Source: Candidatus Multivorans sp. (GTDB lineage Bacteria > Acidobacteriota > Thermoanaerobaculia > Multivoradales > Multivoraceae). Taken from it: a stretch of DNA of 64,000 nucleotides. Below the pieces are notes generated by a model, which saw nothing but the letters and a program-made list of their open reading frames with translations, was not told the DNA's origin and searched no databases. Numbering within the stretch: the stretch's first letter is position 1; each line of letters starts with the position of its first letter. This document shows, piece by piece, positions 1 through 64,000 of the stretch. The DNA lies in the NCBI GenBank assembly GCA_965224025.1, contig OZ245033.1:1376001-1440000 (forward strand), written 5' to 3'. The position numbers and the translations under genes are program-made.

Positions 1-472
1 CGATCCGTGTTCCTTCCACGAGCTCCCGACTGACGACTCTTAATCGGCACTCCCGACCAGCCTCCAGTTCGACGGGAGGGGCCAGAGTTGACGCATTCAA
101 AGGAAGAATGATGATCTCCTTGGGGGAGAATCCGGGAGCGATTGCTACGAGCCGATAGCGGTGGCCGGCTGGGAGTATCAACGCGTAGTTACCGTCACCC
201 ACGGTCGTTCGGCTGCGGGCCAAAGGCTCGACTCGGGCCACGGTTGGATCGATCACTCGCTGGAACCATGTCGAGGTCGGTGCGGGCCATGCCTCCACCA
301 GGATGTCGTGCCGGTCCAGGTCTCGAAGAGTGGCGCGGCCCTCGATACGCACCTGAGACCGCGTTGAGATGCCGGCCGATTCAGTCGCCCCACCGATCGT
401 CGCCAGTCCGGCCGTCAGTCCCACTGCCAGGACCAGGCATGTCTCTGCGTTCCTGTGGTACCGGACGCTCAA
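1..472 (-). CDS. Partial secreted protein, carboxypeptidase-regulatory-like beta-sandwich; runs off the left edge
   Basis: Not in the ORF track. Hand translation from TTG 472: MSVRYHRNAETCLVLAVGLTAGLATIGGA...VRIEGRA...TTVGDGNYALILPAGHRYRLVAIAPGFSP. Signal-like hydrophobic stretch and a DGxY...YxLxAxAPGF pattern; frame is open to base 1. Confidence 0.5.
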   Translation of the reverse strand, partial: MSVRYHRNAETCLVLAVGLTAGLATIGGATESAGISTRSQVRIEGRATLRDLDRHDILVEAWPAPTSTWFQRVIDPTVARVEPLARSRTTVGDGNYALILPAGHRYRLVAIAPGFSPKEIIILPLNASTLAPPVELEAGRECRLRVVSRELVEGTRI

Positions 473-792
473 CAGGAGATCGACGTGATGTTGAAGTCGC
501 CGTCAACGCACATGATGCCCCACCACTCTGACTGGCTGCTGATTGTGCCTTCCGGACAGTCCAGCGTTCCGGGGTGACGCTCGGAGCTTCCGCCTTCGTC
601 ACGGGTGCCCAAGTCCCCCAGCGGCGGAACTCATTGTTCTCGCCTCCGGACGTGCCACTCTTTTCACGGTCGGACTTGGCGGTCTTGTACGCCGATGCGC
701 GGAGCCGGTGACCGGGCTCCTGGATGTGTGCCGTCTTTCGCGGCAGCACAGCGTGACGAGGTCCAGTTGCTCGTCCGTGGGAGGGAAGCCGG

Positions 793-1635
793 TCATTGGG
801 ACGGGAGGCTAGCCGCGGTTGCTGCGCCAGCGATGCGGCCCCGGGCGACGATCCTGGCGTCGCCGGACAGGTGCCAGCGGCTGAGGCCGTCCGGTCCGTC
901 CGGAGCGGCATCGAGGCGCAGTTCGAAGCCGCCGCGGGTGGCGGCAACAACAGGCAGTGCGAGCCGGCCATCGGCGATCGCGCAGGCGGCCGCGGCCACG
1001 ATGCCGGTGCCGCAGGCCAGGGTCTCCGCTTCGACGCCGCGCTCGAACGACCGGATGCGGAAGCCCCCGGGACATTCGAGATCGACGAAGTGGACGTTTG
1101 CGCCTTCGCTTCCGAGATCCGGGTGGGAGCGGAGGATCGGTCCGAGTGAGGCGACCGGGGCCTCGTCGAGGTTCGTTTGCCACCAGAGAACGAAGTGGGG
1201 TATGCCGACATCGATCCGTCGGCCGGGGAAGGTTCGGCCGTTCGTCTGCAGGGTCATGGGACGTCCCGGCCCCGGCGCGGCCACGAGTACGGCGGTGCGG
1301 CTCTCGTCGATCGCTTCGGCTGTCAGGGTGCCTGCCGCGGTCTCGATCTGCACGCTGGAAGCGGACGGCTCCTGGTCGAAGGCGAGCCGGGCGGCGCAGC
1401 GGGCCGCGTTCAGGCACAGGTCGGCCCGGGCGCCGTCGGCGTTGGAATAGTCGAGGACGTATCGTCCCCCGGTCTCGCGGTGGAGGCTGAACAGGCCGTC
1501 GGCGCCGACCGATACGCCGCGCCGGCACCAGGCCCTCACCGTCTCGGCGGGCGGAACGGGACGCTCCAGAAGGGCGATGAAGTCGTTGCCGGCCCCTGAG
1601 ACCAGGAAGAACGGCGTGCCCTTCGAGGTGGTCAT
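793..1635 (-). CDS. dapF: Diaminopimelate epimerase
   Basis: SGAGNDF, NADG..CLNAARC, GIPHFV, GANVHF and ERGVEAETLACGTG motifs. Confidence 0.92.
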   Translation of the reverse strand: MTTSKGTPFFLVSGAGNDFIALLERPVPPAETVRAWCRRGVSVGADGLFSLHRETGGRYVLDYSNADGARADLCLNAARCAARLAFDQEPSASSVQIETAAGTLTAEAIDESRTAVLVAAPGPGRPMTLQTNGRTFPGRRIDVGIPHFVLWWQTNLDEAPVASLGPILRSHPDLGSEGANVHFVDLECPGGFRIRSFERGVEAETLACGTGIVAAAACAIADGRLALPVVAATRGGFELRLDAAPDGPDGLSRWHLSGDARIVARGRIAGAATAASLPSQ

Positions 1636-1904
1636 GGCGGCGTGGCCTCGCCGTCCTCGCCGTCCGGTTCGTCCTCAGCCTCTTCGTCGCCGTCCGCGGC
1701 GGCTTCTTCCTCCTCAGGCTCCGCGGCCTCGTCTTCGGCGGGGATCGCCTCGCTGGGCGCGGTTTCAGCGACCGGGTCCGGCTCGCGCAGGGGTGGCAAT
1801 GGATCGCCTTTTCGGCCGCATCCGGTGGTGGTCATCAGGGTCAGCAGGACGGCGACGATCGCGGCCGGCCCGATGGGATCGCAGTAGTTGGACCTACAGG
1901 ACAT
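1632..1904 (-). CDS. Small lipoprotein, LptM/YifL-like, with acidic tail
   Basis: Lipobox followed by CGRKGDPLPP; lies directly upstream of dapF as yifL does in gammaproteobacteria. Confidence 0.7.
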   Translation of the reverse strand: MSCRSNYCDPIGPAAIVAVLLTLMTTTGCGRKGDPLPPLREPDPVAETAPSEAIPAEDEAAEPEEEEAAADGDEEAEDEPDGEDGEATPP

Positions 1905-3267
1905 AGCGGCTGAGATCGCGGTCTTCCACCACGTCGGCGAGTGCCCGGGTCACGTAGGCGGCGTCGACTTCCAGGGCGACGCCTTCCATGTCGGGGGCCT
2001 CGAAGGAGACCTCTTCGAGCAAGCGCTCCATCAGGGTCGCCAGGCGCCGGGCGCCGATGTTCTCGGTCTGGGAGTTCACCTGCACGGCGAGGCGGGCGAC
2101 CTCCTTCACGGCGTCCTCGCGGAAGGAGAGGTCCAGGCCTTCGGCGCCGAGAAGAGCGCTGTACTGCGTGGTCAGGGCGCTGTCCGGCTCGGTCAGGATG
2201 CGGACGAACTCTGCTTCTCCCAGGGCGCTGAGTTCGACCCGGATCGGGAAGCGTCCCTGAAGTTCGGGGATCATGTCGGACGGCTTCGCGACGTGAAAGG
2301 CGCCGGCGCCGATGAACAGGACGTGGTCCGTCTTGACCGGCCCGTACTTCGTCGTCACCGTCGTCCCTTCGACGATCGGCAACAGATCGCGCTGGACGCC
2401 TTCCCGCGACACGTCGGGGCCGTGGCCGCCATTGCGGCCGGCGACCTTGTCGATTTCGTCGAGGAAGACGATGCCTGCCTGCTCCACGCGGAGCCTGGCT
2501 TCCTCGGCGATGTCCTGGCGATCGATGAGAGCCTCCGCCTCCTGCCGCCGCAGGATCTCCCGAGCTTCGGAGACCTCGACCATCTGGCGCTTGCGCTTTC
2601 CGAACAGCCCCGGGAGCATGTCCTTGAGGTTGATCCCCACCGCCTCCACGCCCTGGGGCGTGAACATCTCGAACTGCTGTTGTGAGGCGTCGTCCACTTC
2701 GATCTCGACCATGCGATGGTCGAGGCGCCCCTCTTCGAGCCATTCGCGAAAGCGTTCCCGGGTCTCGGTCGGTGCACCGTAGGCGCCGGGGTCGTCGGTG
2801 TCGGCGGCCGACTGCGGCGCCTGGGGGACGAGGAGCTGAAGCAGTCGCTCGTCGGCTCTCGACGCGGCCTCCGCTTCCACCGCGGCCCGCTTCTCCTCGC
2901 CGACCATCGCGACCGCGAGCTCCATCAGGTCGCGGACGATCGACTCGACGTCGCGGCCCACGTAGCCGACCTCGGTGAATTTGCTGGCTTCGATCTTGAG
3001 GAACGGGGCCCGCGCGAGTTTGGCCAGCCGCCGCGCGATCTCCGTCTTGCCAACACCGGTCGGGCCCATCATCAGAATGTTCTTGGGGGCGATGTCCTCG
3101 GCGGTTTCGGGATCGAGTTGCTGCCGGCGCCAGCGGTTGCGCATCGCGATCGCCACCGCCCGCTTCGCGTCCTTCTGCCCGACCACGTGCCGGTCGAGCG
3201 CCGCGACGATCTCGCGCGGGGTCAGGTTCTCGACGAACTGGGCGCCCTGCGCCGGCTCCGCGGTCAT
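1894..3267 (-). CDS. hslU: ATP-dependent protease ATPase subunit HslU
   Basis: LTPREIV..LDRHVVGQ, GPTGVGKT, GYVGRDVES, FLDEIDK, ELQGRFPIRV, C-terminal DLSRYVL; true start ATG 3267 overlaps the hslV stop. Confidence 0.97.
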   Translation of the reverse strand: MTAEPAQGAQFVENLTPREIVAALDRHVVGQKDAKRAVAIAMRNRWRRQQLDPETAEDIAPKNILMMGPTGVGKTEIARRLAKLARAPFLKIEASKFTEVGYVGRDVESIVRDLMELAVAMVGEEKRAAVEAEAASRADERLLQLLVPQAPQSAADTDDPGAYGAPTETRERFREWLEEGRLDHRMVEIEVDDASQQQFEMFTPQGVEAVGINLKDMLPGLFGKRKRQMVEVSEAREILRRQEAEALIDRQDIAEEARLRVEQAGIVFLDEIDKVAGRNGGHGPDVSREGVQRDLLPIVEGTTVTTKYGPVKTDHVLFIGAGAFHVAKPSDMIPELQGRFPIRVELSALGEAEFVRILTEPDSALTTQYSALLGAEGLDLSFREDAVKEVARLAVQVNSQTENIGARRLATLMERLLEEVSFEAPDMEGVALEVDAAYVTRALADVVEDRDLSRYVL

Positions 3268-3812
3268 GTCGCGGACCCGTCCGATTCGAGGCGCTCCACG
3301 GTGACCTCGTGGTTGGTGTAGATGCAAAGGTCGGCCGTGATCCGCATCGCCTCCCGGGCGACCTGTTCGGCGTCGAGCTCGGTGTGCTTGAGCAGCGCCT
3401 GGGCCGCGGCGAGGGCGTAATTCCCGCCCGAACCGATGGCGAGCGGCATGCCCGCGTCCGGCTCGAGCAGGTCGCCGTTGCCCATCGCGAGGAAACTCTT
3501 CTGGCCGTCGGCGACGATCATCTGCGCCTCGAGCCGGCGCAGCGCGCGGTCGGTTCTCCAGTCCATCGCCAGTTCGATCACGGCGCGCTCGAAGTTGCCC
3601 TGGTACTCGTCGATCTTGGCCTCGAAGCGCGAGAACAGGGCCAGGGCGTCGGCGCCGCCGCCGGCGAAACCGACGAGAATCCGGCCCTGGTTGGCGCGCT
3701 GGACCTTGCGGGCGCGCGCCTTGACCACCGTGTTCGCGGTGCCGTTGGTGACCTGGCCGTCGCTGGCCATGCATGTCACATCGCCTCTGCGGACGAGCAG
3801 GATGGTGGTCAT
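3264..3812 (-). CDS. hslV: ATP-dependent protease peptidase subunit HslV
   Basis: N-terminal TTIL with catalytic Thr, DGQVT, GFAG..ADA, IGSGGNYA, CIYTN. Confidence 0.96.
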   Translation of the reverse strand: MTTILLVRRGDVTCMASDGQVTNGTANTVVKARARKVQRANQGRILVGFAGGGADALALFSRFEAKIDEYQGNFERAVIELAMDWRTDRALRRLEAQMIVADGQKSFLAMGNGDLLEPDAGMPLAIGSGGNYALAAAQALLKHTELDAEQVAREAMRITADLCIYTNHEVTVERLESDGSAT

Positions 3813-3875
3813 GTGGTCGGGTGGTCTCCCCTCAGGTCGGCGGCCGGCGAGGGTCGCGGCAGCGGTCCCCTCGTT

Positions 3876-4700
3876 TCACGGATTCTCTCGCAGAATGTTG
3901 CGCAGCGAGACCTCCGGTTGGGTCCAGCCCGGGCCGCCGATGTAGCGCCCGATCTCCTTGCCGTCGCGGTAGACGATCGCGGTGGGGAGTTCCTTGACGC
4001 CGAGACGGTCGACCTCGGCGTCGCCCCAGGGGTTGTCGTCGCCGAGGCCGTAGTAGGTGAACCGTAGCGGCGATTCCTCAAGCTGTTCGTGGACCTTGAG
4101 TCCGCGCGGCATGAAGCGCTCGCAGACGTGGCACCAGGATCCGAAGACGACCCGGACCTCCACGCCGGCGCCGAGTGCGGCTAGCTCGGCGACCACTGCC
4201 GGGTCGGTCTCGTAGGCGTTCGCCGAGCGGCGATAGCCGGGGTCGTGGTCGTACAGGGCCTCCAGCGTCGCTTCGCCAGCCAGCGAAGGTCGTTGCCGGA
4301 GTTGGGCGCGGATGCCGTCGACGGCGAACTCGAGGCCCTTGGGGATCTGCCGGAAGGGCATCGGAGAGCCGAACAGGGCGCCGGGCAGCAGATCCACCGT
4401 ATCCTCGCCCGTTGGCGAGATCTTCAATAGTTGGACCTTGTACGAGGTCTGGTTGCGGGCGCTCAGCAGTACCGGCGAGGGCAGATCGTCGGCGAGGACG
4501 AGGAACGCGCCCGCGGTTCGCGAGAGGTAGAGCTGGGCGCCGGCGGCCTCCTGGCCCTGCAGGAAGAGCTGGTAATCGCCGACGAGCTGGAAGTCGCGCA
4601 GGTCGTCCTGGGCCCCGGCGGCCCCCGCGGCGGCCAGCAAGACGGCGGCCGCCGATGCGAGCACGAGTCCGGTGGTCGTGCGGGCGTTGGGAAGTCTCAT
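3876..4700 (-). CDS. Secreted thioredoxin-family protein
   Basis: Signal peptide from ATG 4700 (MRLPNART...AAGAQ); GSWCHVC CxxC motif and C-terminal VKELPTAIVYRDGKEIGR. Confidence 0.8.
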   Translation of the reverse strand: MRLPNARTTTGLVLASAAAVLLAAAGAAGAQDDLRDFQLVGDYQLFLQGQEAAGAQLYLSRTAGAFLVLADDLPSPVLLSARNQTSYKVQLLKISPTGEDTVDLLPGALFGSPMPFRQIPKGLEFAVDGIRAQLRQRPSLAGEATLEALYDHDPGYRRSANAYETDPAVVAELAALGAGVEVRVVFGSWCHVCERFMPRGLKVHEQLEESPLRFTYYGLGDDNPWGDAEVDRLGVKELPTAIVYRDGKEIGRYIGGPGWTQPEVSLRNILRENP

Positions 4701-4765
4701 GCGGTTTCCTTTCCTGGAGGCGGGTTGTGTCGTCGAGCGGGGCGGCAGGCGGTCCGGCAGGCGGC

Positions 4766-5740
4766 TCAGCCGCCCTTCGCTCTGGGGTGGCTTTCCCGGT
4801 AGACCTGAAGCAGGCGTCCGGTGTCCACGTGCATGTAGCGCTGCGTGGTCGCAAGGGAGGCGTGGCCGAGCAGTTCCTGGATCGAGCGCAGGTCGGCGCC
4901 GGACTCGAGCAGGTGGGTGGCGAAACTGTGTCGCAGGGCGTGCGGATGAGCGCCCGCCGCCTGTGCCGTTTCGGCGACGTAGCGGTCGATGACGCGGCGG
5001 ACGGAGCGGGCGCTCAGGCGGCTTCCTTTCTGGTTCAGGAACACCGGTTCGTCCTGGTCGGTTCCGGCGCGCGGACTCCTGAACACCTCTTCCCAGGCGT
5101 CGAGCCACTTCCGGAGCGCCTTCTCCGCCGGCTCGCCGAAGGGCGTCATCCGTTCCCGGTCGCCCTTGCCCACGACCCGGAGCACCCTGGCGCCGAGATC
5201 GATGTCGCGCCAGTTCAGGGCGACGAGTTCGCCGACCCGCAAACCCGAGGCGTAGAGCAGCTCCAGGAGCGCGCGGTCCCTGAGACCGAGCGGCCCCGCG
5301 CGGCCGGCGGGCGCCTCGAGCAGAGCGTCGATCTCGCCGTGCCGCAGGTGGCGCGGAAGCGTCTTTTCGACCTTCGGCGTCGGCACCGACTCTGCCGGGT
5401 TCGACTGCATCCGGCCGGTGAGACAGGCGTAGCGGAACAGGCCCCGGAGCGCGGACAGGTGGCGGCCCTGGGTTCGACGGGCCAGCCGGCGCTTGTTCAG
5501 GGAGGCGACGAAGGACCGCACCAGGAGCTGGTCGATGTCCTCGATGTCCGAATGGTTGCCGCCGCCCGCGGCGCGGAAGTCAGCAAAGGCGGCGAGATCC
5601 CGGCCGTAGGCGCGGACGGTGTGCTGCGAGCAGTTGCGCTCCAAGTCCAGGTACTCCAGGAAATCCGCGATCAGCTCGCCGAGCGCGCCGGGACGCTCGG
5701 CTTCTTCGCGCCTCCCGGCGCGCTGAACGGTGGTTCCCAT
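4766..5740 (-). CDS. xerC: Tyrosine recombinase XerC
   Basis: LYASGLRVGEL, GKG, HALRHSFATHLL, LGHASLATTQRY; synteny with trmFO and hslVU. Confidence 0.92.
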   Translation of the reverse strand: MGTTVQRAGRREEAERPGALGELIADFLEYLDLERNCSQHTVRAYGRDLAAFADFRAAGGGNHSDIEDIDQLLVRSFVASLNKRRLARRTQGRHLSALRGLFRYACLTGRMQSNPAESVPTPKVEKTLPRHLRHGEIDALLEAPAGRAGPLGLRDRALLELLYASGLRVGELVALNWRDIDLGARVLRVVGKGDRERMTPFGEPAEKALRKWLDAWEEVFRSPRAGTDQDEPVFLNQKGSRLSARSVRRVIDRYVAETAQAAGAHPHALRHSFATHLLESGADLRSIQELLGHASLATTQRYMHVDTGRLLQVYRESHPRAKGG

Positions 5741-5775
5741 GAGAGTGCTCCGCCGAGGCCCATGCTATCGTCCCG

Positions 5776-5874
5776 AAACCCGTCGCAGGCTCCGTGTTTC
5801 GGCCCATCCCGTCCTTGCCCAGGAGCTTTCGCCGCAGACTTGCTGCGCCGCGTTCTACGGCGCCAGCTCCTTGG
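5776..5874. repeat. Dispersed ~100 bp structured repeat, copy A
   Basis: Aligns by eye with 57070-57170 (shared blocks aaaccYgtcgcaggctccRtgttt, ccaggag, gcgttctacggcgc). Confidence 0.7.
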
Positions 5875-7171
5875 CGGCCCAGGCCTCCAGGGCTTGCCGG
5901 GCGCGGCCCGCGTAGGCGGCGCGTCGCTGTCGCCGCGGTATCCGTCCGGCGAGCGGTTCGAGCAGGCCGTAGTTGATGTTCGTGGGTTGGTAGCGCTTCG
6001 GGTTCGACTCGGTCAGGTGCCTGGCCAGGGCTCCCAGCGCCGTCGTGTCGGGTAGCGGAGGCGGCTGACGGTGCTTGTCCTGGAGCAAGACGTAGAGCGC
6101 CGCGGCCAGCCCGGTGGCCGCCGACTCGAGGTAGCCCTCGACGCCGGTCAACTGTCCGACCAGCCTCAGGTTCGGTCGGGCCGCGATGCGGTACCAGCGG
6201 TCCAGGTGGAGCGGTGCGTTGATGAACGTGTTGCGATGCACCTGGCCGTAGCGGACGAAACGGGCAGATTCCAGGCCCGGAAGGGTGCGCAGGACACGGC
6301 GCTGCTCGGGCCAGGTCATCCGCGACTGGAAGCCGACCAGGTTGTACTGGCTGCGGGCGAGGTCCTCCTGCCGGAGCTGGACGACGGCATGGGGACGTTT
6401 CCCCTCCGGGGTCACAAGACCGACCGGCTTCATCGGCCCAAAGCGCAGGGTGTCCTCGCCTCGGCGGGCGAGTTCCTCGATCGGCAAACAGCCCTCGAAG
6501 AACAGGGGCCGCTCGAACTCGCGCAACTCGATCGTGTCCGCCTCGAGCAACCGGCGATGGAAGCGCCGGTACTCCGCCTCATCGAGCGGACAGTTCAGGT
6601 AGTCGTCGCCTCCCTTGCCGTAGCGGGAAGCCCGGAACAGCAGGTCGTTGTCCAGACTGTCACCCGTGACGATCGGGGCAATCGCGTCGTAGAAGTAGAG
6701 ATGGTCCGCGCCAATCAGTTGCTCGAGCTCCCGCGTCAGCGCTTCGGAGGTCAGCGGTCCGGTCGCGATCACGCAGTCGCATTCGTCTGGCGCCGGCAGC
6801 GCGGTCAACTCCTCGCGCCGCAGTTCGATCAGCGGATGCCCTTCGATCGCCGCTGTCACGGCGGCGGCGAACCCGGCGCGGTCCACGGCCAGCGCGCCGC
6901 CGGCCGGGACCGCGTTGCTTCTCGCGGCGGCGATGATCAGCGAATCGAAGCGCTCCATCTCCCGTTTGAGAAGTCCCGCGGCATGGTGCGGGTCGTCGCT
7001 GCGCAGCGAGTTCGAGCACACGAGTTCGGCGAGATCGCTGCCGGCGTGCGCCGGCGTGGAGCGCTGCGGCCGCATCTCGTACAGAGTCACGGCGCGGCCG
7101 CGGGAGGCGAGCTGGAAGGCGCACTCGCTGCCGGCGAGCCCGCCGCCAACCACTACGACGGGCGCGGTCAT
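5855..7171 (-). CDS. trmFO: Methylenetetrahydrofolate-tRNA-(uracil-5)-methyltransferase TrmFO
   Basis: VGGGLAGSE, AELVCSNS, FYDAIAP, FEGCLP, GPMKPVGL, GVEGYLESAA; start ATG 7171. Confidence 0.96.
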   Translation of the reverse strand: MTAPVVVVGGGLAGSECAFQLASRGRAVTLYEMRPQRSTPAHAGSDLAELVCSNSLRSDDPHHAAGLLKREMERFDSLIIAAARSNAVPAGGALAVDRAGFAAAVTAAIEGHPLIELRREELTALPAPDECDCVIATGPLTSEALTRELEQLIGADHLYFYDAIAPIVTGDSLDNDLLFRASRYGKGGDDYLNCPLDEAEYRRFHRRLLEADTIELREFERPLFFEGCLPIEELARRGEDTLRFGPMKPVGLVTPEGKRPHAVVQLRQEDLARSQYNLVGFQSRMTWPEQRRVLRTLPGLESARFVRYGQVHRNTFINAPLHLDRWYRIAARPNLRLVGQLTGVEGYLESAATGLAAALYVLLQDKHRQPPPLPDTTALGALARHLTESNPKRYQPTNINYGLLEPLAGRIPRRQRRAAYAGRARQALEAWAAKELAP

Positions 7172-7199
7172 CGGTGCATCATGGCAAGTGGCCGCCGGC

Positions 7200-7227
7200 T
7201 TGACAAGGTTCACCGCTCTACTAAGGT
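7200..7227 (+). promoter_or_regulatory. Sigma70-type promoter for topA
   Basis: TTGACA (7200-7205), 16 bp spacer, TAAGGT (7222-7227), 11 nt before the ATG. Confidence 0.6.
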
Positions 7228-7238
7228 GGCCCGCGCGC

Positions 7239-9920
7239 ATGGCTAACTCTCTCGTCATCGTCGAGTCGCCGGCCAAGGCCCGGACGATCGAGCGCTACCT
7301 CGGTCCCGGCTACAAGGTCGAGTCCTCGATCGGCCACATCAGGGACCTGCCGCGGACCGCTGCCGAGGTGCCGCAGAAATACCGGGGGCGCCCCTGGGCG
7401 CGTCTGGGCGTCGATGTCGAAGGCGGGTTCGATCCCCTGTACGTGATCCCCAGCGAGAAGCGAGGTCAGATCACCAAGCTTCGGAGCGCGCTGCGCGGCG
7501 CCGACGAGCTGGTGCTCGCAACCGATGAGGACCGCGAGGGCGAAGCGATCGCGTGGCACCTCCAGGAGGTGCTGCGTCCCAAGGTGCCGGTGCGGCGAAT
7601 GGTCTTCCACGAGATCACGAAGTCCGCCGTCGAGGCGGCGCTGGGCGACACCCGGGAGATAGACCGCCGCCTTGTCGACGCCCAGGAGGCGAGGCGGGTG
7701 CTCGACCGGCTCTATGGCTACGAGGTCTCGCCTGTCTTGTGGAAGAAGGTTCAGCCGCGGCTTTCGGCGGGCCGCGTTCAGTCGGTGGCGACCCGGATCG
7801 TGGTCGAGCGGGAGCGCGAACGGATGGCCTTCGTTGCCGCCGACTACTGGACCGTGGAAGTGGAGCTTGAAACGGAGGACGGCGAGGCAAAGCGCTTCCC
7901 GGCCCGCGTGTCGGCTCTGGACGGCAGGGCTCTGGCGCGCGGGCGCGATTTCGACCGGAACACCGGCAAGCTGAAGACCGCCGCCCACCTCCTGCTGGAG
8001 GCCGAGGCCGGCAAGCTGGGACGCGAGCTGCCGGCGACGCGGCCGGTGGTCTCCGAGGTCAGGGAGCAGCCGTTCACCCGCCGGCCGTACGCGCCCTTCA
8101 TCACCTCGACCCTGCAGCAGGAGGCCGCGAGGAAGCTCCGGTTCACCGCGCAGCGGACGATGAGGGTGGCCCAGGGTCTGTACGAGAACGGCTACATCAC
8201 CTACATGCGGACGGACTCGACCGCGCTTTCGGGCCAGGCGATCGCCGCCGCGCGGCGGCAGATCGTCGAACTCTACGGGTCCGAGTATGCGCCGGAGAAG
8301 CCGCGCTTCTACGCCGGGAGGGCGAACGCCCAGGAGGCGCACGAGGCCATCCGGCCGGCGGGAACGGACTTTCGGACGCCGAAGCAGGTCAGCGGGAGCC
8401 TGGACCGCGACGCCCTCCGCCTCTACGAGTTGATCTGGAAACGGACACTGGCGTCCCAGATGAAGGACGCGAAGGGGACGAGCACCCGCGTCCTCCTCTC
8501 GACGTCCACGCCGTCGGCGGACGCCGTGGGGCTGACCGCCTCCGGCCGCGTGCTTCGCTTTGCCGGGTTTCTGCGGGTCTACGTGGAGAGTCGGGACGAT
8601 CCGAAGGCGCGAGCGGAAGACGAGGAGCGCTTTCTGCCGGCGCTTCGCCAGGGCCAGTCGGTTGGCGTGGCAAGCGCCGAGCCGAAGGGGCATACGACCC
8701 AGCCGCCGGCGCGGTACACCGAAGCCAGCCTGGTGCGGGAGTTGGAAGAGCAGGGTGTTGGGCGGCCGTCGACCTACGCCGCCATCCTTCAGACGATTGT
8801 CGACCGGGGATACGTCTGGAAGAAGGGCTCGGCCCTGGTGCCGACGTTCCTCGCCTTTGCCGTCACGCGGCTGCTCGAAGAGCACCTGGGAGATCTCGTG
8901 GACCTCGACTTCACGGCGCGCATGGAGAACGACCTGGACGAGATCGCCGGCGGCGTCCGCGAAGCGAAGCCCTGGTTGCGTAACTTCTACTACGGCCCCG
9001 AGAAGGGTGCGGCCGGCGATGGACGCCGGGGTCTTCAGTCCATGGTGGGCGAGGGTGTGGACGGCATCGACGCCAGGGCGGTCTGTTCATTGCGTCTGGG
9101 GAAGAACGAGGAGGGCCGGGAGGTGGTCGTTCGCGTCGGCCGCTACGGCACCTACCTGCAGGCCGGCGATGACGGGCAGCGTGTCTCGATCGAGGACAAC
9201 GTGCCGCCGGATGAGGTCACTCTCGAACACGCGTTGGAGCTGCTCCAGGGTGCGTCCGAGCAGAGTGGTCCGCTCGGACTCCATCCGGAGACGGGCGAGC
9301 CGATCTACGCCAAGACGGGTCGGTACGGCGACTACGTCCAGTTGGGCGATCCGAGCCCGGAGAAAAAGGGCCGCAAGCGGTCCGCGAAGGCGGCCAAGCC
9401 CAAGATGGCCAGCCTGTGGCCGTCCATGGACCGCACCAATCTGACGCTGGACGAGGCTGTCCTGGTGCTTTCGTTTCCGCGTGAACTCGGCGACCACCCG
9501 GACACCGGTGAGCCGGTCACCGTGCAGGATGGACGTTTCGGTCCCTACGTTCGCAGCGGTAAGGAGAGTCGCAGCCTGGAAGGCCACGAACAGTTGGCGA
9601 CCGTGACTCTGGAGCAGGCGCTTGGACTCCTGCGTCAGCCCAAGCGCCGGCGCGGCGCCTCGACGTCGGTGCTCAGGGACCTGGGAGAGCATCCCGAGAG
9701 TGGCCTCGAACTCTCAGTGAAGAAGGGGCGTTTTGGGCCCTACGTGACCGACGGTCAGGTCAACGCATCGGTACCCAAGGGCAGAGAGCCGCAGGAGGTC
9801 GGTTTGGAAGAAGCGGTCAGGTTGTTGGCGGCGCGGGAAGAGGGGCTCCGCGCGCAGGGCAAGGATCCAAGAGCGCCAAAGGGACGGCCGTCTCACAAGC
9901 GCCGTCGGGTGAGAAAGTAG
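7239..9920 (+). CDS. topA: DNA topoisomerase I with Topo_C repeats and a basic tail
   Basis: LVIVESPAK, ATDEDREGE, GYITYMRTDS, QEAHEAIRP, GRPSTY; four C-terminal GR(Y/F)GxY repeats and no Zn-ribbon Cys motifs. Confidence 0.97.
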   Translation: MANSLVIVESPAKARTIERYLGPGYKVESSIGHIRDLPRTAAEVPQKYRGRPWARLGVDVEGGFDPLYVIPSEKRGQITKLRSALRGADELVLATDEDREGEAIAWHLQEVLRPKVPVRRMVFHEITKSAVEAALGDTREIDRRLVDAQEARRVLDRLYGYEVSPVLWKKVQPRLSAGRVQSVATRIVVERERERMAFVAADYWTVEVELETEDGEAKRFPARVSALDGRALARGRDFDRNTGKLKTAAHLLLEAEAGKLGRELPATRPVVSEVREQPFTRRPYAPFITSTLQQEAARKLRFTAQRTMRVAQGLYENGYITYMRTDSTALSGQAIAAARRQIVELYGSEYAPEKPRFYAGRANAQEAHEAIRPAGTDFRTPKQVSGSLDRDALRLYELIWKRTLASQMKDAKGTSTRVLLSTSTPSADAVGLTASGRVLRFAGFLRVYVESRDDPKARAEDEERFLPALRQGQSVGVASAEPKGHTTQPPARYTEASLVRELEEQGVGRPSTYAAILQTIVDRGYVWKKGSALVPTFLAFAVTRLLEEHLGDLVDLDFTARMENDLDEIAGGVREAKPWLRNFYYGPEKGAAGDGRRGLQSMVGEGVDGIDARAVCSLRLGKNEEGREVVVRVGRYGTYLQAGDDGQRVSIEDNVPPDEVTLEHALELLQGASEQSGPLGLHPETGEPIYAKTGRYGDYVQLGDPSPEKKGRKRSAKAAKPKMASLWPSMDRTNLTLDEAVLVLSFPRELGDHPDTGEPVTVQDGRFGPYVRSGKESRSLEGHEQLATVTLEQALGLLRQPKRRRGASTSVLRDLGEHPESGLELSVKKGRFGPYVTDGQVNASVPKGREPQEVGLEEAVRLLAAREEGLRAQGKDPRAPKGRPSHKRRRVRK

Positions 9921-10015
9921 GCGCCGAGGGAGCCACACTCAACCCAAGCTCGGGTGATAAGGTAAGATTATGTGCTGTTCAGGTTTGAGAGCCGAGGGGC
10001 GCGGCATGGGTTGGA

Positions 10016-10249
10016 GTGACGCAACGCTTGGTCGGCCTCCTGTCCTACATGGAGCTGACCTACGTTCTGGAAGACGACCCCGCCCGTCTTCGCTGGGATC
10101 TTGAGTCGGAACTGCCCAAGGAACTTGACGAAGCCGTGACTGACATGTTGGGGCTGCTTTGCGAGACGAGCAGGAAGCTGGCTAGGGGCCTTCGCCGAAG
10201 CCATCCCGAGCTTGCCTCCAGAGCAGGTTGCCAGAACGGCACGGCTTGA
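10016..10249 (+). CDS. Small hypothetical protein or gene fragment
   Basis: Helical, protein-like composition (LESELPKELDEAVTDMLGLL); no recognised motif. Confidence 0.35.
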   Translation: MTQRLVGLLSYMELTYVLEDDPARLRWDLESELPKELDEAVTDMLGLLCETSRKLARGLRRSHPELASRAGCQNGTA

Positions 10250-10320
10250 GCAGCGTAGAGGCCGCATGAGCAGGCGACGTGGATTCGGGAGCAGTTCTGC
10301 CCGAGATGAGGTTACGGTGT

Positions 10321-10715
10321 GAGGTATTGCCGAAAGTTGTGGATCGGCGAGTTGATCAGGCAGCGTTCCTGACCTGAGTTCCGTTGGTGAATGGTACTCC
10401 TTCTCTGACCGGAGCGACGAGGCGTGGTGCGGTGACTCGCCGCCAGCGTTTCTGCGCCATGTCGAGCAGTTTGAAGGTCATGAGGAGGGCCTTCGTCCGC
10501 GAGCCGGCGCCCTTGGTGACTCGCTGACGTAACCGGACGGTGGCAAGCGTCGATTCGATCGCGTTGGTAGTCCGCAGATGCTGCCAGTGATCGGCCGGAA
10601 GTCGAAGAAGCTGAGCAGGCTGTCCTCGTCCCGCCGCAGCGACTCGACCGCCTTCGGGTATCTGGGGCCGTAGTCTGAAGCGAAGCGCTCGATCGCTCTC
10701 TTCGATGTGAAGTCG
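10321..10715 (-). mobile_element. IS256-family remnant: frameshifted transposase C-terminus plus terminal inverted repeat
   Basis: YPKAVESLRRDEDSLLSFFDF, 1-nt shift near 10597, then ADHWQHLRTTNAIESTLATVRLRQRVTKGAGSR..FKLLDMAQKRWRR; IS256-like end GAGGTATTGCCGAAAGTTGTG at 10321. Confidence 0.85.
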
Positions 10716-10775
10716 TTCCGCTGGTTTCCCACATGAACGGAATACTGACGAACTTGCCCGAAACCGTCAGCCCAT

Positions 10776-10794
10776 GTCGGAGACACTACACTAG
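10776..10794. repeat. 19-bp CTAG-ended repeat, probable IS or MITE end
   Basis: gtcggagacactacactag, 18/19 identical to 33144-33162. Confidence 0.6.
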
Positions 10795-11005
10795 CAACGC
10801 AACGATTCAGGCGGAGTATCTTGCCTACATGACGAAAGCTGTCGCTTGTTGCGCACCTCGGAACACGTGCCCAGACCCCCACATCCCGTGAGCGGCCATG
10901 TCGGCCCCTTCTGCCGCCTGCAGGGGAAACCCCATTTTCCGCTGACGGCCTACAGAGAACACGGTCAGGGATCAAGGTGCGGGGGATGACGGCGAAGACG
11001 GCGGG

Positions 11006-12208
11006 CTAACGCGTCGTCAACGCGTAGCTCGCGCCCGCGTAGCGACGTACCAGCCCGTCGATCTCGAGGCGAGCCAGGGTCGCCAGCACATCGGCGATCG
11101 GAAGACCCAGTCTGGACGCGAGTTCTTCGGGCGTCCGGGTGCCGCTGCGCAGCGCCACCAGAAGGCCGTCGACGTCCGAGTCTTCATCTTGCCGAGCGGC
11201 GTCGGTGCTATTGGCCCCTTCGGCGGATCGGGCCGAGGCTGGATCTTGGACCCTCGGGCGCTCCAAGGCGTCCAGGACGGCGGACGGCAGGGTTTCGAGC
11301 AGCGCATCGGGGTCCAGCGCGGGGATGGCGCCGTCCCGGAGCAGCAGGTGGGCCCCTGCCGATTCGCGGGACAGTACGGAACCGGGGACGGCATAGACCT
11401 CGCGCCCCAAGTCGAGGGCCAGCCGGGCGGTGATCAGAGAGCCCGAGCGGCTCGCGGCGCGTACGACGATCGATGCGAAACCGAGCGCCGCGATGATGCG
11501 ATTGCGGATCGGGAAGTGCCAAGGGCGCGGCTGCCAGCCGAAAGGAAACTCGCTGATCAGACAGCCGTGCCTGGCGATCTCGGCGGCGGTGCGCCTGCTG
11601 TTGCGGGGATAGTCGATGTCCAGACCGCAGCCCAGCACGGCCGCCGTGCGGCCGGTCCCCGCTCTCGCCGAGAGAGCGCTGCGATGGGCGGCCTGGTCGA
11701 TGCCGCGGGCGAACCCGGAGATGATGATCAGGCCCGCCGCGGCGAGCCGCCTGGCGAACCAATTGGCGACTTCAAGTCCATACGCGTCCGCTTTGCGTGA
11801 ACCCACGATGGCGAGGGCGGCGCCGTCTCCGAGCTTGCCCCGGATGTAGAGGACCGGCGGCGCTTGCAATCCCAGGTCGGCCAGAGGAGACGGATAGCCA
11901 GCGTCGACGAGAGTGACGATGGAGGCTCCGACCTCGCCTGCCCTCACGATCTCGGCGCCCGCGTTGTCGAGGCAGCAGCGGGCGGCGCGCAGCGTCTCCC
12001 GCACCTTGGCGACCGGCGCATCCAGACTGCCTGCTGCCTGCTCCGCGAAGTGGTCGCAGGCGAGATCCCGCTCAGCCTGCAGTCGTTGAGCGAGTGCGCA
12101 GACCAACCCCCGATCTTCGTGTACCATGTTCAGGGCGATGAGGGCTCGCCGGATCTCGTCGGGGTCGTTTTCCCGCGGGCCGCCATGGGGGACCGGTTCT
12201 TCTGCCAT
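11006..12208 (-). CDS. dprA: DNA-processing protein DprA
   Basis: AIVGSR, ISGFARGID..AH, LGCGLD..YP, FPIRNRII, SGSLITA and a C-terminal winged helix. Confidence 0.95.
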   Translation of the reverse strand: MAEEPVPHGGPRENDPDEIRRALIALNMVHEDRGLVCALAQRLQAERDLACDHFAEQAAGSLDAPVAKVRETLRAARCCLDNAGAEIVRAGEVGASIVTLVDAGYPSPLADLGLQAPPVLYIRGKLGDGAALAIVGSRKADAYGLEVANWFARRLAAAGLIIISGFARGIDQAAHRSALSARAGTGRTAAVLGCGLDIDYPRNSRRTAAEIARHGCLISEFPFGWQPRPWHFPIRNRIIAALGFASIVVRAASRSGSLITARLALDLGREVYAVPGSVLSRESAGAHLLLRDGAIPALDPDALLETLPSAVLDALERPRVQDPASARSAEGANSTDAARQDEDSDVDGLLVALRSGTRTPEELASRLGLPIADVLATLARLEIDGLVRRYAGASYALTTR

Positions 12209-12303
12209 CGCTTGTCTCCCTCGCTGGATCGACGTGTCGTGTCGGCTGAAATCAGCGTTCAGAGACTGAGACGGATTCCGGGCCCGTGATCTATACTCGA
12301 TTG

Positions 12304-12876
12304 GTGACGCGCACCGCTCAATGTCTGCCGCGCGTTCTGCCGTTGATCGTCGGCCTGCTCCTGGTGACAGCGTCCGGCACTGCCGAGGCGCAGAAGCGCA
12401 AGGTGACTCCTGAGGCGCGGCAGCAGTGGGAGTTCGGCATCGACATGGCCAAACGCGGTCTCTGGAGCGAGGCTCTGTTCCGGTTCGAGCAGGCTCGGCG
12501 AATGGAACCGGAACATCCCAAGATCCTGAGCAACATCGCGGTGGCTCACGAGGCGTTGGGCCTGTTCGAGGAGGCCCTGAACTACTATCAACAGGCGCTG
12601 AGACTGGCGCCCCGCGAACGTGACGTGCGCCGGAACTACTCGCGCTTCGTCGAGTACTACCAGAACTTCCGAGGCGAACCTGCCGACGAAGAACCGGGGG
12701 CGGGAGGCCCGGCGGCAGAGCCGGGGTTGCGCAACGGCAGCCCGGGTACTCCCGCGGCTGAAGGTCCGCGGGCGTCTAATGGACGTTCTCCGGGTGTCGC
12801 GGCAACCTCCGGTGTCGCTGTGACCATGGAACAGTTCTTGCATGACGAGTCTGGGCGTGATGAAACGCGGCCGTAG
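12304..12876 (+). CDS. Secreted tetratricopeptide repeat protein
   Basis: Signal peptide ending AEAQ; TPR helices (GLWSEALFRFEQA..P, LGLFEEALNYYQQALRLAP); GTG 12304 lies 6 nt after TATACT. Confidence 0.8.
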   Translation: MTRTAQCLPRVLPLIVGLLLVTASGTAEAQKRKVTPEARQQWEFGIDMAKRGLWSEALFRFEQARRMEPEHPKILSNIAVAHEALGLFEEALNYYQQALRLAPRERDVRRNYSRFVEYYQNFRGEPADEEPGAGGPAAEPGLRNGSPGTPAAEGPRASNGRSPGVAATSGVAVTMEQFLHDESGRDETRP

Positions 12877-13585
12877 ATTCCCGGCAGTCGCTGCCCTGGC
12901 CGGTTTCCTTGCTGGCTTCGGGAGCTTGTTCACGCCTGCTCCCGCGGCCGCCGAGGGCACGGTGGAGGTGCGGCTCAAGCTGCCGATGCGGGCACGGATC
13001 GACCTCGCCGGCCGCAACACCCTGCTGCCGGCGCCCTTCCTGGTCGTCAGCCAGGAAGGCGAGGGCCGGATCGAAGGCACGGATATCGACGTGCAGGGAG
13101 AGTTCGAGCGCTACCTGAACAAGGTTCTCCGCCGGGAGACGGACCTGCGGATCGTCGAGGCCGGCCGCATCGACTACCCGACCTACGACTTGGAGATGCT
13201 GGCGCGTGACGAGGACTTCTGGCGCAGTCTGGGTGAACGGACGCAGGCAGACCTGATCCTTGCCGGCACCCTGGACTTCGATATCCAGGACCGATCCGGC
13301 TACCGGACAGAGGAGTACACGTCGCCCTTCGACGGCCGCACCATGTATCGCCAGGTGCTCGTCGAACAGACGGGATTTGAGTACGACATCGTCGTCATGG
13401 TCTTCGACGGCAAGACCGGCGAACAGATCTACAACGACAACTTCAAGGACTTCAAGAGCTTCGAGGGCGAGCAGGCGGATCCGCTGCAGGGCATGTTCGA
13501 GAACCTGTACGCGCTCGAGGACCGCATTCTCGGCGTCTTCACGCAGAAGGACATCGAAGTAGCGCGCGTGATCTTCACGCCCTGA
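12860..13585 (+). CDS. Secreted hypothetical protein (possibly CsgG/TolB-N-like alpha/beta fold)
   Basis: Signal peptide ending APAAAE; strong coding bias; LGERTQADLILAG and VFDGKTGEQIY patterns. Confidence 0.75.
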   Translation: MKRGRRFPAVAALAGFLAGFGSLFTPAPAAAEGTVEVRLKLPMRARIDLAGRNTLLPAPFLVVSQEGEGRIEGTDIDVQGEFERYLNKVLRRETDLRIVEAGRIDYPTYDLEMLARDEDFWRSLGERTQADLILAGTLDFDIQDRSGYRTEEYTSPFDGRTMYRQVLVEQTGFEYDIVVMVFDGKTGEQIYNDNFKDFKSFEGEQADPLQGMFENLYALEDRILGVFTQKDIEVARVIFTP

Positions 13586-13605
13586 GGCCTCAGGGGGAGG
13601 AGCTA

Positions 13606-16518
13606 GTGAACTCAGCAGTACTTCGGCCGGCGCGACGGTGGGCCATCCGCGTAGCCGCATGCGCCTGCGCGCTTCTGGTCGGTGCGGGCACCGATCTCGA
13701 GGCTCAGGGTTTCGGCAAGAACAAGATCCGCTACGAGGACTTCGACTGGCGCATCTACCACTCGACCCACTTCGACATCTACTACTACTCGGAGAGCGAG
13801 AGCCAGCTCCAGAAGGTGGCGTCAATGGCCGAGAGCGCCTACGACCAACTGTCGCTCGACCTGGACTACCAGATCCAGGAGCCGACGCCGCTGATCATCT
13901 ACAACACGCACTCGGACTTCCTCCAGAACAACGTGATGATCAACTTCATCCCGGAGGGAGTCGCCGCATTCGCGACCTCGGCCAGGTTCCGGATGGTCAT
14001 GCCGATCGACCTGCCGGACATCGAGCTCTACGAACTGCTCCTCCACGAGCTGACGCACATCTTCCAGTACCACATCCTCTTCGGAGGCAGCCTCGGGCGT
14101 GCCCTGACCAGCAATCCGCCCCAGTGGTTGATGGAGGGGATGGCGAGCTACTTCGCCAAGGATGAGAGCGCCTCGGACCGGATGTACCTGCGCGACGCGG
14201 TGGTCAACGACCGCCTGCCGCCGATCACGTCGGGTCAGGCCGGCGGATTTTTCGCCTACCGCTACGGGCACGCCGCGTTCGACTTCATGGAGGAGCGTTG
14301 GGGCGCCGACGGCGTGATCGACTTCCTGTTCGAGTTCCGGAACACGATCGGTTCCCGGGTCGGCCGCGCGGTCGAGCGCGCCTTCCGGATCGATCCGGAA
14401 GACTTCGACCTGGAGTTCCGCCGCTGGCTTCGCAACAGGTACCTGCCGGAGCTGGTGGCGACCGGCGAACCGAGCGACTTCGGCCGACCGTTCCGGACCC
14501 GTCCCCAGGGCAGTCAGGAAACGTCACCCGTGGCCTCGCCTTCCGGCGACCTGGTAGCCGCCTTCTCGACTTTCCAGGGCGATATAGACATCGTGCTCTT
14601 CGACACCCAGGAGCGGGAGCCGGTCAAGAACCTGACCAAGGGCTACACGGCGGAGTTCCGCCACTACGTCGCGCAGATGCTGAGCCTGGGGCGAAAACAC
14701 GGGAGCGATCTGGCCTTCTCGCCGGACGGCAACTCGCTGGCAGCCTTCGTGCGCAAGGAAGCCGGCTACTCGCTGGCCATCGTCAATGTTCTGGGCGGCG
14801 GCGTCCGCCGGGTGATCGACATGGAGATCGAGCAGCAGACGGCGCCCAGTTGGAGCCCGGCCGGCCGGCGCGTCGCCTTCGGCGGCAACCAGAACGGCCA
14901 GTACGACATTTTCGAGCTCGACCTGGAGACGCTCGAGATCCGGAACCTGACCAATGACGAGGTCTTCGACAGCGCGCCGTCGTACTCCCACGACGGCAAA
15001 TGGCTCGTGTTCTCTTCGGTGCCGGGCGAGATGGGCCAACTCTTCCGCCTGGACCTCGAGAGTCTGGAGCGAACGCGCATCAGCAGCGACGACCACCACA
15101 ACACCGATCCGGTGTTCTCGGGAGATGACGGCACGGTGTACTTCACGTCGGACCGGAGCGGGGCCGAGAACATCTTCGGGCTCGACCTGGATACGGGCGA
15201 ACTTCGCCAGTACACGAACGCGATCACCGGCTGCTTCCAGCCAACCGTCCTGACGACGGCCGGCAGCGATGACCGCCTGGTCTACACGGGCTTCTGGAAG
15301 GGCCGCTTCGACCTCTACGAGAGAGACATCGAAGAACCGATCGGCGAGGTCCAGGTCGTCGATGTGGGAGTCGGCGGCGATCCGATCCCGGCCATCGACC
15401 TCTTCGAGCCTGACATCCAGGTCTCGATCGACGAGTCGAACAAGGAGGACAAGCGCGGGTGGAGGCTGTTCCTGGAAGACGCCCAGACCGCGATCGGAGT
15501 GGACGACAACCAGACCTTCCTGGGTCAGGTCTACCTCCAGTTCTCGGACTTCCTCGGCGACCGGCGGCTGTTCACGACCTTCGCCTCGATCGAACAATTC
15601 TCGCAGTTCAACGTGACCTACCTGAACCTGTCGAACCGGTTGCAGTGGCAAGTCTCGCTGTTCGACGACCGCGCCTTCTACGTCGGCTACGACTACCGCT
15701 TCGGGTACTACGAGCGGGGCAGGTCGTTCTTCCAGCAGACCGGCGCCATCTTCTCCATCTCGTATCCGATGAGCTTCTACCGGCGCTTCGAGCTGGGGGC
15801 CGGCTACATCCGGCGCAAGCTGGACTACCAGGCCTATGCGCGCGACAGCGACTTCCGCCTGCTTACGGACGACTTTGGCCGGCCGATTCCGACCGTCACT
15901 CCGCGCGAGGACGACTATCCCGTGATCCAGACCGCCCTGGTCGGGGACACGACCGTGTTCGGCCCGGCCGGGCCATCGAGCGGCCACCGCTACCGGCTGT
16001 CGGCCGAGTACGCTCCGGACCTCGAGACCTCGGGCGTACTGACCCAGACGATCCAACTGGACGCCCGCAAGTACTTCCCGCTCACCCGGCGCAGCGTCTT
16101 CGCGACTCGCCTCTTCGGCAGCATGAGAACCGGGAACTTCCCCAACCCGGTCTACTTCGGCGGCCTGGACACGGTGCGGGGGGTGGACTTCCGCGACATC
16201 GTCGGCGACCGTGGTTTCTTCACGAACCTCGAGCTTCGTTTCCCGCTGATCGACTTCTTCGTGACGCCGATCTGGACCTTCCAGGGGATCCAGGGGAGAT
16301 TCTTCCTCGACATTGCCGGCGCGTACTTCGACGGCGTCCAGGACTTCGACGTCTGGGACTCCGAGAACAGCCGGCTGGACGACGCGATCGCCGCCTACGG
16401 CTTCGGTCTCACGGTGAGAATGCTCGGCGTCGATCTGCACTGGGACTTTGCGACGCAGTGGGACCTCAAGGAGTCGGGCGACAGCCGCACGACGTTCTGG
16501 ATCGGACAGCGGTTCTGA
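13606..16518 (+). CDS. Omp85/BamA-superfamily outer-membrane protein with an N-terminal gluzincin peptidase and a TolB-like PD40 propeller
   Basis: HELTH...WLMEGMASY; SPDG/PSWSP/TSDRSG repeats; lid-loop GGLDTVRG; C-terminal FWIGQRF. Confidence 0.85.
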   Translation: MNSAVLRPARRWAIRVAACACALLVGAGTDLEAQGFGKNKIRYEDFDWRIYHSTHFDIYYYSESESQLQKVASMAESAYDQLSLDLDYQIQEPTPLIIYNTHSDFLQNNVMINFIPEGVAAFATSARFRMVMPIDLPDIELYELLLHELTHIFQYHILFGGSLGRALTSNPPQWLMEGMASYFAKDESASDRMYLRDAVVNDRLPPITSGQAGGFFAYRYGHAAFDFMEERWGADGVIDFLFEFRNTIGSRVGRAVERAFRIDPEDFDLEFRRWLRNRYLPELVATGEPSDFGRPFRTRPQGSQETSPVASPSGDLVAAFSTFQGDIDIVLFDTQEREPVKNLTKGYTAEFRHYVAQMLSLGRKHGSDLAFSPDGNSLAAFVRKEAGYSLAIVNVLGGGVRRVIDMEIEQQTAPSWSPAGRRVAFGGNQNGQYDIFELDLETLEIRNLTNDEVFDSAPSYSHDGKWLVFSSVPGEMGQLFRLDLESLERTRISSDDHHNTDPVFSGDDGTVYFTSDRSGAENIFGLDLDTGELRQYTNAITGCFQPTVLTTAGSDDRLVYTGFWKGRFDLYERDIEEPIGEVQVVDVGVGGDPIPAIDLFEPDIQVSIDESNKEDKRGWRLFLEDAQTAIGVDDNQTFLGQVYLQFSDFLGDRRLFTTFASIEQFSQFNVTYLNLSNRLQWQVSLFDDRAFYVGYDYRFGYYERGRSFFQQTGAIFSISYPMSFYRRFELGAGYIRRKLDYQAYARDSDFRLLTDDFGRPIPTVTPREDDYPVIQTALVGDTTVFGPAGPSSGHRYRLSAEYAPDLETSGVLTQTIQLDARKYFPLTRRSVFATRLFGSMRTGNFPNPVYFGGLDTVRGVDFRDIVGDRGFFTNLELRFPLIDFFVTPIWTFQGIQGRFFLDIAGAYFDGVQDFDVWDSENSRLDDAIAAYGFGLTVRMLGVDLHWDFATQWDLKESGDSRTTFWIGQRF

Positions 16519-16556
16519 CGACAACCGGCCGGGGCGGGCATCGATAGAGCCGTCCG

Positions 16557-17456
16557 ATGCCTGACGGACAGCTTTCGCTCTTCGGCGACGGCGCCCTGGC
16601 GGCCGCCGCGCGGGAGTCCAAGCTCCACTCGCGGCGGCGCCGAGGTGGCAGCGGCGCGGGGATCCGTGCGGCCGTACTCGGATCGGGGAGTGGCGGCAAC
16701 AGCACGATCGTGGAGAGCGTGGAGGGCTGCCTGTTGCTGGACGCCGGATTCTCGTGCCGGGAATTGGAGCGGCGGCTCGACATGGTCGGCCGTTCGGCGA
16801 CCGACGTGGAGGCGGTACTCCTGACCCACGAACACGACGACCACAGTCGCGGCGCCTGCCGCTTCGCGCGACGCCACCAGGTTCCGGTCTACGGCACCCG
16901 CGGCACCTATCGCGACCCCCAGTTGGTTGACCTGGGCGCCTTCGCCCGGCCCATGGGCCCCGGCGTTCCGCTCACCGCCGCCGGCTTCAGGATCGAGGTG
17001 TTCCCGGTACTACACGATGCGCGGGAGCCGGTCGGCTTCGTCGTCGAGAGCAGCGGCGGGTATCGCCTCGGGTTGGCGACGGATCTAGGTCGCCGGACCG
17101 CGGAAGCGTGGCGCAGCCTCCGGGATCTCGATGTTCTGCTGATCGAGTCGAATCACGATCTCGACATGCTGCGCACGGGACCATACCCTTGGCGCCTGAA
17201 GGAGCGAGTGGCGTCGGCGCGTGGACACCTCAGCAACGAGGAAGCCGCCGCGGGCCTCGACGAGCTCCTGTCGGATCGCTTGTCGTGGGTCGTCCTGTGC
17301 CATCTCTCGGAAACCAACAACTCGCCCGCGATGGCGGCCGCGTCGGCACAGCCGGTTCTCGATCGCCGGCGTTCCCGTGCGAAGCTCGTGGTGGCCGAGC
17401 AGCATCGGCCGGGACCGTGGTTGGAGGTCGGCGCGGGAAGCGGTGTGGGCTGCTGA
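16557..17456 (+). CDS. MBL-fold metallo-hydrolase (YycJ/WalJ-like)
   Basis: LGSGSGGN, THEHDDH, HDAREP, IESNHD, GHLSN, HLSETNN. Confidence 0.9.
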   Translation: MPDGQLSLFGDGALAAAARESKLHSRRRRGGSGAGIRAAVLGSGSGGNSTIVESVEGCLLLDAGFSCRELERRLDMVGRSATDVEAVLLTHEHDDHSRGACRFARRHQVPVYGTRGTYRDPQLVDLGAFARPMGPGVPLTAAGFRIEVFPVLHDAREPVGFVVESSGGYRLGLATDLGRRTAEAWRSLRDLDVLLIESNHDLDMLRTGPYPWRLKERVASARGHLSNEEAAAGLDELLSDRLSWVVLCHLSETNNSPAMAAASAQPVLDRRRSRAKLVVAEQHRPGPWLEVGAGSGVGC

Positions 17457-17540
17457 ACCCGGGTGGCGCGAACCCGCGCCACCCGCGAACCAGTCCGAGC
17501 GCTCGTCATCGAGCGCTCGGACGGAACAAGGGGGTTTGAG

Positions 17541-17807
17541 TTGACGCCGAACGGAAACTGCTTCGTGGCGCGGGTGCTGGTCTATCCGCGCGCTGAGGTT
17601 CTCGATCCCCAGGGGCGGGCGATCGAAGATGCGCTGGGGCGGATCGGTTTCGACGGCGTCGAGCGGATCCGGGCCGGCAAGAGCTTTGAGGTCGTCCTGA
17701 ACGCGGCGAGCAGGGCCGAGGCTTCGGAAGCGGTCGACCGCATGTGCCGTCGACTGCTGGCGAACCCGATCGTCGAGGACTACAGCGTGGAGTGGATCTC
17801 GCGATGA
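17541..17807 (+). CDS. purS: Phosphoribosylformylglycinamidine synthase subunit PurS
   Basis: VLDPQG, RAGKSF, LLANPIVEDY; probable TTG start after a purine-rich RBS. Confidence 0.92.
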   Translation: MTPNGNCFVARVLVYPRAEVLDPQGRAIEDALGRIGFDGVERIRAGKSFEVVLNAASRAEASEAVDRMCRRLLANPIVEDYSVEWISR

Positions 17808-18529
17808 GGTGCGGGATCGTGGTCTTCCCGGGCAGCAACTGCGATCATGACGTGTACGACGTGCTTAGGCGAGTGCTCGAGCAGGAGACGGTGTTCCTCT
17901 GGCATCAGGAGACGTCTTTGGACGAGTGCGAGTTGGTCGTCCTGCCGGGCGGATTCTCTTACGGCGACTACCTCCGCGCCGGCTCGATGGCGGCGCATTC
18001 GCCGATCATGGCCGCGGTGCGGCGGCACGCCGAGGCGGGGGGACGGGTGCTCGGTATCTGCAACGGCTTCCAGATGCTGCTGGAAGCGGGCCTGTTGCCG
18101 GGTGCGATGCGGCGGAATCGCGACCTCCGGTTCCTGAGTGTCGACATCCATCTAAGGGTTGAGCGCGACGACCTGATCTACTGCTCGGGTTACCGTCGCG
18201 GCGAGGTGCTGCGCATGCCGATCGCACACGCCGAGGGCAACTACGTCGACACGGATGAGGCCCTGGACGATCTGGAGCGGGCGGGGCAGGTGGTCTTCAG
18301 GTACGTGGATGCCGATGGAAGCGTGGCCCCCGGGGCCAACCTCAACGGATCGAAGAGGTCGATCGCCGGTGTGTGCAACACGGAAGGCAACGTACTCGGC
18401 CTGATGCCGCACCCCGAGCGCTGCGCCGAGGATCTGCTGGGCAACGGCGACGGCCTCGGCCTGCTGGCCGGAGCGGTTCAGACCGGCAGCGGCCGGGTGG
18501 CGGCGCTGACGGCGGCGGTCGGCGGGTAG
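17804..18529 (+). CDS. purQ: FGAM synthase glutaminase subunit PurQ
   Basis: [30 protein letters not shown]; ATGA overlap with purS. Confidence 0.97.
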
Positions 18530-18534
18530 GGGTC

Positions 18535-20787
18535 GTGACGGCGCCGAGTCCCCTTGCCGGCGAGCCTCTGGTGGATGCAGGGCTCGCGGCCGAGCATGGC
18601 CTGACGACCGAGGAGTACGGCGGCCTCTGCGATCTTCTCGGTCGCGTCCCGACCTACACCGAACTGGGAATCGCTTCGGCCCTCTATTCGGAACACTGCT
18701 CCTACAAGTCGTCGAAGACCCATCTGCGCCGGTTCCCGACCCGGAGCCGCCGGGTCGTCCACGGGCCCGGCGAGAACGCCGGAGTCGTGGACATTGGCCA
18801 TGGCTGGGTGGCGGCCTTCAAGATGGAGAGCCACAACCACCCGAGCTTCATCGAGCCCTATCAAGGCGCTGCTACGGGCGTCGGCGGCATCCTGCGCGAT
18901 GTCTTCACGATGGGCGCGCGCCCGATCGCCTGCCTCGATTCGTTGCGCTTCGGCGACATCGAGGGCGAGCGCGGCGCTCGGATGCGGCACCTCGTCGACG
19001 GCGTGGTGCGCGGCATCGGCGACTACGGAAACTGTGTCGGCATTCCGACGGTGGGAGGCGAAACCGGTTTTCACAGTTCCTACAACGGCAACATCCTGGT
19101 CAACGCGTTCGCGCTCGGGGTCTGCCGTCGCGAGCGAATCTTCACCGCGGTGGCTTCCGGGGCCGGGAACCCGGTCCTCTATGCCGGTAGCCGTACGGGT
19201 CGCGACGGCATTCACGGTGCGACGATGGCTTCGGAGGCTTTCGACAGCGAGAGCGAGGGCAAGCGGCCCACGGTGCAGGTCGGTGACCCGTTCACCGAGA
19301 AGGTGCTGCTCGAAGCGAGTCTCGAGGCGATGCGGAGCGGGGTCGTGCTCGGAGTGCAGGACATGGGCGCCGCCGGACTGACCAGCTCGTGTTTCGAGAT
19401 GGCGGCTCGCGGTGGCGCCGGGGTGGATATCGACCTCGATCTGGTGCCGCTGCGTGAGGCTTCTCTGACGCCCTACGAGATCATGCTCTCGGAGTCTCAG
19501 GAGCGGATGGTCTTCGTCACTCGGAGGGGACAGGAAGGGACCGTCGTCTCGATCCTCTCCCGTTGGGGCCTTCAGGCGAGGGCGATCGGACGGGTGACGG
19601 ACGACGGTCGAGCCCGTCTGACCTTCCGCGGTCAGACGGTGGCGGACATGCCGGTTGAGCCGCTGGTGGACGGGGCGCCCGTGTACGACCGCCCTGCGGC
19701 GCCTCCCGCGGACCTTGCCCGTCGTCAGGACCGCGCGGACCCCGAGGCGCCGGACGATCCGCTCGGTGCGCTCAAGCGCCTGCTGGGGACGCCCGAACTC
19801 GGGGACAAGGGCTGGATCTTCCGGCAGTACGACTCGACCGTGCGCTCGAACACGATTATCGGCCCGGGCGCCGACGCCGCGGTTCTACGGCTCAAGGGCA
19901 CGCCGTCGGCTCTCGCTCTGACCTCGGATACGAATCCTTCGTACTGTTGGCTCGATCCGGGGATGGGCGGCCGGCAGGCGGTCGCGGAGGCAGTGCGGAA
20001 CCTGGCGACGGCGGGCGCTGAGCCGGTGGGTATGACGAATTGTCTGAACTTCGGCTCGCCGGAGAACCCCGAGATCGCATGGCAGCTTCGGGAGTGCATC
20101 TCCGGGATGGCCGATGCGTGTCGGGCATTCGGCGTGCCGGTGATCTCGGGCAACGTGTCCCTCTACAACGAGACCGAGGGCGAAGCGGTGCGGCCGACGC
20201 CCACGGTGGCGATGGTCGGTGTGATCGACGGGCTGATGGACCTGGGTGCGGAGGGAAAACTCCACCGCCTGCTCGGCTGCGGCTTCTGGCGCCCGGGCGA
20301 TCGGGTGCTGCTGCTCGGCGAAGGCGGGGACGAGTTCGGCGGCTCGGCCTACCAGCGACTGCTCTACGGTGTCGAGGCGGGGCGCCCGCCCGCGGTCGAT
20401 CTTCAGGCGGAGGCTGCCCTCTGCGCGTTGCTGCGCCGAGCGCGCCGGGCGGGCTGGCTGAGCGGCTGCCACGATCTGGCGGAGGGTGGGCTGCTCGTTG
20501 CTCTGACCGAGTGCGCAATGGCCTGGGGTCTGGGAATGCGCGGGCACTTCGACGGCAGCCCGCTGAGTCTCTTCTCCGAGGCCCAGGGGAGGGCGATCGT
20601 CACTGCCGCGCCTGCCCGGGTCGACGAAGTGCTCGCGTCTGCGGAGCAGTTCGGAGTGCCCGCCTCGGACATCGGCGAAGTGGGCGGTGATCGTGTGGTA
20701 CTGGGTTTCGACGGCGGCACCGTCGATGGTGCGATCGAGGACCTGCGGGCGGTTTGGACCGAAGCTCTTCCGCGGGCCGTGGGCTAG
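18535..20787 (+). CDS. purL: FGAM synthase subunit PurL
   Basis: [38 protein letters not shown]. Confidence 0.97.
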
Positions 20788-20797
20788 TGTAACCACG

Positions 20798-35295: not shown

Positions 35296-35616
35296 ATGAA
35301 GAAGTCAAAGCTGGTCTTTCTCGTGGCCGTGCTACTCACGCTGTTCGCCGTTCCGGCTCTGGCGCAGGACGGCGAGGGGGAGGACGGCGGCGGCGCCAAT
35401 CTCGGCCTGCTGGGGGCCGCCGTTGGGCTCGGCATCGCCGCGGCCGGCGGCGCGATCGGTCAGGGTCGGGCGACAGGCGAGGCGTGCGCTGGATTGGCGC
35501 GCAACCCGGGTGCCGGTGGCCGCATTCAGATCATGCTGCTCATCGGTCTGGCGTTCATGGAGTCGGTCGTCCTCTACACTCTGCTCATTGCGCTTCGCGG
35601 CGCCGGTTTCTTCTAG
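35296..35616 (+). CDS. atpE: ATP synthase Fo subunit c with a signal-like N-terminal extension
   Basis: GxGxAAxGGAIGQG, RNP loop, FMESVVLY. Confidence 0.95.
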   Translation: MKKSKLVFLVAVLLTLFAVPALAQDGEGEDGGGANLGLLGAAVGLGIAAAGGAIGQGRATGEACAGLARNPGAGGRIQIMLLIGLAFMESVVLYTLLIALRGAGFF

Positions 35617-35837
35617 AGATCAGGAGCGCCTCTTTCGGCGCGCATCGGCCATATTGGCGTGCCCGGGCTGAGCGGGAAGCGGTGAACCTGGTAGAGCCAG
35701 TTGCTTGCTGACCGCCGCAAAGCCAACGCGGGAGTAGAGATGCAGGTCCAGCGGTTCTTTCCGCCGGACTTGGCATCGAATGTGCTGCCCCACGTTTGCA
35801 AGATGCCGCAGTCAACACGCGCGGCCGGGGGGTAGAG

Positions 35838-36455
35838 ATGAACGCGATGGCCGATCACAGTGGTGGTTGGAACTTCGATGCCGAGGTGCTGCCCTTCAAG
35901 GACAGCCTCTACAGTACGGCCTACCGGATGTCCCGGAACCGGCAGGACGCCGAAGACTTGATCCAGGAGACCTATCTTCGGGCGTACAAGTACTACGACA
36001 AGTTCCAGGAAGGGACGAACTTCAAGGCCTGGCTGTTCAAGATCCTCAAGAACACGTTCATCAACCGCTACCGCAAGCGCCAGCGGCAGCCGCTGAAGAA
36101 CTCGTTCGACGACATCGAGGGCGCCTTCGAGTGGAAGCTCCTGGAGTCGCCGTTGACGGCCCGCGGCAAGACGCCGGAAGAAGACCTGCTTGAGGGCGCC
36201 CTGGATCAGGACGTCAAGAGGGCACTCGAGGCTCTGCCTGAGGACTACCGGACGGCCGTCGAACTGGCCGATCTGCAGGGACTGTCCTACCGCGAGATTG
36301 CCGACCGGCTCCAGATCCCCCTTGGAACGGTGATGAGCCGGCTCTACCGGGGGCGGCGCAAGCTGGAGACGGTCCTGCTGCGCTACGGGCGTGACCACGG
36401 CTACATCCGTTCCGGCATGCCCCGGAAGATGCGGTCCAGGCAGGATGCGGCCTGA
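35838..36455 (+). CDS. ECF RNA polymerase sigma factor (SigH/SigR-like)
   Basis: DAEDLIQET, FQEGTNFKAWLFKI, LSYREIA...GTVMSRLYRGR. Confidence 0.92.
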   Translation: MNAMADHSGGWNFDAEVLPFKDSLYSTAYRMSRNRQDAEDLIQETYLRAYKYYDKFQEGTNFKAWLFKILKNTFINRYRKRQRQPLKNSFDDIEGAFEWKLLESPLTARGKTPEEDLLEGALDQDVKRALEALPEDYRTAVELADLQGLSYREIADRLQIPLGTVMSRLYRGRRKLETVLLRYGRDHGYIRSGMPRKMRSRQDAA

Positions 36456-36574
36456 GGGCGGCTGTCGGAGGTTCCCGAGTCGACACGGTTCTTCGATCCT
36501 GGGAACCCCGGTGGCGCGATCCGCGCCACTCGCGAACCACTCCGTGCGCCCGTCGTCGGGCGCGCGGATGGCAC

Positions 36575-36617
36575 GCGGGCATCCTGCCCGCATCCGACGC
36601 GAAGCGTCGGCTTCCGG
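36575..36617. repeat. REP-like double-hairpin repeat, copy 1
   Basis: gcgggcatcctgcccgc plus ccgacgc-gaa-gcgtcgg; 40/43 identical to 53065-53107. Confidence 0.8.
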
Positions 36618-36712
36618 AATAGTCCTGTCCCGACGACGCCGCACGCGTGCAGAATGCTCGGCGACGTGGCAGAATAGTGCCTTCGGCCGCGCCCTTCCGA
36701 CTCCGCCAAACT

Positions 36713-38056
36713 GTGTATTCCAAGCAACTTGCAGGTTGGATCTGCGTTTCGGTCCTGCTCGCCGGGACGGCCGTTCTGGGCTGGCTCGCCCTGAAGCCCC
36801 GGCCCGGAAAACTGGTTCTGGCCATTCCCGACGCGGGGGTTGACCGGGCGGGCGGCGCCGACGCCGACGAAGGCCAGGGCCTGGATGCCACTGCCCTCGA
36901 CCGGGCGCCCTTCCCTCTGGAGAACCGCATTCGAAGCGGGGACACGCTGGACCGCGTACTGCTGCGAGCGGGCGTTCCCGACTCCGAGCTGTACCAGGCG
37001 TCGAGGGCGGTAAGCGAAGTGCTCGATCCACGGAGGCTCCGAGCCCGTGACCCGGTCTATTCCATGGTGCGCCAAGGCGGGGAGTTGGTGGGTATCAAGC
37101 TGCCGCGCCGGGGCCAGGGCGTGGTGGTCGCGGAGCGAACGGACGGCGTGTGGAGCAGTCGCTACCGTCCCTTCCGGCGGGCCCACGTGCGACGGTCGTT
37201 TGCCGGCGAACTGCGGGGTGCCCTTGAGAGTTCGATTCGTCGGGCCGGCGGGCCTCCCAGCCTCGCGAACAGCATGGCCCGGGTGCTGCAGTGGGACCTG
37301 GATTTCAACCGCGATCTTCGGGTTGGCGATCGCTTCGAGATCCTCTACGACGAACTGCTGCTCGACGGCAAGTTCGAGAGTGTTGCAGCCATTCACGCGC
37401 TGCGCTACCGGAACCGGGAACGTTGGCTCGAGGCGTACCGCTTCAGCGATGACGGGGGCGCCGAAGGCACGGCGCCGGAGGGTGCCGTCGCGCTGGCGGC
37501 GACGGGACCGAACCGCTACTACGATGGCGAGGGGCAGCCGCTGCGACGGCAGTTCCTCCGTTCCCCGCTTCCATACTCCCGCGTCACGTCGCGGTTCTCC
37601 CTGAATCGCTTCCATCCGATCCTGAAGCGGCGCATGCCCCACTACGGCGTCGATTACGGGGCGCCGGTCGGAACCGCCGTGCGGGCGACTGCCGACGGCG
37701 CCGTGGCCTCGGCAGGCACTCGTGGCGGCGGCGGCCGAACCGTCCGCCTGCGTCATGCCAACGGCTACGTGACGTCCTATCTCCACCTGTCCGGCTATGC
37801 GGAGGGGATTCGTCGCGGCCGTCGCGTTCAGCAGGGTCAGGTGGTCGGTTACGTGGGTTCGAGCGGCCTCTCAACCGCTCCCCATCTCGACTACCGGGTG
37901 CAGCGCAATGGTCGTTGGATCAATCCCGCCACCCTGGTCAACGAGCCTGTTCCGCCGCTGGCCGATGCCGTGCTGCCTGCCTTTCTCCGGCACTGCGACG
38001 CGCTACGCCGGGAACTCCGCGGCGCGGACAGTTCCGTCGTTAGCGCGGGGCCGTAG
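36713..38056 (+). CDS. M23 family peptidoglycan DD-endopeptidase (MepM-like)
   Basis: N-terminal TM helix; RFHPIL, HYGVDY, YLHLS, STAPHLDY. Confidence 0.92.
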   Translation: MYSKQLAGWICVSVLLAGTAVLGWLALKPRPGKLVLAIPDAGVDRAGGADADEGQGLDATALDRAPFPLENRIRSGDTLDRVLLRAGVPDSELYQASRAVSEVLDPRRLRARDPVYSMVRQGGELVGIKLPRRGQGVVVAERTDGVWSSRYRPFRRAHVRRSFAGELRGALESSIRRAGGPPSLANSMARVLQWDLDFNRDLRVGDRFEILYDELLLDGKFESVAAIHALRYRNRERWLEAYRFSDDGGAEGTAPEGAVALAATGPNRYYDGEGQPLRRQFLRSPLPYSRVTSRFSLNRFHPILKRRMPHYGVDYGAPVGTAVRATADGAVASAGTRGGGGRTVRLRHANGYVTSYLHLSGYAEGIRRGRRVQQGQVVGYVGSSGLSTAPHLDYRVQRNGRWINPATLVNEPVPPLADAVLPAFLRHCDALRRELRGADSSVVSAGP

Positions 38057-38113
38057 GCGGTGCGTCGCGGCCGCGCCGCGGCGACGGGCGTCGGCAGGTC
38101 ACCCGCCCGTCTT

Positions 38114-38273
38114 GGGGCAGTAGGGGCCGGCTCCCAGGTGACGTTCGCGCTTGAGAGGAGATGGGAGGTGTTGCGCTCACTCCGCCTCACTCGCTCCGGT
38201 TTGGCGTTGGATCATGTGCTGTCGTCGGGCGTCGCTCGTTCAGAGGCACCTGGGAGCCGGCCCCTACTGCCCC
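38114..38273. repeat. REPIN/MITE-like element with perfect 27-bp inverted repeats
   Basis: 38114-38140 is the exact reverse complement of 38247-38273; 106-bp spacer; arms contain GTAG. Confidence 0.8.
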
Positions 38274-38433
38274 GACAGGGCTGGCGGTCGTTGCCGAGAG
38301 AGCTGGCACAGCTAGTAACTAGCCAGCCAGGGCGGGTTGGGGAACGCGCCTAGGGTTGCTGTACTGGGCTTTGCGTACCGCGTCTTTCGAGAAGCGCGGG
38401 TTCCCGGGCGGGTGGCCTTGGCCTCGACCCGAG

Positions 38434-39876
38434 CTACTCGAGGGAGCGGGCGCGTTCGCGGAGGATCGAGTAGGCCTCGGAGCGGGAGAGTTCGTCGTCG
38501 AGCTGGAGATTGAAGGTCTCGCTCCAGGCGCCGGTCGCCGGATCGGTCTCGACGTAAGCCAGCGAAGACCCGTTCTCCCAGGCGACCACTGCCCCGGTGC
38601 CATTGGGCGAGACGAAGATCTTCTGCTGGCCGCTTCCGGTCGTGGGGGCCGCGCGCTCCGATTTGACCTGCAACCGGGCAAGGTGCTGGACGTAGCCGTC
38701 GCCGACCGGTTGGGCGGCGGCGAGGAGCACGTGGCCGTTTCCGTTCGCGGCCCCCTCCAGTAGATCGCCTTCCTGGGATCGAGCGCCAACCAGCACGATA
38801 TGAACTCGGGCAGCACTGGAGATGCCTGTCAGACCGTCCTCAGCGCACAAGTCCGCCGCGCGATCAACGAGTACATTCTCTACGTCTTGCGCCAATGGAC
38901 TGAGCACTCGGCTCCGAATCCGGCGACCCACGAGCACGATGTGTACACGGGCCGCTTCGGCTACCGAGGTGATCGCGTCCGCTTCCTCGTTCTCGATCCG
39001 CAGGCAGAGATTGGTGGATTCCAAATGATCTGCGAGGCTGTCGGCGAGTTCTGCCAGTTCGACTGCCGGTGTGGAGAGTTCCAACTGGACGAAGGCTCCG
39101 CTGGCGCTATCCGCGAAACCGATGACAACCGCGTTGGACTCGGAGGCGGAGTCGACGGTGGGTGCCTTGAGCAGACTCGCCGGCACTTCGCCGTCGAACG
39201 GATCGTCGATCAACTCCTGCGATACGTAGTCGTTCAGCCGGTGAACGCGGCGCCACGTGGATGCAAGCTCGCCGTTGATGAGAACGACAGGCGCGTACAT
39301 GGCCCTCTCGCCATCGGCCGTGTTTTCCGACCAGACGACATGAAGGACGGTTCGGGCGCTCGACAGGCCGCTACTTCCTTCCGCGAGTTCGAATCGATCG
39401 TGCGTGACGGCGAGGCGCGGGGCCGACTTGTTGCTATAGATGTTGCCGGAGACTTCAATGGTGTCGGACCATTCGCTGCCGTCGAAGGAGGCCAGGTTGA
39501 TCCGCGTCAGGGTCGAGTCGTTGTTGCTCGACCAAACGACGTAGAGCCGGCCGGTGGAGGCGTCGAAGAACAGCGACGGCGTCTTGTCGCTGTCGTCCGC
39601 CTCGCTGCCGGGCACCAGGTGGTGCTCGACCGTGCCGGAACCGCGCCGGGCCTCTAGCAGTAGGACTTCGGCTTCGGCCGAGGCTTCGCTGCCATCCGGG
39701 AACAAGTCGACGTAAGTTCCGATGACGATTTGGTAGACATCGCCGCTCTTTCCCAGCACCGGTGCGCTGTTCGCGGCATGCAACGCACCGTTGCCGAACA
39801 GCAATGCCAGGACTGCTGCACCGACCGTGCCAGCCAGTCGTCCCCCGTTCGAGATTTTCTTGAGCATGCGCTTCAT
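38434..39876 (-). CDS. Secreted hypothetical protein with a duplicated AARVHIVLVG peptide
   Basis: Signal peptide ending ALHA; beta-rich body (LYVVW, LHVVW, AVVAW) with a helical insert holding the two repeats; TGATG overlap with the upstream TPR gene. Confidence 0.85.
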   Translation of the reverse strand: MKRMLKKISNGGRLAGTVGAAVLALLFGNGALHAANSAPVLGKSGDVYQIVIGTYVDLFPDGSEASAEAEVLLLEARRGSGTVEHHLVPGSEADDSDKTPSLFFDASTGRLYVVWSSNNDSTLTRINLASFDGSEWSDTIEVSGNIYSNKSAPRLAVTHDRFELAEGSSGLSSARTVLHVVWSENTADGERAMYAPVVLINGELASTWRRVHRLNDYVSQELIDDPFDGEVPASLLKAPTVDSASESNAVVIGFADSASGAFVQLELSTPAVELAELADSLADHLESTNLCLRIENEEADAITSVAEAARVHIVLVGRRIRSRVLSPLAQDVENVLVDRAADLCAEDGLTGISSAARVHIVLVGARSQEGDLLEGAANGNGHVLLAAAQPVGDGYVQHLARLQVKSERAAPTTGSGQQKIFVSPNGTGAVVAWENGSSLAYVETDPATGAWSETFNLQLDDELSRSEAYSILRERARSLE

Positions 39877-40886
39877 CACGCTCTCAGGTTCACCACTTGC
39901 CGGACATCGAGCGACATGAGCACATTCGCAAGTCCAGTCTGCTCGGGATAGAAGCGCTGCTGAAGCTCGTGGAAGAACTGACGCGCCCCTTCGGTGTCCC
40001 GGTCCAGTATGGCCGCCTGTCCCAGCAGGTACAGGCTGTTCTTGACCGCATCCCAGTTTTCGTGCTGGCGGGCCAAGTTCAGGGCGCGTTGGCCATGCCG
40101 CTTTGCGTCGCTCGGCCGGTTCAACTCTAGGTGAGCGAAACACAGGTCCAGGTGCGGCAGTATGCTGAGTTGGACCGCTCCTTCGCGCCGAAAGGTGCGG
40201 ATGCTCCGGTAGACCAACCGAAGCCCCTCCCGCATTCTGGCACGACGAAAGCCCTTGGCCCCGAGCGCACTGACGAGTAGGCAGTGGCCCAGATTCGTCT
40301 CGGCGCTGGCTGTCCAGGCAGGCGGTGCGCCGTTCGCGTCGCGCAGCGCCGTTCGGTAACAGACAGCTGCCTCAGTTTCCCTGCCTTCGGCCACTAGGAG
40401 GTTACCCATGAGAGTCTGCGCCAAGCCTGTGAGGCCGTCGCGCTCGACATACACCGCACGATCGCGGAACAACCGGGCATAGAAGAGCGCCTTCTTGATC
40501 TGCCCCTCCAACTCGTGCGCGCGGGCCAAGGTATAGGAGGCCAGACAAGAGTTGTGGTCGACGGTGGTTCCGAGCAGGATCGGCCGCAGTCTGGGCATGA
40601 CCTCGGCCCCGTTCCCGAGTTCGGTCTCCGCCGCTCCCCAGCCGCAGAGGGCCTCGTCGGCCAGGTCGGCTTCGCCCGCGGCGGCGGCGACTTGGGCGGC
40701 CTGTCGATAGACGGCGGCGGCTTCCCGGTACGAGCCCGTGGCGACCAGTTCCCGCCCGCGGTCGCGGAGCGTCTCGAAGTCCTCGGTCACGTCGGTCGCG
40801 CACGCCTCCACCTCGGGCGCTGGAACGCGCTCCGGGATAAACGTCGGCTCAGGCGACGAGTGGGTGGGAAGAACTGTGGCGGTCAC
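39876..40886 (-). CDS. Cytoplasmic TPR-like helical-repeat protein
   Basis: No signal peptide; repeated helix pairs (GSYREAAAVYRQA, GQIKKALFYAR, GRETEAAVCYRTAL, NSLYLLGQAA); TAGAAT 9 nt before the GTG. Confidence 0.8.
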   Translation of the reverse strand: MTATVLPTHSSPEPTFIPERVPAPEVEACATDVTEDFETLRDRGRELVATGSYREAAAVYRQAAQVAAAAGEADLADEALCGWGAAETELGNGAEVMPRLRPILLGTTVDHNSCLASYTLARAHELEGQIKKALFYARLFRDRAVYVERDGLTGLAQTLMGNLLVAEGRETEAAVCYRTALRDANGAPPAWTASAETNLGHCLLVSALGAKGFRRARMREGLRLVYRSIRTFRREGAVQLSILPHLDLCFAHLELNRPSDAKRHGQRALNLARQHENWDAVKNSLYLLGQAAILDRDTEGARQFFHELQQRFYPEQTGLANVLMSLDVRQVVNLRA

Positions 40887-41217
40887 TGGTAACCGATTCT
40901 ACGCCATAACGAGTGGAAGGTGGTAGGCGGCTGGAACTGCCGTTGTCGACGACCTGCCGCGGGGCCTCGACGGCCGAGTATACCCGCATAGGCACCGCCT
41001 GCAGCACGGCGATAGCCGTGCCTTCCGATCTCTCTTGTGCGGCAGGCCTTCGTAGCCGCGGCGGCCGTTCCCCAGGCTCGCCCAAGAGCAAGAGCGCCGT
41101 CCCTGACTTGAACAGGAACGGCGCCCAAGGGGATTCGTCGCGGGAGCGTACTGGCGGCTGGTCGCTCACTAGTCGTTCAGACCGCTGCCAGCCTCGCGCC
41201 GGCGATCCCAAGTTGTC

Positions 41218-41400
41218 TCAGAACGCCAGGCGAAAGGCGGCCGCCACGGCGGACCGCACCACCTTGCCCGAGATTCGCGGAGCCATACGGCTGACCGCCT
41301 GCTGCACGATCCCGCCATCCGCTTGCCGCTCGGCGGTTCCGGAATTCCGGCTGCCTTCACGTCCAACGAGGACGATGTGGGCCCTTGCGCAAGTGCACGG
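41218..41400 (-). other. Unannotated reading frame containing ARAHIVLVGR (small peptide gene or pseudogene)
   Basis: Hand translation: PCTCARAHIVLVGREGSRNSGTAERQADGGIVQQAVSRMAPRISGKVVRSAVAAAFRLAF*; no in-frame canonical start codon before the motif. Confidence 0.5.
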
Positions 41401-41459
41401 CGGTGCGTCTCCCGCAGCGCCAACGAAGCCGGAATCGACTGGACTACAATGCTCGCTCC

Positions 41460-41752
41460 ATGATCCGGTCGTTCGTCGATCGAGCCACCGAGGACATCTT
41501 CGACGGCGCGGCGACGCGAGCGGCTCGGAGAGGGTGTCCTCCTGCCGTTTGGCGTGTTGCCCGAAGGAAGCTCACGCAGCTCAACCAAGTGGACGAACTC
41601 CGCTATTTGGCTGTGCCGCCGGCAACCGCCTGGAGCGGCCGCGAGGAGATCGAGCCGGTCAGTACAGCATCCGAATCAACGACCACTATCGAGCCTGTCT
41701 TGTCTGGGAGGGAGGCTATGCCGACGACGTCGAAATCGCCGACTACCACTGA
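41460..41752 (+). pseudogene. higB: HigB-family toxin, frameshifted
   Basis: MIRSF.DRATEDIFDG..RKL..L...LAVPP, 1-nt deletion near 41621, then GNRLE..RGDRAGQYSIRINDHYR...EIADYH. Confidence 0.88.
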
Positions 41753-41783
41753 GGCGGCTGCGGGCAGCCGCGGTGGAGGAACT

Positions 41784-42107
41784 CTGTCCGCACGCCGGTT
41801 GCCACGGTGTCAACCCCCGGCGCACCCGGGAGAGATGCTGCTCGAGGAGTTCCTGAAGCCGTTGGGCATCTCGCAGTCGGCATTTGCCCGGAGGCTGGGT
41901 GTCTCCTATCCGCGCCTTCGTGGGATCGTCCATGCCAAGGGCACCGTGACTGCAGATACGGCGTTGCGGTTGGCCCGAGTTACCGGGATGACCGCCGAAT
42001 TCTGGCTCGGCCTGCAGCAGGACTGGGATCTCTGGCACGCTGCACGGTCCAGGAACGCGGCAGCCATCGAGGCACTGGAGCCGCTGCGTACCTCGGCTAC
42101 TTCGTAG
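41784..42107 (+). CDS. higA: HigA-family antitoxin
   Basis: HPGEMLLEEFLKPLGISQ, HTH, TADTALRLA, EFWLGLQ; GGAGG precedes an in-frame CTG at 41784, so the start is uncertain. Confidence 0.9.
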   Translation: MSARRLPRCQPPAHPGEMLLEEFLKPLGISQSAFARRLGVSYPRLRGIVHAKGTVTADTALRLARVTGMTAEFWLGLQQDWDLWHAARSRNAAAIEALEPLRTSATS

Positions 42108-42205
42108 CCGCCGCGTTCCCGCCGGCGTCCGGCGAGGGTGCGCCGGGAGGGGCGAGGTACGCGGGCTAGACTGGCAGGCATCGCCGAACGGGCGAGTGCA
42201 TGCCG

Positions 42206-43812
42206 ATGGCCGAGCGCTTCTTCAACACCTCCGGGCCGGTGGTTCCGGCCAAGCACTACAGCATCCCGCCGCTTGAACGGTTCGACCTCGCCGAGGTCCT
42301 GCGCCTGATCGGGGACGAGCGGTACTTCGTGCTGCACGCGCCGCGCCAGACGGGGAAGACGTCAGCGCTGCTGGCGCTTCGCGACCTGCTGAACGAGGGG
42401 AACGAGTACCGCTGCGTCTACGCCAACATCGAGACCGCACAGACGGCGCGCGGCGATGTCGGCGCGGGGATTCGGACCGTGTTGGCGGAGATCTCGGAGC
42501 AGGCGCTTGTCGCTCCGGGCGACGACTTTCTGGATGGGATGTGGGAACGGGCGCTTGCTCGGGCGGGTCCGCACGGCGCCCTGCGGCTCGCGTTGGGCCG
42601 TTGGTCGCAGAACGATGTCAGGCCGCTGGTCCTGTTCCTGGACGAGATCGACGCGCTGGTGGGCGACACGCTGATCTCGGTGCTGCGCCAGTTGCGGGCG
42701 GGGTACGCCAACCGTCCGGCGGCCTTTCCCCAGACCGTGATCCTGTGCGGGATCCGCGACGTGCGTGACTACCGCATCCACTCGGAGTCGGGGGACGAGA
42801 TCATCGCCGGCGGCAGTGCGTTCAACATCAAGGCGGAGTCGCTGCGGCTGGGCGACTTCGACGAGGGCGACGTGTGCGCGTTGCTTGGCCAGCACACCGG
42901 GGAGACGGGGCAGCCGTTTACCGAAGCGGCGCTCGCCACGGTATGGAACCAGACGGAAGGTCAGCCGTGGCTGGTAAACGCGCTGGGCTACCAGGCCTGC
43001 TTCAAGGCCAAGCCTGCTCGGGACCGCTCGCGGCCGATCGACGAGAAGCGGTCATGGAGGCCAGGGAGGAGTTGATCCTGGGCCGCCAGACGCATCTTCA
43101 CCAGTTGGCGGACAAGCTGCGCGAGGAGCGGGTGCGGCGGGTGGTGGAACCCGTCCTGAGCGGCGGCGCGGCCGGCCGAGCCAGGCCCGACGACGTGGAG
43201 TACGTGCGCGACCTTGGACTCCTGGCGCCGGGTGGCACGGCGCGGATAGCCAACCCGATCTACCGGGAGGTGATCCCGCGGGAACTCAACTACGCCCGGG
43301 AGGCCATGATCGTCCAGGAGACCGAATGGTACGTGAAGCCGGACGGCGACCTCGACGTGGAGGGTCTGCTGGCGGCCTTCCAGCGGTTCTTCCGGGAGCA
43401 TTCGGAGCACTGGCTCGAGCGGTTCCAGTACAAGGAAGCGGGTCCGCAGTTGCTGCTGCAGGCGTTCCTTCAGCGGATCGTGAACGGCGGCCGCCGGATC
43501 GAGCGCGAGTACGCGCTGGGCAGCCGCCGCACGGATCTGCTGATCGTGTGGCCGCCCGGCCGCTTCGGCGGCGCGAGCGAGCCGGCCGAGCCCGCGCGCC
43601 GCTACGTCGTGGAGTGCAAGATCCTGCGGGGGAGCCTGGAGGCCACGATCCGCGAGGGGCTGAAACAGACCCTGGCCTACATGGACAAGTGCCGGGGCGA
43701 GTCGGGGCATCTGGTGATCTTCGACCGGGACGGGTCGAAGCCGTGGGAGGAGAAGATCTTCCGGCGCGAGGAGTCGCTGGACGGCCGGGCCGTGACCGTG
43801 TGGGGTGCCTGA
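42206..43812 (+). pseudogene. AAA-like ATPase with a C-terminal PD-(D/E)XK domain, split by a frameshift near 43044
   Basis: FFNTSGP, Walker A APRQTGKT, Walker B FLDEID, GQPWLV; continues in ORF 42874-43812 as EAVMEAREEL..NPIY..REY..RTDL..VECK. Confidence 0.82.
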
Positions 43813-43904
43813 AGGCGACGGCCGCGGCCAGCCCTGAGGCATGACGCCCTGGCGGGCCAGTGGGGCGGGCCTTCGTCCGGGTCGTCGCGACCTGCCTCCC
43901 GCAC

Positions 43905-45842
43905 CTACACGTCCAGGCCGACCTGGCGCATCAGGTCGAGTGCATTGCTGCGCGTTACGGTGCCCTCGCGTAGGCGGTAGTCGAAGCGGATCTCGCCGTC
44001 TTCCAGTTGATCCCTGAAGTGGACGTTTTGCAGGGACGCTTCCCCCGAATCGTCGGCGATCTGGGCCAGGGCCAGATCGTGGGTGGTGACAAGTCCGATC
44101 GCACCGCGGTCGAGGAGGCCCCGGATCAGGCCTTCGGCGCCGACTCGGCGGTCGTGGGAGTTCGTGCCGTGGAGAATCTCATCGAGCAGGAACAGCGCCG
44201 GCGTCGCCTGGTCGGTCAGGTCGAGCACGGACTTGAGCTTCGTGATCTCGGCGTAGAACCTGGATTGGCCTTCGGCAAGAGAGTCCCGGAGCTGGATGGA
44301 ACAGCCGATGGCCAGCGGCGTCAGCCGGAGCGACCGAGCGCGCACCGGCGCGCCGGCTTGGGCGAGGACGACGTTCGTTCCGACCGTCCTCAGCAGAGTG
44401 CTCTTGCCGGACATGTTCGAGCCGCTCACGATCAGGCATAGGGCCGGCGATGGCGGTTCGATGGGGGCCGTCGTTTCCCTGGCGGCTGCGGTTGTGACGT
44501 CCGCCTGGACTCCCAGAACGACGTCGTTCGCTACGCAGTCCTCCGCGGGCAGCAGGGGGTGCCCGAGCGCTCTGCCTTCGAGCAGTGGGCGTTTCTTCCC
44601 GGACGGCTCCAGCAGTGTGGGGAAGGTGTGGTCCGGATGCTCGAACGCGTGGGAGGCGAGACTGGCAAGGGCTTCGACCTCGGCCAGCGCGCTGAGCCAG
44701 GCGGCAACCCGGTCGCCGTGGCGACGGCGCCAGGAGTCGATCGCGTAGGTGAGTTGAGGAGTCCAGAGCAGCAGCAGGCCGAATGGGACGAAGAGAGCGT
44801 TGCGCATCGAGTCGAGGAGGTCGACCAGGCGTTGCAACTGCCTTGCGTGTTGGGAGGCCGGGGTTCCATCGACGCTTCGCAGCCGCTGCGCCAGCTCGAT
44901 CAGACCGTTGCTCTCGAACGGCTCGCGCTCGATGACCTCCAGCAGAGATGCAACCAGGTTGAGGTCTCGGCTTGCCCGCGTCACGCCGGCCGTGGCCGCC
45001 TTGAAGTGGCGGCGCCTGCCGAGGCTCAGGAGGATCTGCAGCATCGCCAGGGCAAGGAGGGGTGACGGCCCCCAGCTCCAGATCATCCAGCCGGTCACGG
45101 CGAGAACGTTGGCGCCCGCGGTCAAACCCAGCAGGGAGCGCGCCAGGAACTCCCGGCCGCCGGCGCCGGGGAGTGCGGGCCGCCCGTCACCCTCCGCCCA
45201 AGCGCGCAGCGCCTCCGGATCGAGGTCGGTGCGCGCGATTCGACCAGAGGCGGCGAGACGCTCGCGCAGGTCGAGGCGGGGCGCCAATTCGCATACGGCC
45301 TCCTGCCGCCTACGCACGACCTCGGGTGACGCGGGCCGAAGCAACCACGACGCCAGGAGTTCGTCGCCGCCGCGGGTGCGCGCCCGGCTCAACATCTGGA
45401 ACAGGGAGTCGGGGCCGAACAGGTCGAGGTCCGCGGCGTATACGTGGTCGGCGTGTTCGTCGGCAAAGCGCGATCCGGGGCGGCCGCCGGCGCGCCAGTC
45501 GCCGTCGAGGCGGTCGAGAATCTGTCGGTAGAAGGCTTGCGCCAGCGCCAGCCGGTGAGCCCGCTGCAGGACGCGTTCGTGGAGGACGATGAGGACGAGA
45601 AAGAGGGACGCCGGCGCTGCCGCCCAGGCCAAGGAGAAGAGCTGTGCCTGGACCGCCAGCCAGACGAGCACGGCCGACAGAAGAACCGTGGCAAGCCGCG
45701 ACCAGGAGACGGTCTTCTCGATGCGCCGCGTTCGCTCCAGGGTCGCCGCGCGCCGCTCGGAGCGGCGTTCCATCCGTGCGCCCGCGGACGAGCGCACGGA
45801 CTGGTTCGCGCCATCCGCGTTCCCAGGCCCGGAGTGGTTCAT
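43905..45842 (-). CDS. Membrane-anchored MutS-related ATPase (MutS domain V)
   Basis: TM helices, DLDLFG..SLFQ, HPLL, GSNMSGKST, S.FYAE, DEILHGTN, TTHD. Confidence 0.9.
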   Translation of the reverse strand: MNHSGPGNADGANQSVRSSAGARMERRSERRAATLERTRRIEKTVSWSRLATVLLSAVLVWLAVQAQLFSLAWAAAPASLFLVLIVLHERVLQRAHRLALAQAFYRQILDRLDGDWRAGGRPGSRFADEHADHVYAADLDLFGPDSLFQMLSRARTRGGDELLASWLLRPASPEVVRRRQEAVCELAPRLDLRERLAASGRIARTDLDPEALRAWAEGDGRPALPGAGGREFLARSLLGLTAGANVLAVTGWMIWSWGPSPLLALAMLQILLSLGRRRHFKAATAGVTRASRDLNLVASLLEVIEREPFESNGLIELAQRLRSVDGTPASQHARQLQRLVDLLDSMRNALFVPFGLLLLWTPQLTYAIDSWRRRHGDRVAAWLSALAEVEALASLASHAFEHPDHTFPTLLEPSGKKRPLLEGRALGHPLLPAEDCVANDVVLGVQADVTTAAARETTAPIEPPSPALCLIVSGSNMSGKSTLLRTVGTNVVLAQAGAPVRARSLRLTPLAIGCSIQLRDSLAEGQSRFYAEITKLKSVLDLTDQATPALFLLDEILHGTNSHDRRVGAEGLIRGLLDRGAIGLVTTHDLALAQIADDSGEASLQNVHFRDQLEDGEIRFDYRLREGTVTRSNALDLMRQVGLDV

Positions 45843-46082
45843 CGTCGGGCGGGTGGACGGTTCAGGTCAGTGCCGGGTAGACGATCGATCTGAGTTGGCC
45901 GCGGAAGTTGAAGGTGCCCGACATCCAATACGGGACGGGCCGGCATGATGGGGATCCTCGCGTTCTGGTGGTTGGTGGAGGGTGGACGGCGCGGCGATCT
46001 TTGCAGATCGCGTCGCAGGGAAAGCTCCTCGGGCGATCGGGTTTCCCCCTTCCTGTGGCGGCCCGCATACAATCGCGCAGCC

Positions 46083-46898
46083 GTGGCCGAACCCTTAGTG
46101 TCCTCGCCGGCTGCCTCGACCTGTCTTGAGATCAGCGGGCTCACTCTCTCCTTCGGCGGTGTGCACGCCCTCAACGATGTCGCGCTGGACGTCCGCCACG
46201 GCGAGGTGTTCGCGATCATCGGTCCGAACGGCGCCGGCAAGACGTCGCTGCTCAACTCGGTCAGCGGTCTCTACCGTCCGCAGCAGGGATCGATCGCCTA
46301 CTCCGCGGCGCCGGGTGAGGCGCCCGTGTCCCTGCTCGGCCGGGCGCCCCACAGGGTAGCGCAGCTCGGGGTCGCCCGCTCCTTCCAGAACATCGAGCTC
46401 TTCCGCGCCATGACGGTGCTTGAGAACCTGATGCTGGGGCGGCACATCCACATGCGCGGCAACGTCCTGACCTGCGGCATCTACTTTGGCCTACAGCGCC
46501 GGGAGGAGATCGAGCACCGCGCCGTGGTTGAGGAAGTGATCGACTTCCTGGAGATCGAGAACCTTCGTCATCAGGCGGTGGGCACGCTCGCCTACGGCCT
46601 GCAGAAAAGGGTCGAACTCGCCCGGGCGCTGGCGCTCGACCCCAAACTCCTGCTGCTGGATGAACCAATGGCGGGGATGAACATCGAAGAGAAGGAGGAC
46701 ATGGCGCGCTTCATCCTCGACGTGAACGAGGAACGGGGCGTGACGACCGTGCTTATCGAGCACGACATGGGAGTGGTCATGGACCTCTCCGACCGGGTCG
46801 CCGTGCTCGACTTCGGCCGCTCGATCGCTTGCGGCACGCCGGACCACGTGCGTGCCGATCCGGAAGTCATCCGCGCGTATCTGGGGGGTTCCGAGTGA
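46083..46898 (+). CDS. ABC transporter ATP-binding protein (LivG-like)
   Basis: GPNGAGKT, LAYGLQKRVE, LLDEP, IEHDM, VIRAYLG; GTG start 9 nt after TACAAT. Confidence 0.93.
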   Translation: MAEPLVSSPAASTCLEISGLTLSFGGVHALNDVALDVRHGEVFAIIGPNGAGKTSLLNSVSGLYRPQQGSIAYSAAPGEAPVSLLGRAPHRVAQLGVARSFQNIELFRAMTVLENLMLGRHIHMRGNVLTCGIYFGLQRREEIEHRAVVEEVIDFLEIENLRHQAVGTLAYGLQKRVELARALALDPKLLLLDEPMAGMNIEEKEDMARFILDVNEERGVTTVLIEHDMGVVMDLSDRVAVLDFGRSIACGTPDHVRADPEVIRAYLGGSE

Positions 46899-48883
46899 GC
46901 TTCTCGGATGCATTGCCGCGAGACGCGGACACGCTGCCGAAGCTGCTGCTCAAGAACGCCCGGGAGCGGGCCGGCGAGGTCGCCCTGCGCGAGAAGGAGT
47001 TCGGCATCTGGCAGAGCTGCACCTGGGCCGAGTACGCGGAACGGGTGCAGAACTTCGCGCGCGGTCTCGTGGAGCTTGGCCTGGAGAAGGGCGAGATCAT
47101 CGCCGTCGTGGGCGACAACAGGCCCGAGTGGTTGATCGCGCAACTTGCTGCGCAGTCGATCGGCGCCAGGTCGCTGGGTGTCTACCAGGATTCCGTGGCG
47201 GTCGAAGTCCAGTACCTCATGGAGTTCTCCGGCGCACGCTTCGTCGTCGCCGAGGACCAGGAGCAGGTGGACAAGCTACTGGAAGTCTGGGACCAGTTGA
47301 GCGGCAGCGACGGGAGTGGCGACCACGCGGTAGTCAACGTCATCTACTACGACCCGCGCGGACTCGGTTCCTACCCGCAAGACTTCCTGCTCGGCTTCCC
47401 CGAGGTGGAGGAGCTCGGACGGTCGGGCGCGAGCAGTACCGAAGCCGACTTCGAGAGGTGGGTCGCGGCGACTGAAGCCGACGACGTGGCTCTGCTCTCG
47501 ACGACTTCCGGCACCACGGGCAAGCCGAAGCTGGCGATGCTGTCCCATCGGAATCTCCTGACCATGGCCCACAGCTTCAACGGCATCGACCCGATGCAGA
47601 GCGACGACGAGTTCGTGTCCTTCCTGCCCCTGGCCTGGATCGGCGAACAGATGATCGGCGCCGCCTGCGGGCTGCTGGTCGGTTTTGCCCTGAACTTCCC
47701 GGAGGAGCCGGAAACGGTGCAGCAGGACATTCGCGAGATCGGCCCGCACACGATGTTCTCGCCGCCGCGCATCTGGGAGAACATGGTCTCCGACGTCCAG
47801 GTCCGGATCGAAGATTCGTCGTGGCTCAAGCGGAAGGTCTACGGCTGGGCGCTCAGCGTCGGCTACCGGTCCGCCGACTGTCTGCTCGAACATGGAAGCC
47901 AGCCGGCGTTCCTGGCCCTTGGGCGGCGGATTGCGAACACCGTTTGCTTCTTCTGGCTGAGGGACAAGCTGGGAGTACGGCGGATCCGTCGCGCCTACAC
48001 GGGCGGCGCGGCACTGGGACCCGACATCTTTCGTTTCTTCCATGCCATCGGCGTGAACCTGAAGCAGATCTACGGTCAGACGGAGGTCTCAGGCATCTCG
48101 GTCGCGCACCGGGACGACGACATCAAGTTTCATACGGTGGGCACGCCGGTCCCCGGTATGGAGGTTCGTCTCGGCGAGGGCGGCGAGATTCTGACCAGAA
48201 GCCCGTCCGTGTTCCTCGGCTACTACAACAACGAAGAGGCCACCGAGGAGGCGCTCCGCGACGGCTGGCTCTACTCCGGTGACGCCGGCTACATGGACGA
48301 CGACGGGCATCTGATCGTCATCGACCGCAAGAAGGACGTGATGGAACTGCACGACGGGACGCAGTTCTCGCCCCAGTTCATCGAGAACAAGCTGAAGTTC
48401 AGCCCCTACATCAAGGAGGCGGTGGTGTTCGGCGGCGGCGACTACGCGTTCGTGACCTCCATGATCGTGATCGACTTCGCCAACGCGGGCAAGTGGGCCG
48501 AGCGCCGTCAGATCCCGTACACGACCTTCACCGACCTGGCGCAGAAGTCCGAGATCTACGCACTCGCGCTGGAGCACACGGCGAGCATCAACGCCGATCT
48601 GCCCGAGTCGGCCCGCATTCAGAGAATCCTGCTGTTGCACAAGGAGCTCGACGCGGACGACGAGGAGCTGACCCGCACCCGCAAGGTGCGGCGGCGCTTC
48701 ATCGCCGACCGCTACCGCCTGCTCGTCGACGCGCTCTACGGCGAGGGCGAGGCGGTCGAGATCGAGAACCAGATCACCTATCAGGACGGCGCCACGGCCG
48801 TTCTGCAGACCCGGCTGCGGATCGCGGTTCCTCCCGAACCGCTCCGGCATGTACATCGGCGACACCGCGGACCTCTAGTCTGA
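46895..48883 (+). CDS. Long-chain fatty acyl-CoA synthetase (AMP-binding)
   Basis: TTSGTTGKPK, YGQTE, GWLYSGD, IDRKKD, ELTRTRKVRR. Confidence 0.92.
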   Translation: MSFSDALPRDADTLPKLLLKNARERAGEVALREKEFGIWQSCTWAEYAERVQNFARGLVELGLEKGEIIAVVGDNRPEWLIAQLAAQSIGARSLGVYQDSVAVEVQYLMEFSGARFVVAEDQEQVDKLLEVWDQLSGSDGSGDHAVVNVIYYDPRGLGSYPQDFLLGFPEVEELGRSGASSTEADFERWVAATEADDVALLSTTSGTTGKPKLAMLSHRNLLTMAHSFNGIDPMQSDDEFVSFLPLAWIGEQMIGAACGLLVGFALNFPEEPETVQQDIREIGPHTMFSPPRIWENMVSDVQVRIEDSSWLKRKVYGWALSVGYRSADCLLEHGSQPAFLALGRRIANTVCFFWLRDKLGVRRIRRAYTGGAALGPDIFRFFHAIGVNLKQIYGQTEVSGISVAHRDDDIKFHTVGTPVPGMEVRLGEGGEILTRSPSVFLGYYNNEEATEEALRDGWLYSGDAGYMDDDGHLIVIDRKKDVMELHDGTQFSPQFIENKLKFSPYIKEAVVFGGGDYAFVTSMIVIDFANAGKWAERRQIPYTTFTDLAQKSEIYALALEHTASINADLPESARIQRILLLHKELDADDEELTRTRKVRRRFIADRYRLLVDALYGEGEAVEIENQITYQDGATAVLQTRLRIAVPPEPLRHVHRRHRGPLV

Positions 48884-48901
48884 GTCGCGAGGATCCCGGC
48901 G

Positions 48902-49780
48902 ATGCAAGGCGACGTCTTCCTTCAGCTCACGGTCTCCGGCCTCTCGAACGGCATGGTCTACGCCCTGGTCGCGGTCGGCTTCGTCGTCATCTTCAAGGCG
49001 AGCGCAGTGATCAACTTCGCGCAGGGCGAGTTCCTCCTCTTCGGCGCCTACCTCGCGTTCGCCTTCATCGGCCAGTTCGGGCTGCCCTGGAGCGTGGGTG
49101 TTCTGGCGACCCTGCTCTCGGCAGCCCTGATCGGCCTGATCGTGGAGCGGCTCGTCCTGCGGCCGCTGATCGGCGAGCCGGTGATCTCGATGATCATGGT
49201 CACGATCGGTCTGTCCAGCCTGCTGCGCGCCGTGGTCAACGGCATCTGGGGAGCGCGGCCCAAGGCCTTTCCGAACTTCATCCCCGAGGGCGAGGTCGAG
49301 TTCATGGGCGCGGTGGTCGGTATCGACCGGTTGCTCGTCATCGCGATAGCCGGAATCCTGCTGACGGTTCTGACCCTCTTCTTCCGTCACACCCGGGACG
49401 GCATCGCGATGCGAGCGATCGCCGACGACCAGCAGGCGGCGCTTTCGATGGGCATCAGCATCAAGCGGGTGCTGGCGGTGGCCTGGGCGATGGCGGCGAT
49501 CACCGCGGCGGTCGCCGGCATCGTGCTGGCGAACACGGTCGGCGTCAGCCACGACATCATCTTTATCGGCCTGCGCGTGTTCCCGGTGGTCATCCTCGGC
49601 GGCCTGGACTCGGTGCCCGGCGCGATCGTCGGCGGCGGCGTGATCGGGTTGCTCGAGTCGTACACCGCCGGGTACACGACCTCCGGGTTGGAACTCATCG
49701 TGCCGTACATCGTGCTGATCCTGGTCCTGATGATCCGCCCCTACGGCCTGTTCGGCAAGGAGATCATCGAGAGGGTCTAG
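48902..49780 (+). CDS. Branched-chain-type ABC permease (LivH-like)
   Basis: YALVAVG...INFAQGE, ILGGLDS..GA, IRPYGLFG. Confidence 0.92.
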   Translation: MQGDVFLQLTVSGLSNGMVYALVAVGFVVIFKASAVINFAQGEFLLFGAYLAFAFIGQFGLPWSVGVLATLLSAALIGLIVERLVLRPLIGEPVISMIMVTIGLSSLLRAVVNGIWGARPKAFPNFIPEGEVEFMGAVVGIDRLLVIAIAGILLTVLTLFFRHTRDGIAMRAIADDQQAALSMGISIKRVLAVAWAMAAITAAVAGIVLANTVGVSHDIIFIGLRVFPVVILGGLDSVPGAIVGGGVIGLLESYTAGYTTSGLELIVPYIVLILVLMIRPYGLFGKEIIERV

Positions 49781-49832
49781 CGCGGCGCCGAACAGCTACG
49801 CGTCCCGCACCGGGCGACCTCCTTCAGCCATC

Positions 49833-50876
49833 ATGGAATCAGGAATCTTCTTCAGCGACTACCGCTCGGACATGTCTCTGCGGCGCATGCCATTGCAGAA
49901 GGTGCGCACGGGTCTGCTCCTGGCCGGACTCCTCGTGTTTCCGTTCCTGGCTTCGCCGTACTGGCAGAATCTGGCCAATCAGATCGCGATCGCCACGATC
50001 GGCGCGATCGGTCTGAACATCCTGGTTGGTTACACGGGCCAGATCTCCCTCGGCCAGGGCGCCTTCATGGCGATCGGCGCCTACGGCGCGGGCCTTCTCA
50101 CCGTCCGGTTCGGTGTTCCCTTCTACATCAGCATTCCCGTTGCCGCCCTGATCACCGCGGTTGCCGGCCTTGTGGTCGGCCTGCCCTCGCTGCGGCTCAA
50201 GGGGCTCTACCTGGCGGTGGCTACGCTTGCCGCCCAGCAGATCGTCGAGTTCGTGGTCACGCATTGGACCGGACTGACCGGGGGCACGGAGGCTCTGGTC
50301 GTGCCGGCGCCCGAACTGTTCGGCGCTCGCCTGAACACCGACGGGCGCTTCTACTGGATTCTGGTCGTCATTGCTCTGGGGGTCGCGCTCTTCGCCGCGA
50401 ATCTGTTCCGCTCGCGCGTGGGCCGCGCCTGGGTGGCGATCCGGGACCAGGACATGGCGGCTTCGGCGATCGGCGTCAACGTCTTCGGCTACAAGCTGCT
50501 CGCCTTCGCTACTTCGTCCTTCCTGGTCGGGCTCTCCGGCGCCCTGCTCGCCCACTACCGCTCGATCGTCACCTGGGAGCGGTTCACGATCGAGATCTCC
50601 ATTTCCTACCTCGCGATGATCATCATCGGCGGGCTGGGGACGATCTCCGGTTCTTTCTTCGGCGCCACGCTGATCGTCCTGCTCCCGGCGATGATCAACA
50701 CCGTGGGCCGTTCGCTGCAAGACACGGCACCCTGGGCGGCCACGGTCCTGCCGTATGTCCAGCAGGGCGTCTTCGGCCTCGTGATCATCCTCTTCCTGGT
50801 GCTCGAACCGGAGGGCCTCGCCAAGCTCTGGCGCAACGTGAAGGACTACTTCCGTGTCTGGCCCTTCTCCTACTAG
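49833..50876 (+). CDS. Branched-chain-type ABC permease (LivM-like)
   Basis: GYTGQISLGQ, LRLKGLYLA, IIGGLG, EPEGL. Confidence 0.92.
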   Translation: MESGIFFSDYRSDMSLRRMPLQKVRTGLLLAGLLVFPFLASPYWQNLANQIAIATIGAIGLNILVGYTGQISLGQGAFMAIGAYGAGLLTVRFGVPFYISIPVAALITAVAGLVVGLPSLRLKGLYLAVATLAAQQIVEFVVTHWTGLTGGTEALVVPAPELFGARLNTDGRFYWILVVIALGVALFAANLFRSRVGRAWVAIRDQDMAASAIGVNVFGYKLLAFATSSFLVGLSGALLAHYRSIVTWERFTIEISISYLAMIIIGGLGTISGSFFGATLIVLLPAMINTVGRSLQDTAPWAATVLPYVQQGVFGLVIILFLVLEPEGLAKLWRNVKDYFRVWPFSY

Positions 50877-50965
50877 CCACCGCGCCACATCGTGGGCGAT
50901 ATGATCCGCCGGTTACTCGGACGCCAGACTTGGGGTGCGCGGCACCCCTTGAGGAGACTTTCGCC

Positions 50966-52165
50966 ATGACCCGTCTCGCCTTCATAGCCGTTCTTTCTGT
51001 ATTGCTCCTAGTCGCCTGCGGAGGCGGCGAACCGGTCGACGAGGCGACCGCCCCGATCAGGATCGGCGCGATCTTCGATCTGACGGGTCCGACTTCGGAT
51101 GTGGGCACGATGTATGCCGAGGCAATTCGCGACTACTACGACTGGCTCAACGAGCGCGGCGGCATCGCCGGCCGCCCGATCGAGTTGCTGTGGAACGACT
51201 ACGGCTACGACGTCGCGAAGGCCGAACAGCTCTATTCCGAGTTCGTCCAGGCCGGGTCGGTGATGTTCATGGGCTGGGGCACCGGCGACACCGAGGCCCT
51301 GCGGGGCCGGATCGCGGCCGACCGGATTCCCTTCATCTCCGCGTCCTTCTCGCACGTGCTGGGCGACCCGGCCGAGGCACCGTACAACTTCCTCGTCGGC
51401 ACCACCTACACTGACCAGTTGATCATCCTGCTCGACTACCTGGTGGACGAGGCGGAAGCCTCGGGAGGCGAGAAGCCGAACGTGGCGCTGATGCATAACG
51501 CGAGTCCGTTCGGTCTCTCACCGTGGAACCAGGGCGGCGAGGAGTACGCGAAGCAGTCGGGGATCGAGATGGCGCCGCACGAGATGGCGCGGGGCAACAC
51601 CGACTTCAGCGCCACGTTGACGCGGATTGCCGAGTCCGGGGCCAACTGGGTCGTGTTCCAGAACACGTCGAACCCGGCGTCTTTGACGCTCAAGAACGCG
51701 CGGGATCTCGGCCTGGACCTGCGCTTCGCCTGTCTGAACTACTGCAGCAACGAGGTGCTGGTGGAACTCGCGGGGGAGGCCGCGGAAGGCGTACTGGGTT
51801 CGGTCATCTACTCGCCGCCTGGTGAGGGCATCGACGGCCTGAACGAGGCGGCCGAATACCTCGCGTCAAAGGGCGGTTCGATCGAGGAGGAGGGCCTGCT
51901 CTACGGCCAGGGTTGGACGGTGGCCGGCTTCGTGACCGAGGCCATCGAGCGCGCCGCCGCGACGGGCGAGATTAGCGGCGAGGCCATCCACGCCGCGTTC
52001 GAGACCTTCGACGGGCTCGAGTCCGGTGGCGTGACGGTCCCGGTCACCTTCACCGGCACCGACCATCGCGGCGTCAAGGGCATGCGGATCTTCGAGGTCC
52101 GGGACGGCAAGTGGCAGCCGGTCACGGAGATGCTGATGGCCGGCGGTCCGGAGGCGGCGGGATAG
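50966..52165 (+). CDS. ABC substrate-binding lipoprotein (PBP6/LivJ-like)
   Basis: RBS GAGGAG, lipobox LVAC, IGAIFDLTGP, N.RGGIAGR. Confidence 0.9.
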   Translation: MTRLAFIAVLSVLLLVACGGGEPVDEATAPIRIGAIFDLTGPTSDVGTMYAEAIRDYYDWLNERGGIAGRPIELLWNDYGYDVAKAEQLYSEFVQAGSVMFMGWGTGDTEALRGRIAADRIPFISASFSHVLGDPAEAPYNFLVGTTYTDQLIILLDYLVDEAEASGGEKPNVALMHNASPFGLSPWNQGGEEYAKQSGIEMAPHEMARGNTDFSATLTRIAESGANWVVFQNTSNPASLTLKNARDLGLDLRFACLNYCSNEVLVELAGEAAEGVLGSVIYSPPGEGIDGLNEAAEYLASKGGSIEEEGLLYGQGWTVAGFVTEAIERAAATGEISGEAIHAAFETFDGLESGGVTVPVTFTGTDHRGVKGMRIFEVRDGKWQPVTEMLMAGGPEAAG

Positions 52166-52246
52166 AGCACGGGCCGCCCTTGGCGGATGGCGAGCGCCGC
52201 CCGCCCCCGGGGTTGACCGCCTCCAAGTCAAGCCATGCTCTCAGCC

Positions 52247-53041
<795 letters not shown>

Positions 53042-53064
53042 CAGTCGAGTCGCGGCGTCCGGAT

Positions 53065-53107
53065 GCGGGCATCCTGCCCGCATCCGGCGCGAAGCGCCGG
53101 CCTCCGG
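53065..53107. repeat. REP-like double-hairpin repeat, copy 2
   Basis: gcgggcatcctgcccgc plus ccggcgc-gaa-gcgccgg, between convergent genes. Confidence 0.8.
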
Positions 53108-53136
53108 GAGTTCTGCCGCGCTCCGCCGCGGGACCC

Positions 53137-53910
53137 TCAATCGGCGCCCGGCGGCTCCCGTTCGATCGACTCTTCGATCTCCCTCAGCCTTTCGCTGAGC
53201 TCGCGGCGCGCGTCGGCCGCGAACGGGTTTTCCCGGGCGATGGTGAGGAAGAGATCGTCGGAGTCGTGCCTGAGGTTCTCCTCGATCTTCATCATGTGCC
53301 GGTAGGCGACGGTGCCGAGGGCGGGGTCCGGGACGTGGATCTCCCTTAGCGCCTTCGCCATCCAGTGTGTCAGCCCCTGAATGTAGGCCATCTCGGCGTC
53401 GTGTTCCTCGGCCGTCATTTGGAGCACTTCCAAGCCGAGGTCTGCCTTTAGAAAGCCCCGCAGGGCCGTCACCCGTCGTGGGTCGACCGGGCGGTCCGGA
53501 AGGCAGAGCACGACCTTCAGGCCCCCGATGCCCTCACTGCCGCTCTGGGGGCCGAACATGGGATGGGTGCCGATGAACTCGACCTGCGCCGGAAGCCGGT
53601 GTTCGAGAATCCGGTGCGGTTTGACCTTGACCGAGGCGACATCGACCACCAGGGTGCGTTCGCCGAGGTGCGGAACCACCTGGACGAGCAGGGAATCCAG
53701 TTCCTGAACCGGCACGGCCGGAATGAGGACGTCGCAGCGGGCGCAGGCTTCAAGACTGGCCCACGGTACTCCGCGGTCCGCTGCTTCCGGTTCCAGCTTT
53801 CGGCGGTCCCAGACCCGCACGTCGAAGCGTTCGCCGACGTGGTGGGCAATGAACCGGCCGAAGCTGCCGAAGCCGATGATCCCGATCGTCTTGACCCAGC
53901 AGTCCTGCAC
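53137..53910 (-). CDS. tyrA: Prephenate/arogenate dehydrogenase
   Basis: GIIGFGSFG, DVASVK, THPMFGP, EEHD..MA..QGLTH; probable GTG start at 53910. Confidence 0.88.
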   Translation of the reverse strand: MQDCWVKTIGIIGFGSFGRFIAHHVGERFDVRVWDRRKLEPEAADRGVPWASLEACARCDVLIPAVPVQELDSLLVQVVPHLGERTLVVDVASVKVKPHRILEHRLPAQVEFIGTHPMFGPQSGSEGIGGLKVVLCLPDRPVDPRRVTALRGFLKADLGLEVLQMTAEEHDAEMAYIQGLTHWMAKALREIHVPDPALGTVAYRHMMKIEENLRHDSDDLFLTIARENPFAADARRELSERLREIEESIEREPPGAD

Positions 53911-54005
53911 CGCGCGCGCAGCGTAGCAACCCAGCGCGGCCGGCTTCGGCCGTTCGGCGGTGCTTTCCCCTACAATCGCGGCTTCGTGGGGGGAGGGGAG
54001 CCAGG

Positions 54006-55349
54006 ATGACGTGGAGAGTTGGCGCCTTGCTGTGCGCTGGGATCGGTGCCGCGGTGAGCTATGGTTCAGCGCCCGTGGCCTACGCCGAAGACGAGCGCGC
54101 CAGCCGGGAGCATGTGCTGGGCCTGCTCCGGGAAGTGCCGTTGATCGACGGACACAACGATGTGCCCTGGCAGTACCGCACGCGGGTCGCGAACCACCTC
54201 GACCGGATCGACTTTCGCGATACCTCGGCGCTCGAGCCGCCGATGCATACTGATATCGCGCGCCTTCGCCAGGGGGGAGTCGGCGCTCAGTTCTGGTCGG
54301 TCTACATCCCGACTTCCTTCGGCCGGCCGGGCGCGGCACGCGTCGTGTTCGAGCAGGTCGACCTGACCAAGCGCCTGATCGAGCGGTATCCCGACGACCT
54401 GGAACTCGCGCTGACCGCCGCCGACATCGAGCGGATCCATGCCGCCGGCAAGGTGGCGTCGCTGCTCGGCGCCGAAGGCGGGCACTCGATCGAGTCGTCG
54501 CTGGGCGTGCTGCGCCAGCTCTACGCAACCGGAGTTCGCTACCTGACCCTGACCCACGGCAGCAACACGGCGTGGGCCGACTCGGCGACCGACCGTCCCG
54601 CGCACGGGGGGCTCACGGCCTTCGGACGGCAGGTGGTGCGGGAGATGAATCGCCTGGGGATGCTGGTCGACCTCTCCCACGTGTCGCCGCAGACGATGCA
54701 CCAGGCGCTGGACGAGTCGAAGGCGCCGGTGATCTTCTCCCATTCCTCCGCGTTCGCGGTCACGGCAAGCCCACGCAACGTTCCCGACGACGTGCTGCGG
54801 CGCCTCGCGGAGAACGGTGGCGTCGTGATGGTGACTTTCGTGCCGTCCTTCGTCAACGGCGCCGTGCGGGCGTACTTCCGGCGCATGGACGCGGAGCGCC
54901 TCCGCCTCTCGGGGACGGGCGTGGCGCCGGCCGAACTCCGCCCGCATCTCGAAGCCTGGCGGCGCGAAAACCCCGGGCCGCAGGCTTCGATAGGCGACGT
55001 GGCGGACCACATCGACCACGTCCGGGCTTTGATCGGAACCGCCCATTTGGGCATCGGTTCGGACTTCGACGGCATCCCCACCGTGCCGGTAGGGCTCGAG
55101 GATGCCTCGACGTTCCCCGATCTCCTGGTCGAACTGGTTCGCCGGGGATACAGCGACGAGGAGTTGAAGGACATCGCGGGCCGCAGCTTCCTGCGCGCGA
55201 TGCGCGGCGCGGAGGAGGCCGCACGGCGGCTGCAGGCCTCGGAGTCCGCGGCCGACGACCTGATCGAAGAACTCGATCAAGCAGGTCGATCGCAAGAGGG
55301 GCCAGGCGATACTCCACCGGCTGCGAAAGGAGCTGGCGCCGATGTCTGA
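54006..55349 (+). CDS. Membrane dipeptidase (M19 family), secreted
   Basis: IDGHND, AEGGH, LTLTH, DLSH, SHS, RNVPD, GSDFDG. Confidence 0.93.
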   Translation: MTWRVGALLCAGIGAAVSYGSAPVAYAEDERASREHVLGLLREVPLIDGHNDVPWQYRTRVANHLDRIDFRDTSALEPPMHTDIARLRQGGVGAQFWSVYIPTSFGRPGAARVVFEQVDLTKRLIERYPDDLELALTAADIERIHAAGKVASLLGAEGGHSIESSLGVLRQLYATGVRYLTLTHGSNTAWADSATDRPAHGGLTAFGRQVVREMNRLGMLVDLSHVSPQTMHQALDESKAPVIFSHSSAFAVTASPRNVPDDVLRRLAENGGVVMVTFVPSFVNGAVRAYFRRMDAERLRLSGTGVAPAELRPHLEAWRRENPGPQASIGDVADHIDHVRALIGTAHLGIGSDFDGIPTVPVGLEDASTFPDLLVELVRRGYSDEELKDIAGRSFLRAMRGAEEAARRLQASESAADDLIEELDQAGRSQEGPGDTPPAAKGAGADV

Positions 55350-56208
55350 GCAGTCGAAGTCTCCGGTCACGGCCCGTCACGCTTCGACTGTCCTGTTGCT
55401 GCGGGACAGCGAACGCGGCGTCGAGGTGTTCATGGAGCGCCGGCATATCAAGTCGGACTTCGTCGGCGGCGCCTACGTATTCCCGGGCGGCCGGGTCGAT
55501 CCAGAGGATCAGGTCGACGAGACGCTGTGCCACGGCCTCACCGACCGCGAGGCCAGTGCCCGGCTGTCGCTGGAGGAGGGCGGGCTGACGTTCTACGTCG
55601 CCGCGATCCGCGAGTGCTTCGAGGAGGCCGGCGTGTTGCTCGCCTACGACCCTGACGGACGGTTGCTCGACTTCTCGAAGCCGTCGGTGGAGCAGCAGTA
55701 CGAGGCCCTGCGCGGCGAGCTGAACGCCGGCAAGCTCTCCCTGCTCGATATCGCGGCTCAGGAAGGGCTGACGCTTGCCACCGACCGCATCAGCTACTGG
55801 GCACACTGGATTACGCCGGAGGGGCAGCCCCGGCGCTACGACACCCGCTTCTTCGTCGCCCGGGCGCCGCGGAATCAGACAGCCGGCCACGACGACCACG
55901 AGCTGACGAGTTCGGCCTGGGTGACCGCGCGGGAAGCGCTCGAAAACGGACGGCGCGGGGAGTGGATGATCATCTTCCCCACCATCCGCAATCTGATGAA
56001 GCTGGTCCAGTTCGACACCGCGGACGCGGCGGTCGCCGCGGTCGACGCGCAGAGGGAATTCCCCATCATCCAGCCGCGCGTCCTGCTGGGCAGGACGCCG
56101 GGTGAACCGCCGCGCGCGGTGATTCCGGGTGAGGAAGGCTACGAGGACGCCGCCCCCAGTCCCTCCGTGGCCAATGCCCGCGACTGGAAGCGGGCGTTCA
56201 GCGTTTGA
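55342..56208 (+). CDS. NUDIX hydrolase (NUDT19-like)
   Basis: VFPGGRVD, AAIRECFEEAG, WITP...RRYDTRFF. Confidence 0.9.
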   Translation: MSEQSKSPVTARHASTVLLLRDSERGVEVFMERRHIKSDFVGGAYVFPGGRVDPEDQVDETLCHGLTDREASARLSLEEGGLTFYVAAIRECFEEAGVLLAYDPDGRLLDFSKPSVEQQYEALRGELNAGKLSLLDIAAQEGLTLATDRISYWAHWITPEGQPRRYDTRFFVARAPRNQTAGHDDHELTSSAWVTAREALENGRRGEWMIIFPTIRNLMKLVQFDTADAAVAAVDAQREFPIIQPRVLLGRTPGEPPRAVIPGEEGYEDAAPSPSVANARDWKRAFSV

Positions 56209-56222
56209 GCCGCCGCCGCCGG

Positions 56223-57062
56223 ATGGACGGTCTCGTGAAGGGCAGGCCGGTGCGGCTGTCCAACCGCGTGTTGCGGGTGACCCAGGACAACCCGGGGATG
56301 TTCACCGGCCCGGGCACGAACACGTACGTTATCGGCGGGGAGAGCGGACCCGTGTTCGTCCTCGACCCGGGCGAGGAGGACGACCGGCACTTCGATGCCG
56401 TTGCCGCGGCAGTTGGCGGACGGCAGGTCGAGGCGGTCCTGATCAGTCACCTGCACCGCGACCACTGGCCCCTGGCGCCCCGTCTCGCCAATCACTACGG
56501 CGCGGCGATCCTCACCTTCAGCGAGCAGCCGCCGTTCGGCGCCGCCGCCCGCCTCGAGGACGGCGAGCGCCTGTCCTCCGGTGGCACGACATTGGTGGCC
56601 CTCCACACGCCCGGCCATGCCAGCGACCACCTCTGCTTCCTGCTTGAAGAGGAGCGAGCGGTGTTCACCGCCGACTTGGTCATGGGCTGGTCGACCTCGA
56701 TCATCGCGCCGCCCGACGGCAACCTGAACCAGTACATGGCCTCCCTCCAACGGCTGATCGAACTCGACCGCGGGTCCGGCATCGAAGTTCTCCACCCCGG
56801 TCACGGCGAATCGATCGAACCGCCCCTCGACCGGATCCGCGAGATCCGCCGCCACCGCCAGCAGCGCACGGAGCAGGCCCTCGATGCGATCGCCGCTGGA
56901 ATAGCCACCATCCCCGAGATGGTCGAACGTATCTACGCCGATGTCGACCGCAAGCTCCACGACGCCGCGGCGTTCTCTCTCCGGGCGCACCTGGATGCCC
57001 TGGTCGAGGAGGGCAAGGTGGTTGAAACGGGGCGGGCCCGGTACCAGCCGGTTGTCGACTAA
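56223..57062 (+). CDS. MBL-fold hydrolase (LACTB2-like, with winged helix)
   Basis: NPGMFTGPGTNTY, SHLHRDH, TPGHASDH, PGHG, AHL..L. Confidence 0.9.
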   Translation: MDGLVKGRPVRLSNRVLRVTQDNPGMFTGPGTNTYVIGGESGPVFVLDPGEEDDRHFDAVAAAVGGRQVEAVLISHLHRDHWPLAPRLANHYGAAILTFSEQPPFGAAARLEDGERLSSGGTTLVALHTPGHASDHLCFLLEEERAVFTADLVMGWSTSIIAPPDGNLNQYMASLQRLIELDRGSGIEVLHPGHGESIEPPLDRIREIRRHRQQRTEQALDAIAAGIATIPEMVERIYADVDRKLHDAAAFSLRAHLDALVEEGKVVETGRARYQPVVD

Positions 57063-57069
57063 CGCCGCC

Positions 57070-57170
57070 AAACCTGTCGCAGGCTCCATGTTTGGCCCCA
57101 GCCCCCAACATCACCAGGAGTATGCGTATGCAGGACTCACTCGTAGCGTTCTACGGCGCAAGCGCCCTGG
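57070..57170. repeat. Dispersed ~100 bp structured repeat, copy B
   Basis: Aligns with 5776-5874. Confidence 0.7.
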
Positions 57171-57257
57171 ATGCGGGAACATGCTCGCTGTATTGGTGAG
57201 TTGGTGCTATTGTGTTCTGGTGTTGACGTCGGTTACAAACAGTGGAGTGCCCACCCA

Positions 57258-57497
57258 ATGACCCGTCTGACCATTACGCTGGCAGATCAGACGCACCGGG
57301 CCTTGAAGGAAGCAGCCGCCCGGCAAGGCTGCTCTATGGCTGCGATCATCGAAGAGAGTCTGGAGCTGAGGGGCATTCAGCCCTACGAAACCGCACGGGA
57401 ACTCGTACTCAAGGCGCGCGAGAACTCAGGGCTCGACTCTGATCGGGCAATGGCTCTCGCGGTTGAGGAGACAAGCCGTCAACGAGAAGGGAAGTAG
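57258..57497 (+). CDS. Ribbon-helix-helix (CopG-like) antitoxin
   Basis: MTRLTITL...ALKEAAARQG.SMAAII; directly before a PIN gene. Confidence 0.82.
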   Translation: MTRLTITLADQTHRALKEAAARQGCSMAAIIEESLELRGIQPYETARELVLKARENSGLDSDRAMALAVEETSRQREGK

Positions 57498-57500
57498 ACC

Positions 57501-57968
57501 TTGGCGCGCGGACCACGGCCGCGAGAGAGCGGTCGCGGTCCCCTCCAGCGGCGATTGTGCATCGTCGACACGAATGTGGTCGTTTCGGGTCTGATCGACG
57601 GGAACTCGAACGCGCCGCCGGCCAGGATTCTGGACTTCATGATCAGCGGCAGGATCCTGCACCTGATGTCGTCGGCGTTGTTGAGCGAGTACTCAGCCGT
57701 GTTGCGGCGTCCGGCACTTGTCGAACGGCACGGCCTGACGTCCGAAGAGCTCGACCGGTTCCTGACCGAACTGGTGGCAATGGCCGTGTGGAGGAAGCCG
57801 CAAGCGGCCGGAGAGGCCCCCGACGCAGGCGACAACCACCTTTGGGCACTGCTTGCCCACGAACCGAGAGCCCATCTGGTTACCAGCGACCGACTCCTGC
57901 TGCGGACTCCTCCGAGTGGCGCTTCGGTCGTGTCTCCAAGCCACTTCGCTGCCGTCTTCCTGTCCTGA
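57501..57968 (+). CDS. PIN-domain toxin (PIN_3-like)
   Basis: IVDTNVVVSG, LLSEY..VL.R, PDAGDNH, LVTSD. Confidence 0.85.
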   Translation: MARGPRPRESGRGPLQRRLCIVDTNVVVSGLIDGNSNAPPARILDFMISGRILHLMSSALLSEYSAVLRRPALVERHGLTSEELDRFLTELVAMAVWRKPQAAGEAPDAGDNHLWALLAHEPRAHLVTSDRLLLRTPPSGASVVSPSHFAAVFLS

Positions 57969-58021
57969 GGGAGCCAAGAGGAAGAGTTGGCGTCCTAGCT
58001 CAGCTAGTTGCCGAGGAGAGC

Positions 58022-59293
58022 ATGAGCAGAGAATCTCGATACGGAGAACTGATCCGCGTTGACCGCGCCGGCGGAAGGCCGGAAGTCTTTCAACCGGTGG
58101 CGCTGGCGTCGCGCGTCACAGAAGGAGGTGTCGATGAGGCGAGCCTTCAGAAGCTCTTCTTCGCCCATCCCGAGTGTCTCCCGATAGCGACGATCGATGC
58201 CGCCTACGGCGACCCGGTCCCGGTCTGTCGGGAACTCTCGGCGCCGCCGTCAGGCAGCGTCGATGCGCTCTACATCAACTCTCTGGGTCGACTTACGCTC
58301 TGCGAGTTCAAGCTCTGGCGCAACCCCCAGGCACGGCGCGAAGTGATCGGCCAGATCCTCGACTACGCGACGGTACTTGCTTCATGGGGTTACGAGGACC
58401 TGCAGCGTCAGGTCTCTCTGGCGCTCGGCAGGGAGGGTTCGAACGTCCTATACGAACTGGTGTCTGAGCGCGACCCCCATGTCGTCGAGGCGGAGTTCGT
58501 CGACAACGTCACGCGCTACCTGAGACGAGGCGAGTTCCTGCTCCTGATCGTTGGCGACGGCATCCAGGAGCGTGCCGAGAAGATTGTCGATTTCGTCCAG
58601 AGCCGCAGCGGTCTGCATTTCAATCTGGCCTTGGTGGAGACGGCGCTTTACCGGGATAGCGACGACGGTCTCATCGTTCAGCCGCGTGTTCTGGCCCGGA
58701 CCGAGATCGTTCAGCGGTTTGTCGTGGAGGGCGCAGTTCCAGTCGAGTCCGTGGCGGAGGCAGGCTATGTTCGCGAGAGCGGGGACTCGGACTGGGATAG
58801 GCGAACTGGCGAGTTCTGGCGAGCCGTATTCGGCGGGGACTTCGCCTTCGCTGATCCGGAGTCGGAGCTTGAGAAGGAGGGCTTCCCGAAGAGGGTCAAG
58901 GTCCGCGGTGCCGCCTGGAACGGCGAAGCCTTGCGGTTCGTCTTCTCTCTTTCCGGATTCGGATCAGCCATCAGTTGCTACCTGGTTGCCCGGGCGGGCT
59001 GCACGCGAGAGGAACGGATCTTCGATGAGACGCGGACCGCCGTCGAGGATTTGAGGCGGGAGATGCGGCCGCCGGCGGCCGAGCGGGATCGTTCTTGGGA
59101 CGATTTGGAGGATTGGCGCACTCCTCGTGGCGGTGCTTGCCTCGGCTTTCGAAGAGAGTGCACCCCGTCTCTGTTCGAGAGCAGCGAAGAGAGCGAGGAG
59201 TACCGGGAGGCCGTCGCCTGGATGCGCGACCGCGGGAACCGCCTTGTCAGCGTTCTTCATCCCCGCCTCCGGCGAATGCTCTCCGAGGACTGA
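58022..59293 (+). CDS. PD-(D/E)XK / NucS-like putative nuclease with an uncharacterised C-terminal domain
   Basis: E..LQ, RE...SVD.L, EFKL.RNPQARREVIGQILDYA; RBS GAGGAG before ATG 58022. Confidence 0.72.
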   Translation: MSRESRYGELIRVDRAGGRPEVFQPVALASRVTEGGVDEASLQKLFFAHPECLPIATIDAAYGDPVPVCRELSAPPSGSVDALYINSLGRLTLCEFKLWRNPQARREVIGQILDYATVLASWGYEDLQRQVSLALGREGSNVLYELVSERDPHVVEAEFVDNVTRYLRRGEFLLLIVGDGIQERAEKIVDFVQSRSGLHFNLALVETALYRDSDDGLIVQPRVLARTEIVQRFVVEGAVPVESVAEAGYVRESGDSDWDRRTGEFWRAVFGGDFAFADPESELEKEGFPKRVKVRGAAWNGEALRFVFSLSGFGSAISCYLVARAGCTREERIFDETRTAVEDLRREMRPPAAERDRSWDDLEDWRTPRGGACLGFRRECTPSLFESSEESEEYREAVAWMRDRGNRLVSVLHPRLRRMLSED

Positions 59294-59376
59294 CGCGAGC
59301 CGCCCCGCGCGGCGCAACGCCCTCCAGCCTCGGCGGCAACAACCACCGCCACGTCGCCGCCGACCCAACCCAGCCC

Positions 59377-61398
59377 TCAGCGGCGCCAGGGGGCGCGGAT
59401 CTTGCGGCCTTCGCGGTAGGCGGCGAGCCGTTCGCGGGCTTCTTCGAGGGCCTCGGGGGGGCTGGTTCGTTCCAGGTTCTCGATGAGTCGTTCCTGCCAG
59501 GACGCGGCCTCTTCGAAGTTGCCGGTTCCGGCGTAGGCCATGGCGAGGACGGCGCCGTGGGCCGGTGTATGGGCGCGCTGGAACAACTGCTGGGCGAGAT
59601 TCAGGGCTCTTTCGCCGTCTCGCACCTCGTCGTCCTCGGAGGCGGCGAGGACCTGGACCAGGAGCACGGCGAAGTAGCCGCTGCCGCCCTGGTCGGGAAG
59701 TTCGAGGGTCTGCTCGAGCATGAGCCGCACCTGGGCATCCTCGCCCGCGAGCAGCAGGGCCGTGACCTCCGCTGCCCGGACCTGGCTGTCGGTGGGGTCG
59801 AGTTCCAGGGCGCGGCGCGAAGCCAGGGCGGATTCCTTGAAACGGCCGAGACGACCGAGGGCGGTGCTCAGGTTGACGTAGGCCGCCTTGAGGGTCGGGT
59901 TGGCGATGATCGCCCGCTGGTAGTGGGGGATCGCCTCCTCGTAGCGCTCCTGCTCGGTGCGGATGTTGCCGAGTTCGAAGTGGGCCGCGCTCAGGTGGCC
60001 CGGCTCGCCCCCCGCTTTGATGAGCTGTTCGAAGCGACTAACCGCCGAGGCTGGTCGGCCGAGTTCCTGCTCGATCCGCCCGAGCTGCATCACGATCTCG
60101 CGATTGAGTCCGAAGTCGGCCAGCAACGACTCGAACTCCCGCAACGCGAGTTCGCGGCGGCCTCCGCGCCGGTAGTTGCTCGCCCGATGGAAGCGGAGGT
60201 TGCGGTCGCCCGGCGCCAGTTCGAGGGCCTGGGTCAAGGCTTCGGCGGCCCCGAGATGGTCGCCTGTTTCGCCCCGGCTCCTTGCCAGTTCGACCCAGGC
60301 CGGCCCGAAGGACGGTTCGATCTCGACCGCCCGGCCCAGGCGCTTGGTCGCCGCACGGAACGCTCCTTGCTCGTTGTAGAGCCGGCCGGTGTGGAAGAGC
60401 AGCCCGGCGTCGTCGGGGCTCAGGTTCAGTGCCTCCTGGTACCACATGACGGCCTCGGCGCGCCGGCCCATCTTCTCCAGGGCCGCCGCGAGGGACCGTT
60501 TGGCGGCGGCACTCCGGGGATTGTCCTGGACCGCTTCGCGGAAACGCTGCTCGGCGAGTTCGAATGCGTTCGCCGCCAGGGCGACGCGGCCCAGCAGCAA
60601 TTGAGCGCCGATTCCCGTGGCTGATTCCTTGATCTCCGCCGCGATGGGATCGGCGAAGGCGACAGGCGCCTCGCCGCGGAGTTCCATCGCCGCGCGCGAC
60701 TCGCTGTCGTTGCCGAGTGCGCGCTGGGCGATGCCGATGTGGTAGTGAAGCGAGTTTGCCCGAGGCTGTTCGCGCAACGCTGCCTGGAAGTGCTCGAGCG
60801 CCGCCGCCGGGTCGTCGGTCTCGGTAGCCAGGCGGCCGAGGCCGAAGTGCGCCGCCGCCCTCGCTCCGGGCAGTTCCAGGCCACGCTCATAGTGGGTGCG
60901 CGCTTCTTCGCCTTGTCCCAACTCGAGGTAGACCCGGCCGAGACGGATGACCGTCGCCGGATCGCCCGGTTGGAGCGCGCGGGCCTGCTCGTAGGCGGCG
61001 ACCGCCTCCTCGAGTTGCCCCAGGTGCTCCGCGGCGCTGCCGAGGAGGTAACGCCAACGGAAGTTGCGCGGTTGCAGCTCCGCGGCGTTGGCTAGACAGG
61101 CTCTCGCCGGCGGCAAGAGGTCGTACACGAGGTAGAGCTGACCGGCCTCGCCGAACAGCAATCCCAGTTGATCGGCCTCTTCCGCGGTTGACGCTCCCGC
61201 GGCGAGGGCGTCGTCGAGCAACTTGCGTTGTTCGGCGATCTGAGTGCGCACCGCTTCGTCGACGCCGCGAAGATCGACTTCGGGCACAGGCACGAGCCGG
61301 TCGGTGACCTCGGTTTGCGCGCCAAGACCGGTAGCCGAGAGCGAGAGCGGGAGCACAAGGCCGGCAGTCAGGCGCAGCCAACGAAACGGTTTCATCAT
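59377..61398 (-). CDS. Secreted multi-TPR protein
   Basis: Signal peptide and more than 10 TPR motifs; ..EAASWQ..RLAAYREG tail. Confidence 0.88.
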   Translation of the reverse strand: MMKPFRWLRLTAGLVLPLSLSATGLGAQTEVTDRLVPVPEVDLRGVDEAVRTQIAEQRKLLDDALAAGASTAEEADQLGLLFGEAGQLYLVYDLLPPARACLANAAELQPRNFRWRYLLGSAAEHLGQLEEAVAAYEQARALQPGDPATVIRLGRVYLELGQGEEARTHYERGLELPGARAAAHFGLGRLATETDDPAAALEHFQAALREQPRANSLHYHIGIAQRALGNDSESRAAMELRGEAPVAFADPIAAEIKESATGIGAQLLLGRVALAANAFELAEQRFREAVQDNPRSAAAKRSLAAALEKMGRRAEAVMWYQEALNLSPDDAGLLFHTGRLYNEQGAFRAATKRLGRAVEIEPSFGPAWVELARSRGETGDHLGAAEALTQALELAPGDRNLRFHRASNYRRGGRRELALREFESLLADFGLNREIVMQLGRIEQELGRPASAVSRFEQLIKAGGEPGHLSAAHFELGNIRTEQERYEEAIPHYQRAIIANPTLKAAYVNLSTALGRLGRFKESALASRRALELDPTDSQVRAAEVTALLLAGEDAQVRLMLEQTLELPDQGGSGYFAVLLVQVLAASEDDEVRDGERALNLAQQLFQRAHTPAHGAVLAMAYAGTGNFEEAASWQERLIENLERTSPPEALEEARERLAAYREGRKIRAPWRR

Positions 61399-63173
61399 GG
61401 CTTATCTTGTTCCCCTGGTCTTGCCCATCGACCCGTGTCGCGCGCGAGGTCAGTGTAAGCCGCCGGAGGCGGCGCTGGCCAGTGCTCGACTCTTCCGTCG
61501 GGCCATTGGACCTCGATTCGCGTGACCTCGACGCCGTTCGGGCTCACCGTGACGCGGGGGTCGTTCGAAGACGCGTAGCTGCCGCTGCTGCCCGCCAGCC
61601 GCACGAGGGGCGGCGCTCCGGCCCGGCGGATTCGCACGGTCGCCCCGGACGCCGGGCGGTGAGCGTGCGCGGTGCCCACGCGGGGCGCCAGACCGATCCA
61701 GTCGCCGAGCGCCGTTGCCTGATTGAGCAACAGCCGGGCCGGGCCGTTGTTGTTCGTGATGACCATGTCCGTGTCGCCATCGTTGTCGATGTCGCCGGTC
61801 GCGAGACCCCTGCTCACGAGCGGTGTGGGACCGTCCAGGATGCCGGCCGGCGCCGGTTCGAACCGGCGGTTGCCGCTACCGCCCGCCACGTTGAGGAACA
61901 CCTGGTTCGGTTGATCCAGGGGGAACGGATCGTCTTCGGTGCGCGGCCTCCCGGCGGCGAACGTCACGGCGCCGTTGACCACGGCAAGGTCGAGCCAGCC
62001 GTCAAGGTCGAGATCGACGAAGGCGGTGCCGAAGGATGTCGCGTCCCAGCTCGGCCGCGCCAGGGCGGCCGCGTTCGTCCGATCGCGGAAGGAGGGTGCT
62101 CCGGGTTCCGAGTCGTTCCGGTAGAGGGTGTTGGTTTCCCGGTTGAAGTGGGTCAGGAAGAGATCGATGTCGCCGTCGCCGTCGTAGTCGCCGCCGGCGA
62201 CACCCATGCTGGCCTCGGCCTCGCCGTCGGCGTTGAGCGCCGCACCGCCGATCAGACCCTCCTCCACCAGTACACCGTTTCCGCCGTTGATCCAGAGGTG
62301 GTTCGGCATCAGATCGTTGGCGACGTAGAAGTCGAGCCGGCGGTCGCCGTCGAGATCGGCCGCAAGCACGCCGAGGCCGTTGCCGGGACGGGTCGAAGCG
62401 AGACCCGCCTCGGCGGTCGCGTCCGTGAATGTCCCGTCGCCGTCGTTGCGCAGCAGGCGGTCGAGGACGGGTTGATAGGCGCTGGGCAGGCAGTAGTCGA
62501 CTTCACCGCGCTCGGTGAGACAGGTCTTGTGGGTTGCCAGGGAGAAGTTCAGGTAGTTGACAACGAACAGGTCGAGGTCGAGGTCGCCGTCGTAGTCGGC
62601 GGCGGCCGCCGCGATACTCCAGCGCGAGTCGCCCGTGCCGGTGGCCTCGGTGCGGTCGGTGAACGTCCCGTCGCCCTGGTTGCGCCAGAGCTGGTTGTCG
62701 CCGAGGTTGAGCACGTAGAGATCGGTCCAGCCGTCATTGTCCAGATCGCCGGCAATGGCTCCCATGCCGTAGCCGGTCGCGACGATGCCGCTCTCCTCGG
62801 TGACGTCGACGAAGCGGATGCTCTTGCCGTCCTCTCGAAGTTCGAGGTCGTTGCGGTAGAGACGATCGCTGGGCGGCCAGTCTCCGGTCCACGGTACGTT
62901 TGCGATGGTGCGCTCCCCGTTCGCGCCGAGCAGGTTGCCCTGAACCAGGTAGAGGTCCAGGTCGCCGTCGTTGTCGTAGTCGAAGAGCGCGGCCCCTGCT
63001 CCCACTACCTCGGCGTAGTAGAGCCGGCCGCTCATGCCGTTCCAATGCCGGAAGTCGAGACCGGCGTTCTTCGTTGCGTCGACGAAGAGAACCTCCGTCT
63101 CGCCAGCTCGGGCGAGTCCGGGCGAGAGCGCCGACGCAGCCCACACGGCGACGCAGCCAGGAGCGACTCTCAT
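61395..63173 (-). CDS. CRTAC1-family FG-GAP and ASPIC/UnbV protein
   Basis: Repeated DxDxDGxxDL motifs, SMG..GD, SRGLATGD and a C-terminal ASPIC-like SYAS..R...V.WPDG. Confidence 0.92.
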   Translation of the reverse strand: MRVAPGCVAVWAASALSPGLARAGETEVLFVDATKNAGLDFRHWNGMSGRLYYAEVVGAGAALFDYDNDGDLDLYLVQGNLLGANGERTIANVPWTGDWPPSDRLYRNDLELREDGKSIRFVDVTEESGIVATGYGMGAIAGDLDNDGWTDLYVLNLGDNQLWRNQGDGTFTDRTEATGTGDSRWSIAAAAADYDGDLDLDLFVVNYLNFSLATHKTCLTERGEVDYCLPSAYQPVLDRLLRNDGDGTFTDATAEAGLASTRPGNGLGVLAADLDGDRRLDFYVANDLMPNHLWINGGNGVLVEEGLIGGAALNADGEAEASMGVAGGDYDGDGDIDLFLTHFNRETNTLYRNDSEPGAPSFRDRTNAAALARPSWDATSFGTAFVDLDLDGWLDLAVVNGAVTFAAGRPRTEDDPFPLDQPNQVFLNVAGGSGNRRFEPAPAGILDGPTPLVSRGLATGDIDNDGDTDMVITNNNGPARLLLNQATALGDWIGLAPRVGTAHAHRPASGATVRIRRAGAPPLVRLAGSSGSYASSNDPRVTVSPNGVEVTRIEVQWPDGRVEHWPAPPPAAYTDLARDTGRWARPGEQDKP

Positions 63174-64000
63174 CCGTCGTCGCCCAGGCGGAACGCGGGC
63201 GCGTCGATGCGCTCGAGAGCTTCCGCACGCTCGCTGATCCGGTAGACGGCCCGTGGTTCTACGTCTTTGAAGACCTGGTGTGTGTCGCTGCCGGCCCAGC
63301 GCACCCGGATCTCGGAGATTCGGATCGCGTCGCCGAGCCCCACTTCGAGTTGCATGCTGTTGCCGCCGAAGGAGCCGCCCGATCCGACCAGACGATGGAT
63401 CGTGCGTTTGCCGTTCGGACCCTGGATGGATAGGGTGACCCGTGAGCCGACCCCGAAGCGGTTGGCGCCCGAGCCGGCCGGGCCGGCGCCGGCAAAGCGC
63501 AGCGTGACCCAGGCGTTGCCGCTGCCCGGGTTCTCGAACAGGGCGTTGCCGAAGGTGTCGGTTGGGTAGAAGCCGCCGAGCTGGTGGAGAAGGTCCATGT
63601 CTCCGTCGCGGTCGAGGTCGCCGAACGCCACGCCATGTCCCTTCTGGAGGTGGCCGAAACCGCCGGCGAAGGTGACCTCCTCGAAGCGCCGGCCATCGAA
63701 GCGGTACATGACATTCGGCATCAGACTGGCGAGGTCCGGTTCCCCGGTGCCGAGGTAGAAGTCGAGCCAGCCGTCGTTGTCCAGATCGCCGTAGTTGGCG
63801 CCCATCGGCATGGCCGGCCGGCGGATCCCCAGCTCGCGGGATACTTCGGTCATCCGCAGCTTGCCGCCGCAGCCGGGCTCAGCTCCGCAGTCGTTGCGGT
63901 AGAGCAGGGGCTGGCCCACCCCGGGGTCCGAGCCCATGAAGGACGCCACGACTTCGGTGGCTTGGCCGCGATAGTCGCCGACGTAGAGATCGAGGTCGCC
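63170..64000 (-). CDS. CRTAC1-family FG-GAP and ASPIC/UnbV protein (5' end outside the window)
   Basis: MGANYGDLDNDG, GHLQKGHG, N.FGVG.RV, GGSFG..LEVGLG. Confidence 0.9.
   Translation of the reverse strand, partial: GDLDLYVGDYRGQATEVVASFMGSDPGVGQPLLYRNDCGAEPGCGGKLRMTEVSRELGIRRPAMPMGANYGDLDNDGWLDFYLGTGEPDLASLMPNVMYRFDGRRFEEVTFAGGFGHLQKGHGVAFGDLDRDGDMDLLHQLGGFYPTDTFGNALFENPGSGNAWVTLRFAGAGPAGSGANRFGVGSRVTLSIQGPNGKRTIHRLVGSGGSFGGNSMQLEVGLGDAIRISEIRVRWAGSDTHQVFKDVEPRAVYRISERAEALERIDAPAFRLGDDG

Follow-up and report, generated by a model that had tools for sequence, protein, structure and literature searches.

Within the window, the 64,000-nucleotide stretch of DNA analyzed here, a minus-strand locus holds a gene for a TPR protein, a gene for a large exported protein with two copies of a short motif and, upstream of both, a third copy of that motif. 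All three elements, first pointed out in an earlier sequence-only reading of this DNA, were recovered in place. The features of the locus, in the order in which they would be transcribed, are as follows:

41426..41428, no strand given: junction of a deletion of ~430 nt relative to loci L003, L057, and L058 (locus comparison)
41218..41426, minus strand: 3' remnant (pseudogene) of a gene for a small secreted protein (comparison with relatives)
41359..41388, minus strand: third motif copy, ARAHIVLVGR, equivalent to the second copy of the motif in the small protein
39876..40886, minus strand: TPR gene (A2), 336 aa (ORF, Pfam, AF2, Foldseek, covariation)
38434..39876, minus strand: gene for the exported 480-aa (large) protein (ORF, AF2, Foldseek, homologues)
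38773..39063, minus strand: helical insertion of the large protein, residues 272 to 368, with both motif copies inside (AF2)
38926..38955, minus strand: motif copy 1, AARVHIVLVG, residues 308 to 317 of the large protein
38785..38814, minus strand: motif copy 2, AARVHIVLVG, residues 355 to 364 of the large protein

The stop codon of the TPR gene and the ATG of the large gene overlap as TGATG, an arrangement indicative of translational coupling. When the 5,142,510-base genome was translated in six frames, the pattern [AG]R.H[ILV]V[ILV][VFG]G matched three times, and these matches are exactly the three copies listed. An Rfam search of 40700-41600 returned nothing below E 0.39, and the DNA upstream of the TPR gene, which is unconserved across the genus save for the start region, revealed no shared operator.

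The gene pair and its spread

The TPR protein matches only TPR_2, TPR_14, and TPR_12 in Pfam, and it has neither a signal peptide nor an N-terminal extension, with just 4 to 6 codons lying between the upstream stop and the start in relatives. In the AF2 model (pLDDT 87.5), residues 1 to 33 are disordered, the first TPR helix begins at residue 37, and the chain forms seven TPR-like helix pairs with a capping helix. The closest folds found by Foldseek are the peptide-binding TPRs of LGN/Pins (TM 0.53-0.69), which also figure, as LGN, among the best PDB profile matches; next come Rap proteins with bound pheromone (RapJ-PhrC, RapI, and the Rap of phage phi3T; TM 0.56-0.61). Against Rap3T, the A2 profile gives E 1e-4 across 105 residues, a generic TPR match weaker than those to consensus TPR, OGT, and LGN. 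Neither Pfam, NCBIfam, nor the AF2 model gives any sign of an HTH or another recognizable output domain; lacking a DNA-binding domain, the protein would, if it is a signal receptor, act through protein-protein contacts.

The large protein begins with a Sec-type signal peptide at about residues 1 to 34 (read by eye; pLDDT is <50 over these residues). Its AF2 model (pLDDT 85.8, pTM 0.84) resembles a beta-propeller of the BNR/sialidase kind, into which a helical segment is inserted. Foldseek matched sialidases and PLL lectins at E values of ~1e-5 but with TM scores of just 0.22-0.36, the ESM Atlas offered BNR_4 clusters at 0.88-0.89 as a weak lead, SxDGxxW-like turns can be made out by eye, and Pfam gave no match. 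NCBIfam likewise held no meaningful match for the TPR, large, or small protein. The sole cysteines, C291 and C344, both lie in the insertion and are invariant in 117 of 117 homologues from the genus. The sequence-only reading had counted buried structural helices as speaking against a ligand role for the repeats; the helical half of that description agrees with the AF2 prediction, in which both copies are helices (pLDDT ~90) within the folded insertion, so that the motif may be unavailable in the mature protein. By eye, all homologues of the large protein carry a signal peptide and none of the TPR proteins does.

The expectation that the two genes would stay adjacent was confirmed throughout. 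In each of the 53 distinct pairs (loci L001-L055), among them 11 pairs at 26-33% identity and five genomes with tandem duplicates of both genes, the TPR gene is the immediate upstream neighbor of the large gene. It takes the same position in all 19 loci that could be assessed among other families within the order and class. At the class level, relatives retain the TPR neighbor with a shorter propeller that has one motif-like segment only. The family of the large protein, previously unannotated, comprises 893 clusters at 50% identity. The account that best fits these observations is a recognition module made up of two genes and retained throughout one class-level lineage of the Acidobacteriota. 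The locus has no linked gene for a processing protease, an exporter, or an importer. In the distant loci L049 and L050 (2 of the 12 loci with annotated neighbors), a gene of the TraB/PrgY family is found upstream of the TPR gene, and the window's own genome holds five genes for OppA-type binding proteins (SBP_bac_5), which are permissive for uptake and nothing more.

The motif and its putative groove

In the window, the motif conforms to the consensus A-R-x3-H-x5-V-x7-x8-G; some relatives have three copies. Copies 1 and 2 differ in 7 of 10 codons, and the upstream copy, again in other codons, departs from the large-protein motif at one of nine residues, with A in place of V at x3, which bears out the claim that the peptide is conserved and its codons are not. 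The companion prediction, of a repeat that is the same within a genome and variable between genomes, also holds: the two 9-mers are identical in 115 of the 117 homologues from the genus, and they occur in 24 variants. By parsimony on a 117-tip tree, built with the motif region masked, the two copies underwent 31/31 changes at x3, 28/28 at x7, and 23/23 at x8, in every case the same change on the same branch. An exact repeat of at least 8 residues occurs in 50 of the 53 distinct large genes; of the 512 repeat codons compared across the 53 genes, 251 show a synonymous difference between the copies. With about half of the codons changed in this way, the identity of the copies is kept at the level of the protein. 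In the family as a whole, 128 of 147 representatives (≤50% mutual identity) contain exact internal repeats of 8 to 18 aa, against ≤6 in shuffled controls, and in the wider family the exact repeat is often 13 to 18 aa long.

On the same tree, the motif sites underwent 23 to 31 changes each, where the median site underwent 5.5. Outside the motif, the large protein is 62-86% conserved, its variation being confined to the short motif. Tandem paralogues have different motif variants. The motif and TPR specificity sites are fast, though not the fastest sites, and diversifying selection is thus unsupported.

A set of 42 TPR-large pairs from the genus points to the site at which the motif would be read. 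The TPR residues that covary with it (48/49, 75, 140/143, 155/157, 197, 212, 218, 238-241, and 256) lie for the most part in the A helices, those that form the lining of a TPR groove, and in the AF2 model they are spread from helix A1 to A6. At x8, F goes with G48 (12/12), G with L48 (3/3), and V with V48 (26/27); at x3, V goes with T197 (17/17), I or H with G197 (20/20), and A with V197 (5/5); and at x7, L goes with R143 (15/15) and V with H143 (15/16). These pairings are often size-complementary, with F set against Gly48, G against Leu48, and V against Val48. Mutual information for the covarying TPR columns reaches 0.83-0.97, compared with ≤0.66 for every non-motif column of the large protein, and it is position specific: x8 with residue 48 gives 0.83 (x3, 0.08), and x3 with residue 197 gives 0.97 (x8, 0.02). 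Taking the tree into account, 9 of 9 changes at x8 share a branch with a change at residue 48 (1.1 expected), and x3 and residue 197 change together in 6 of 11 cases (1.2 expected). A complex prediction for the TPR protein with residues 343 to 381 of the large protein, run without controls, scored 0.00 and counts neither for nor against binding.

Judging from this covariation, the motif is very probably bound by the concave groove of the TPR protein. The core of the sequence-only reading, that the motif would be the specificity ligand of this protein, accordingly finds strong support in sequence-level evidence of three kinds, namely, adjacency, copy identity, and position-specific covariation. 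Specificity would be set by x3, x5, x7, and x8, with x3 facing residue 197 (together with 218/239/241), x5 facing 212, x7 facing 140/143/155/157, and x8 facing 48/49. A single reader has to accommodate all copies, which would hold them identical in the protein even as the pair drifts or diversifies from strain to strain; tandem paralogues would keep distinct variants.

The upstream copy and a small secreted protein

Two further claims, that the third copy lay in a hidden, free-standing frame and that it supplied a decoy of the same peptide, did not survive comparison with relatives. The minus-strand frame through 41359-41388 reads ...PPCTCARAHIVLVGREG... and, when followed upstream to the end of the open frame, offers no ATG, GTG, or TTG start. 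This frame is the surviving 3' end of a third gene, which is intact in seven relatives and encodes there a secreted protein of 109 to 113 aa with two non-cognate motif copies. The remnant is homologous to that gene from inside motif copy 1 through the stop codon and lacks the ribosome-binding site, the TTG start, the signal peptide, and most of copy 1. As judged from the aligned loci, the small gene is inactivated in the window by a deletion of ~430 nt. The deletion junction is bridged with 0 differences by a contig from a sequencing run that may be that of the window's source sample. A strain co-occurring in the same sample has a different variant in this accessory secreted-protein gene.

Nor does the DNA upstream of the pair encode the genome's own variant, a point that the sequence-only reading had put forward for checking. 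Upstream copies were present in just 8 of 37 genus genomes examined, and 0 of the 15 copies was the own variant (by chance ~0.35, not significant); 12 of the 15 are 9-mers found in the large proteins of other genomes. In the small protein, 7 of 8 x positions vary, against 29 of 100 other columns, and the motif is kept without identity between the protein's own two copies. A second cognate TPR for its peptides was considered and rejected, as each of the five intact-gene genomes assessed (5/5) has one family TPR; the window's own genome, in which the small gene is truncated, likewise has one. An origin from a deleted upstream paralogue of the large gene was also set aside, the flanks being unlike the large protein (by eye).

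Possible functions and known systems

By analogy with Rap-Phr and other RRNPP signal-receptor pairs, we tentatively suggest, with somewhat less than even confidence, that the large protein is a carrier that would be exported via Sec and cut by proteolysis, freeing motif peptides that would be taken up again, whereupon the TPR protein would sense its own variant. We counted in favor of such signaling the signal peptides on carriers only, the fast turnover of the motif, the variants of paralogues, the variable small protein, the single TPR, and the OppA genes. Against it we counted the conserved, folded 480-aa propeller, a carrier unlike any known pheromone precursor; the repeats of 13 to 18 aa, which fit an unfolded chain in a long groove equally well as a short free peptide; and the TPR protein without a recognizable output domain, along with the class-level relatives that have a single motif-like segment. 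A bolder proposal, which we regard as rather doubtful, is that of a pherotype system in a diderm phylum, in which the signal would reside as two or three identical copies in a folded exported propeller, hundreds of orthogonal peptide-TPR specificities would be spread over ~900 clusters, and the accessory protein of one subclade would display variants that are "self" to other strains. If so, such variants could be used to interfere with foreign pherotypes or to address them.

The main rival, which is credible though on balance unlikely, is that the TPR protein serves as a dedicated pre-export chaperone or holdase, which would bind the motif in the unfolded precursor, keep the hydrophobic insertion soluble and export competent, and let go of the chain at the Sec translocon; the covariation would then amount to compensatory coevolution of the usual sort, between a private chaperone and its client. 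Translational coupling would yield matched amounts of the two proteins, and the topology, with the TPR protein inside and its client bearing a signal peptide, needs no export and reimport. The long recognized segment (13 to 18 aa) in much of the family suits a closest fold, that of LGN, which binds long extended chains, and the pair persists throughout the class, including where only one motif-like segment is present in the propeller; further, binding before folding would be natural for a motif in a region modeled as folded helices. A chaperone leaves unexplained, however, the small secreted protein with its two non-cognate, fast-varying copies and the occurrence of 24 variants within one genus at a turnover near that of loop positions, and it offers weak reason for distinct variants in tandem paralogues. 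A TPR chaperone dedicated to Sec substrates is not known to us. The tight gene pair, its co-diversifying specificity, and the distinct specificities of tandem paralogues would also suit an effector-immunity-like neutralization, wherein the propeller would be harmful if folded in the cytoplasm, the TPR protein would hold or block it, and diversification would reflect conflict or the insulation of paralogues. This is improbable for a protein with no toxin or enzyme signature (no Pfam or NCBIfam match and weak structural likeness to sialidases), whose variation is limited to a short motif while the rest is 62-86% conserved, and whose protector gene would lie upstream, with no mobile or secretion-system neighbors in the annotated loci.

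Two other explanations dispense with a reader of the motif. Were the repeats purely structural, identical helices would pack within the insertion and the TPR covariation would be an artefact of linkage or ancestry. Both copies are indeed modeled as helices, and residues between them share moderate mutual information with x3 (0.58-0.66). Linkage, however, predicts a common TPR profile for motif positions that are no more than 18 nt apart, whereas the profiles of x8 and x3 differ; same-branch co-changes are 5 to 8 times above expectation; packing predicts complementary rather than identical residues; and in the small protein the motif persists without its two copies being identical, all of which makes this explanation very unlikely. 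The least credible possibility is that gene conversion keeps the copies identical and that the upstream copy is a chance match. Repeats 60 to 290 nt apart could in principle recombine, but this account is contradicted by the 251 of 512 repeat codons that differ (7 of 10 in the window), by a motif pattern found only three times in 5.1 Mb, and by the conservation of the upstream copy's host gene in seven relatives.

If the TPR protein does read the motif, the pair would constitute a natural specificity code, with four peptide positions set against about a dozen groove residues, and its knob-and-hole swaps (F/Gly, V/Val, and G/Leu) could serve in the design of orthogonal peptide-binding modules. 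Should the pair prove to carry signals from cell to cell, communication by gene-encoded peptides and cytoplasmic TPR receptors would reach into the diderm bacteria and would involve a new kind of precursor. The analysis also exposes a large unannotated family with an unusual signature, that of internal repeats which protein-level selection, and not homogenization of DNA, keeps identical.

We found no description of such a lock-and-key TPR-peptide pairing for this bacterial group. The literature search returned no paper that joins RRNPP with Acidobacteria (the supplementary lists of RRNPP surveys, which lay outside its scope, may hold non-Firmicute candidates) and none on "Candidatus Multivorans," and the peptide pheromones with TPR receptors that it returned were Gram-positive systems only. 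As set out in three sources, the RRNPPA systems, and Rap-Phr in particular, have a cytoplasmic TPR receptor whose gene adjoins and overlaps that of a Sec-exported peptide carrier, which may contain more than one copy of the peptide. Peptide-receptor specificity has diversified among strains and among paralogues, and these sources describe such signaling through TPR receptors solely for Gram-positive Firmicutes and the mobile elements they harbor (PMC9765709, PMC10075063, PMC11343458). Like the receptors of this group (Rap, Rgg, NprR, PlcR, PrgX, and AimR), the protein studied here is cytoplasmic with a TPR-type domain, and the gene order is that of rap-phr. Unlike them, it has neither an N-terminal HTH nor the three-helix bundle of Rap, its host is a diderm acidobacterium, and the adjacent carrier is a folded 480-aa propeller and not a small propeptide of 30 to 60 aa. 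Rap proteins, too, are without a DNA-binding domain.

The enterococcal pheromones of PrgX/TraA are hydrophobic 7- to 8-mers cut from larger exported proteins, namely, from lipoprotein signal sequences, and a second small gene in these systems encodes a related, competing inhibitor peptide. The embedded ligand, the related second small gene, and the TraB/PrgY gene in L049 and L050 recall this arrangement, which differs in that the peptide source is a signal sequence, the receptor has an HTH, and the systems as such are plasmid-borne in Firmicutes. The class II chaperones of type III secretion systems (LcrH/SycD and IpgC), of ~160 aa with three repeats, serve the translocators of those systems; they resemble the proposed pairing in being cytoplasmic TPR proteins that recognize a short linear motif in an export-destined partner encoded beside them. 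Here, in contrast, the TPR protein has 336 aa and seven repeats, its partner has a Sec signal peptide, and no type III secretion genes were found among the annotated neighbors.

The best structural match to the TPR protein is LGN/Pins (GPSM2), whose superhelix of seven to eight repeats binds a long extended peptide, from NuMA, Inscuteable, or Frmpd proteins, along its inner groove; a similarly bound long peptide would agree with covarying residues that run from helix A1 to A6. These are nevertheless eukaryotic cell-polarity proteins, to which no evolutionary link is implied, and their ligands are neither repeated nor co-diversifying. Finally, in the precursors of yeast alpha-factor, of neuropeptides, and of multi-core RiPPs, identical copies are kept alike by one receptor or enzyme; those precursors are dedicated carriers that are fully cut up, whereas the copies described here lie inside a conserved, folded domain protein.

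The gene pair, its predicted folds and its linkage

The sequence-only reading had described three elements on the minus strand, a TPR gene, a coupled gene for a secreted protein carrying AARVHIVLVG twice, and an upstream frame with ARAHIVLVGR, and all three were confirmed as placed:

39876-40886, minus strand: TPR gene, 336 aa, with Pfam matches to TPR only
38434-39876, minus strand: large gene, 480 aa, its ATG overlapping the TPR stop as TGATG
41359-41388, minus frame: motif ARAHIVLVGR, read from the translation

The copies in the large protein (residues 308-317 and 355-364) differ in 7 of 10 codons. The pattern [AG]R.H[ILV]V[ILV][VFG]G matches exactly these three copies in the six frames of the whole 5.14-Mb genome; hence, their recurrence is not due to chance. 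Judged by eye, the N-terminus of the large protein is probably a Sec-type signal peptide, and residues 1-34 form the low-confidence N-terminus of its AlphaFold2 model. It has no family in Pfam or NCBIfam.

That model (an alignment of 35 rows; pLDDT 85.8, pTM 0.84) predicts a beta-propeller with a helical insertion spanning residues 272-368, in which both motif copies would be helical (helices 301-316 and 322-368). Foldseek recovered sialidases and PLL lectins at E of about 1e-5 but with TM scores of only 0.22-0.36. The only two cysteines (291 and 344) lie inside the insertion and are invariant in 117/117 genus homologues. The TPR protein (49 rows; pLDDT 87.5) is modeled with residues 1-33 disordered, followed by seven helix pairs (37-312) and a capping helix. 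Its profile matches generic TPRs in the PDB. In structure, it comes closest to the TPR domains of LGN/Pins, which bind peptides (TM 0.53-0.69), and next to Rap proteins, including pheromone-bound forms (TM 0.56-0.61; Foldseek).

The window's own genome has one copy of the large gene, which is present in 55 of the 57 genomes of the taxonomic family, among them 41/41 other genomes of the genus; the 120 listed homologues (28-100% identity) are mostly unnamed proteins from Holophagales/Acidobacteria MAGs. Across all loci fetched, the TPR gene lies immediately 5' of it on the same strand in 53/53 distinct pairs, including 11 from other genera at 26-33% identity, and every tandem duplicate, found in five genomes, is a duplicate of the pair. 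Outside the family but within the order and class, 19 of 20 loci show this arrangement, and the twentieth is cut by a contig end. Of 401 genomes sampled from the phylum, 31 had a large-protein match with E no higher than 1e-10; apart from one partial match, these belong to the same class. Used as a profile, the large-protein alignment recovered 893 clusters (50% identity) with E up to 1e-3, of which 409 have E of at most 1e-30.

Upkeep of the motif copies and their covariation with the TPR protein

The motif takes the form A-R-x3-H-x5-V-x7-x8-G, with x3, x5, x7, and x8 variable. The alignment comprised the window protein and 116 homologues from the genus (117 in total); P0120 (28% identity) and the fragments P0110, P0118, and P0119 were left out. 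In 115/117 proteins, both 9-mers agree exactly, and 24 different 9-mers occur overall. Changes were counted by parsimony on a tree with residues 300-372 masked.

Parsimony changes at variable motif positions (copy 1, copy 2, shared)
x3: 31, 31, 31
x5: 10, 9, 9
x7: 28, 28, 28
x8: 23, 23, 23

Shared changes fall on the same branch and give the same residue in both copies; the 23-31 changes at motif sites compare with a median of 5.5 per site (95th percentile, 36). An exact repeat of 8-13 residues is present in 50 of the 53 distinct genes from the loci, and 251 of the 512 repeat codons compared across all 53 differ between copies; identity of the copies is therefore preserved in the protein, and gene conversion is not its cause. 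That DNA homogenization or chance accounts for them is contradicted by these data and hardly credible.

Tandem paralogues of one genome carry different variants, each internally identical. Homologues at ~30% identity carry other peptides (e.g., ARSHIIGVG, VRASIVPIGR, and ASDARANIVTIAR) in two or three identical copies, whose positions within the insertion shift. Of the 147 new full-length representatives listed from the profile clusters, 128 internally repeat a stretch of 8-18 residues exactly, ten repeat one of 5-7 residues, and nine repeat none of 5 or more; shuffled-sequence controls gave repeats of at most 6 residues. The repeat unit of the wider family is roughly [LA]-A-D-x-x-R-x-[HQ]-[IL]-[IV]-x-x-G.

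Across 42 genus-level pairs (the requirement for two motifs spaced by 47 residues excluded the 11 distant pairs), each variable position of the motif is partnered almost perfectly by TPR residues of its own.

Motif residues and accompanying TPR residues (pairs)
x8 = F: G48 (mostly N49), 12/12
x8 = G: L48, 3/3
x8 = V: V48, 26/27
x3 = V: T197, 17/17
x3 = I or H: G197, 20/20
x3 = A: V197 (with L218, P239, L241), 5/5
x7 = L: R143, 15/15
x7 = V: H143, 15/16
x7 = I: I143, 8/11

In addition, L at x7 occurs with F140 and Q157 in 14/15 pairs, and L and V at x5 occur with Q or Y and with V, respectively, at residue 212. Big residues on one side go with small residues on the other, as expected if the side chains share one pocket. 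Mutual information is 0.83-0.97 for the covarying TPR columns and at most 0.66 for non-motif columns of the large protein. Residue 48 scores 0.83 with x8 and 0.08 with x3, and residue 197 scores 0.97 with x3 and 0.02 with x8; such a position-specific signal speaks against linkage or shared ancestry as its cause. In a tree built from the concatenated proteins after removal of the covarying motif and TPR columns, 9/9 changes at x8 share their branch with one at residue 48 (1.1 expected), as do 6/11 changes at x3 with one at residue 197 (1.2 expected). The covarying residues, which show 6-17 changes versus a median of 4 per site, are predicted to lie mostly in A helices (A1, A2, A4, A5, and A6) and in B3.

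The small secreted-protein gene, short-form partners, and gene neighborhood

The upstream copy belongs to the 3' remnant of a separate gene:

41426-41218, minus strand: small-gene remnant, matching the gene of relatives only between a point within copy 1 and the stop

The intact gene lies ~335 nt upstream of the TPR gene at three loci of relatives (L002, L003, and L005) and in another four genomes (L056-L059). Its start codon is TTG, with AAGGGGG as the ribosome-binding site. The product of 109-113 aa displays a signal peptide (MKLKHIVIALSLILATVPA..FA, then QGG or QDG) and two copies of the motif, one as ..TNAR.H....GAT.. and the other, for most of the genomes, as ..C.CAR.H....GRE..; its tail is conserved. 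Compared with L003, L057, and L058, ~430 nt are absent from the window, with a clean junction beside the higBA genes; a contig spanning this junction without differences was found in a sequencing run that may be the window's source sample. The gene is present, intact or as a remnant, in 8 of the 37 genus genomes examined, and in all 8 its copies differ mutually and from the genome's large-protein motif. None of the 15 copies equals the genome's own large-protein variant, which is not significant (chance about 0.35), and 12/15 match large-protein 9-mers elsewhere. In the seven intact genes, 7/8 x positions vary versus 29/100 other columns (Fisher p 0.0018, overstated by close kinship). Five genomes with an intact gene each have one TPR protein of the family.

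The spacer between small-gene stop and TPR start (40887-41217, ~330 nt) is 85-90% identical among small-gene genomes, as conserved as the adjoining coding DNA, and not conserved in genomes lacking the gene; Rfam gave no match for it. The same sample contains a second strain, more abundant, in which 248 different letters stand between 41426 and 41729 (runs X1/X2, record 5). Base changes of this strain within 41362-41383 convert the remnant motif to the variant of a relative's genome, G050 (H for A at x3 and V for L at x7); thus, strains with different small-protein variants co-occur.

Loci from the class's other families (15, L083-L097) pair the TPR gene with a shorter propeller (about 340-360 aa) that lacks the helical insertion and profile positions of about 273-414. 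No exact repeat reaching 7 residues occurs in these 15 partners, and by eye each has a single motif-like segment, which contains proline; the result holds without L094 (genome G080). Signal peptides occur on all those with the N-terminus present (L088 is cut at a contig end) and on none of their TPR proteins. This short form may represent the module's ancestral state.

Divergent from the remnant is a higB-higA pair (41460-42107, plus strand). higB is split over two frames near 41620, where a relative's contig has one extra G; its C-terminal 41 aa match PF05015 (E 1e-3) in another frame than the N-terminal part, and higA encodes an HTH_3 domain. Next come two ORFs that overlap but use different frames (42200-43812, plus strand), one (42200-43075) with weak AAA_16/AAA_22/AAA_35 matches and one (42874-43812) with no family; they look like a single ATPase gene broken by a frameshift. 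Together with higBA, this broken gene separates the TPR gene from a MutS2-like gene (MutS_V, MutS_III; 43905-45842, minus strand) upstream on the same strand, which at L052 (1013-2896) stands immediately before the TPR gene. An M23 peptidase gene with a Csd3_N2 domain (36647-38056, plus strand), itself preceded by an ECF sigma factor gene (35796-36455), is convergent with the large gene. This peptidase is near the large gene in 6/12 other annotated loci (L041, L042, L044, L046, L048, and L052), and the arrangement is a conserved synteny. At two distant paralogue loci, a TraB/PrgY/GumN-family gene (PF01963) shares the strand of the TPR gene and is located upstream of it (L049, 1212-2468, E 4e-33; L050, 1269-2516, E 2e-31). 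PrgY and TraB act in pheromone control in enterococci; the placement may be a coincidence.

Possible mechanisms and comparison with known systems

From the covariation, we infer that the TPR groove very probably binds the motif physically, with the motif's C-terminal end oriented to the first TPR repeat. That the repeats are purely structural and their covariation with the TPR protein spurious appears very unlikely. The TPR protein is cytoplasmic and the carrier is exported. We tentatively prefer a Rap-Phr/RRNPP-like circuit, in which the carrier would be exported, the motif peptides freed by proteolysis and taken up, and the TPR protein would sense its own variant. This preference stems from the turnover of the variants, the orthogonality of tandem paralogues, and the accessory secreted protein, whose other variants are explained only by an extracellular role; five OppA-type genes in the genome make peptide uptake possible. 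The main rival, a private pre-export chaperone for the large protein, solves the topology directly and agrees with the long recognized unit, the LGN-like fold, the predicted helices, and the short single-motif relatives. We consider this chaperone reading somewhat unlikely. An immunity-like neutralization pair is a weaker rival and improbable.

A search of the literature, supplementary tables excepted, returned no description of such a module. Papers on RRNPPA systems describe cytoplasmic TPR receptors of Firmicutes whose genes adjoin those of small secreted propeptides, some of which hold several pheromone copies or stem from several propeptide genes (PMC9765709, PMC10075063, PMC11343458). 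The module described here differs in lacking a small cognate propeptide, in a TPR protein with no effector domain and apparently no specific homology to a known subfamily, and in belonging to another phylum; nevertheless, it has the same logic, with a putative TPR receptor gene beside the gene for an exported peptide carrier.
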